Assembly (NCBI GenBank): GCA_021613535.1
Contig: CP075495.1
Coordinates: 14,012,001 to 14,076,000, forward strand
Direction of reading: 5' to 3'
Length of the DNA: 64,000 bases
Origin: Adineta vaga
Lineage: Eukaryota; Animalia; Rotifera
The position numbers and the translations under genes were made by a program. Of the stretch, positions 1-64,000 are shown piece after piece. The number at the start of each line of letters is the position of its first letter. The stretch's first letter is position 1. The notes under the pieces are model-generated. The model saw only the letters and a program-made list of their open reading frames with translations. It ran no database searches and was not told the origin of the DNA.

Positions 1-1044
1 ACAATATGCGATCGACACTTCGTGCTTTACTTCGTAAAAACGACATTCACATCACTTTTTTTCCTAAAGAAATCAAAGTTTTTTCTCATTATTAGAAGAT
101 TATCCAATGGTAGATTTTATTCATCAATCATTACAAGATGGTCTCGCAACTTTATCTACACATCTTCCTTCACAAATCGATTTATTCGCATGTACACAAA
201 GATCAAAACAAGCAGTCGAATCATTTAGAAATAAGAAGAATTTCAACTGGAATATCGCACCATTATCAAGTGAAAATAAAACGAGAACAAGTCGATTTGT
301 TTATTTGAGTTATTCTAAAATGAATGAAAAATGGAGTGTAATTCATACAATTGAACGACTTATAATGGCACTTGAAACAAATCATTTTTATACAGGAATT
401 CAAGTGAAAAGTTATAATAATACAAGTAAAGAACACGAGAAGTGAGTTAACTATTTGTTTGAATTTGACGTCTGAAGAAAAGAACGTTTCAATAAGAAAG
501 ATTTCGTGTATTTTCTAGTCATTATTTACCTAAAATTCCATTGAAATCTTCTTCAACGAATATCAATTCTTCGTATTTAAATGATTTTAATCAATCATCG
601 ATTAATATTCATCATAGTGTTAGTTCACGCGATATTCGTGATTGTTCAGTTATGATTATTTGTTTAACACCGAAATATTTTTATAACGAACTCTGTTTAA
701 ATGAATTACGAATATGTGAAATTTATCAAAAGCCGATTATAATTTGTTTGTTAAGACATATAAATTCTTATCATACGAAAACGACATTAAAAAGTAGTGG
801 AAACTATGATGAACAATTAAATATGTTTATTCCAGCTAGACTTTCAATGCCAACAATACAATTTTTACGAAAAAATATTCGAACATCATGCATTGACTTA
901 TCGACAGATGATTTATTTTCACGAAATTTTCGAATATTATTACAAAAATTGCATACAATGCTTAGCAAATATGAAAATCAAATAGATACATCAACTGATA
1001 TTTTAACTGCGAATATTTTTGATCAGACCAGTGAAATTTTCTGA
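1..1044 (+). CDS. TIR-domain protein, 3' part (5' end outside window); exons ~96-441 and 519-1044
   Basis: Spliced translation has TIR-like motifs: FVYLSYS, IRDCSVMIICLTPKYFYNELCLNEL, KPIIICLL; GT-AG intron 442-518. Confidence 0.65.
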
Positions 1045-1287
1045 ATAAATTCAAATAAAAAAGACTGTTTGTTTGACTGACTGAAACTTAATTTTGAATT
1101 GGTGTTACATTCGATAGATGTCGTTAGAATTTATTTTAAATTGATATTTAATGAAACTATTGAAACTAAATTTATTTTATTTCGAAGAAAATAATCACTT
1201 TCGTTTTAATCAGAACTGTTTTGAAATCAAAAATATTATTATTTTTAAATGAAAAAAGTATAAAATGAATTTCTCATGGCTACGACT

Positions 1288-1296
1288 AGCCAATCA
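1288..1296 (+). promoter_or_regulatory. Putative CCAAT box upstream of SEC16
   Basis: AGCCAATCA matches the NF-Y consensus about 130 bp upstream of the SEC16 ATG; motif match only. Confidence 0.3.
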
Positions 1297-1426
1297 AAAT
1301 AAGAAAAAAATGCCACGCTTTAATCAATCCATTCTACTACACTACGCTACAACGCTTATTTAGTAATGTAAATGACACGTTTTCTTTTTTGTAAATTCTC
1401 ACATAAAAGTTCCTTTTTTTTAACAG

Positions 1427-4400
1427 ATGATGGATCAATCGACTTCTGATCATCCTCAAACGTTACCGCCTCCTATGGCTCATTACATTCCTTCGTTACC
1501 TCCAAATCTCACCATAAATTCACAACAACAATATCAACAGCAACAGCAGCAGCATCCGCCACCGCAATTGCAGCAGCAACAACATCCGCCGCTGCAACAA
1601 CAGCAGCAGCAACTACAGCATGCACCGCCCCCACTACAACAACAGCAACAACAGCCAACGCTTCCACAAACATCAGAACAACCTGTATCTATTCAATATC
1701 CTCCTACAGCTGTTGCTAGTGCACCTGAAACAGATCAATCAACAAATCTATTTAACGCTCATCAACAACAAATGGCAGCAATGATGCAAATGCAACAACA
1801 ATGGGGAGCGGGAGGTTTTTCTGCACCTTTCATGATGCCATATCCTCAAGGAATGATGATGATGCCACAACAACCTGGAATGGATCAACCAGGATCACGG
1901 CAATCATCGCGTCCAGCATCTCGTCAAAGTGTAAATGCGCCTGTATCATCATCGAGATCAATGGTGAATGGACAAACTGGTGGTCAAACACAAGCAGCTC
2001 AAGGAATGTTACCAACACAAGGATATCCGGGTTATATTCCACCAGGAATGTATAATCCATGGTTTGATCCATATTGGCAATCGATGTATGCTAGTTATCA
2101 ACATCCATATAATTTTGGATATAATGATGAAATGATGAAATATTGGTCACAAGTGTCACAACGTGAAGATGATAGACTTAGTCATCATTCTGCTGCTCAA
2201 TCCCAATCAAAACAATCTCAACATAGTTCATCAATGCATACATGGGGTTCAATTGATTCACTTAATGATCCGTATTAGTAAGTCATTGATTTCATTTGAA
2301 ATAGTCGCATAATCATTTTCCTTCTTAGTCAAAATCATAATGCGTATGCGAATGGATATTATCCATCTAAACAACAACAACAACCACAACCTACTGCAAA
2401 TGCAGTGAAAAGACAAACTAAGACATCTGTAGATTCTAATGCACTTTTAACAACAAACTCAATTCCTAATCAACAAATACCAACAGTAGAATCAAAGACG
2501 AAAACAACTAGTGCATCGAAAACGAATGGAAATGGAAGAGAAGAAGAAGACGACGACGACGACGACGATGATAATGATGGAGAAGATGACGACGATGAAG
2601 ACGAGGATGGATCTGAAGAAGAAAACTCAGATGATACAAGTAGCGATCGTTTTAGTATAAAATCAGATTTAGCACAAATAAATGAAGAATCATCGAAAGC
2701 ACGACGAACTCCACCTCTCTATATTCGACCTCATCTACGTGCAAAATTTGTATTTGATCAACTCATTCAAGTTTTACCACAATCACCTAGTGATACTAAT
2801 CAACCAGCAACTGTTGAAATTATTTCTGCCAATGTAAATTATCAGTAAAACTATTCGAAAAACGATTGATAAATATTTCTTGTCCATTTAGAGTTTACAT
2901 TCAATGGCACCATCATTAGTTGATGAACGACAATTAATGTCGGATTTCATCGGTCCATTAACTGCGTATGATGAATTTCAATGGAAACATTCAAACGAAA
3001 TGAATTTTTAATTTTAGATCAACTGCAAAATCTAATGTAATTCGTTATTGTGAACGTCAATCTCAATTAGCAAACAAAGCTATTCATATTATTGATCGAG
3101 ATGCTTTATCAATTCTTTGGCAATATATGGCCTTACTTGTTAAAACGAATGGAGTATGTTGAATATATATCTTTTAAACTCATGTACAATTTTCCTTTTT
3201 CTCCAAGGTTATTGATGTTCGTGTTGACATTCCAAAAATCCTCTGGTCATCAAGTAATACTCCAGTTGTTGACGAATCTTCATTACAGAATACTTCAACA
3301 TCATTATCTTCGTCAACATCAGAAAATTCCTTACGTGAATTTCTCGCTCTTGGTGAAATTGATACAAGTATTAAATTCGCTTGTGAAAATCAGCTATATA
3401 CTCATGCACTTATTATTTCGTATTTAACCGATCGACAATTATTTGAAAAAACAATTCACAAGTAAGAACAAAACAAAAATAGAGATTTTATTATTTTGAT
3501 TTTCTTTTCGTAGTATTATATCGAATCTTGATAATGGTGATGTATTGAAAACATTTTATGAATTAGGAGCAGGTTCAACACCATCGGTTGTTTCAGTAAG
3601 TTATATTGATCATCGAATTGTTCGATGATAAATTTTTCTTTTTAGAATGTGACGAAACCACATTATGGAGATTGGAAACGTCATTTAGCAGTTATATTAG
3701 CAAATCGTACAGATGTCAATGCACAATTTGTTGATCTCTGTGTGAAAACAATGGGTGATACACTTGGTAAATTTCTTCTAGATTTCATTTGTTTTCTTGA
3801 AAAATATGTCGAATATATTTAGTCACATCTGGTCGAATTTATGCGGGACATTTTTGTTATCTAATTGCGAATATTCCATTCGGATCATATCGAAACAATG
3901 CAGATAAAATTGCAGTTATCGGAAGTATTCATGCTGGGTAAAAGACTTATTTTATTCTTTTCATTTTTTTATTTTCTGTTCTGTTTTTCAGTCAATCGAA
4001 TCTTTCATTTGCAACAATTCCAAATTTACAATTAACTGAAGTTTATGAATATTCATTACGAAAAACTTTAACAACATTTATTGTAAATATTTGCATCATA
4101 GATTGACAAATTTTTCTTTTTCTTTTCAACATATTCTGCGTTTTTCTTTAGCCATTGAAAATCTATTATACATCAAAATTAGTTCTACATGGATTGAAAC
4201 GAGAAGCACTAGCCTATTGTGAAGAAATTGGAGAAACATTGATTCGACAAGGAAATACTTCTTTTGTTCAATTAGTTGATTTACAATTATTCATATTGGT
4301 AAAGTTTCATTTTGTTTTATATCGAAAATCTTTGTTGAAACTATTTTTCTTTGCTTTATATTAAAGATTGCAGAAAAATCGCGAATATTTAGTCGAAATT

Positions 4401-5457
4401 TTCAACTTGATCCTGGATCGTATAAAGAACCAACATGGTTGATAGAATTAAGACGTATTATTCAAAGTTTATTGGTATATACTGACTAGATTCTTATTAT
4501 AAGGTTAAAGTTATGAATATTATTTCTATATATAGGATAATGCATTTTTGAATAAAACAGTACGCGATGAATCATTTAATTCATCTGTACAAACTAATCG
4601 AGAAGCTACGAAAACATCTCAACCACAACAACAACAACAACCAATAAATCCAGCGGCTTGTATGTTTTTTTTTGAAATACCATTGATTCATTTGTTTGTC
4701 TTTTGCAAATAGATCCAGACGTGCAAACATCAAATATTAATCATCGTTCTGAACAAATAACAAATACAGCACCAATATCCTATCCATCTGCAATACCGAC
4801 TACTAATGTATGTTTTTTTCTTATGAAAGTTTAGTTGAACAATCTATTGTTCATGCCTTAAGATTACAAATGGTTATGATCCATCAAATCAAATTCCAAC
4901 CGACCAAACAAATTATTCAAATCCATCTACAAATAATTATCAAAATACCCTCAAAGGTAACTAGAATGCATCTTTCTCACTAAATATCTATATATGCTCA
5001 ATTCATTCTTATTTAGTTGATACAAATGTGCATTATCCATCCCAAGTTCAATCAAATTATTATCCTTCGCAATATTATCCATCTGATATTCAACAACAAG
5101 AAATACCCACCTATTCTCAACAATGGCCTCAACAACAACAACAACAACAACAACCAACTATTGCTATCCAACCAGATCATTTAAATGTACCATCTCAAGT
5201 ACCTTCAACAAATAATTCATTCTATCAACCACCGGGTGATCATTCACAATACATTCAACCAGGTTTTACCAGTACACCTAATCCACATTCATCTCAACCA
5301 CAACAACAGCAACAATGGTATCCATCCGGCCAAAATGATTCTCGAGACCGTTTACCATCGAATGAGGTATGTATCATTGAGTATGATAAGCAAGAGTGAA
5401 AGTGATAAATCGCAAAAAGACAACATTGACTTCTCTAATTCCTCTAATAAATCTCTT

Positions 5458-5495
<38 letters not shown>

Positions 5496-7413
5496 ATGGA
5501 ATCAATGAAACGTCGGACATCGATTGTCACATTTAATGATAGTGGGACTATACCCGCGCCGAATTGGCAATCATCATCATCATCATCAGCTATGATAAAT
5601 AGTAGAAAGACGTCTTCGACATCAACACAATCCAATCTTAGTACTAATAGTATCAAAAATAATCTCGAACCCACTAATTTTCTTTATCAACAACCACAAT
5701 TAATGTCCTATCCGACGGTATACATATCTCTTTGTCTCGAATATTATCTTCTGCATATATCTAACTTACGCTTCGTTTTCCGTGTCACATTCCTAACAGA
5801 ACACACTTTGTATTTTATTATTTTCTATGATCATTTTAATGGGAGATTCTATTTTAATTATATAATTTATTTCATTTAGAATATCCCAACATCTTCAATA
5901 TCGGAAGATTCATTACAACAACATCAACAACAAACGAATGGTACAGTTCCAAAGAAACATGCCTGTTTTGATGATAGTGATGACGTGTTCCCAGTATGTT
6001 TCAACTATAGATATTAATGAAATTGGAAGGTGAACTGTTATTTTTCTCTTCGTTTTTAGAATAACCCAGCGAAATCATCTGATGGAAAAACGAGTGCAGC
6101 TACATCCAGTCAAGCTGCTGCCACCGCTGCTGCTGCCGCACAGAGAGGTGGTATGTTTGGCAGTATTATGAAACGTTTCGGTTTGCAACGACCTGCACAA
6201 GCACATTTACCAGAGGATAAAAATAGAACAGTAAGCACAGTTACATATCATTAATAATTAAGGGCTATTTTTATCCATGAATCATATTCTAGTTAAAATA
6301 TGATGATAAAACAGGTCAATGGATTGATACATCAAAATCAGCCGATGAACAATCAACAACAAAACTGAGACCACCACCGATAGTGTCAACACAGCAAACT
6401 GCAACTATATTGGCACCTAATTCACAACTTCAACAACCTTCGTCTTCATTCAATCCTTCATTACCACCAGGTGCTCCTCAACAACCGTCGTCAACACTAA
6501 GTTCTACAATGCCTCCTGCACCTTCTCAAAGTCGAACATTGAGTTTTGCTGCTGGATCAACCACTACAACCAATGCGAATACACAACCATCTCAAGCCAC
6601 ACCTGCTGCTTGGTCACCACAGCCGAATACTATTACAACTGCCCCTGCATCTGCAGTCGCTCAACCTCCTAGCCAACCGCAACAACAACAACAACAGCAA
6701 AGAGCACCGGGACAATTATCTGCTGCTCAACAACGTCTTCAAGCTCTAAAACAGCAACAACAGCAACAACAGGCTCAAGCCCCACCAGCTCCTTCATCAA
6801 ATCAATATTCACTTAGAAATCGTCGTAAGTTCTTCGTTTCTAAAAATCTGAATTTGATTTTTATAGGAACTTTCTTATTTTCTAGAAACTCAATCGCGTT
6901 ATGTTGATGTACTTGCTGGAACAATAGGTACTACCGCACCAAATCCTAATGTTTCCCTTAATGATCTCATGCCAACACCTTCGGCTGGTATTCCATCTCA
7001 TACATCAGCGAATCAAGCAAATAATTATTTTGTGCCACGTTAGTTTCAATTTTGATTTTGTTTTTCTTTTGCTTCTTATTTGATTGCTAATCAAATAGCT
7101 TATTGCTAGTAACTGCATTTGTCTTGACTGACCTGCTTTAGAAACTCGACTTGCAAATGATTCAACAGATGCTGAAGTTTCATGGATCAATTCTCATGTA
7201 ACATAGTTTAACTAACATGCAAGGAAAAAAACATCAACTAACACGCATGTTTTGTTAGTCATTTCACTCTTTCATAATGGGATTAAAAGCTATTTGTTCA
7301 ATTTTATTTTTCATCTATTGATTATTTCGATATTTCATTTGCTTTTTTGTGTTTTTTAAGATCCAGTACAATCAACAACAGACAATTATGAACAATCATC
7401 ACCTTCATCTTGA
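1427..7413 (+). CDS. SEC16: Protein transport protein Sec16 (ER exit site scaffold), multi-exon
   Basis: Q/P-rich N-terminus; conserved central domain (RPHLRAKF...QLIQVLPQSP...QPATVEI; DFIGPL; WKRHLAVILAN; TMGDTL...HFCYLIA; LQLTEVYEY); C-terminal QAHLPEDKNRT-VKYDDKTGQWID motif; many GT-AG introns. Confidence 0.9.
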
Positions 7414-8383
7414 TCAAAAACTTTGAAATAATTGATGATTTTATCTGTTTCTAAGGTTGTGGTTTTCGAATGAGATCTTTCTTCTTCTTCTTCTTCTATA
7501 TTTCATTGTTATACTTCTTTTTGGGTGGTTGTCGAACATACATACACACACACACACATTCTGTTCCTGTTCGTTTGTTTTTTTCTTCTCGTTATAATTC
7601 TTTCTATATATTTTTTCTCTTAACTGCTTATTTATTTGCATTCATATAACTTGTGAGGAGGAGCCTTATGCGCCTACATTGTCGAACATTGTTTCTCCCC
7701 ACCGAAATCATTTTAGTGTAAATGTATACGTGCGCATCTTATGGAAATTGTTTTGTTTCTTGTGAACGTCAATTTTAAACATTTATGTGATAGATAAGAA
7801 AATGGAAACAACAGATATTATCTATATGTTTATTTCTATTGAAAACAAAATTCTCTACAAACGTTTTCTATTGAACTCTATTTACCATTGTTCATGCAGA
7901 AATAATTGATGGAGTGAATAAAATGTTCTCCTCAACTACAGAAGAATGAATTTTTCAAGGTCAAGTATTTTGGATCACGTAATACATGATAATATTTCTA
8001 AGAAATGTCTTGCCAGAAAAAGAATGTATAACTAATAAAATAACATGTAGTGAAAACCCTGAAATGACACTTATATTTTTCACAACATGTTTTCGTTAAT
8101 AAACTATTTATACAAGATAAGTTTTTTTTTTATCACGATATCGATTTTAATAGACCTTGATATCGAATATCCTTCGCACATGGGTGTATTTTCATGAATC
8201 AAATATGGCAATAGGAATATCTTATCTTGAGAAAAATGAAGGTCAACAATTTCGTGTACATATATATCTACAAATAAATATCGCTCATTATGAATTAGTA
8301 AATTTATCCTATCTCTCTCGAATCGAAAGACAATCACTTTCATAAAAGTAAACTTATAGATCAATACCATTCAAGGTCATTCA

Positions 8384-8653
8384 ATGAAATACTTCGTTTT
8401 CATCGTCGTCATCATCATTTCAACATTCATCATCAATCAAACAATTGCTCAATGTCTTTATCCAGCATGGGAAACAACTTGTCAAAAGTACTGTCTTGAA
8501 AATAAACACTATCGAATTCAAACAAATCAATGTTGGAGCAAAGATCCAAAAAATCTACGTTGTCAATGTAATGATCACGATTTCACTGAAGTAATCAAAC
8601 GAATGTTCATTACCAATAAAGATCTCAATGACGATCAAAACAATTTATCTTAA
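8384..8653 (+). CDS. Small secreted cysteine-rich peptide, CSab-defensin-like
   Basis: Intronless 89 aa; hydrophobic signal peptide; six Cys spaced C-x8-C-x3-C-x12-C-x9-C-x-C. Confidence 0.6.
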   Translation: MKYFVFIVVIIISTFIINQTIAQCLYPAWETTCQKYCLENKHYRIQTNQCWSKDPKNLRCQCNDHDFTEVIKRMFITNKDLNDDQNNLS

Positions 8654-9460
8654 TTTAATTGTAAAATATTAACATTCATTTCTTCATCTCAGACCTTGTT
8701 AATGATCAAGTTTTAATCAATACTAAATAACCTTCATGTAACATACAATATCTTTAGATCAATTTATTCATATATTTACTTCAGTTAAATTAACGAAGTC
8801 TTCTAACCAATCTTTCTTTTTCTAATCATAACTTATTCAAACGATCGTTTTGTATAAATGGGTTTATTTCAAAATTCTTCCTTTCGCTTCATTGAATACT
8901 TTGAATAAAGTTATTTAGTAGCGAAAAGTTTTATTATAGTTATTAATATAAACGGAAGGAAAAATACCAGAAAAATGAAATCGTTTTTTTTCACAAAAAA
9001 TATATTTCTAAATAAAAGACAAGCACACACACGTACAAAAATCAATATGTATGTTAATGATTCCTCGAAGAATTCATTCCGGATTACTTTGAATATAAAA
9101 AATAGGTTTGTTCCATATGTTCATATACAAATCGAACAAATAGAAAACATGAATAATAAGTACGCTCTATAATCAACAGACAAGAGAAAACACATACTTA
9201 ATAAAAATTGATTATCACATTACAAGTGATTTTGTTCACTGTTTTGATTAATTTTTACTGTACGATTAAAAAAGACAACATTGATATTATTCTTTCTATG
9301 GTTATGCAAGCAACCTGAGAGAAGAAGGTAGTCTGAAGTGTAAAGATAAACAAAATATAGAAGCATAAAAGACAACATAAAAGTCTAACTAATCTAAAGC
9401 AGGAAAACTGAATATATATATATATATATATATATATCTATGATTGAAATATTATGAATT

Positions 9461-11509
9461 TCAATTTTCTGTTAAACGACGACTACGTTCAAGTAATTCA
9501 TCATCATCAATATGACCATCGGAATAACGAAAAGAAGAATAATAATTATGCCAAGGTTGTGAACTCTAGATAGAGATAGTGTTGGCTTCAATAGAAAATA
9601 AAAATCTATTTGTCTTACATATGAATCGAGATTACGTCGAAGTGTATGAATAACCTTGTCACTTAATTCGCCTGCAGGTGATTGTTGATGTCGAGAACGA
9701 AATGGATCACGAAGTAATGTCGCACTTGTTATAGGGCGTGATGTTCTACTGGTATAGATGTCTATGAAATAGAAAATAATTAGTAATCAAATTTGATAAG
9801 AATGGAATTTAATGATAAACACGGGGAATTAGGATTACAACATATAAAACAAAACTCTTAAACAAATATTTTACCCGGTATATATGATTTACGATTTGAA
9901 ATTGAAGCAAACTGTTGCTAGAAAATAAAGATTTTCTCTATTATTGATATAGTTTTTACTCATATATATTTGGCAACCTGCTCTAAAGATTTTGCTTTTC
10001 GACTTTGTTCACTATGAATACGATGCAATCGACATATCGCACAATCTTTAGTGGAGTGATATTCTAGACATTTTTCAGAATTAAAAAGCAGACATGAGAC
10101 AAAATGAAAACGATATACCATTTTCTTGATTGTGATAATCACCCTCATCATCACTATTGTTATATAAACGTCTCGTCGATGAACGTGAGTGCGAACGTCG
10201 TTCAGGCGGTCGTTGACGTTCAAAATCAATAGAATGTTCTGATCGTACCGAACGACGTGATGGTGATGGTGAACGTGTTCGTGCTCCTGTTGATCGAATA
10301 CTTCGATTGTGTACTGGAGAAATAGATCGTGAACGATTTGCACCATCATCCAATGAATTTAATGATGCCAAACTTTCAGCACGAGATAATGAATAATCAT
10401 TAACAATTAAACCTTCATTTAAAACAACATGAGAATTCGGTGTACGACCAATAAGATTATTATCAACCTAGATTATAAACAATTTTCTTAAATGTATTCA
10501 CTATTGAATAGACTTACATGTCGTACAACAAATGGTTTTCGTCCAATTGTTTTATCAAGTGGCACAACATACCTAACTTCTCCTGGAACAGCTAATTCGC
10601 GTAATTTTTCTTGTGTTTCACGATGTGAATAATCATTCTTTACTGCTGATGATATTGTATGGGATGTTAATGAACGTGAAACATTCGGTGAATGATTTAA
10701 TGAAGATCTATTCAGTAATAGTATCAATCTGTATAGAAATTAAAAGATTCATTTACCGATTCGGATAAGCAGATGATGGTTTCCATGCCGGTGATTTTGC
10801 GCGTTTTGGCTAAAATAAAATCATAGATACACTTGTTTATACTTATGAAAAAGAAATCGTACACTTTTGTCATAGGAATCGACTGGTTTCGGTTGTTTAT
10901 ATGTTTTTGTTGATTTTCTCAAGCCTCTAGTCTCATCAATAGATGGACTAACGGTAAATTCAAAACTTGGTGAAACTCCTGGAAAGTCAATTGTTCGACT
11001 AAGAAGAACATAACGTCGTAAACCCATATATTGAATTCGTTCCCATGAATGTGGATAGAGAAAATCTTTTGCGCTTGTTTCATAACTTGCAAGTAGAATA
11101 GGAGATGAACCATTGGCTTGTAATAATTCAATAAGAACATGTTCGCCTAGAAAACTATTCTTTTTTCATCTATACAATATTTCTGTCAATACTTACGTTT
11201 TAATCGTTCGATAATATCTCGAGGATCATAACAAGATTTAAATGTCTATAAGAAAAAAAACTTGCCTTGTTACATTCATTCATTCATTCATTCATCCATC
11301 GAATAGAATAAACAAACCTTATCGAAATAAAATTTTTGATCTACGTGCATTGGTAGATGAGGTGGTAATAAACGCGTTCGTTTATGTATACCCAACAGAC
11401 AAATGTTAACATAAATATCACCTTTGCTTGTAAATCGAGTACCGGGTGCATCAATGGCATGAACGTCCAATTCAACAGAATATTTATATGATTTACCTGA
11501 TGTTGCCAT
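9461..11509 (-). CDS. SPATA6: SPATA6-family protein, multi-exon
   Basis: N-terminus VELDVHAIDAPG...DIYVNICLLG...RLLPPHLP...FYFDK, plus LLSRTIDFPGVSPSFEF and RKPFVVRHVD, matches the SPATA6 domain; Ser/Arg-rich tail. Confidence 0.8.
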
Positions 11510-11651
11510 TGCTAGTTTTCCTGATCAGTTTATTTTGTGTAAAAAAAATAGAATTTATTTGTTTTCGAATGTAATCGGTTTTTTTTATAACCGCAGACTA
11601 AAAAGAAATGATCAAATTTGTAAATAGCCATTAGCCAAGAATGAGAGACAT

Positions 11652-11665
11652 GTTACGATGGCAAC
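11652..11665. promoter_or_regulatory. RFX X-box upstream of SPATA6-like gene
   Basis: GTTACGATGGCAAC, near-consensus X-box about 145 bp upstream of the ATG. Confidence 0.55.
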
Positions 11666-12211
11666 CTAATTTGTTATGATCTATAAAAATAAAAATTTTC
11701 TTATTTTTTAATCCAGATATACATTTCTAACTCATTTCTTTCTAAATTATATAAATATAATAATCGACTCGAAATTAGCGACATCTTTCGACAAAAAATC
11801 CGAAATAAGTTTGATTATTTTGGAAGGCAAATTTTATTTATTTTCATTTTAAAAGTTATAAATTTCTTAGCAATCATGAATTCTCTTCGATTAAAACAAA
11901 TCTTTATAAATATAGGCTCTGATCAACATTTTAAATTGTAGTACTGATTGTTCATTCGCTAATACCTTTGTTTATTTCTATCTACTCTTCGTGAGTCAAG
12001 AGAAAAGGATTCTATTATTCATCACTATTCTTCACCCACTTCACTTATCTACACAAACGAATGACTATATATATATATATGTAGATAGATGATTTGTCTG
12101 ACGTGGATATTGACATTATAAAAGTTGTTTTCGGAATCTAAACGACCATAAAATACCAGAAATCGTTTGTATTTATTTTAGATAAGATTTGAAGACGAAA
12201 AATAAAACAGA

Positions 12212-13408
<1,197 letters not shown>

Positions 13409-14120
13409 ATTATTTCATTTTCTTCTTTTGTTTATATAACGTAAGGAAAACTTCTTCAACTTTTGTGTATACATGTCTTTTGTTATATTTTCGTTGTCTC
13501 TATGAAAAAAAAGTCTCGTTTCGTATTCGTTTATTCTTTTTCGAAAATATTTCATGTTCAATATTAAACGAACAAAACAAAACATTTTTAGGTAAAATAA
13601 TGATGATACCATTTTCTTAGTCGATCAATCAGTATGCATTTTGAATGCTATCTCGTTTTTTTTGCATTATTTTCTTGAGCAAAAAAACAAACAGACAAAA
13701 TTTCTTTGTAATATTCAACTTACTTTCGTTGCTAGACATATTTTTTCTTTCTTTCTATGTGTAGTTTTTCGATTGTTTGTTCAATGACAGTTTCAGTAAG
13801 GTATTCTCTTTTTTTTTCTTTTTGCGCTTGTGTCCCTTTTTCATGTTCTTTTTTTCTCTTACGCATATATATGTATGAAACTTTTTCTTTTCCTCTAAAA
13901 ATATATGAATCTATTCTTTCTCATACAAATGAATATAAAATAATAAAAATGAAATTAATGAAAAAATTCGAAGTATTTTTGTTTTTGTTTATATTAAAGG
14001 TCAATACTTCTGGTAAGAGATAGTTTTAATGAATATCTAGTTATTCTTTCTTAGTGAAGAAAATGTACAAAGAAGATCTAGAAAAATTCATGTCCGAAGT
14101 TATTTTTGTGATTGAATAAA

Positions 14121-15705
14121 TTATGTACGTTTTGTTTTTCGTCTTGTTGATTGAATTAAATGATCTTTTGATGAGGTTTGTTGAACTTGATTCGAATCAT
14201 AAATACTATCATCAAATGGTTGTTCACCTGTTGAAAGTAATAATGCAGAAGAGAGAGGATTTCGATGAGATACTCGATCTGAATGATGTCTTTTGGAACT
14301 CATTGGTGTTGGAATAAGTTTTGTCATTTGTAAGAACAATGAATTCGGTTTTTGAGAAATTTTTTTCTTATTTTGAATAGAATTATTTTCATTTGTTAAA
14401 GTTAAAGTATGATATTTACGAAATGCTGATGCTAATGTTCTTGGATGATTTGAAAGATCCTAAACATTAGGAAAAAAACAAAGAAGTTAAAAAATTATTG
14501 AATATTAAATTTCATTTTCATACTTGAAGAGAAGCAACAAGATGAAATCGATGTCGACTTTGATATGGTACTGATTTCTCATCCGTATGTTTTCGACGTA
14601 ATTTTCCTGTTGATTTCCAGTATTGAAAAAATGCTGTCCAATCAACTGTTGATACTAATTGAATATCAAATTGAAAATTCTCTCGATAATGTGAACGTGC
14701 TTGATCAATATAGGATTCCAATGTTTGTGAAATAGTTGATCCATAAATGGCATCGAAAATATCATTTAGATTCGTTGCATATCGACATGGAACATGACTA
14801 TCTAGATTCCATTCGACAACAAGTCCTTCTTGTGTTAAACCAACTAGAACATCATGTGAATGTTGACGAACAAATTGAAAATATTGACAAAGAAAATTTT
14901 GTGGAACGGGACCACGAAGAAGTCGAATACAATTATTTTTATTTCTATTATCATTATAAAGTGTAACGTGTTTGATTAATTGACCAATATTTGGTGTTTG
15001 AGTTGAATGAACATAGATTTCCGGTTGATGTTGTTGTTGTTCAATTGAAGTTGATATAAGAGAAAAACGGCCATTTTGATCGGTTTTTATAAAAACTTTA
15101 TAACCATCTTCATCATGACATTCAAGATAATCATTTGGAATTCGATGACCATCACTCGTTGAAACAGATGAACGATGAACACATTCTGCTCGAAAAATAG
15201 AACCTTGAGGATATTCTTTATTTGACCATTGCGATGAAGAATTTGATTCTTGAAAATAACCTAAAACACGATCTCGTGACATAAAAACGATCGACGATAT
15301 AGCCGTTGTTGTTGTAAATGCAATCAATTGTTCAAGATTTGTAAAAATTCGTGCAATACGTTGTCCATTACGAATAAATTCAAATAAACCTTTGAATAAA
15401 TCCGTCATAGCAAATGTACAATGTTCTGGATAAATATCAAATTGATCCGATTGATTTTCATATTGTTTCAATGGTGTTAGTAAAAGTTTATTGGAAACAT
15501 TTCGATCAAAGAAAAATATCGTTCGATAATTATCTTCATTATTATTATCATCATTGGGATTGAAAAACGAGATCACTAATGGTAATTGATGAGCTGTTCG
15601 TTTAAGAATATGTTTCAATGAGCTGTATGTATCACTCCATATACATCGAGATATAATCTCTTGTCGAAAACGAATCGTTTCATTTGTATTAAATATTCTG
15701 CTCAT
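14121..15705 (-). CDS. CABIT-domain protein (GAREM/Themis/Serrano-like); 2 exons
   Basis: WSDTYSSLKHIL...LPLVI, FKGLFEF...IFTNLEQL and YLECHDEDG...GRFS follow the CABIT pattern; intron ~14460-14523. Confidence 0.55.
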
Positions 15706-16475
15706 TTTGTTTTCGAACGGTAAATATTTGAGTATGTTATGTTAGCAACACATATGCCTATTTCTGTACTCCACGCTTGATCGAACGACGGAGGATAATG
15801 ACGTAAATATCGATTAGTAGTCGTGTAGTATTGAGAAAAAGAAAAAAGAAAAAAGTCAGGAAGTGTCTGTGAGATATTAAAGTACAATTTTTTTTCTAAG
15901 CAACTCGATTTATAAATGAAATTGAGAGGCTGATACAACATCAGCGTAATTGTTTATTCAAGGAATACTAAAAATATAAAACATATCACGCAACTATCTA
16001 TGTCGTATATAAAACGTCTATTTGGATCATTTGTATGTCAAATAAAACTACAGAATACGTAAAAAAACAACCAAGAACAACTAGTGCGTAATTGATGTTC
16101 TTGCCTTTTGATACTCTCTTTTTTTAACGTTAATGTTTTTTTTCTTCTTACTTGATATGATCATATTCGAGTCTTAATATTAGAAATTATGTTTTCTTTT
16201 TGAAAAGAAATTCTTCTCATTTATCGATTGATTGAGAAAATATCACGTAAACTATTGCTGATTTTTTTTCTTCCTTAACATGCATTGAATTACGCAAGTC
16301 TTTTTTCTCTTTTTCTTTCTATTAATCATTTTTAGTTATATTCGTTCTCTTTTCTACTATAGATATTTCCTTGTTGTTTTTTTTTTTGCTTTTTCTTTCA
16401 CCGTGTCAGCAATTCTCGTTCTCAAATGGCGTCGTCATTAATCGTAGAGAAAAAGAAAAGAATAAATGCAACAAG

Positions 16476-18741
16476 ATGAAAACTGACAATTCATCGTCTT
16501 CGCGACTCAATATTATGATACCACAGTTTCAGCAATTATTACCATTAGAAGCAAATTTAACAGGTAGAATAATTTCTAAAGATAAAATAGAAACAATATC
16601 AAATAATGATTTGTTTTTTTCTTTTGCATATAGGAAGTTGGTTAAATCCTTATTTTTCTTCAGAAACATTACTAACGACAGCAAACAAACTCTTATCACC
16701 CCCGATTTCTATTACACCTACATCAATTTGCACCGGTTAGTTAAATAAACGAATAGATTCTCTGGAATGTTTTCATTGTTTTTCTCTTTCTATTTAGATT
16801 TATCTGAGAGTGAATATCAACCAATTGATCTTTCATTAACACGTAAATATTCACTTTCCTCCCCACCATTATCGAATATAAATAGTGAATCAATCGATTT
16901 AATTGATTGTACATCATTACATTCAACAATGACTCCATCGAATCATGACAAACAATTTGTTTCAACATTTAAATCAACGAAACAATGTTCAAATTTTAGT
17001 ATTGAACATATTCTATCTTCATCATTTCGATCTCCAACTTATGAATTTCTTTCCATACGATATCGACATATTCAAAGTATATTTTCCAAGAAAAAAATTC
17101 GTCATTTTTCCGATCGTTATCTTCATCAAATAATTCATCGAAAGAAAAAGAAACATTCAACTTATTCATTACAAAATTCTCATCGACCTCAGCAAATCTT
17201 TCTTAGATATATCTTAGATTTTTATAATGATTTAATTAAACAACAAAAGCAGATAACACAAGTCGAGAATTTCTATACCAATGATGCTCTGGGACAATTA
17301 GCTGAGATTGCATGTAAACTTGATCTACGTCAGAAACGATCGTTATTAAATGAGAATAGTTTAACTATTGAACATTGTACTTTATTAATCAAACAATGTG
17401 AACATATGATCAAACAAATCTATCGAAAATATCTAAATAGGAAAATTGTCAAACGAATTCGTGTCAATGAAAGAATTCTTCTAAAAAAAAGATTTCTTCA
17501 TTTTATATTATCATTATTGAATATTTTACAGACGAAAAAGAATATTCTATCAAACAAATTCAATTCGACGCATTGTCATTTATTCTTGTCAGATATCGAA
17601 AAGAAAGAAATGAAAGGTCAAATGGAAAAATCGATTTGTTTTCATCTGAAATCTGATGAAACTATCACAAATCTGGATATATTAATACCGCATAATGGCC
17701 TTATTTACGAAGCTTTTATTCAACGCATTGATAATTATGATGATTTATTACTTGTACGATTACATCATGAAAGACAATCGTATTTGATACCCATCCATGA
17801 TTTATGTCGTTTGGCATGTCCAAAAATGATACCAGAAGATTTTCATAGTCTATCGAAAGGTTTACGTGTTTGTGCATATTGGAGTACAAGCCTACGTGGT
17901 CTTCATCCTGCTATTGTAAGGAAACTACCGACAGAAATCAATGAATCATCGATGGTAGGATTAGTTTTTGATGATGGTGATACAGGATTAATTAAACTTA
18001 ATGAAATACGATTATTACCAGATGATTATGATATCAGAGGTATGTCTATAGATTCGTTATTAGATTATCTTAGTTTTTTATTTAAGGAATCTGTCTCGAC
18101 GAATGGCGTGTATCTTCCAGTCAACTTCCTACTTCTTCTTCGTCGTCGTCATCGAGTCGTCGAAGGTCTTGTCGTACTGCATCGAATGCATCTACTAGTA
18201 CAACTACGTCTCTGAAACGATTAAAATCAGCTAAAACATCTCCAATTATACTTCCTCTATGGACATTAAATTCTCGAAATTCATCTTTACGTCGTTATGA
18301 CAATAAAGAAACGATTCTAATCGGTGATTGTGTTGTTTTACATGGTGTTGATAAATCTTTATCTTATATTGGCAAGGTGCTCAAATTCTATCACAACAAA
18401 TCTATTCAACAGGATGTTGTCAAAATTCAATGGTATTACAGTCCGCACGAAACGCGAAAAGGAGTTCGAAAAACTGATCTACCCGTAAGTTTATCTTAAT
18501 GAAAATTCCTTCTTTTTCTACATTTAGTTGTTCTCTCTTATTGAAGGGTGCTCTTTATGAAAGTACACATATTGATGAAAATCCTATTGCAAGTATAAAA
18601 TACAAAGGTACTATATATGAATCGTATGATGATTATGTAAACAAAACTGATTATGGTCAACGACGAAACGAGACGGATTTTTATCTTGTTGGTCATTACA
18701 ATCCAACAACAGGTACATTAAAACGATACAATGATAAATAA
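16476..18741 (+). CDS. BAHCC1/TNRC18/winged-eye-like chromatin protein (Tudor-like + BAH)
   Basis: GLRVCAYWS...VFDDGDTG.I.LNEIRLLPDDY (family Tudor-like motif); C-terminal BAH (IGDCVVL...YIGKV...WYYSPHET...ALYESTHIDEN...YLVGHYNP). Confidence 0.85.
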
Positions 18742-19104
18742 AAGAATTATTTTATTGATTACGACAAGCAATAAGAAATTATAGAACGATATTTTGTTTT
18801 GTTTTGCCGGTGATATTGATGATTTTTAGTTGTTGATGTTGTTGTTGTTGTTCCATGATGTGTATATGTATATATATATATATATATCTAATCATTGTTT
18901 AGCAATCAAGAGACTTACTGAAGTCATAATTATACTATATAATTCATATATTTTCTGTGCTTATTATTGATGCCTTTTTTTTTCTTAAACAAGAATTAAA
19001 ATTGATGACTTATAGATGATTGAAAAATGTTTTGAATAATAAACTTGTTTTTATGATATACTATGAGTAGTATCATTCTCTAGTCTTATGTCATTTATGT
19101 TTAG

Positions 19105-19620
19105 TCAACTTTCAAAAAAGCGAAAGAAAACTAGAGAAGAATTGAATAGAAAGAGAAGAAAGGATAAACTATTAGTTAAAGATGTATGATTACAAAAATC
19201 AGTGTCACAAAAACAGAATTTTTTCACTTTTTCTCTCATTTTAACATCACGACATCCGTTTGCTGCATTCAAACCAATCATACTTGCTTTTGTTAAATCT
19301 TCACTTGTGAAACATCGTCGATCTGTATCAGGTATTTCATCAACCATTCGTATTGCTTTTTCTCGTTCAGCTTTTGTCTTTGGTTCGATAACTTCATATG
19401 ACATCCAACATTTTCCATCACATGGTTCAGCTGAATGTTGAGTAAAATCAAAATGACGTAAACAAGCGAATTTTCTTGATTCAGCAAATCTTTCTTCATC
19501 AGATTTTAATGTATCACAACGCCAGCATCGTAATGGCGTCTGACCAAATCCACCGAATTGACTATGGAGAATATTTATTTGTGTTCCAATTAGAAGGAGA
19601 AATGATACAACTATCGTCAT
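19105..19620 (-). CDS. Ly6/uPAR three-finger (quiver/sleepless-like) protein, probably GPI-anchored
   Basis: Signal peptide, LRCWRC start, 10 Cys ending CFCDTDFCN, hydrophobic tail; intronless. Confidence 0.75.
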   Translation of the reverse strand: MTIVVSFLLLIGTQINILHSQFGGFGQTPLRCWRCDTLKSDEERFAESRKFACLRHFDFTQHSAEPCDGKCWMSYEVIEPKTKAEREKAIRMVDEIPDTDRRCFTSEDLTKASMIGLNAANGCRDVKMREKVKKFCFCDTDFCNHTSLTNSLSFLLFLFNSSLVFFRFFES

Positions 19621-19901
19621 TGTAGTTTTACAACATCAAATGTATTCTAACGCTGACGACAACAAACGTTTGTTAAGGATTAATAGTCGGGCACGTCCGT
19701 AAGAAAGAAAAGAATGTTTACCTTGTGCTAAAGGAAGATATTCTTTTGTTTGAGCTAGTCAATGAATAAAATTGTATGCCTACGTTATGTCATATTCAGA
19801 AGACTTTTACGATTAGGATCAATAAGAAAAATGTCGAAAGGAAAAGAAGAAAAGAAAATTCATTTCTTTTAATTTTCCTTTTTAACTATTCGATAATTTA
19901 T

Positions 19902-21059
19902 TCAAAGAAGTATCTGTAATCCAATACCCCATTTACATTTCTGTCTCGTCCATGAATAGGAATTAAATGCTTGTAAAACAAGTGGAAAATAACGAAATTG
20001 ATGAGTTAAAGCAATACACAATTCATTTTGACTATTCACTAATGTATTTACACGTAAACCTATTGTATTCAAATACCATTGAGACATTAAACTAAATTTA
20101 ATACGTTGATGTTGATAATGATCTGTATGTTTTTCCATTAGTAAACCAATAGTGAAATTAGGTTGAATACAACGTTGAATACCAATTAAATAATGTTGAA
20201 TTGGACGATAGAGATTACATTTAAATACTAAAGAATCAGAAGAACGTTTGAATCGCAATGCAATATCTGCTAGATTTTCTTTTGAAGTTATCTAAAGTCA
20301 TAAGATATGTATTAGATGAATTATTGAATAACCTAATTGTAATACTTTAAAATCAATGCCACCGTCAATTTGAAGATTCATACGTCGCCATAAACATGAT
20401 AGGCAACGAAATTGAATACCAGATGATTGTTGTCGCGTTCCATATTCACCAATTAATTCATATATACCATCAAGACATCGATATTCGATATGTGACCAAA
20501 GTTGTTTCTGTTGTGTTTTTCTTCCAAAACGAAATGTTGTTGTCAATGATGGTGTCCAGCGATGATTGATACCAAACATGAAATTTCTATCAATTGTATG
20601 AAATTTTATCATACCATTCAGTTGATTTTGTTGTTGAAATGAATTTGTAACTGTATTTAATTCGTTTCTTCCGATTAAACTATATAATGTAAGATTATTC
20701 AAATCTAATTTATATTGTTCTAAATTTTGTTGATCTATTTGCATATTGATACCAACATTGAATTCAGGTAAATGTAATAGAGAAGCTAAATGATATGTAC
20801 TTATACCTAATGTAAATGCTGATTGATGAAATAGACCATTGATAAGATTGAAAAAATGAGTTAATTCATCATATCGATCAACTGAATTTGAATTAAGAAT
20901 TGAATGATGGCAATCAAGAGAATTTCGTATTGCACGAAGACGAAGTTCATTATCAAGTATTTGAATTGTTCTTATTTTTGGACTAATTGTATTATTAGAG
21001 TATACATTTTGTGGTCGTGATATACAACAACTATTAGAACAACAGTAATCAGAAGACAT
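19902..21059 (-). CDS. Highly divergent Tom40-like (Porin_3) beta-barrel protein; 2 exons
   Basis: Amphipathic beta-strand pattern; INHRW...HIEYRCLD and C-terminal VNSQNELCIALTHQFRYFPLVL...KCKWGIGLQI resemble Tom40 strands and beta-signal; a phase-1 intron ~20292-20332 joins the two ORFs. Confidence 0.55.
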
Positions 21060-21268
21060 TTCCTCTTCTCTATAAAAGTAAGTTTTTAATTCAAAGAAAT
21101 GGCGCGATATTAACGATTAAATCGAATTCAGATGTTTATTTCTTCTTCTTCTTCTTCGAAAGAGACAAGATTCGAAAAAAAACGAATCAATGATTACGAA
21201 CAATAAATGATAATCATTTTATTTCAAAAATTCGATGAAAAAATTATTGTTCATTATAGAATTTTTCA

Positions 21269-24200
21269 TTAAGTAGGGCAACTATTTAGATGAAAAGTGC
21301 CGTTACATAAACAAGCATATGGATATTGTGGAATGGAAGTCACGATACAATGACCAGATAAACAATTCAAAGGACATTCTATAGAATAAAAATATGGTAG
21401 ATCATTTTATGAGTAGAAACTTATTTACCAGATTGTTGATTATTTATTTCACAATTTCTACCACTGAAGTTATTCAGGCATGCACAGGTGTATGAATCGT
21501 TACCTTCGATGCACGTACCATTATTTGCACATGGTGATGAATTGCATGGACTGCTGACATTTTGATATTCATGACAAGTATATCCACTAGTATGCGGTGG
21601 ACATATACATTCAAAAGTATCATTTTTTGCCACACAGGTACCACCATTTAAACATGGTTCATATTGACATACATGGAATTCATCTAAATTTTGTTCACAA
21701 TACTTTCCTGTTGCATGAAATGGACAAATACAGCCTACGCCTTCACTTTGAATATTATAGCAGGTACCGCCATTGTGACACGGTGAGAAGCTACATAAAT
21801 TCAATGATTCACTAAGTTCACAATTATATCCGGATGTACCTGGTGGACATTCACATCGATATGTACCATTGGTAACAACGCAACTACCACCGTTAACACA
21901 TGACGAAGATGCACACGGATCGTATATAACTTCTTGTTCGCAGAAACGACCAGTTCTATCATAACCGCAATAACAGTAAAACTCACTATTATTACTTCCA
22001 GAATAACAATGGCCATTGTTCAGGCAAGGAGACGAAGCGCACGGATGAGAAGCACTATAATATTCACAGAATTTTCCTGTTCTATCTGCTTGACATAAAC
22101 ATTCAAATGTACCATTAGTAGGAATACAAGTACCGCCCGAAATACAAGGCCATGACGAACATGGATTTAGTGATAAAATTTCTTCACAATAACGTCCAGT
22201 AATATCCAAAGGACATGCACAGAACGATTCATTCCTGTATACATAACAACTACCACCATTGTAACAAGTCATATAGTCACACAGATTCGATGATGTATTA
22301 CCATAGTTTTCTTGACAATATTGACCACTTGTGGAAGATGGACAGGCACAATATGAATAGTTTCCATTTGAATAACAACTACCACCATTGTAACAGGTCA
22401 TGTAGTCACATAGATTCGATGATGAATTGCCATAGTTTTCTTGACAATATTGACCACTGGTATATGCTGGACAGATGCAAAATGAAAAGTTACCATATGC
22501 TTGACAGGTACCACCATTGTAGCAAGGAGTAAAGTCGCATGGATTCGATGATGAATTACCGTAACTGTATTCACAATAATAACCACTGGCGTGAGGTGGA
22601 CACACACAATATGAATAGTTTCCATTGGCAAAGCAGGTACCGCCGTTGTAACAGGTCATTTGATGGCAGGGATTCTGTGTTGTATTACCATAGTTGTATT
22701 CACAATAATAACCACTTGTGGAAGATGGACAGGCACAATATGAATAGTTTCCATTTGAATAACAACTACCACCATTGTAACAAGTCATAAAGTCACACAG
22801 ATTCGATGATGTATTACCATAGTTATACTCACAATGTTGACCACTTGTATATGCTGGACAGATACAATATGAAAAGTTACCATATGCTTGACAGGTGCCA
22901 CCATTGTAGCAAGGAGTAAAGTCGCATGGATTCGATGATGAATTACCGTAACTGTATTCACAATAATAACCACTGGCGTGAGGTGGACACACACAATATG
23001 AATAGTTTCCATTGGCAAAGCAGGTACCACCGTTGTAACAGGTCATGTGATTGCAAGGATTCGATGATGAATTACCATAGTTGTATTCACAATAATAACC
23101 ACTTGTGGAAGATGGACAGGCACAATATGAATAGTTTCCATTGGCAAAGCAGGTACCACCGTTGTAACAGGTCATGTGATTGCAAGGATTCGATGATGAA
23201 TTACCATAGTTATACTCACAATGTTGACCACTTGTATATGCTGGACAGATACAATGTGAAAAGTTACCATATGCTTGACAGGTGCCACCATTGTAGCAAG
23301 GAGTAAAGTCGCATGGATTCGATGATGAATTACCGTAACTGTATTCACAATAATAACCACTGGCGTGAGGTGGACACACACAATATGAATAGTTTCCATT
23401 GGCAAAGCAGGTACCACCGTTGTAACAGGTCATGTGATTGCAAGGATTCGATGATGAATTACCATAGTTATACTCACAATGTTGACCACTTGTATATGCT
23501 GGACAGATGCAAAATGAAAAGTTACCATATGCTTGACAGGTACCACCATTGTAGCAAGGAGTAAAGTCGCATGGACTCGATGATGAATTACCATAACTTT
23601 GTTCACAATAATAGCCGGTGACGTTAGGTGGACACATACAATATGAATAGTTTCCATTGGCAAAGCAGGTACCGCCGTTGTAACAGGTCATGTGATTGCA
23701 AGGATTCGATGATGAATTACCATAGTTGTATTCACAATAATAACCACTTGTGGAAGATGGACAGGCACAATATGAATAGTTTCCATTGGCAAAGCAGGTA
23801 CCACCGTTGTAACAGGTCATGTGATTGCAAGGATTCGATGATGAATTACCATAGTTATACTCACAATGTTGACCACTTGTATATGCTGGACAGATACAAT
23901 GTGAAAAGTTACCATATGCTTGACAGGTGCCACCATTGTAGCAAGGAGTAAAGTCGCATGGATTCGATGATGAATTACCGTAACTGTATTCACAATAATA
24001 ACCACTGGCGTGAGGTGGACACACACAATATGAATAGTTTCCATTGGCAAAGCAGGTACCACCGTTGTAACAGGTCATGTGATTGCAAGGATTCGATGAT
24101 GAATTACCATAGTTATACTCACAATGTTGACCACTTGTATATGCTGGACAGATACAATATGAAAAGTTACCATATGCTTGACAGGTGCCACCATTGTAGC

Positions 24201-25111
24201 AAGGAGTAAAGTCGCATGGATTCGATGATGAATTACCGTAACTGTATTCACAATAATAACCACTGGCGTGAGGTGGACACACACAATATGAATAGTTTCC
24301 ATTGGCAAAGCAGGTACCACCGTTGTAACAGGTCATGTGATTGCAAGGATTCGATGATGAATTACCATAGTTATACTCACAATGTTGACCACTTGTATAT
24401 GCTGGACAGATACAATATGAAAAGTTACCATATGCTTGACAGGTGCCACCATTGTAGCAAGGAGTAAAGTCGCATGGATTCGATGATGAATTACCGTAAC
24501 TGTATTCACAATAATAGCCGCTGGCGTGAGGTGGACACACACAATATGAATAGTTTCCATTGGCAAAGCAGGTACCACCGTTGTAACAGGTCATGTGATT
24601 GCAAGGATTCGATGATGAATTACCATAGTTGTATTCACAATAATAACCACTTGTGGAAGATGGACAGGCACAATATGAATAGTTTCCATTGGCAAAGCAG
24701 GTACCACCGTTGTAACAGGTCATGAAGTCACATGGATTAGCTAAAAGAAATAAAAGGTGTTGAAAAGGGGATGAAACAGAATTTTGAATATAGAGAGTTC
24801 ACTTGTGTTTATGGTGTCTTCTTGAGTTTGGCACATCATGCCAGTAAAACCGGGTTTACAAAGACATGTAAAACAACTAGTCGTATTGGTTGTTTGACAT
24901 ATACCGTCGTTGGCGCATGTTACATAGTCACACATGTTCACTATAACAGAGGGTTATCGAAAACTCACAAAAAGAGTGGTGTTTGGTTCAACAAACCTTG
25001 GAGATTTTGACATCCGGTATCTGTTTGACGTAAGAAGGAATGTTCATTGGCAAAAACATTCGTGAATATCAATATTACTATTACTGATAGGGAAATCAGT
25101 AAATGTTTCAT
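21269..25111 (-). CDS. Secreted EGF-array protein A (signal peptide, 27 EGF-like repeats, atypical EGF cap); exons ~25111-24997, 24940-24803, 24740-21429, 21378-21269
   Basis: MKHLLISLSVIVILIFTNVFA signal; 1100-aa ORF of 6-Cys EGF units; last exon ECPLNCLSGHC...CLCNGTFHLNSCPT; no TM segment. Confidence 0.9.
22168..24738 (-). repeat. Coding tandem repeat, 129-bp (43-aa) unit, ~20 copies, three unit types forming 258/387-bp higher-order repeats
   Basis: Near-identical DNA recurs at 129/258/387-bp periods; peptide types A (CACPSSTS), B (CVCPPHAS), C (DFTPC...CICPAYTS). Confidence 0.95.
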
Positions 25112-25893
25112 TGTTTTGAGTTTCAATCGGAATGGTTGATAGTGTGCTTAGGAGAGCCGAACTATATATATATGTAAAAGTTGATTAATAAATAAGGATT
25201 AAAAAATAATTCCGGAGTCATGCATATTGTGATTTCTCTATGAGAGTTGTTTTGAATTGATAAATATTTAATTTTCAGCACACCTGTGTTCTGTTATATC
25301 TATATTTATTTTGAAGGCTTGTGGTGTTTTTCATATATATTGTTGGATTAGGAAATCAATATATAATTGGACTGAAGTGGGAGTAACATTTAATTTTTTC
25401 GATAGAAGAAATAGATATTATTTGAATTGATCATTTGGTCACTGAAATATTGGTCACAAAAGTCTAATTTCTATTAATAGAGTTATTCGAAATAAACCAC
25501 TCATATACGCATTGAATGAAGTTTAACTATAAATTCAAAATTGAGTGGAAATTCTGTTTTTCTTTACGATATCGTCAGCATGTAATTTGTTTTTTATTCT
25601 CTGAAAAAGCACATAAAAGTTCTCTGACAGTCAATTAATTCGATTTTTTGTACAATGAATCAATTCATCATTCTCCGTTTGTTACGATAGATTACCGTCT
25701 TAAAATCAGAGTTCTCAATTATACATTTTTACCAGATAGAAAGTATTTATTTTGCATCAATAATAAAAGAACTTGTTTAAAAATTCGAAGTAGGATATAT
25801 TGAGAAAAGACATACCGTCCATATATTTCAATTAGTCAATTTTTTCTCTGACAAGACAAAGCGTGATAGTTTTGTATTAGATGAAGTGGTCAA

Positions 25894-28251
25894 TTATCTA
25901 GTAGTACCACCATCTGGACGCATTATTCCATTCCATAGACAAGCATGTGGTCGTTCCGCGTAACCAGAAAATATACATCGACCAGGCGCACAATTTAGTG
26001 GACATTCTACAAAACACAAAGAAAATTGATGCAGTTAAATAGTTAGACTAAGGATTTTTATACCGGTAAATGACATTGGAGTAGTTGAATCACAATTTTT
26101 ACCCGTGTACACACTATTTAAACCACAAAAACAAAAATATGAAGAGCTAACAGGAACACAGGTTCCACCATTTTGACATGGATTATTTGTGCATGTGAGA
26201 GCATCTAAAAATATTAAGTACAGATTAAATCAAAAACTACTATCTCAGCGCTCGAGAAATTAAAAACAACATAATATAGTGAGAAAATCTACTTACTACC
26301 AGTAGTAGTAAACAATGGCGCAGTTGTAGGCATTGTCGTATCACATAATATGCCTGTAAAAGGTATCTTACAGATGCAAGTAAGTAAATTACCATTTGCA
26401 TGGCATAAACCTCCATTTAAGCATGGGTTTGATCGACAGGTCGTAGTATCTATCGACAAAAATGAATCAATTTATTTTGAATAATTCGAATCATTTTAAT
26501 ATAATTCTACTTGCTGAAATAGTTGAAGATGATGTTGTTGATGTTGTTGTTACTATAATGGAATTGATATTACGGTTTGTAGCTACATCTTCAAGATAAC
26601 TTACTAAATACTACTGTCGAACTGGTCGTAGTCGTAGTGTTTGTTGCAGCACCGATAAATGTTTCACATCGTATACCTGTATACAGTGGATGACACTCGC
26701 AATATCGAATATTTCCATTCATGCGACATACACCATATGACGAGCAGTATCCATCAAAACAATCTTCTAAAATAGATCAGAAGAAATCAATTTTTCACAG
26801 ACTATTCAATCAGTACATTCAACAACACCTACCAGTCGTAGTCACATCACAATGATTTCCTGTCCATCCAGCTTTACAAATGCAATGAATTCCTGGTCCA
26901 ACAGGTAATTGAACTTGAAAGCAGGAACCTTGGTTGGCACATGGATTCGAATTACACAAACTTGGTGCTGAAACAATGGACAATCAATATCATATCCATC
27001 CATTACTTCACTATTCGTTACATACTCTCTCTCACTTCACAGTTTCTTCCACTCCAACCCGGTGCACAGTTACACAAATAATCATTACCATCAACCGTAC
27101 ACACACCTCCATTTCGGCAAACCTCTGCTGCCATTGTCACACATGGATGATTCGCTACAACAACAATGCATTTCATCTTGCATCACTTTCATCCTTCACT
27201 TACTCAACATATATGTTTCACAACGAGTACCAGCAAACTGTTCAGGACAAACACATCCATATGTATTCCCATCTATCAGTTCACATTTGCCTCCATTTTC
27301 ACAAGGTGTTGCTGCACATGGTACTATTTCACAAAACAATATCACGCAGTGTCATGCCGGTGAACATGAGAAAGAAGAAGAATCTACCTGGTGATACCTG
27401 ACAGAATGTTCCTGTGTAGCCACCAATACAACTGCAGCTCATTGTCAGTCCATTCCATGAACATTGTGCACCATTTTGACATGGACTTGATGTACAAGGA
27501 TCTATGATGCAGAGAGAAAAATCAGAAGATGAATGATAGATAGAGGTGAATAGAACGAAGAAGATACTTGTAGTAATAAGTTCAGTGCAAATTGCTCCGG
27601 TAAAGCTCGTGCCATCACAATCACAAAGATAACTATTGATAGTTGATGAACATCGGCCACCATTCTGACAAGGATTAGTTGGTGAACAATTATCTATAAT
27701 ATGAACGATGAACTAGCTAAATCTAGTTGAAGTAGAACAATTGACTTGAATGACTATGAAATATACCTTTTGTCTCGCACAGTATTCCTGTAAAACCTGC
27801 AAGACATGTACAGACGTTGAGATTACAGACACCGCCATTTTCACATCCAGGATTACAACCAATGGCTAAAATATATAAATAAAATGTACTCAGGGCATTA
27901 GAATTCAACGATGTAACGAGCAAAAATATTTACGTAGGGTGGACGTGGATGTGCCACAGATTTTACCTATGAAACCAGGTAAACAATGACATTTAAAACA
28001 ATCTGGAGTTGTTGGATCTTCGATACATTGACCACCATTTTCACAGGTAACAAAAAGACATGCATTAGCTAAAGAAAAAGGAAATCAACGGTGAAGACCA
28101 TGTAGTAACTAAGCTGATAATGATTACCATTTGGATTAGCACATTCATTAGCTTTTGTTTCTCCAATAATTCGATGTGACGAAGCATGAACATTCTTAAT
28201 TATGAATAAAAACCAACAGCTTGCAATAAATAACGAATAAAATATTTTCAT
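25894..28251 (-). CDS. Secreted EGF-array protein B (signal, ~10 EGF one per exon, Thr-rich linker, cap)
   Basis: MKIFYSLFIASCWFLFIIKNVHA signal; successive phase-1 exons each encoding one EGF; last exon ECPLNCAPGRC...ACLWNGIMRPDGGTTR. Confidence 0.85.
26951..27695. repeat. Near-identical segment shared between EGF genes B and C (copy 1)
   Basis: Matches 31942-32686 at offset 4991 with about 10 substitutions by eye, introns included. Confidence 0.95.
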
Positions 28252-29719
28252 GTTTCTTTTTATTTTGGTATGTCAACTGGAAGTAATAATTATTCTGTCA
28301 CTTGCTGTTTTTCTTGTCAGAGCATATATATTGATTCTTTTATTAAGCCCGTTTATATTCTTCTATTAAATCTCATTGAATAGGATTCTAAATATTCTAT
28401 ATGAAAAAAAAATCAATTACTCACGTTATCAAATATGTTATTGTCTGTAGGTGTATATATCATCTGATCATTATTTCAAGGCAGAAAGAAGACAAGAAAG
28501 TAAATGAAGGGCATATGTTCGTTTATTGATGGCATTGCAAAGAAAGAATAATATCATGATTATACCAAGTGTCACGAACGATATTCAAATATACAGCTTA
28601 ACCAGCTTTGAAATGTTATTATTATCGTCCTTTTTCTCAAAAAGATTGAAAGCCTTCACAAAAAGAAACCGTCGATGTTTTCCTTTTGTTGTTTTAAAAA
28701 AATAATTTCAGAATGGAGAATATAAAAGTTTCGGTTTAAATAGATCAATGTCCGGTATATTTATAAGTTCTAATTAGATATTTTTGTGGTAAGCTAGATC
28801 TTAGTGGCATTATCAGAAAATCAAGAGCGATAAAGTTTAGTCTTCGATGCATTACAAGTTTTTTTCGAATCGTAACTCTTGTCAACAATACTAATTCGAT
28901 ATTATAAAACTTCAAAAAAAGGACATTTAATTTTATCTAAAATAATTAGTATTGACTGGAGTTGAATATAACCATTTATGTAAATTTCTATCAAATCAAC
29001 AGTAGGTTACACATAATTCATATGGACATCGCTTGAATGATCAATCATGATAAAGACCACGTCTAGGGACGTTTGGATAAGACAATATTGAACTAGAAGA
29101 AGATATGAATGAAAAATTGCGACTTTTCACAGAATATTCTATTTCGATAGCACTATGATATTCGTGATGTCAGTATAAATATGTGAGGAAGTGTTTACTA
29201 GTTGTTTAACATTATTCCGATGATGTCGGTGATGTGATTCGTACACTAAATGATACAATAATTGCCAGTGATTTTCGTTACAAAAACATGAGAAATATCT
29301 GATAATAAAACGAGTGAAGTTTTGTAAATTATTGATATAGTGAACTAGTTCGTTGTATTTTTTCTTCGAGATAAAAATATCGTTTATTTCGTTTGCATCT
29401 GTCTTTAAACAGAACGAAGATTGATTCGGTAAGGTAGATATTAATATATGAATTATAAGAATAAAGAAAAATGTCAGATGTGGTCACATATATTTCAATA
29501 ACCTAATATTTGTAACAACTAGCTTTTAATATTTTCATTGGAATTATTGCGACATTTTTAAACATAAAAATGATGATGATGCAAATGTATATAGATGATC
29601 TATAGAATATTATTGTCAAGATTTTAAAGAAAAAAATATACTTTGTTGAATTGTTATAAAAAGCGTTATTGTAGTAGAATTAATGATAAAAAATATGATA
29701 TGTTTTGTGCATATATTTA

Positions 29720-29990
29720 GATGAAATTGTTTTAACTATTACAATAGTTAAGAATAAAAATCAAATATTAGTGAAAGAATTAATGCAAACTGTGTGCACA
29801 TATATCTTTGCTGTTCTCAAGAACTTACGCTATCTAAATGTGTGTTCATCTTCAGGAATGTATATCCATGATTTATCATTCGATGAATAATCTGCAAACG
29901 TTTGCTCTTCATCGAAGCGTTGGCAGATTGTCTTTATCATAAGGTAGATTGATTTACAAAGACTTTGTCTTGATATGTACATTCAAATTG
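29720..29990 (+). pseudogene. Decayed fragment of an F-box/LRR-like gene
   Basis: YIFAVLKNLRYLNV.SSS...LSF followed by a stop and a DCLY..GR-like remnant; resembles from memory an LRR-type family expanded in bdelloids; no intact ORF. Confidence 0.35.
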
Positions 29991-30850
29991 TTTACATTTT
30001 CAGGTAGAAGTTCCTAATTTATGATCGTTATTATATCTTAAACGTATATAATCATTTTGCATAATTTTCACTACAAGATGATCTTTTTCGTTTGTTGTTT
30101 GACACAACATCACGATGAAATCCTAAAAGATTGTATCTCCTGATAAGTTATTCTTGTTTCAGCAATTGAAATACGTGTTGATTTATCTAATATTATGCAT
30201 TATTCGAAAGATCTCATCGAGAGTGATCAACTGAACCATGTTGTTTTGGTGATACAATGATCGGATCGAACCTGTAATTGAAATTGTTACCATCAGCCTC
30301 GACTGACTCGTTTTTTCCAATGTTAGCGTCGGAGAAATGATCATAATCAATGAGAATTACACAAAGATTAATGAATTTGATTAAGACCAATTAAATAACG
30401 AATGCTTTATTAGTGACACATAGATAGTAATTTCTTATATCATCTATTAACTATATGAGATGAATTACGTCAATTGAATTTCTTTAACCATGTAGTCGTA
30501 TCTACTATAAATTTCAGTTTCAACTACAAGCATGTTCAGGATGAGATTGATGAAGAGGAGTTAATCGATGATTGTCAAAGTATCGAAAAAGTGAACAATA
30601 TTGCATTTATAAGCAAGTATTGATTCGATTGAATTCATTTTCAAAATGAATTAAAAAGATAGAAACAGTTAAAAATAGCAATATTTTCCGTTTCAAATAA
30701 ATATTATGTTTGTAAATTTGAATATAGTGAATATATGTTAGTGTCGAGTATATTGGTATGAATATTAAAATATGTTTTGTTGTACAAAAAAGGCGTTAAG
30801 ACAGTATTTTGATTCATTCATGTTCGAATTTATGAATAAGTGTATGTTCA

Positions 30851-33218
30851 TCAAACACAACTATTTAGTTTCATAGTACCATCACACATACACACGTAGG
30901 GTCGTGCAGAAGAACCAGATGGTACACAATAACCAGGTGAACAATTTAATGGACAATCTATCCACAAAAATAAGTATTCATATTATACAGTTTTAAGAAA
31001 CTTTATCTACTTGTTGGCGCTACTGGTACAATGGTTTCGCAGTTTTTACCAGTGTAAACATTATTTGATCCACAATAACAGTAGTATGAATTTTCAAAAC
31101 TGTAACACATTCCTCCGTTACGACATGGCATATCAGCACATGTTATCCCAACTATAAAACTCATATATCACATTAAATAGATCAATGAAATTATTTTACA
31201 TACAACTGGGTGTAGTGACAGTCGAAGTTATCGTTATCGCTTGATAAGTTTCACATGTTACACCTGTCCAAGGTGCTCGACATGCACAAGCAAAAACCAT
31301 ACCATTTCTATAGCATGCGCCACTATTTTGACATGGATTTGGCAAACAAGGATTTCCAACTGAAAAAAAAAACAGTTTTCTATTATTTATATAGCAATTG
31401 CTATTGAGGAAAAAATGACCTGGACCAACTGTTGTAGTTGTCACTATAATACTCATAGGTATTGAGCATGTAGGACCTGTCCAGTTTGGAAGACATGTAC
31501 ATATAAAATTAATCATATCACTATAACATGTGCCACCATTCTGACATGGACTTGATGAACAAGGTCGCACACCTAAAAGAATACGTATCGATATACCATT
31601 TTCTAGTCATTATTAATGGTTTACCTGGCACCACTGTAGTGGTAGTTGTCAAAGCGCCAGCGAATGATTCGCAGCGAGCACCTGTATACAATGGTGGACA
31701 TTCACAGTATCGAAGATTTCCATTGATGCGGCATATACCACCTGCCAAACAATATCCATCGTAACATTGTGCTAAAAACCAAATTATAACTTATATTCAA
31801 TTGCTACACATAATAATACTTACCGCTGATCTGAACATCACAATATCGTCCTGTCCACTGATCTTCACAATTACAATATGCAATAGAACCACTTGGCGCA
31901 ATAGCTTCTACACAACTACCATGATTACCACATGGACTTGGATTACACGAACTTGGTGCTAAAACAATGGACAATCAATATCATATCCATCCATTACTTC
32001 ACTATTCGTTACATACTCTCTCTCACTTCACAGTTTCTTCCACTCCAACCAGGTGCACAGTTACACAAATAATCATTACCATCAACCGTACACACACCTC
32101 CATTTCGGCAAACCTCTGCTGCCATTGTCACACATGGATGATTTGCTACAACAACAATGCATTTTATCTTGCATCACTTTCATCCTTCACTTACTCAACA
32201 TATATGTTTCACAACGAGTACCAGCAAACTGTTCAGGACAAACACATCCATATGTATTCCCATCTATCAGTTCACATTTGCCTCCATTTTCACAAGGTGT
32301 TGCTGCACATGGTACTATTTCACAAAACAATATCATGCAGTGTCATGCCGGTGAACATGAGAAAGAAGAAGAATCTACCTGGTGATACCTGACAGAATGT
32401 TCCTGTGTAGCCACCAATACAACTGCAGCTCATTGTCAGTCCATTCCATGAACATTGTGCGCCATTTTGACATGGACTTGATGTGCAAGGATCTATGATG
32501 CAGAGGGAAAAATCAGAAGATGAATGATAGATAGAGGTGAATAGAACGAAGAAGATACTTGTAGTAATAAGTTCAGTGCAAATTGCTCCGGTAAAGCCCG
32601 TGCCATCACAATCACAAAGATAACTATTGATAGTTGATGAACATCGGCCACCATTCTGACAAGGATTAGTTGGTGAACAATAATCTTAAATGCAATAAAA
32701 TGTTAATATGGTCTGTAATAAATAATTAAATAGAACAAATGTCATAATTACCTATTCTTTCACAGAAAGTACCTGTGAATCCTAATGGGCATACACAGAC
32801 ATTTACGTTACAGGCACCACCGTTTTCACATCCAGGATTACAGCCCGCTAGATAATTGAAAAATACAATATAATGAAAAGAAATAGACAAAACACAATAT
32901 ATACGTGTAATAACAATGGGTGTGTCACAGATCCTGCCAGTGAAACCAGATGAACAATGACATTTGAAACAATCTGGAGTTGTTGGATCTTCGGTGCATC
33001 GACCACCATTTTCACAAGTAACAAAAGAACATGCATTACCTAGCAAAGAGAAAAGCAATAATAATGATAATGTATCAATTTAGCTGAAAACGATTACCAA
33101 TTGGATTAGCACATTCATCAACTTTTGTTTCTGGAACTAATCGATGTTTTAACGTATGAACATATGTTACTGATAATGTGCTAAATAATATTGAAATATA
33201 TAATGCTTGAAAAAGCAT
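30851..33218 (-). CDS. Secreted EGF-array protein C (signal, ~11 EGF one per exon, Thr-rich linkers, cap)
   Basis: MLFQALYISILFSTLSVTYVHT signal; same exon order as gene B; last exon DCPLNCSPGYC...VCMCDGTMKLNSCV. Confidence 0.85.
31942..32686. repeat. Near-identical segment shared between EGF genes B and C (copy 2)
   Basis: Matches 26951-27695. Confidence 0.95.
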
Positions 33219-33605
33219 TGTTCAATTTCAGTGTAATTCTGTTTTGTACGATAAGAACACAGCAATTGTTGTAATTACTTATTTTCGATCTTTGGATTTG
33301 AATATATATATTGATATAGAACCTCTTACCTACCTACTTGTAATTGATACTAAACAAATTTATTACATAGAAATAGAAGACAGGATCAAGGAATCAATAG
33401 CTCAAATTACTAAGTTGTTGTCATTGTGCATGATATACTTCATTGTTTTTTTTTAAATTCAAGCAAAACAAAATTGAAAACTAACATATATATATATAGC
33501 ATTCTTTTATTAATTATTTTGTAAAAGTACAACGTATTAGTCACGTATTTTACCTAAGCTTCAAGGAAAATATTCGTTCTTTTTATGAAAATATCGTTAT
33601 ATTTG

Positions 33606-34175
33606 TTATTCTGTATAGACAAAAAAGATTGTTACAATAACATATGCATTTAAAGTTTCTTTTCTTATGGTAATATGACGATCTGATTGAAGATTCCATA
33701 AACATTGACTAACAATACGTAAATCTTGTCCTTTCTTCTGTCCAACAGATACCTGTGTAATAATTTTATATCGTGTGAAAGGTAATAGTTTCATTTGATT
33801 TCGTATTCGTTCCGCTAACATTTCAATAAATCCTTTTGCTTCTTTACCATTATATTTATAATTAATCATTGCTGTTTCAATAATATTCATAGCAACACGA
33901 TGTATTCGCATTATATCAAGTTTATTATCATCATTAGGTTCAAGATGATACGTATTTTCGTATCGATTAAGACGATGATTTTGACCAGAATGCATAAAAG
34001 AAGAACGTATTGATTGACGAGTTGCTCGTGAATTAGAAGAATGCTCATTATAATTACCATTATTAAAAAGAATTGAATTATGTGGTAAATTTAGACGTAC
34101 TTTTGATGTACGTCTATTTGGACTTTCTGATTGATGTAAAAGATTATCAGTTGTTGTATTTAGTTGTGCCATCAT
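33606..34175 (-). CDS. Tctex-1 domain dynein light chain (TCTEX1D/DYNLT5-like), intronless
   Basis: RYENTYHLEP, RYKIITQVSVGQKKGQDLRIVSQCLWN...D, C-terminal FVYTE. Confidence 0.85.
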   Translation of the reverse strand: MMAQLNTTTDNLLHQSESPNRRTSKVRLNLPHNSILFNNGNYNEHSSNSRATRQSIRSSFMHSGQNHRLNRYENTYHLEPNDDNKLDIMRIHRVAMNIIETAMINYKYNGKEAKGFIEMLAERIRNQMKLLPFTRYKIITQVSVGQKKGQDLRIVSQCLWNLQSDRHITIRKETLNAYVIVTIFFVYTE

Positions 34176-34501
34176 TGATAAATTTCATATGTAAAATAAT
34201 TTTGCGAGAAGTCGTTCATATCTCATTCTATGAAATATCAGATGGAACTCTTTTTCATACCCGTAATTGTATAGACACTTGAGAAGAAGAGAAAAAAAAC
34301 CTAAAGATTGTCGTTCGCTATATCATTTCTTTCGTCATTCACTTTACTATTTTCTAGATGAACGCGTACCATTTTAATAGTTTTTCAAGAGCATTCTCAT
34401 TACTTTTTCTTTTTGAGCTACGGTCTTTTTTTCTCTATTTGAATATCTTTTTGATTTCAAATTTAATGAAACAAACAAACAAACAAACAAACAATAACAG
34501 A

Positions 34502-35987
34502 TCATTGATCACCAGTCATTGGTCGACCACGACCTACATTACTGCCTGAACCAAAATATGCCGATGCCGATTGAATAGAACGTTGATCATCATTGTAAGA
34601 TGCATTTAATACACGAGGTGTTACTGATGTTTGTCGACAAAAATTATTATTTGTTGACTTTTGTTGATGATAAGATGCTCGTCCATGACCTTGTGATCGA
34701 AAAGAATGATTTCCATATTGAATACTCGCTGAACTTGGCGAACGTATTTGTTCTGTTTGATTATTATAATTTTGCATTGAAGTAGAAGTTGATCTATGTG
34801 AAGATCTTGCTTGTGATTTTGATAAATGTCGTTCATCGAAGGACATATTTTCTATTGATGAATAGAATGTTGGCCATTGAATTTGATCTTCATTCGTAGA
34901 ATTCGGCAAGGATTCTGTAGGAGGAATCGATGCGGAATTTAATAAAGGAGGATTTTTACTAAAAGAAAGACAAGAAAGACGATGCATTTTATACTGATAT
35001 ATTGTTTATACGGAAGTGCTGAACGTCGAAGTAAATCTTCTTTATATTTTTCCATAGAATGACCACGAGCACGATTGAATGCTAGAAATAGATTATTCAT
35101 AGACAGAAAAAAAGAAAAACCATTGATTTCTATGAACTATACCTTCCAAAGCTTCGTCTGGTTTAAAACCCATTTCTTCAATCATATATCTGTATGGAGA
35201 ATACAAATAATTTGTTAGAAAAAAATAATGATCTGTAAAATTTTACCTGACGATGAGATAACCCGTTCGATTCAATCCATGTGTACAATGAACACCGATT
35301 AATTTATCTAAAAAAATAGATTTAACATAACAATTGCATATTTTTCTTTCTAAGAACGTACCATTATTTTTATTTTGTTCAAGAAAATTTCTAACGGTAA
35401 TAGCAAATTGTTGATAACATGTCTCATTAGGTATTTGATTATGACCGGGTGTCATCATTTTACAATATTGAATTTGTGCATCAGCAATATCCTATTTAAA
35501 GAAAAAAAAACAGCTCGGTAATATATAATTTCAACGAAAAAGAAGTAAATTAACAGTTGCTTTATAATATCGTTCTGTATTTGTAAGATCAACAATTAAC
35601 CCAAGTTCTTTGCCTTTATCATCAAGTCGTTCAATTAAATCTCCTAATGTAAAACGTCGATCATCTGGTAAATGTTTTTGCATTTCCTAGAATGCACATG
35701 AGAAATATTGATCGTCGTTGTAAAAAAGATTCAAAAAGATTACAAACCGGTTTTAATGGACATTTAAATGCAATAAAACGTGTATTTTCAATCCAAGAAT
35801 TAACACCTATATAATCGAGCCATCTAAATAACAGAAAATAGTTTCTTTTTCTAAATCAAAAAACTTTATTGTGACTCTACCGATCTGGAATACCACCGGA
35901 TGAACCTGATTTTCGTTTTTTCTCTTCGTCACGTTGTCTATTCGTTATTCGATAACGATGCGGTTGTTGATATTGAAAATCATCCAT
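34502..35987 (-). CDS. DUSP11: RNA 5'-triphosphatase DUSP11/PIR1, multi-exon
   Basis: IPDRWLDY...RFIAFKCPL, VDLTNTERYY, catalytic IGVHCTHGLNRTGYLI, FNRARGHSME; no guanylyltransferase domain follows. Confidence 0.88.
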
Positions 35988-36437
35988 TTATTTTTATATT
36001 ACAATGCTTATCTTCAATGAGAAAAGTAAGATCGTATAGAAATTTGACATGAAAGTATTTCATCATCATTATGTAGGAAAACAAAATGATGAAAGATTGA
36101 GTAATTCGTGTCCTACAACAGGCGATAAGTCAGTGTGAATGGACATAAATGATGATAATATCTATCAACAGGTTAATTGAACGGTGAATATAAGTATTCA
36201 AATGAGAGATAAATCAAGTTAATTTCATCGAAATATAATGTTTCGTACTTTGAACGATATGAAATATTTCTTCACACTTTTGGTTTTATCGTCCTCGAAT
36301 TCTGCCAGAGAATTCCTTTCATATAACTTATCCTGATACTAAACTGAATATTCATAAAATAGTATTAAAATCTTTTCCAATTCAAATAAAATCTTAGAGA
36401 AAAAAAGACGTAGCACTTGTTAGTTGGTTTAAATGTT

Positions 36438-36440
<3 letters not shown>

Positions 36441-36475
<35 letters not shown>
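36441..36475. repeat. (GA)17 microsatellite just downstream of the EIF2B4 stop
   Basis: Direct reading. Confidence 0.95.
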
Positions 36476-36478
<3 letters not shown>

Positions 36479-36520
36479 AAGAGAGAAAATAACAAACAAT
36501 GAAAATTATCTTTTTCTTTA

Positions 36521-39171
36521 TTAAACAGTTTCTAAAGTAGGATTATGTACGTTCGTATTTGAATTTGTTGTTGTGATTGTTTGTTGCTCTTGTCCCCAAA
36601 TTTCATCCAATTGTTTATTCTGCATACGGATAACCACAGCAACTGATGTACATGGAAGAATACCTAATTCTGTTATGACAGCACTGATAAATGTTGGTGG
36701 CGTAACATCATAAGTCATATTAAGGATATTCAGATTTGTGTTTTGATTTCCTGCTGCCGTTGACGATGTAGCTGAAGATACAGCTTCGTGAAGAAGTGGA
36801 TGATCACGAGTTAAATCGTTGGGATCACCTAAATGATAAAAAAGAATATATTTGAATTGTGTATAAATTAAACGGTATACCAAGTTCATTGAAAACAAAG
36901 CTATCTGTTTGAACACGTTCGCAAAATTTATATGTTTCACAACAGACAAGTACAGGTACATTATGTGTTTTAGCAATGAGAGATATTTGTGCTGTACCAA
37001 TTTGACTCATAACATAACCATTGCCTAATAAACCATGTGCACCTAATAAGACTTTTGTTACCTAATTTTAAAGAAAAACGTATTTATAATGGCGTACATG
37101 ATGAATAAGGAAACAAACTTCTGAGATTATGAATGGTACAGCATTGATAAGTATGTAGGTACATTTAACGTTTAATGCCAATAATCTTCGAGCAGATTTC
37201 AAACCTGAAAAACATAATTGATTTAGAGTTCGTTGTTTTTAGGAATATATTTACCATGTTGTTGTGGACGAGAATCAACAATAATAACTCGAAAATCAAT
37301 TGAACGTTTAACAGCGACTTCCAAAATACGCATAATTAATGATGAACTAAATATCAATCGATCGATTAAATCATTTTATATTCACCTATTCAAAACTTAC
37401 TATCCAAATATGAGTATAACATCGCCATTGGTAATTTTCGTAATAGCATATGTTTCGGCAATAGCTGTACCAGATAATTCAATTTTTTCTCGAAGAAAAC
37501 TTTGAATAACATCATTAAGTAATTCTTTTGCTTTTTCAATAGTAATATTATGTGGTATACGTTCAATATGAGTTTTTAGATAACGTATTGCCGTGCCCAT
37601 GGTCACTGCATTAGGTCGACATTTAGTTAGAAAGCTAAATAGAAAAACAATATAGATGCAGAGAAAAAGAATGGGAGAAAGTTTGATTTACTTAATATTA
37701 TTTTTTAGTTTTGTACTCAAATCACCTGCATTAAGTATTGATGAGTTGTTTGATCCATGTGGACCTTCATAATCTTCAAGCATCTATTAGAACATATATA
37801 TATTCGAATGAAAGATATTGAAAATAGTTCGTTTAAAATACTTTTTGAATAGCCACAAGAAATGCTACACAACGTAGATTAGAACCCACTATTTGTCTTG
37901 TAGCATATTGTAAGCCTAATTTGACAATTGCAGGATGTACTAAATCTGAATCACTAGAAGAATATCCAATTTGATTGATGTGTATAGAAAACAAAAGTCT
38001 GTTTGACATACCTTATGACTGGAAGTTTTGATAGATCACGTGTATAGATTGATAGATGTGAGAAGAGTGTTACACGTTCACTATTAGCTTTCTTTTGTAG
38101 GCGTTTTTGTTGGGATTGATTAGACATGACACTAGGAGCAGTGGAAGTTGGCATTTGTCTCACAGGCCTCGAATTAGCAGACATAGTTGATTCACTAATT
38201 TCAGATTGAATGCGATGAGATGCTGGAAAAAAAAGAAAATATAGTCTTATAGAATCAATCATATTTGTCAAGCTTGAATTCTCATTAGTGAAAAAGAAGG
38301 ATTTGTCTCAAATTTCTACGAAGGATAGAAAAACATATTTACCTGCCATATGTGCTGATATGGATGGTGTAGGAGTATGATCAATAGTTGGTTTCTTAGA
38401 TGTTGCTGATGTTTGAGGTGTTTCATTCGGTTTTAAAGCAGGTGTACCTGGCTTTTGTTTTGGTGGTTTAGCAGCTCTTTGGGCTTCCTGAAACAAAAGG
38501 AAAATTCGGAAAATTTATTCATCGGATTTGAAGAATTTACTTGTATAGCACGGCGTTCAGCACGACTTAATTGAGGTTTAGGTGGAATAGATATTGGAGG
38601 ACCGTTCGGATTTTGTTGAATAGTTGTACTAGCCATACGGTCAGCTATGAAGAAACATCGAATATTTATTGTAATCAAATTGAATTATCACTAACTTATT
38701 TCTGATACATCATTCATTGAACTTGCTTCAGAGCTAGGTTTTGTTTGTTTGCCTTGTTTTTTATTTTGATTAGGAGTATTTTGATTACTTGCTGTCGAAG
38801 CTATAGATGCTGGACGATTTGGAACTGAAGACATTGTTTCTGTTGTTGCTGCAAGAATTTCTGTAGATATATTTGATTCAGGTAATTTCTGAAAGGGAAA
38901 TATCATTAATGACTGTCATACGAGAAAATGAACTAAGCAAATAAATGGATAGATTTAATAAAGCGCACATGCGAAGAATAAAGCGCAAGACATCAGACAA
39001 CAACAACAACAAATAAACCTGATGTAATTGCGAATCTTCATTAAAAACACTATCACTATCATCATTTTTTGTATCGTTCATCTGTGTTTTTTCCGTTGTG
39101 GATTCTTTTTTTTGTTGCTTTTTATTCTTTTTTTCTGCACGGTTACGTTTAGGTTTCGTCGATTGATCCAT
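36521..39171 (-). CDS. EIF2B4: Translation initiation factor eIF2B subunit delta, multi-exon
   Basis: [84 protein letters not shown]...ITELG. Confidence 0.95.
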
Positions 39172-39540
39172 TGTTGTAATACACAATGATCGAAGTATAA
39201 TAGTCTAGATAAGAAAAACAAGAGACATATAATAAGTTTCTTCAATTAAAACTCCTACCCGAATAACTTTTCTAATAGAACTCATTGCTCGAAAAAAAAT
39301 GAATATTTCTCTTATTCTCATGAAATATATTAGTCTACATTACATCATCTACATTGAATCAGCTTTGATACTTCGAAGAAAAAACAGAACGATAAAAAAA
39401 AAGGTTATTCTTCGTAGCATATATTTAGAGAAGAAAAAGAACAACAAATCATGTGAAGACATGTGACAAACAGAATAAAAAGAGAAATATCCCATGCATA
39501 ATAATCTAAGAATGTCAACAATAAAAATTTATTGTGTTTT

Positions 39541-40273
39541 TTAAACACTAGCATCAACTGGTTGACGTTCGACGGCGAGTTTGTTTGGAACATCAATGAC
39601 ACCACTATCAACAATAACGACTTCCGATGATGGACGATCATTTGGACCAGTTTTGCTATTTTCAATTTTGTGTACAATTGACATACCTTCAAGAATTTTT
39701 CCGAAAACAACATGTCGACCATCAAGCCATTCAGTTTTAACTGTCGTTATAAAAAATTGACTACCATTTGTATCTTTGCCTAAAATAAAACTCAAATGAA
39801 GTTTCTTGTTTTTCAATTATTTAATTCTTACCTGCATTAGCCATTGAAAGCCAGCCAGCACCATAATGTTTCAATTTGAAGTTTTCATCGGGGAATTTAG
39901 CACCATAAACACTTTTACCACCTGTACCATCTCCACGGTCAAAATCACCACCTTGGATCATGAAACTTTTGATGACACGATGGAATTTGGAACCTTTATA
40001 TCCAAAACCTTTTGCACCAGTTGCTAATTGGGCAAAGTTTTCTGCTGTTTTTGGTACAACATCACCGAATAAACCAATTACAATACGACCTTCTTTTTTA
40101 CCACCAATTTCAATATCGAAATAAACTTTTTTTGTTACATAAAGCTACAAAATAAAACTTAGAAATATAAAATATTTACGTTTTGAATAGAATTTTACCT
40201 TATCATCAGCACCAAAAGCTGTTGAAGCGATGTAAACAACAAAGATAAACCCGATGAGTATCAATCCTTTCAT
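39541..40273 (-). CDS. PPIB: Cyclophilin B (ER peptidyl-prolyl isomerase); 3 coding exons
   Basis: Signal peptide; [64 protein letters not shown]. Confidence 0.95.
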
Positions 40274-41378
40274 GATGATCTGAAAAAGAAATTTAATTGG
40301 ATTATAGATCTATTTTTTGATCTCCTAATGTATAGAAGCAATCGAAGCAATACTAAATAAGTAGGGTATGCTATTTTTTTTGTATGTGTACCTTTTTTTG
40401 TAATCGCGAAAGAGAAATATTCATTCAAAATCTCGAAAAGAAAAAAAACAAAGAAACCATATAGAAATAGAGTTATTGAAAAGAATTAAATACATGCTTT
40501 CCTTTCATAGACATGTCGTATAAAAGTGTATCAGTAGAGAGAATAGAATGGAAGTGATGATTATTGCATTTTTGGCAAATAATGATTGGTTACGATTAAT
40601 TGTTTCACGAAAGAAATTCATAAGAGAAACAATATTCATATTTTCATTACAAAAAGATCATTGATTGTGAATATTAGTTCTCAGTTTCATGAAGATATTG
40701 TTTATTATTTCATCTCAATCATAAGATTTGAGAGAGGTTCTATTACTCATTTCTATTGGTTGAAAAATCACCTATTCAGTGAACAGAAAGAACACTAATC
40801 CAAACGAAAACGAGTTTTCAATTTAAAAAAGTGTAAATGAAACATGTTTGATCGTAAAATTGTAAAGAATCTTCGATCAATTGACGATGTCATATTTATA
40901 ACCATACAATCAACTGCGAGTTTCTAATAGAATTGAATAATTACTAGTTATTTGACGTGACACTCATTTGTTCGACTTATTTTGAATAAGAAGTGAAACT
41001 TGATCATCATTTTCAAAGAAAATATATACGATCTGTTAATTTCGTGTCAAATAAATCAATAGGTTATAGTCTTATAATAAATTTTATTATTCAGTAAATA
41101 ATCAAAACTGATTTGATGAAGTATTGATCGGCATAAATTGGTCGTTGAGTATGAAAGAAATGTTTTTTTTAAGAACATTAACCTGACCAACTTTGATATA
41201 AATAATGTGTCTACGAGTATAAAACATCTACTTCTTTTATTTGTGAATTTATATTATGTTGAGTATCTCTTTCTTCTGCGACATTGTGAATGATAAAATG
41301 TTTTTTCAAAAGCTTAAGCGATGGCAGTCTGTTATATAGATACAGAAACAATCTCCGCATACATTATCATTTGAGGAA

Positions 41379-42505
41379 ATGTCGACTTTATTACCAGTTG
41401 CTCTTATTTATTTTTATTCTACTACATCGATAGTCCGTAGTATTTCTATAGGGAAATTGTCTCATCAGATTTTTATTCCAACTCCTCCTCTTCTCTCTGT
41501 CTCAATCTCATACAACTATACGAGTACTTGTAACGAATGTCTTTGTTATGCAATACAATCGACAACTCCTTTTGTTGCATTAAACTGTCTAACAAATACT
41601 CGTACATGTATACTATATAGAAATTATAGTACAGATTATTTATTCTTATGGAATACAACAAGTTATGCCTATTTTTTTCAATTACCAACACGAATATTGA
41701 CTACTGTTGCTTCGCAAATAACAACTTATCAGACATCCGTACCGATGATAACAACGTATCAAACGTCAACACAAAAAATTACAAGTAAGTGATCATAGGT
41801 TTTCTATATTCATCGAAATAAATTAGCGTTTATTTGCTTGATGCTTCTATAGCTATTGCATTGTTTCTGATTGAATGACGAACAATGCGTTGTTACATTA
41901 ATTTTACATTATTTAAAATTTTTAAGGAAACCGAGTTCTTTTTTTCTAGCTGTATCAAGTACATCGTCCACTTCAACTACACGTAAATATGATGATAATT
42001 ATTAGAAAGGAATATATATTTGTTTTTCTATTTAGCGGATCCATGTACTGTACCACCAACTAACTATATTGCAATGTTCACGGCTTCATCAATTAATTAT
42101 ACATTTTATTCTTATTTAATTGTAGCACAAACGACTGGTTATGCTGATTTATCTTTTGCATTTCAAGGTGATCTTTCTGCATCATGGCATTTAGATGATG
42201 TTAGTTTTCGAGCTAAGAACGGAACAAATACTAGTGAATTATTAGTTGGTGGAGATTTCGAAAACTTTCCAGGAGGATGGTATTATACTTGTTCATTATC
42301 ATGTCCAAATTATTCCTTTGGACAGGGATCTTATTCATTTTGTCGATCCGGTGTGACGTGTTTTAAAGATGGTTGTCAAGGACTATATGATTTTTTAAAG
42401 CAAGGTGTTTGGCTTAAAACGAATGTTGCATACAATTTAAGCTTTTGGATGTATTTGGATATTGGAGGAGGACCAGCACCTCGTAGTTATGTTAGTCTAC
42501 AATAG
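41379..42505 (+). CDS. Secreted protein: Apple/PAN-like N-module, Thr-rich linker, galactose-binding/CBM-like domain; exons 41379-41784, 41950-41982, 42036-42505
   Basis: Signal peptide; CNECLC...ALNC...C.LY module; WHLDDVS...ELLVGGDFE...LKQ...YNLSFW; phase-1 introns. Confidence 0.65.
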
Positions 42506-42893
42506 TACAGAAAATTATATTCATTCAACTACTCCTATTGTTGTTATTCATTTTTTTCTGATTTCATTTGAATACGATTCTGTTTTCTTCTACTAACAAG
42601 TAAAATTGTTTCTTAATTACGATGATGGATGACTGAGAAATTATTTATGAGAAAAAGAATGATGTGAATTCTAACAAAATATCCTTTCTATGTTTAAATG
42701 AATGAACACTATGTATGATTAGTCAAAATAGATTCGTCAATGGTTTTTCCGAGATCATTTTGAATTCTTCCATTTTCTAAATTGACAGAAGGTTGCTTGA
42801 AATATTAAAAAAAAGCATCAAGATATTCAACTAGTTTTCTTTCAAGATTGAGTATTCAAAAGAAGAAGTTCGTTTATATCATATTGATATAAG

Positions 42894-44878
42894 ATGATGC
42901 TGATCATTATATTATTTTTTATTGTTTTTCATGATCAAACAATTCTTCAAAGTCTAGGTGTTCCTATAGGATATTTACCTTCTCGAATATACGTACCATT
43001 ATCATCAACTACTAATCTGTCAATTTTAATATCTTATTCAATTAATTGCAATGAATGTCTGTGTTATGGATTAAGATCAAATATCACAACATATGTTGCA
43101 GTAAATTGTTTTATAGATTCACATTTCTGTCAGTTTTATACGGAATACGCAACAGATTATATATTTCAATGGAATTCATCGAGTGATTTGTATTTCTTTC
43201 AATTTCCAACACGTAAAACAAAAATCTCTTCTCAGATGACAACAACTTCGGCAGGTAAATAATGATTTGACTGAAGAGTGAATCTTCATATAAATGGAAT
43301 GGAAGATAGTGTTGTGTTCGGTTTGATTTTTAGAAATGTGTAGTTTATCGTGTGAGAATAATGGTCTCTGTATAGGAGTGAACACATGCTTATGCACAGA
43401 AAATGAATGGACTGGATCACTCTGTCGAACACGTATGTTGATCAAATTTCTTGGAGAAACATTTTCTTTTAAATTGAATTCTATTTTGATAGCTGTAATG
43501 GTCATGTGGCCGTTTGATTATAATCTTAATGATTTATATCATAATTACCAAGGTGTCGGCATCAATGAACCAACATATAATTCACCAGGCATAAATGGAT
43601 ATGGAACAAGTCTTTATCTTAATGTTACATCTCGTCAATCTGTAACAGTTTCTTCATTGTCCCTGTTCAATATGATTGATCTATCATTTACATTATCTCT
43701 ATGGATTAAAGCTAACTCATTGTACTACTCAGTTTTTAATGTGGTTACAAATGCCAATGCTCTACTTAGTCAAATTGATTACGAAACATCCAGTCGGATT
43801 CTGTACATTGCAGTTCGTAATGGAAACACCATTTTCACATTTTTTAATAGTACATTATCAAGTAACACGATTCTTACGACAAATACATGGTATCATGTAA
43901 GGATTTCTTTCTATAATTCTAACTTAAAGACTACCATTCTATTTATATTTAGATGTCATTTCTCTATGATTCATCAACATTGATACAATCTATATATCTT
44001 AATGGTATTCTTGATATTTCATTTGTATCCCAAGGATCATATCCTGCTGCAACAGGAGATTTTAATATTGGTGCTGATAGTATTAATGGAAGTACGGGTT
44101 CTTGGGATGGTCGTATTGACCAAGTTGCTTATTTTGCAAGAGCTAAAAAGTATAAAAAAATCCCAATAAATAAAAATCTTTCTTTACCATGAAATATCTA
44201 TATTTTTTTAGTGCAACAGAAATTCTTCGTGATGCGACTCTTACATTGCAATATACTTTCGACAATACTCTTCTTGATAATGGACCATTGGGAATTAATG
44301 GAACAGGTGTGAATATTTCTTATTCAAATACTGGTCGTTTCAATCAAAGTTTATCTTTATCTGTCAATCAGTCATATGTTCAAGGCAAAAATCTTATTTT
44401 ATTAGGTACAAAGAATCAATCATATTCTTTATCGGTTTGGATAAAACCATCTATCAATACACGAGGGACAATTATTCATGTTTCATCTCAAACAAACGGT
44501 CTTGGCTGGTGTATGCCTATGATGGGATTCACTAATACAAGCTCTATTAATGTACAAAGTTATAATCTTACTTGTATTAGTATAACGGGTCCAACAATTC
44601 CGTTGAATCGATGGACACATGTAACGGTTACTTATTCAACTTCCGTGGGTTTACGTCTCTATGTAAATGGAACTCAATATGGTACATCAACGGGACCGTA
44701 TTTTTATAGTGCAGCTAACAATCCTGTAACTGCAACGCTCGGTTCTTCTCTAAGTGGAACAAGTAGCTGCTACGCATGCGGAATTATCAAATCTCAATAC
44801 TACGGATTAATCGATGAATTTCATATATATTCAAGAGAATTATCGGCAGTTGACGTTTCAAAACTTGCTAATTTATAA
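42894..44878 (+). CDS. Secreted protein: same Apple/PAN-like N-module, EGF, two LamG-like jelly-roll domains; 5 exons
   Basis: Signal; CNECLC...AVNC...C.FY; EGF exon ~43333-43412; LamG-like motifs SFTLSLWIK...NTWYH...IYLNG...GRIDQV and SYSLSVWIK...WTHVTVTY...LYVNG...GLIDEFHIYSRELS. Confidence 0.75.
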
Positions 44879-45086
44879 ATGACTTTCACTGCATGATTCA
44901 TATTTTTATCAACATACATTGTCGAATTAGAATGCATATTCTTCTAAAGATTAAAATCGATATTTATTGAATAAATTTATTGAATATTTTTTTCTAACGT
45001 ATGAAAATATTTAAATTCACAACAATTTCAAATAGAGATAAATAGAACATCTGACATTTGATCAAATAACGAAAAAAAAATTCATT

Positions 45087-46658
45087 TCAAGTAGTATTTT
45101 GTACATCTGTCATTGCCGAACTAGCTTTTCGTTTTGTTGATTGTTTCATTGATCGAGTTTCAGTTCGATCCGTTCTCTTGCGCATTTTTTGATATTCATT
45201 CTGTTGATATTGTGTTAATAATATATCATTCGTTAAATCATTCTTATCTAAATATTTCTGAATATCATATGTATTTATAAGTAATTGTTCTTGATTAATA
45301 AGAATATTGTCATCTTGATTATGTCTTGACTGATAGAATTGTACAAGACGAAGATAATCGATTTCATGTATTTGAGCAGGTACAGTATGACGACGTAGAT
45401 TAGAGAGGATTTTTGTTGTCGTTGTTAATTGTAAAATAGTTTTGATTGAATCAAATAGAATAAAATCGAATTTGCCGAGACTTATAAATGGAATTGTATG
45501 CGAACGAAAATGAATTATTCCACCACATTGTGCTAAGACACTAAAATAAAGAAGAACAGTTACATAAATCATTAAATAAAAGAAATTATTCCATATTTTC
45601 TTACGTTTTATAACTTTTATTTACGTCACGTTGATTTTGTACTAATTTAACATAAACAATTCTTGAGATTCCAAATATTAGATAATAAAGATCGATCAGT
45701 AGAAGATCTTTATGTAATGAAAAATCGATTGAAGATGATGATGAGATAATTCGCTCAAATGTTTGAATATCATTTGCATTTGCTTTTACAGTAAAATCAA
45801 TAAGAAATAATTGTTCTTGATCAGTAAGTAGTTCACAATCAAGTATAACTTGATAAGGAAGAAAACGTATTTGTTCAGATTTAATTATATATGGCACACA
45901 AATATTATTGATTTGTACCCAATGATTTGTTGATGAACTTTCGCCTATTGATCGTTGAGAAACTAATTATTAGAATAGAAAAAATGAATAAATATTTAAT
46001 AGATGAAAATTTCCGTACCTTTTTTATTGATTTTTATCGGTGTGATATTTCCTTTTTTTTCCACTAGATTCTCAGATGTATGATTTTTTTCTAGTAATTT
46101 TTTCTTCGTATTTGCTGTCGATGTTGCGATTCCAATAGGTATTGTTGGAAAAATAGATGGTGAGTTTGTTAAACTTGATTCATCTGGCGGACTTGTCTGT
46201 ACTATTTGTTTTGCTCGTTCAATAAAATCCAGAACATCTTCCCAATCGAGTAATTGATCGACTAATTTTCGAGAAAAATAAATAAATAAAACAAATTCAT
46301 CGAATGTTATTTACGTCCACCAATGATTGGAAATTTCAAAGTGCCATCCATATGCCATGAAAAAATGTGATGCATTAATTTAACTTCATTCTCTGTCATT
46401 GTGTATGCTTGAGCAATTGGATCTAAATTTGTAAATGATGATCGAGCTATTTCTTGCCATTGTGTTGAATTAGCAAGAACACGTTCGATATATCGTTTGA
46501 CAACAAAACGTCGATCAGAACTATGAATAAGTAGAAAATTTAGTGATGAGAAGAAGAAATGTTAATGTTTACCGATATAATAGAGCGATTATTTGATTAT
46601 CCCATTCTTCCCAAGAAAAATGATGTAAAGAAGGAGAAAGAACTTTATTCGTAGTCAT
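45087..46658 (-). CDS. Uncharacterised protein, multi-exon
   Basis: Spliceable ORF chain: HHFSWEEW...VKRYIERVL; YTMTENEVKLMHHI..WH; WVQINNICVPYIIK...LPY; GGIIHFRSHTIPFI (internally repeated motif). Confidence 0.6.
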
Positions 46659-46852
46659 ATCATTGAAAACTCGATCTAAAAAGATTTCATTTTTCGTTTT
46701 TGATCAGACAGAAAAGAAAATTTATTTCTAATTAATCATTCATTGAAATTCATGTTGAGTATTAGTTAGACAAACAAATAACTAGTATACAAAAACAAAT
46801 ATATTAAGAATTGTTCTGATTTCATTTGTGTTGGTTGTTTTTTGGATGGATA

Positions 46853-48841
46853 TCAGACATGAACTGAGTCGTCTTTGGTTGGAGCTTGTTGAGGAATAAG
46901 ACTTTCACGATTCTAAAAAAAGAGATAAACATTAAGAAAAAGACTTGACTGAAGCCTCTTCAACTTACTTCATAGGTCCAAAAACTACCAATATCAACTA
47001 ATATGGAAAGGACTAAACCACCTTGTCCGCTAAAGAAAATGAATATAAAGATTAGATCATTGTTTATTTCTTCCTCTCTACAATCAAAATAATTACTTAC
47101 CAATTAATCAGATCTTTCAATGTAATACGCATCGAATCCACTGGTTTAACCATATCAAATATTTCATTTTGAACATTATTGAATGGTGGTATTTCTGTTA
47201 ATGGTCTTGTTGATAACATTTGAATCATACCCTAAATTAAGAGAAAAAAAACGAATATTAATTATCTATGTTGTCCGAATGATCGAATTAGTTTACTCGA
47301 TAAAAGTAATTTAAATCTCCTGGATGTAAATAACCTTTATTATCAATATCCATAATTTGAAATAAATATCGAAGACCTTGTGAGGAATTTCGATTATCCA
47401 GTGCAAGAACGAAATCTAAATATGATTTATAATCCATTTCTCCACCATAAGTTAAACATTCTTGAAAAACACGTGTGATAAATACTGGTGTTAAAGTACC
47501 AGAACTGTATCTAAATGTACAAGAGAATCAACGTATTTTGAATATATTCTTGAACAAAAAAAAATGAAATTTTTACTTGGCTAATTCATCGCGTGACAAT
47601 AAACCATTATGATCTTTATCTAATTGTAAATAACGAGTATAAATTTTCGATGCGGATTGACATGAAAACCAATTTTGTTCAAGATCATCAGGATCCGCAT
47701 CTTCTTCACGTAACTAAATCGAGAAAGAAAAAGCAACTTATTTTGAAATTCAGTCTTAATTTACTTCAAGTAATTTATCCAAATAACCACTACAAAGTAT
47801 ATCTGGTATAGCAATACGTCCTGTACGTAATGGATCCAAGAAGAAGAAGAATTTTCGTACAGCTGTACAAACATAAAATTTATAGAATGTCTTTTGTAAT
47901 TGTGATAATTGATGCATTGTAGGAATTAATTCTAATATATAATCTTCTAAATCCTATTACAAGACATATACAAATGAATTTCATATGAAAAGTAAATAAA
48001 ACTTACAGATTCTCGAAGGTAACCTTGACCAACACTATCATAAAGTGATAAACCCATACGAGAATGATAATACCACATTTTACGCATGGTATATTGATAG
48101 AGATCAAGAATACGTACACGACCATAAGGATCATTGTGATAAAGATCAGCAAAGATTGTTGGTGGGAAAAGGTTTCTATAAAATAAATCAATAACAAATT
48201 TATGAAAGGATTTCTATTCAACTATACGCTATATCTGGACTTGATTTTTGAACTACACGCATAAAATCATCATAATTGATTTTCGGGGAATCAGGATCGA
48301 GTGGAGGTGAAGCATTTTCTTCTAATAATGCTAACAAAGACTAGAAAAAGAGAGATATCAATTAATTCCAATTTTTCTTTTCATTTCAATCTATTCTTAC
48401 ATGTACTTCATCACTATTAACAATTTCTTGACTTTTTCGATGCAAAAATAAAGCTCGTGCTTCTTCACGTAATTTTCTACCAAGTGGATCATTTGGAATC
48501 TATAATATAAATCAACATCAATAATAAAGAAGAAAATAAATAAATCGATCATTTCTATACATGTTCATAAAATTGTGGAATGGTTGGCATATGTTGTTGT
48601 GAATATGCTCTTGTCACATCTGTATGTGTATTTAATTTTCTAGGTGATATGGGTTCATTCTGATGGTGTACGTCGCGTTGATCTCTTAGATATCTTGTAA
48701 ATAAGTCCAATTCTAAAGAGAATATTGAATTCCTGAATGTATTTGATAATGAATTGAAAAGAACTTTAAATTACCATCTTCAGCTGTAATTGGTTTTGGT
48801 TCTTTCAATTGTTTCTTCAAATTTTCCACAATTTTATCCAT
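46853..48841 (-). CDS. PPP2R3C: PP2A regulatory subunit B'' gamma, multi-exon
   Basis: KLREEARAYFLHRKSQE, TRMGLSLYDSVGQGYLRESDLE, AVRKFFFFLDPLRTGRI, YLQLDKDHNGLLSRDEL, TYGGEMDYKSYLDFVLALDNR, NEIFDMVKP. Confidence 0.93.
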
Positions 48842-48883
48842 CTAGAACAAATAAATAAATATCATTGTTAGAGACTTTTTCTT

Positions 48884-50000
48884 TTAGAAAAATCGATAAT
48901 ACAATTGACGAGTGATTTTGACAAGAAGAAAACATGCAAGTATAAATAGAAAGAATACTAAATTAAAACAAACAATCACTAAATGACGACGTTCATGTAA
49001 CCATTGTTTAACTTCTGTCCATGATGCCCATAGAAGCCAACAGATAAAATGCGCAAATGGTAGTGGTACTTTCGTCATTAGCCATATTGTCAATTGATTA
49101 GCCCAACCGGGTGTACAAAATCGATCACCACGTAAACAAGCATCAACAATTTGTTGAGCAACTTGTTCAGAAGTTAAATTAACAAATGGTAAACGAAATA
49201 TAACAGATTCATTATGGCGATCAAATTCAGTATTCAATGTTGGTCCAGGTGTTACTAATAGCAGAGAAAGATTTGAATATTCGTTCATTTGTTCAATTTC
49301 ATAAGAAAGAGCAGTTGTAAATTGAGTTAGATAGGCTTTGGTTGATGCATAAACAATTGACGTGGTGAAGACATATAAGATATTTCACTTGAAATATTCA
49401 CAATACGAGATGGACGATTGAGCATGTTAGATAAATAATGACGAATAAGAGAAGTTGGCACATGTATATGTAATGCCATCATTTGTTCGAAAGAATTATC
49501 GTTTAATTCTGTTTGAAGAAATGGTTTTGTACAACCTCGTCCAGCATTATTAATAAGTATATCAATATTGACATTTTTTAATGAATCTATTTGATTGATT
49601 AGTTTTTCTGTTGCATTTAATTCTGTAAGATCTTGAATTATAATATGAATTTGAATTTTATCATTGATTTGTCGAAGTTCATCGACCAATGTATCCAATT
49701 TCATTCGTGATCTAGCGACCATAATTAAATTAAAATCATGTCGAATAAGATATCGACAAATTTGAGCACCAATACCACTTGAAGCACCTGTTACAAGTGC
49801 ATATGATGTTTGATTAGCGACAAGAGGTGAATAACGGATTGTTTCTTCGATGAAAATAGATAACCAATAAACATGAAAAGAAGATAGGCGATAATATAGA
49901 ATTTACATAGAAGACCAAGATAACCAACAGGAAGACAATGAAAGCAGACTAGAATAGTGACTGTTGCCAATGGCGACGAAGGCAATAAATACGAAGTCAT
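48884..50000 (-). pseudogene. Intronless short-chain dehydrogenase/reductase with two apparent 1-bp deletions (~49843, ~49357)
   Basis: ALVTGASSGIG, DILINNAG, IVNISS and YASTK are all present, but the hydrophobic N-terminus, Rossmann core and YASTK/C-terminal part lie in three different frames; no usable intron found to join them. Confidence 0.7.
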
Positions 50001-50095
50001 ATCTAGAAAAAAGGCTAATCAATTCTTATTATGAAATTCATATGTATATATATATATATTTTTCAATAAACAAAAATAAACAGCAGAAATTCTGT

Positions 50096-53000
50096 TCAAT
50101 GATGTATAGTTAAATTTGGATGACGACTTCGGAGAAATGTTAATGTAACACAATCAATATCTGTATTTCCAGTTAGGTCAATCACAAGCAAATTATTCTA
50201 AAATAAGTATCGAATAAGGAAAAAACAAATCAAAATTAGTTAACTTGTTATTATTTTACCATTGTTTGTTGTTCAAATAATTTACGTATTCCATTGGATG
50301 TGAATTTATTCTGTGAAAGGTTCAACGTTTTCAATTGATCTAAGCACAATTTTCCTAATTGATCAAATATACCATCCGTAAGATTATTTTCTAAAAAAGA
50401 AAAAAAGAAAATTTATTAAATAAAATACAAACCATAGACATAAATCACCTGAGAGATTGATGGAATAAATAAACATGAAATTTTCAAAGACTTTTAGTAT
50501 ACAGATTGTTTGTTCTAATCGTAAACTTAGACGTTGAAGAGATAAGTCAAATTTATCAAAAAATTGCTTTAATGCCGATCGAATATTCGAATAAGCCGCT
50601 AAGATAATATCAAAAAGATTTCAATTAAATGTAAAACACAATTCATTTACCCATTTTATTCACTTTACAAAGTTGTTCATAAACAAAAACTGGATCTTTT
50701 TCAACATAAGTTGCTTTTATCTAAGTACATACAATATGATATTCCCAATCTTGTCGATCGTAGAGTGTGACAGAACAAGCATAGATATTATAATTATCAT
50801 GTAAACGTTTAAGAACTTGATAACGAAGACTAGTTAATGTATCTGATGGAGACCTAGAACAAGAAATTCATTTCAAACGAATGTATAAATATATATATCT
50901 TACATTGGTATGCGAAGTTTTTTATCATCCTGTGTTCGTTGAGTTGTATTTGCTAAACATCGAATAATTCGAGTTGATAGATCATGTGATACAGAAGGTT
51001 GAAGAACAATTGTAGTTGTCGTTGCTGATGTTGCAATCGTATTCGTTGATGATGTGGATGATGGGCGTCGAGATCGTGTAACTGATTTCGGTGTCATTAC
51101 TTGTAAAACAGGTGATAATGATGGCGTGAGATGAGTAGGAACAGGTGAATCTTTTTTCAATGGTGAAAATAAATCTATATCATCAAAATTGATAAGATCA
51201 ATATTATTTGTTGATTGCAATGGAAGAGGAGATGGAGGAACAGGTTGTATAATTTTTGGTGGTGATTTTGTCTCAGTTGTTGTTCGTCTGCGTTTTCGTG
51301 CTGGTGTATGTGAAGAGGAAACAGATGGTGAACGCGATCTTTGAAGACGTTGTTTTCGTGTTTTTGTATTTGCTGAATGATCAACTTCGATAGGTTCAGT
51401 ATCATCAACAACCCAATTTTTTTCATTATTAGTTGTTCGTTCATATTCAGCATCAGAAATAAATGGTGTCAATTTAGATTTTTTCATTATTACTGGTGGC
51501 TAAATAAGATAATTAGTTGTTCATTTTCAATGATAAGAAGAAATATATTTCATATACTCGTTTATCTGTTGATGTTGCATCATCATCATCTGTTCGAATT
51601 CCTCGTCGAATATTGTTCATAATACTTTTATATTGTGGTCGTTTATCAGTCTTTTTTTCTAAGACATCATCGATACTATCATTACTATTTGAATTATGTT
51701 CAACTGTTAAACTGTTAATAATAACGAGAAAATAATATACAAATGAGTTTTGTTTAAAATTTTACTCACGTATCTTCTTCATCAGAATCGTTTCCAAAAT
51801 CACTACGAATAACTCGTTGTGTACAATATGTTGGCTCATCCTCTAAATATTAAAAAGTACATTTATGTTTGAGTAATAATTCAGAGCTATGAATAAATCA
51901 GAAAATTACTTCTCATTGATATTAAAAGTAATTCTTTCAATCGAGTAAATCTTCTTCGATCATCTGGTGTCATATTTTCATCATACAATGTTAAATAATC
52001 TACAGCTGTATAACCCTTAAAATACGAAAAAAAAGTATTAGTTCTCTTTTGTTTAAAAGTCGAAAATTCCAACTCACATTATTAGTTCGTATATTTGTTT
52101 TAGCACCATATGAAAGTAGAACTTCAATTATATCTAATCGTCCACTATTACAAGCATCAATCAACGTAGTAATTCCATTATTTGCTCTGACATTAATATT
52201 GGCTTTACAATCTAATAGATATCGAACGATATCTACATGACCATGATTAGCTGCTTCATGCAATGGTGTCCAACCATGATTATCTTGAAGATTAATATCA
52301 TCCTAAATAAATTCTTATTTATTAAAGAAATTAAAGATAGTTAAGATTATTTACTCCTTCTGAAATAAATTGTTTTACTTTTCTTAAACCATTTTTCTCT
52401 TTACAAGCTAAATGTAGACGACTTTCACCATAACAATTTCTCCAGACTTTTTTCCTCTAATAAAAAAACAACAACAAAATACAGATCATCAAGAAAAGCA
52501 AAATTAAATATTTTACCAGTCGACTTTTACTACGTAATGTTGAATCCAGTTCATTTTCATCTTCACCATCTTCATCTTCATTTTCCGATTCATCAGAAAG
52601 TGTTGCTAAAACTGCTTCATCATCATCATCAGTACCTTCTTCTTCATCTTCATCATCGTTTGATTGTAAAGAATCAGTTATTTCACTCGTCGTACGTTCT
52701 GAACGTCGTAAAATTTCACTATAATTATCTTCAGTGATTGGTGGTTGAATATTAGCCATAAATTCTTCTAAATCATCATCCAAATGTATACTAGAATCAC
52801 GTAATTTCATAGCAAAGACAAGTGCAACAGCCATTCTCTAAGCATAAAAAGCTAAATTAATAGAATAATATGAGAAATTTAGTGTTTACAATTAAACTTT
52901 GATCATTCGTAGATCGAGCAATGGTTAGAACTCGTCGAAATGTTGTTATTCGTACATCAACATCGACTTTCAATCGATATTCACATTTAATTATTTCACA

Positions 53001-54804
53001 AAGTGAATAACCTTGCTAAAACAATATCAAATCAATTACTTTGTTTTCATTTCGACTAAATATATATATATATATATAAATAGATATTTTACTTCAACAT
53101 CAGCTCGTGAACCTAAACCAATTCGACAGCTCATTTCTCGTCGAAAATAATCCATACTTGTTTGCCATTCTCGTAAATCTTGACAGATACTTCCAAGTGA
53201 TGAATAAATCACTGCCATTTCTGTTTCATCAAGATTTAATTCTTGAGCATGTTTTAACTAAATACAATTCATTTCGTTTACATCGAATTGATACTCAAAT
53301 CTCTACGATTTTTACTTGTTTTAAATAATAATTTTTGCTCTTTTCATTACGTTTTAGATGAGAAAATGCATCAGCACATTTTTCAGCTAATTTCATCTTC
53401 TTTTGAAGATCTGTTTCTTGTTCATAACGATCTTGTAATCCCATTACAATTCTTTGTACTAAAAATTGGAATTTACCTTATGAACTACAAAATCAGATAA
53501 GAATTACCATCAATTAGATCTCGTCTAGCTTTTTCCTTGATAGGATCACTTTTTCGATATCGATAGATTTTTAAAAGATAACTTTTTGCACCTTGATAGT
53601 CATCGAACAGAAGAAGTGCCTAGACATATACACATATCAGATCATCTAAGAAGGTTCGTATTGATGAAGTTCATTACCTGGGCAATGTCATGTAAACATG
53701 AAAGATATTCCGTCGTATTTTTTGCTAATTGAGCATATCGAACAGCTTGTTCCATTGTTGTTATAATTTCTTTCTTATATTGTAAGAAATTCGGTACACT
53801 TAAATAGAATGTCGAGACGGACGAATGAAGACGAGCTAATTCTTCATGCAATTGATGTTTCCTAGAAGAAATCGAATCGAAAAAGATATTCTTTACTACA
53901 TTATTCATCTTTAATGAACTCGAGGTATGATCAGATTCACGAAAATTTCGACTTACTTAGCAAGTTCAATCGCATTTTTTATATATTGACTTAATGCTTT
54001 CAGACTTGCACCAGACTTATCACCGGTTGTATATTTTTCACTCATTGCATTCGCTGAAATATTTTCATCAATAGGAAATCAAATATCGAAGGTGTCTTTT
54101 TCTTACCAATATTAATATAAGCTCGTACACGTTTTAATGCTAAATCTTGTTGTCGTTTTTCTAAATCTTTTGTCTTGATATTCTGTTTCTTTTTCGTATC
54201 AATATTCAATTGATAATCCAATTTGTCAATCATTAATAAACTATTTTTTGCTGCATCTAAACTTTTCTTACAAATTTCACGTGGTAATTGATCACGTTCT
54301 GCATCATGTAAAACATCATCTTGTAAATAACTTAACCATACCCAATATGTATGTGTTAAACATGTATAAGCTTGTTCTGTTCGTTCATCATCAGCGAAAT
54401 CACGTGCTGATGAGAGAAAATTTAAATGATGTTTTTCACTTTTTTGAAATTCATTTTTAGCAAAATAACATTCACCAATAAATCGATGACAATAAAGAAT
54501 ATCTTCACGTAAATCAACTGATTTTGCTTCATGTAATTCTAGTGTAAAATATTTGATTGCTTCATCAAATTTTCCTAAAGAAAAAGAAAAGTTTGAATTC
54601 ATAAAAATGAAAATATTTACCAGCAGATCGACAAGCTTCAGCTGTTTCATTATAAATATCGATTTTTTCTCTCGGATTTCTTCCAGTAGCATGACGAATC
54701 CGTTCAGCTTCTTTTAAAAGTTCTAGAATGATTGAAATGAACTTTAGCTCAATATATAATTATTCTTTTGAATGAAATTTACTTTGAAGTCTTTTATCAT
54801 CCAT
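50096..54804 (-). CDS. TONSL: Tonsoku-like DNA repair protein (TPR - acidic - ankyrin - UBL-like - short LRR), multi-exon
   Basis: N-terminal TPRs (CHRFIGECY), acidic tract, ankyrins NCYGESRLH / DNHGWTPLHEAANHG / GITTLIDA, KLRIP, C-terminal LNLSQN / IDLTGN. Confidence 0.88.
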
Positions 54805-54897
54805 TAGGTTGTGTAGACATCTACAAAAATAAATAAAATTCTCTATTTCAATTTTGTTTCTAACAAAATTCTATTTTTTCTAAATAAATAATTTCTA

Positions 54898-55420
54898 TCA
54901 TAATTGAATCTGTTCTTTTAATTCATCGATAAGACTTTTATAATTCGATAATAAATGTAAGATATTTGATAATTTTTCCTGATTATCTTTTGTTATCATC
55001 GATGATGAATGATCAATAGTGATTTTATTCAATGTCGATTGATGGTCAATAATTTTCCTGGATTAGAAAGGAAAACAAAACTAAAGAAATGATATATAAC
55101 CTTGACAATCATCTCGATTACCATTGACAACCATCATAAACTTCACGTGTTAATCGTATGTCACCTTGTAATGGTTCATATTGCTTTTTTGTTTGTTGAA
55201 TTTGTTTTTTGTTCGATTCATTAGTTAAATAATTATCAACATTAACGTCATCATTATCATTCATTGGAAGATCAATTAAAAAAAAATGTCGTTCACATAG
55301 ACCATTTGTATACATCGTTGGATGATTCAATGGTAATGAACGGTGACATTTTACCTTGCAGCAATGATGAAGTTTGCTTCCTAAAGGTAATGAATGTTTC
55401 TTTCGACATGATTGTGTCAT
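54898..55420 (-). CDS. Small uncharacterised Cys/His protein; 2 exons
   Basis: 100-aa ORF splices (intron ~55058-55121) into an open exon ending TGA at 54898; C-x3-C...GLCERH and GDIR...YDGCQWK weakly resemble a Capicua-L-type zinc module. Confidence 0.5.
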
Positions 55421-55919
55421 TTTTCAATATTTTAGAAATCAATATGAACGTAGTCGAATCGTTCTACTAAACAAAAGAATTTGTCATTTGTTCGTTCGCT
55501 AAATTTCAATTGGTTCAAGAAATAAACGAACAAAAGTTATGTAGAATGTAGAGGGTGTAGAAATGATAAAACTTAGTTAGATCGAAGAAAATTTTCTGTT
55601 TTGTTTTCTTAGATAAATAAATAAATGAATTAATATATGTAACTCATATATATATATATATATTTATATATTTATATTTGCGAGATTTTGTATTGTTTTT
55701 GGTTATGTGAATTAAAATGAATAAATTGTTAAAGTATTCATTTGTTAAATTATAATGAAGAGATTCAGATTGTTATGAAAATTAAAAAAATGAAACAATA
55801 AAATTGATAGTTGCATTGAAAAAAACAGCAAAGAACGTGCATAACAATTTCTTTTGTATTTTTCTGTGATATTAATGGTTTTATTTATTCTAAAAGAAAA
55901 GTGAGCAAAAAAATGCGCT

Positions 55920-57761
55920 CTATTGAGTAAATGTTTGTTGGGAGGAATAGGATTCGTAGCTACTGCTACCACCACCAACAGCACCATTGCTTGATTCAAC
56001 AAGACCAAGATTACCAAATTGAGCATCAAGACCTCCGGTATATCCGTTAGCACCAGCACCACCAGCATTTGCACTATAAGTGGAAGAGGATTCGTAGCTG
56101 CTTGATGCAAAACCACCACCAACACCACCGTCGCCGCCACTAACATTACCATTGACGACATCGAAACCAGCACCTCCTTGAACGGATGAAAACCCATTGA
56201 GTGAAGATGAACCAAGATCAAAACCACTAGCACTACCACTTGATTGAAAACTTTCAAAATTCGAAGATTCAAATGATGAAGTTGAATTGGCAGGAGGCGA
56301 CTACCAATGACGAAAACAAACATAAGATTATAAAAAAAACTGAATGTTCGAGACTTACGATATCTTCTACAACACCAGCTTGTCGAGCGTGTGAAATAAG
56401 AGTTTGAGCATCTTCTAATTGAGCACCGTAACGTGCAACATAGTCAGCAGGATTAGCACGTTGTATACCCAAGTTTTGAAAACGACGAACAACTTGAGCC
56501 TTGGGTGCTTCATAACTATATAAAGATAGTAATTAGTACATGTGTCAGTCAATTAATCAAGGTTTTATTTATACTAAATAATAATGTTACGCGGTTTTTG
56601 TAGGACTGGAGGCGGGGCACGTTGAACAATAACTTGACGTTTTTGTGTCAATCGATATGGTAACCAACGTTCAACGATAACATCACGTGGTCTAGGTGGG
56701 ACAGGAGGAAGACGTTCAATGATGACTGAACGAGGTGGGACAGGTAAAGCTGGAAGCATTTTTGTAATAACTATAAAAAAAGAAACAACGAGAAATATTA
56801 ATCTTTTTCATACACTACGCTCGTCATCAGTATGTCAATTGTTGTACCTTGAGTGCCAACTGCTGCTGGTAGTTTGGGTGGAGCTTCACGAATAACAAGA
56901 GGTGGCAATGTTGGAGGAGGAGGTGGGCGTTGACCTGTGTTACAAGATAAATTTGAAGATCTAGTTACAAGTAGATTTTTACATACGGATGTAAAGTGGA
57001 GGAGGTGGAGGTGGTTGAGGAGGACGAACTTCTTTGATAATAAGAGGCTAAAACATATAAGTTTTAGTTGTATTATCGATTTTCATTTCAGAGAGAGTCT
57101 TTCGTATACATACGCCTGGGGGAGCTATAGGTGGTGGTTGTAGAAATTTAACGATAACTCGTTGTGTATAGGTTTGTTGACCACCTGGAGCTGGTCGTCG
57201 AACAATTTCAGGATTAGGATCTTTAAAAAGACCTTGCGCATCTGTCGCATAAGTTGTTACTGCCGATGAACGTTGTTCGAAATTGCTTGAACCAAAAGCG
57301 GCTTCACTATTTGATGATGATCCTAGATGACCTTGTTGTGCGAAACCACTATCCAAACCATTGATACTCGAAGTACTACCAGCACCAATACCGCTAAAAC
57401 TTGAAGATGATGAAGAATAAAATCCATTATTAGCACCATTAGCAATGCCACTATTTAAAAGTGTTTCGCCAGCGTCAGCTCCGTAACCTGTTGAAGATGA
57501 TGACTGATAACTTGAATAACTTTCTTGTGCTCCACCAACATTAGGAGCAATAGCAAAGTCGTCTGACAAAAAAAGAATAAAATAAAAAGTCAGAAAAATA
57601 TTTACACATGATGACTAGACAATCACACCTAGATTTCTTTCTATAAATCTTTTTACAATAAACTTCGCTAGAAATAATATTTAAATGAACTTACTTCCAT
57701 TCAATACATTACCACCAGAGCTACTCTGATAGAAGGATGATGCTGATTCTTCAAAAGACAT
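55920..57761 (-). CDS. Gly/Ser-rich protein with Pro-rich core, multi-exon
   Basis: MSFEESASSFYQ start; core KFLQPPP..PGPLIIKEVRPPQPPPPPPL...VIIERLPPVPPRPRDVIVERWLPY...YVARYGAQL; G/S-rich flanks; GT-AG introns. Confidence 0.75.
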
Positions 57762-60700
57762 TTTTCAATTGAATAGTACGGCTCTCAAACAATAATAATC
57801 TAAAGATAATAAATAGATAAAAATAGGATAGATCGAAGGATATGATTTCTACACGTCACCTTGTTGATTGTTTTCTAAAAGCCTCTCTATGTATCTATTG
57901 AAAAAAAAACTGTACAATATAGATAATGCAAATCACTTTATATGTAATGAGGGGAATGAGCTGTTACTGTCTCTGTTTTTTCATATATGGTGTTTAGTCG
58001 GGTGTGGAATTTTCTTTCTCCTCTTTTTTCTTCTTGTCGTCAATACTTTTCGTTGACATCGTCTTGTATCGATATGCACGGTTTTACGTTTGATACGCAA
58101 GTAAAGACAAAAATTACACACTCATACTACAACTGATTGTGATCGAAGGCCAAATGTTTTTATATACGACTGAGGTATATGCGCATCACTTGCATATTTA
58201 TTTATTCATTCACTCATTCATCTATTATTTCATTTGATCATCCATCATGTTTACGGGTGTGTAAGTCAAAGTCATCAAAGAACAGAAAAAATATTAACCT
58301 TGAAACTATGTTTATTTTCATTTCAACTCTTGAGTAAATCTTTCTAATAATGATTGAATCATATTCTATATATCAAACATTTACCCTCAAAGACTCATTG
58401 ATAATTGTTGATATAACTCATGATAGAATGTGAATGAAGGTGTTCTGCTATCAGTCATATAGATAGTGGCAATTTATCTTGTCATGGTCATATTGATATT
58501 ATACAGGGACAGTAGTTTTACAATCGAACGTAAAGAAAAAAACTTATCGATATGTAAACATAACTATTGTCTCTCATTGTTCTCCTATTGCTATTATAAT
58601 ATCGAACAAAGAAATTATGATCAAATGAAAAGTGAACGAAGACCTTCGTTTGGTAAAGTTGATTTATCAGCAATACAAGAAAAATGTTCATTTTATTTTT
58701 TTTTCTTCTCTTTCTCTATCATTTTACACGTTTACTGACATATTATAGTCAATGAGATATTTATTAAAGAAAAAGAAGAAAGAATGCTTTAGCTCTAATT
58801 ATACAGGTGTTCTTTTTACTTAATGTGGCATTTTTGATTATCAATTATATAGAGACAAGTAAACAGTCTTTGTCACAATATTCATAGACTCAATGAAAAA
58901 TCAATTTTGTTTTCTTTAAACAATGATTAAAATTCATTTTCGTTGACTTTCACACGAATTTTTCGATCATCGAAGATTGTTTACGCATAATTTTCAAAAA
59001 AATACATGAAGGTTGTAAGAAAAACCTCTTATCAATAACAAATAATGTCTCAACAAAGCGTAAAATCGTTGTCTAATGACTTGTAATATAAAAATATCAA
59101 AGTAAAAAATTGTTCCGACGGACAAATATTAATTTTTTTCTTGTACAAATTTATTATCAAAAACCTTCTCCTATCAACAAATATCCATATATATATATAT
59201 ATGTATAGAAATGTTCTGTGATGATGTTTTTCATTTTTCTAATTATATAACCAAGAAAATGCTCAAGTAATTAACAAAATTTTTGAAGGTTATCATTTCG
59301 AATAGTTTGTTCGATTTTTGTTTTTTTACAATCAAATTTAATTTTTCTCAACAACGAAGAACGATTATTAATGTTAGTAAAAGAGATAATCATCAATAAA
59401 GATGAGAGAAAGAAAGAATAAATGTATCGTTTGTATGTTGAATAATGATGGCTTGATGATTGGGTGAGTCGCGGGACATAGTCAAAAACAAAAAACATAA
59501 TAACAAAACACTTGTTTACATCGATTAAATAGAGCTTGATTTTTATTACCAATCATTATATCTTATATTAAATATTTAACTAAATCTATCGATTATAGAA
59601 GAAATGAAATACATGATTTATGTCTTTGAAAAGTAAAGAGTACAGTTATTGACATTATTTTCGAATTTGTTGAAAACCTTGATAGTTCGATAATAAATTA
59701 TTTACCTGATTACTACTTATGAATCTATCAGATAAATCTATTACTGTAGTTTTGACGTAGATTAATATCAATAGACATCATCACTAATTAATCAGCAATA
59801 CATGTGATAGTCAAAATGTGAAGTAATTAGCAATGCTGTTAGAAAAATGAGTTGCTTTTCTCGTACAAACAAATGTTGATTTTCTTATGTATACTTTATT
59901 TGAGAAGAGTATTTATGAATACTATAATAAGTACGATAATGTGTACCTTTATGTATATAGTTATAACTAAAATCTATAAATAACATCGGAAATGATTTAG
60001 TAAATAAAATGTAATATGACAGTTTGGAAAAGAAGAGAACATTTTATTCAAGGTAAATAACGATGATAGTAAAGTTAGAGCAACATGAACCAATATTACA
60101 TCATTTGCCTCTAGTAAACATACGGATAAAGCTGCTTTACAGTTAAAGTGGATCGTATATTAGAGTGTAGCATTCATTACGTTTTTTCTTCCGGAATAAT
60201 TAAGAAGATTTTATCTTTGATTTTTTTTTTGCACTTTTTGAGTACATAATTTGAAACATTTATTTCTTTTATTTCAAAATAAAGACAAGTGTTTTCTTTC
60301 TTCGTTCAGACATGATATCTTCGAAATCATTTCGTTATTCTTTTTGTACGAAAGAAAAAAGCCCCGACTGACTTATAGATAATGATTGAAGTTCAATTAA
60401 ACATAATCAGAATAATCGATATTGAATGATTTTTGATTATTATCATTTATACATCAATTATATGATATGAAATGATAAACAGATGTCAAGAATAAAACTG
60501 TATGTGTTTTTTCCTTGTTGATAGACGTAGGTCAATCATTACTCTTGGTTTTCTATATCTGTTTCTACTCAAATTTAAGATTATTACCCTACATGAAGAT
60601 CTAATCATTCATAAGTCAAATAACACTAAGAGATCAATATTTGTTGGAAATATAAGAATGAATTTATCGTGCTATTAGGAAAGTATAGTCTCTAATCTGT

Positions 60701-61065
60701 TTCATTTGAATTTTTTCATTTGTTGCAAGACTTATTTGTTGTACTTGACGAAATGAACTCATACCATCGGAACGATCTCAATTATTTTCAATATCACAAA
60801 AAGAGAAACTGATCTTTTTTTTTTATCTCAAACACATTGAAATCAATCGACCATATCGTTTATAAATATTCGTCTAATGTCAATCTCAAGAACAAATAAT
60901 CATTGATTGAGTCCAATAAGAACATCCAGTGATTCATTTCTTACACAACGAACATCAAGGAGATGAATCTTACCAATGACAAATCAATATGTACTATTAT
61001 CAATCAAATAGATTTTTATTTAACATGTCTAAGAAAATATTACAGACAAAAAAAAGAAGAGTTTT

Positions 61066-62971
61066 CTATTCAATCGATTGTTTCTGCCAAAAATGATTCG
61101 TATAAACTTTTCTACAAAGATAAAACATAATTTTATTTGATAAATATACAATAAAAAGGAAACATACTTGTTTAACACCAACATTCATTTCAAGATGATG
61201 TTTAAATGCTGTAAACATCTTCTTTTCTCGAATATTAAGAACATCTTTTTGACGACTAAATAAATAAATACATAAATTCAAAGTTTCCTATTCAATAATG
61301 TATCGATTAATCAGAAAATATACCTTCGAATAAAATGTCCAAGAAAGAAAATGATTCCATTGATTAATAGAATGATTAGTAATAGAGAATAAGCTGGATA
61401 AAAAAGAAAATCATCGATTAAATTCTAAATAGAAAAGAATAAAGAAAGTTCTTTTCAAATAAGAAAAGTCTTATACTAATGTTGAATTGATTTGCCATGT
61501 TGTTGAAGATTCATCAAGAAATATAAATGGAATTTTTACATGAGATGTTTTTAAATAACGTCGAAAGATTAATATTGATGAAATTATCATAAGTATGAAA
61601 GAAATCAATTGCATTATCGATAATTTAATATTCCATGATCGATGTTTAATTTGAGTTTTCCTATTGATTAAAATTTAATCCTATTTTTTTTTCAAATACA
61701 TTCATCTCTTCTACTTACTCATGTAAAATCAATCGTTCATTAATACATTGTTCTAATCGTTTACAATCATTATGTAATGTATTTAGTGATTTCTGTACAC
61801 TACTAAATACAGCATGATCGATAGTTAAGCAAACTTCATGAATTTGATTTGTACAACGTGTTTCCTAGAAATTGATATTCTATAAATGAAAATATCTTCG
61901 ATTGAATAGAATGTATTACTTTAGCTAATTCAGGTAAATAAATAGTTGGCATGTCGAAATTGGTTTTAGAAATTTCAGGTTGGCGACAGAGATTTTGAAC
62001 AATTTGCATTAGAACACGATGTCGATCACGATCACTACCAGCTTCATCAGCTTTAGCTAAATAATAATGCATTTTTTCGGGATTTGATTTATTTAATTGT
62101 TCAACAAGTGTTAATGTTCGTTTGCATAAAGCTTGACCAATTGGATCGAATAAAACAAAAATTAAATCAGCATGATTACCTAAAGAGAAAGGTAAGACAA
62201 GGAAAAAAAATTTATTTGTGAACAAACCAAGCCAAAGAATTGCTTGTTCAACATCGAATGGATATGCCATAGCACCATCGACAAGTCCAGGTGTATCGAT
62301 AAAAGAAACAAGAGGAAATTTCTTTTGTTTCGAAGATGAAATTTCTGTTGTTATATAATTCATCAGACCTACGAAGAAGATTGTTATTTGAAGTAGAAAA
62401 GAATACAAACGAACCAGGAATGTTTCCTAATGGACGAAGATAAGGAAATAAATGCATTGTTGCAGGACCCTATAATGTAATTGATAGAGATTAAGTTTCG
62501 TTTTATATTTATGAATTTTGTTTACGATTACCATTAGTGATTCTCGTCGTTTACCACTTGTAATAATGGAAACTCCTATAGATATCGATAAAGAAAAACT
62601 ATTATACGTATGATTTCATTTACCTTGAGTTTCGATTGCTACTCCAGTTCGTTGAACATTATCTTCAATATACCAGTTGACAAGAGATGATTTACCTATT
62701 GATTTCAAAAGTTAAGAAACTTCTCTTCGTTTCCAAAGATAAAATTCAATTTTACCAGCGCTATGATTGCCAATAAGTAATATACTTATCTTCTTATTTG
62801 GAGCTATGATAGATAGACCAAGCCATTGTGCGATTGTGACAAGTCCTACAAGATTTTGAAGATGAAAATATCCGTGAGAAAATACTCAAAGAAACCTGTA
62901 TCAGGATGATGATAAATATGTTCAATTTCATTGACAATTTGTTCGTATTGAGGTGTAATCATACGTTGCAT
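61066..62971 (-). CDS. EHD/sarcalumenin-related dynamin-superfamily P-loop NTPase with C-terminal hydrophobic segments, multi-exon
   Basis: GNHSAGKSS (G1), ETQG (G2), DTPG (G3), AKAD (G4); two hydrophobic helices near the C-terminus; no EH domain. Confidence 0.8.
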
Positions 62972-63729
62972 TGTACTGGCAAACTAGTGTTATTTTTACT
63001 ACAATTCAGCAATGTCGAAGTCATAAGAAAAATGTGAATGTTGATATAATGTAATCTATCTACCAAGGAAAATGTACAATAGTTATTCTGATTATTCTAA
63101 CGATATATAAACAAAGTCAATGAATCATTTTTTTTTATATTCGAGCCATTGTTTGAAATAATTTCATCGTAGATCTAGTGATAGATGTCGGTCTTCAACA
63201 ATCATTATGAATCCTCGATCAAGTTAATTTTGACATAAACTTTTGATTGAGAACAATTCAAGTGAAATGAGTGAATCTTCTTTGATTGTCTACTTTTGGA
63301 ATTAATATGGATGAGATTGATGAATTGACTGTCTGACAAAAGTTTATAGCTATCAAAAATCATAAGGATCTTTGAAATAGTTACAGTCTTTTTTATTGTT
63401 GCCAGACACACACGCACGCACACATTTACACTTATAGAAAAGAAAAATACAAGTTAACCACATAGAATGTTTTTTAGTTAGTTAGTTTGCTTGTTTGTTT
63501 GTTTGCTATATTTTTTTAAAGAGAAAGAGAAAGACGCACGTTTACACAAAGAACAGCAAAAAGAGACAAAAAAAACCATCATCCTCAGCAAGAAACAGCT
63601 CAGAGTAGTAGTGGTAGAAAAAGAAAAACGACAACAACAGCAAAAAGTAAGTACACTGTGCATTATTGTGGTTAATGTTGTCGTTGTTGCTGGAACAATC
63701 AGCTTCATATATCAAAATGTTTATTTCTT

Positions 63730-64000
63730 TTAATACGGATTAGAACGATTGTCTCTACTAGAACCATGACTGGCACCACGACCACCACCACGATATTCAC
63801 CACCGCCACCACCACCACCACCACGATAGTCACCTCCTCGATCTCCACCTAATGAGAGAAAAATACATTAAAGAAAATAAATCAAAGATATTTACCTCTG
63901 CCGCGATAGCCTCCAAAATCGCCGCCGCCACCACCACCACCTCCTCCTCCTACAATGATAATAAATGAAATATATTAATAATGGGACATAAGAGATCGTT
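63730..64000 (-). CDS. 3' end of RGG-rich RNA-binding protein (FET/FUS/cabeza-like)
   Basis: GGDRGGDYRGGG...RGGGRG...RDNRSNPY-stop: RGG repeats plus terminal PY-NLS. Confidence 0.6.

What the first reader, a model, noticed from the sequence alone, without database searches (positions are those of the whole stretch)
45087..55420. Candidate five-gene eukaryotic operon with orphan splice acceptors (SL trans-splicing)
Seen: five minus-strand genes (small Cys/His gene > TONSL > SDR > PPP2R3C > uncharacterised gene) have stop-to-ATG gaps of about 93, 95, 42 and 194 bp. Each downstream ATG sits 0-20 nt after a pyrimidine-rich AG: TTTTTGTAG (54821), TTTTTTCTAG (50003), TTGTTCTAG|ATG (48842) and TTTTTAG (46676). 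The gaps leave little room for a promoter plus a 5' UTR exon and donor. Known: bdelloids perform spliced-leader trans-splicing, and nematodes and tunicates use it to resolve operons. Inference: one polycistronic pre-mRNA coupling a replication-repair gene, a PP2A regulator and an SDR.
Basis: partly seen in the sequence, partly recalled or inferred. Interest (0 to 1): 0.8.

Follow-up and report, generated by a model that had tools for sequence, protein, structure and literature searches.

The report
Candidate spliced-leader operon, bdelloid rotifer
Five unrelated genes of the rotifer Adineta vaga lie head to tail 42-194 bases apart, each downstream gene behind a splice acceptor kept across bdelloid rotifers, so this looks like a worm- or sea-squirt-style operon, but no RNA test could be run here.

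Summary
Five minus-strand genes have stop-to-ATG gaps of 93, 95, 42 and 194 nt, and each downstream ATG lies 0-17 nt after an intron-like acceptor.

The genome is Adineta vaga. It carries at least 58 copies of the bdelloid spliced-leader (SL) exon followed by a GT donor.

New here:
- Order, strand and tight spacing recur in A. steineri and in two divergent relatives, one with 47% GC.
- The AG-to-ATG distance is fixed per junction (16, 2, 0 nt) while gap length and sequence drift.
- SDR>PPP2R3C gaps measured in six sequences are 9-47 nt. Fused gene models show the pair also adjoins in A. ricciae and two Rotaria; it is adjacent in Didymodactylos too.
- Strongly conserved promoter-like blocks, including a CCAAT box, sit only upstream of the first gene.

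Not shown: SL addition and joint transcription at this locus.

The SDR carries two 1-nt deletions in this assembly. The D>E acceptor is weak, and that gap holds conserved blocks that could be a promoter.

Verdict: functional orphan acceptors are well supported. A spliced-leader operon is the best reading (about 0.5). The papers I searched report none for rotifers. This scan flagged similar runs elsewhere in this genome.

The parts
55457..55558 (-). Promoter-like conserved non-coding blocks upstream of gene A, including a CCAAT box at 55509-55513
   Evidence: Blocks are aligned and nearly invariant in 8 sequences, including the 47% GC lineage L033. No conserved acceptor lies before the gene A ATG.
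54898..55420 (-). Gene A: small Cys/His-rich protein, 152 aa, one intron (55121-55058). Function unknown.
   Evidence: Equals NCBI A. vaga I4U23_010137 (P0001). Model. No Pfam, NCBIfam or Atlas match. Single copy in the genome.
54805..54897 (-). A>B gap, 93 nt, with acceptor AG at 54822-54821
   Evidence: PWM score 7.9, top 1.9% of AGs. AG is always 16 nt before the main ATG in the 5 sequences computed. L030 shows the same arrangement by eye.
54797..54820 (-). Conserved 7-codon uORF. It starts directly at the acceptor, and its stop overlaps the TONSL-like ATG (54804).
   Evidence: Same length and same overlap in A. vaga, A. steineri, L011, L015, L030 and L033.
50096..54804 (-). Gene B: TONSL-like (TPR, acidic stretch, ankyrin repeats, LRR-like tail), about 1,140-1,190 aa, about 19 introns
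   Evidence: Ank Pfam hits. Weak LGN/Pins-type TPR matches. The A. steineri orthologue is 1,184 aa with TPR plus Ank. Model. Places 50383-50420 were not sent to any search tool.
50001..50095 (-). B>C gap, 95 nt, with acceptor AG at 50004-50003
   Evidence: PWM score 10.7, top 0.7%. AG is 2 nt before the ATG in 6 of 6 sequences; gaps are 84-102 nt.
48884..50000 (-). Gene C: intronless membrane-anchored short-chain dehydrogenase (SDR). In this assembly it is broken by two 1-nt deletions, between 49837/49836 and between 49360/49359.
   Evidence: adh_short Pfam hit. Alignment to the intact 372-aa A. steineri ORF. Each of 25 listed relatives aligns to it in three frames. Single copy.
48842..48883 (-). 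C>D gap, 42 nt. Acceptor AG at 48843-48842 abuts the ATG.
   Evidence: PWM score 11.0, top 0.5%. AG|ATG in 6 of 6 sequences, with gaps of 9-47 nt. Fused SDR+PPP2R3C gene models in 5 bdelloid species all start their second part at this Met.
46853..48841 (-). Gene D: PPP2R3C (PP2A regulatory subunit B'' gamma), about 463 aa, 10 introns
   Evidence: Exons are 82-100% identical to A. steineri. The Didymodactylos orthologue matches named PPP2R3C of many animals. Weak EF-hand hit. Single copy.
46659..46852 (-). D>E gap, 194 nt. Weak acceptor AG at 46677-46676, AATAAA at 46726-46721, and a 2-codon uORF (46663-46655) that overlaps the ATG.
   Evidence: PWM score 3.0, top 12%. The AG is kept 0-21 nt before the ATG in four sequences, with further conserved blocks upstream.
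45087..46658 (-). Gene E: 448-aa protein of unknown function, 4 introns. Last gene of the run; the next gene converges from the plus strand.
   Evidence: Model. Orthologues in A. steineri, L030 and L033. Five distant paralogues in the genome. No Pfam or NCBIfam match. Two AATAAA lie about 110-130 nt past the stop.
55745..57614 (-). Context: upstream same-strand gene U, 324 nt before gene A. Probably a separate unit.
   Evidence: Syntenic in A. steineri, A. ricciae, L010, L030 and L033. Its gap to A is 324-470 nt and holds the promoter-like blocks.

Best explanation
This is a conserved bdelloid gene run whose four downstream genes each begin at an orphan 3' splice site.

Most likely, RNA polymerase II starts at the conserved CCAAT-containing promoter upstream of gene A and reads through several or all of A, B, C, D and E. 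Each downstream cistron is then cut out when the 23-nt bdelloid spliced leader (SL) is trans-spliced onto the AG just before its ATG. At the same time the upstream cistron is cleaved and polyadenylated in the short GU-rich spacer. That is a single-SL operon of the tunicate type, or the nematode SL1 type.

Shown:
- the gene layout and the quality of the acceptors;
- conservation of the acceptors and of the gene linkage;
- SL RNA genes in this genome.

Inferred:
- SL use at these AGs (I put it at about 0.8 for A>B, B>C and C>D, and about 0.6 for D>E);
- joint transcription (about 0.6 for C-D, about 0.4 for all five).
For: - Gaps of 93, 95, 42 and 194 nt on one strand.
- Three acceptors score like real intron acceptors.
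- The AG-to-ATG distance is invariant per junction (16, 2 and 0 nt) across up to six sequences, while gap length (66-130, 84-102 and 9-47 nt) and gap sequence drift. This holds even in a 47% GC lineage.
- The C>D gap is only 9 nt in L030, which leaves no room for a promoter, a 5' exon or a donor.
- The order U>A>B>C>D>E is kept in A. steineri, L030 and L033.
- C>D is also adjacent in A. ricciae, Rotaria sordida, R. magnacalcarata and Didymodactylos.
- Promoter-like blocks with a CCAAT box are conserved in 8 sequences upstream of gene A only.
- At least 58 copies of the SL exon followed by a GT donor in this genome.
- More than 50% of bdelloid mRNAs carry the SL (PMC1925144, citing the 2005 discovery paper).
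- Canonical AATAAA is mostly missing from the inner gaps. It lies past gene E's stop in A. vaga, and by eye after gene U in most relatives, though not in A. vaga.
- TTTGT motifs run at 18 per kb in the gaps against 5 per kb in introns. This is a post hoc test.
Against: - No RNA evidence at this locus. No SL-joined read and no junction-spanning transcript was seen.
- Bdelloids trans-splice most genes, so an acceptor does not prove an operon. In Didymodactylos the SDR keeps its acceptor although its upstream neighbour, a kinesin, lies 2 kb away.
- The D>E acceptor is weak, and that gap has conserved blocks that could be a promoter.
- Synteny in L033 extends beyond the run, so linkage alone is not special there.
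- The TONSL ohnologue on contig 5 has different neighbours.
Confidence: 0.5

Rival explanations
1. Compact but independent genes. Each downstream gene has its own promoter inside or at the end of the upstream gene. It makes a short outron that is removed by SL trans-splicing at the conserved AG. The transcription units overlap, but there is no polycistronic precursor.
For: - SL trans-splicing is general in bdelloids (PMC1925144).
- The Didymodactylos SDR has the same acceptor without TONSL upstream.
- The D>E gap (139-194 nt) carries conserved blocks besides the acceptor.
- Synteny is also kept outside the run in L033.
Against: - C>D gaps of 9-47 nt would force a promoter and a transcription start inside the conserved SDR coding sequence.
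- No conserved promoter-like block comparable to the one upstream of gene A is seen in the A>B, B>C or C>D gaps.
Confidence: 0.33
2. The acceptors are used in cis. Either an SDR-PPP2R3C fusion mRNA forms, as in the public gene models, or a shared upstream 5' exon is spliced alternatively to each gene.
For: - Public annotations fuse SDR and PPP2R3C in five bdelloid species.
- In-phase GT sites exist near the SDR end in every species.
Against: - The fused models use at least three different donors in the four species with a comparable SDR tail, but always the same acceptor, as expected of prediction artefacts.
- The one GT shared by all six is a Val codon whose third base drifts T/A/G.
- The SDR stop codon and its C-terminal membrane segment are conserved.
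- Gap lengths are not multiples of three.
- PPP2R3C of other animals has no SDR part.
- A shared 5' exon would need introns of up to about 9 kb (it would have to skip genes A to D), whereas the introns of these genes are about 40-130 nt.
Confidence: 0.07
3. Chance. AT-rich spacers happen to contain T-rich AGs, and the tight packing has no functional meaning.
For: - About 14% of random ATGs in the window have an AG as good as the weakest site within 25 nt upstream.
- The D>E site alone is not significant.
Against: - Three sites are individually significant.
- All four keep their position across divergent lineages while the flanking spacer sequence changes.
Confidence: 0.02

Closest known systems
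Tunicate operons (Ciona, Oikopleura), resolved by a single spliced leader
   Same: - One SL type.
- Unrelated housekeeping genes.
- Very short or nearly absent intercistronic spacers.
- The acceptor lies next to the ATG (0-2 nt at B>C and C>D).
   Different: - A different phylum and an unrelated SL.
- SL addition and polycistronic RNA are not shown here.
- Spacers of 93-194 nt at three junctions are longer than my recollection of typical tunicate spacers.
Caenorhabditis elegans operons (SL2-type, and SL1-type with abutting cistrons)
   Same: - About 100-nt spacers (A>B, B>C).
- GU/U-rich spacer motifs that recall the Ur element.
- A promoter only before the first gene.
- The near-zero spacer at C>D recalls SL1-type operons, where 3' end formation and trans-splicing share one site.
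   Different: - No evidence of a specialised SL2-like leader. The SL copies found differ by single bases only.
- Inner gaps mostly lack AATAAA.
Chaetognath operons (Paraspadella gotoi, PMC12460157)
   Same: - Gnathiferan relative.
- Operons are defined there as genes less than 250 bp apart with at least one SL-bearing gene.
- No operon-specific leader.
- The spacing half of that working definition is met here.
   Different: There the SL reads were mapped genome-wide. Here the RNA half of the definition is untested.
Bdelloid SL trans-splicing (Pouchkina-Stantcheva and Tunnacliffe 2005, as cited in PMC3795323 and PMC1925144)
   Same: The same 23-nt leader is encoded in at least 58 copies in this genome.
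   Different: That work described leader addition to single genes. [quoted passage not shown]

Membership tests
Spliced-leader-resolved metazoan operon | Two or more same-strand genes separated by short spacers (under 250 bp in PMC12460157) | tested here: met
   Gaps of 93, 95, 42 and 194 nt.
Spliced-leader-resolved metazoan operon | The organism has SL RNA genes and performs SL trans-splicing | tested here: met
   At least 58 copies of the SL exon followed by GT in the window's genome. Literature: PMC3795323 Table 1, PMC1925144.
Spliced-leader-resolved metazoan operon | SL is joined to the acceptor of each downstream gene in mature mRNA | not testable with these tools
Records of the window's own genome are left out of the contig look-up. 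SL-plus-gene junction patterns gave 0 hits in metagenome contigs.
Spliced-leader-resolved metazoan operon | A polycistronic precursor RNA spans the gene junctions | not testable with these tools
   Same limits as above. The Logan contigs recovered (L017, L018) keep their introns, so they are DNA-like.
Spliced-leader-resolved metazoan operon | No independent promoter for downstream genes; one promoter before the first gene | tested here: inconclusive
   Conserved CCAAT-containing blocks lie only upstream of gene A. The C>D gap of 9-47 nt excludes an intergenic promoter. The D>E gap holds conserved blocks of unknown role.
Spliced-leader-resolved metazoan operon | Linkage and acceptor positions are conserved between species | tested here: met
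   Five-gene order in A. steineri, L030 and L033. C>D is adjacent in Adineta, Rotaria and Didymodactylos. AG-to-ATG distances are fixed. Caveat: B>C is not kept in Didymodactylos.
PPP2R3C (PP2A regulatory subunit B'' gamma) | Sequence orthology to named PPP2R3C proteins, with EF-hand region | tested here: met
   Window exons match the Didymodactylos gene. That gene's PPP2R3C part matches named PPP2R3C of many animals at 43-55% identity. Weak EF-hand_6 hit.
Classical short-chain dehydrogenase (adh_short) | Rossmann-fold Pfam match in one intact reading frame | tested here: not met
   The Pfam match is present (E 2.6e-27), but the frame is broken twice in this assembly. Relatives are intact at 372 aa.
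TONSL | N-terminal TPRs, acidic stretch, ankyrin repeats, C-terminal LRRs; named orthologues | tested here: inconclusive
   Ankyrin repeats confirmed. TPR matches only weakly. The acidic stretch is seen in translation. LRRs and named orthologues were not tested. A second copy lies on contig 5.

The most novel reading that the evidence does not exclude
Bdelloid rotifers possess true spliced-leader operons that are conserved across the class. They include junctions with almost no spacer (9 nt), where cleavage of the upstream mRNA and trans-splicing of the downstream one must share a single site. One such operon tolerates a decaying internal gene (the frameshifted SDR) without losing its spacing signals.
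Probability: 0.45. Interest if true: 0.7.

Novelty: new member of a known kind. Interest (0 to 1): 0.55.

Why it matters
Rotifers are cited as a phylum that has SL trans-splicing but no reported operons (PMC7986045). That matters for the debate on whether operons arise readily once a spliced leader exists.

This is a class-wide conserved run with fixed acceptor positions and a 9-47 nt junction, which makes it a concrete locus to test. Four predicted SL sites and one predicted promoter can be checked with existing A. vaga RNA data.

It also explains why public bdelloid annotations fuse SDR with PPP2R3C, and it warns that such models are probably artefacts.

Tried and rejected
2. Exact-product look-ups for this genome returned nothing, because own records are left out.
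3. I looked for transcript contigs through the intronless SDR.
   - The two Logan contigs I could read keep their introns, so they are DNA-like.
   - The 1,211-nt ENA contig gave no DNA.
4. SL-tail-plus-gene-start patterns for PPP2R3C and for the SDR gave 0 hits in metagenome contigs.
5. The representative search with a PPP2R3C exon gave fragments and non-bdelloid proteins. It was no route to bdelloid mRNAs.
6. I searched for an ohnologous copy of the cluster. Only TONSL has a second copy, and its neighbours differ.
7. Function searches found nothing for gene A and gene E: Pfam, NCBIfam and (gene A only) the Atlas. PDB and Atlas gave only generic TPR and ankyrin hits for gene B.
8. Rfam found no family for the SL RNA locus.
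All searches were exon by exon, by reference, and CDS lengths come from coordinates only.
I redid it from coordinates.
Full report
**What is there.** The window is contig 2, 14,012,001-14,076,000, of a 100.8-Mb, six-contig genome. GC content is 31%.

On the minus strand I confirm five genes:
- A: 55420-54898, 152 aa, one intron.
- B: 54804-50096, about 19 introns. It has ankyrin repeats, an acidic stretch and TPR-like repeats, so it is TONSL-like.
- C: 50000-48884, an intronless adh_short dehydrogenase.
- D: 48841-46853, 10 introns, PPP2R3C.
- E: 46658-45087, 448 aa, unknown function.

Stop-to-ATG gaps are 93, 95, 42 and 194 nt. T-rich AGs end at 54821, 50003, 48842 and 46676.

I never joined exons into a spliced protein. 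Every search was exon by exon, by reference.

**More than chance?** I built an acceptor matrix (PWM) from 31 introns of these genes. It puts the A>B, B>C and C>D sites in the top 1.9%, 0.7% and 0.5% of all 5,623 AGs in the window. They fall within the range of true introns, with shuffle p of 0.02, 0.008 and 0.005. The D>E site is weak: top 12%, p 0.13.

**Comparative evidence.** This is the main new result.

The same order and strand (U>A>B>C>D>E) occur in:
- two Adineta steineri assemblies;
- an environmental contig with 32% GC (L030);
- a 111-kb contig with 47% GC (L033), although gene A is only 43-44% identical there.

Shorter contigs show A>B (L011, L015) and B>C>D (L017, L018).

Across these sequences the gaps vary:

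| Junction | Gap range | AG-to-ATG distance |
|---|---|---|
| A>B | 66-130 nt | 16 nt in 5 of 5 |
| B>C | 84-102 nt | 2 nt in 6 of 6 |
| C>D | 9-47 nt | 0 nt in 6 of 6 |
| D>E | 139-194 nt | 0-21 nt |

Spacer sequences diverge, but the AG-to-ATG distance stays fixed. A 9-nt spacer (L030) cannot hold a promoter, a 5' exon or a donor.

Public annotations fuse SDR and PPP2R3C into one 782-826-aa protein in A. ricciae, A. steineri, Rotaria sordida and R. magnacalcarata, and into a partial one in Didymodactylos carnosus. In the four species whose SDR tails can be compared, the models use at least three different donors, yet all five always resume at the PPP2R3C Met. This marks the fused models as prediction artefacts that exploit one strong conserved acceptor. 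It also shows that C>D adjacency is bdelloid-wide.

**Promoter.** The 324-nt U>A gap holds blocks that are nearly invariant in eight sequences (55457-55558), including a CCAAT box. There is no conserved AG before gene A's ATG. The A>B, B>C and C>D gaps show nothing comparable beyond the acceptor and short T/G-rich motifs.

TTTGT occurs at 18 per kb in the gaps, against 5 per kb in introns. I chose this motif after looking at the alignments, so the test is only suggestive. It could reflect GU-rich 3'-end elements.

Canonical AATAAA is absent from most inner gaps. It lies past E's stop in A. vaga, and by eye after U in most relatives, though not in A. vaga.

**Machinery.** The 23-nt bdelloid leader (PMC3795323, Table 1), followed by GT, occurs at least 58 times in this genome, often as inverted pairs about 130 nt apart. 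More than half of bdelloid mRNAs carry it (PMC1925144).

**What is missing.** No RNA evidence could be obtained.
- Own-genome records are withheld from contig look-ups.
- Junction patterns found nothing.

So SL addition and co-transcription remain inferences.

**Cautions.**
- In Didymodactylos the SDR follows a kinesin 2 kb away, yet it still has an acceptor 1 nt before its ATG. Acceptors therefore mark trans-spliced genes, not operons as such, and B>C linkage is not universal.
- L033 is syntenic beyond the run, so linkage alone is weak evidence there. L030 breaks synteny just outside U and E.
- The D>E gap has conserved blocks that could be a promoter or processing signals.
- The TONSL ohnologue on contig 5 sits among other genes.

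**The SDR.** Relative to the intact 372-aa ORF of A. steineri, the A. vaga sequence lacks one base at 49837/49836 and one at 49360/49359. The second lies just before the catalytic YxxxK motif. Each of the 25 listed relatives aligns to it in three frames. The other four genes, about 6.8 kb of coding sequence, have no frame break. A recent pseudogene or a null haplotype is therefore more likely than random assembly error, but reads are needed to decide.

**Verdict.** The orphan acceptors are real, selected features. SL trans-splicing at these sites is the natural explanation.

A single-leader operon driven from upstream of gene A is the best reading: about 0.5 overall, about 0.6 for C-D and about 0.4 for all five. 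The main rival is overlapping independent units (about 0.33).

The papers I could search report no rotifer operon (PMC7986045). PMC12460157 only mentions rotifers in passing.

Earlier notes of this scan describe similar runs elsewhere in this genome, two of them with SL seen on RNA (s1-489498, s1-484568). I treat these as leads, not as support.

Noticed in passing
window 48884-50000 (breaks at 49837/49836 and 49360/49359): The SDR gene carries two separate 1-nt deletions relative to intact orthologues in every relative examined. It is either a recent pseudogene or null allele inside the gene run, or an assembly error.
   Followed up: partly
window 54797-54820: A 7-codon uORF begins at the acceptor, and its stop overlaps the TONSL-like start codon (ATGGATGA). 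Its length and the overlap are conserved in six bdelloid sequences, including the 47% GC lineage. It may control TONSL translation.
   Followed up: partly
window 46655-46663: A 2-codon uORF overlaps gene E's ATG (ATGATATGA). It is also present in A. steineri.
   Followed up: no
window 54850-54870: A perfect 9-bp hairpin with a 3-nt loop lies in the A>B spacer. It is kept, with a shorter stem, in L011 and L015 but not in A. steineri, L030 or L033.
   Followed up: no
P0182-P0185, P0030 (public bdelloid annotations): SDR and PPP2R3C are annotated as one fused protein in A. ricciae, A. steineri, Rotaria sordida, R. magnacalcarata and Didymodactylos. The donor differs between species, so these models are probably artefacts.
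   Followed up: yes
G000 contigs 1, 2, 4, 5, 6 (e.g. L001-L006): SL RNA genes often sit as inverted pairs whose matches start about 156 nt apart, and they cluster on contig 5 near 9.88-9.93 Mb and 10.91-10.93 Mb. Several copies carry single-base variants in the leader. Rfam has no family for them.
   Followed up: partly
G000:C5:6135000-6139400 (L029): A second, 57-75% identical TONSL-like gene (probably an ohnologue) lies here with unrelated neighbours. Another same-strand gene starts about 300 nt after its stop.
   Followed up: partly
window 45604-45966; L025-L027: Gene E belongs to a small family. Five distant paralogues (28-35% identity) lie elsewhere in the genome, within long open frames of 289-527 aa.
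   Followed up: no
window 55645-55675, 53060-53080, 50050-50066: (TA)n microsatellites lie in the U>A gap, in a TONSL intron and in the B>C spacer.
   Followed up: no
The tool itself says this is no evidence of anything. I left the stretch out of all later searches.
   Followed up: no
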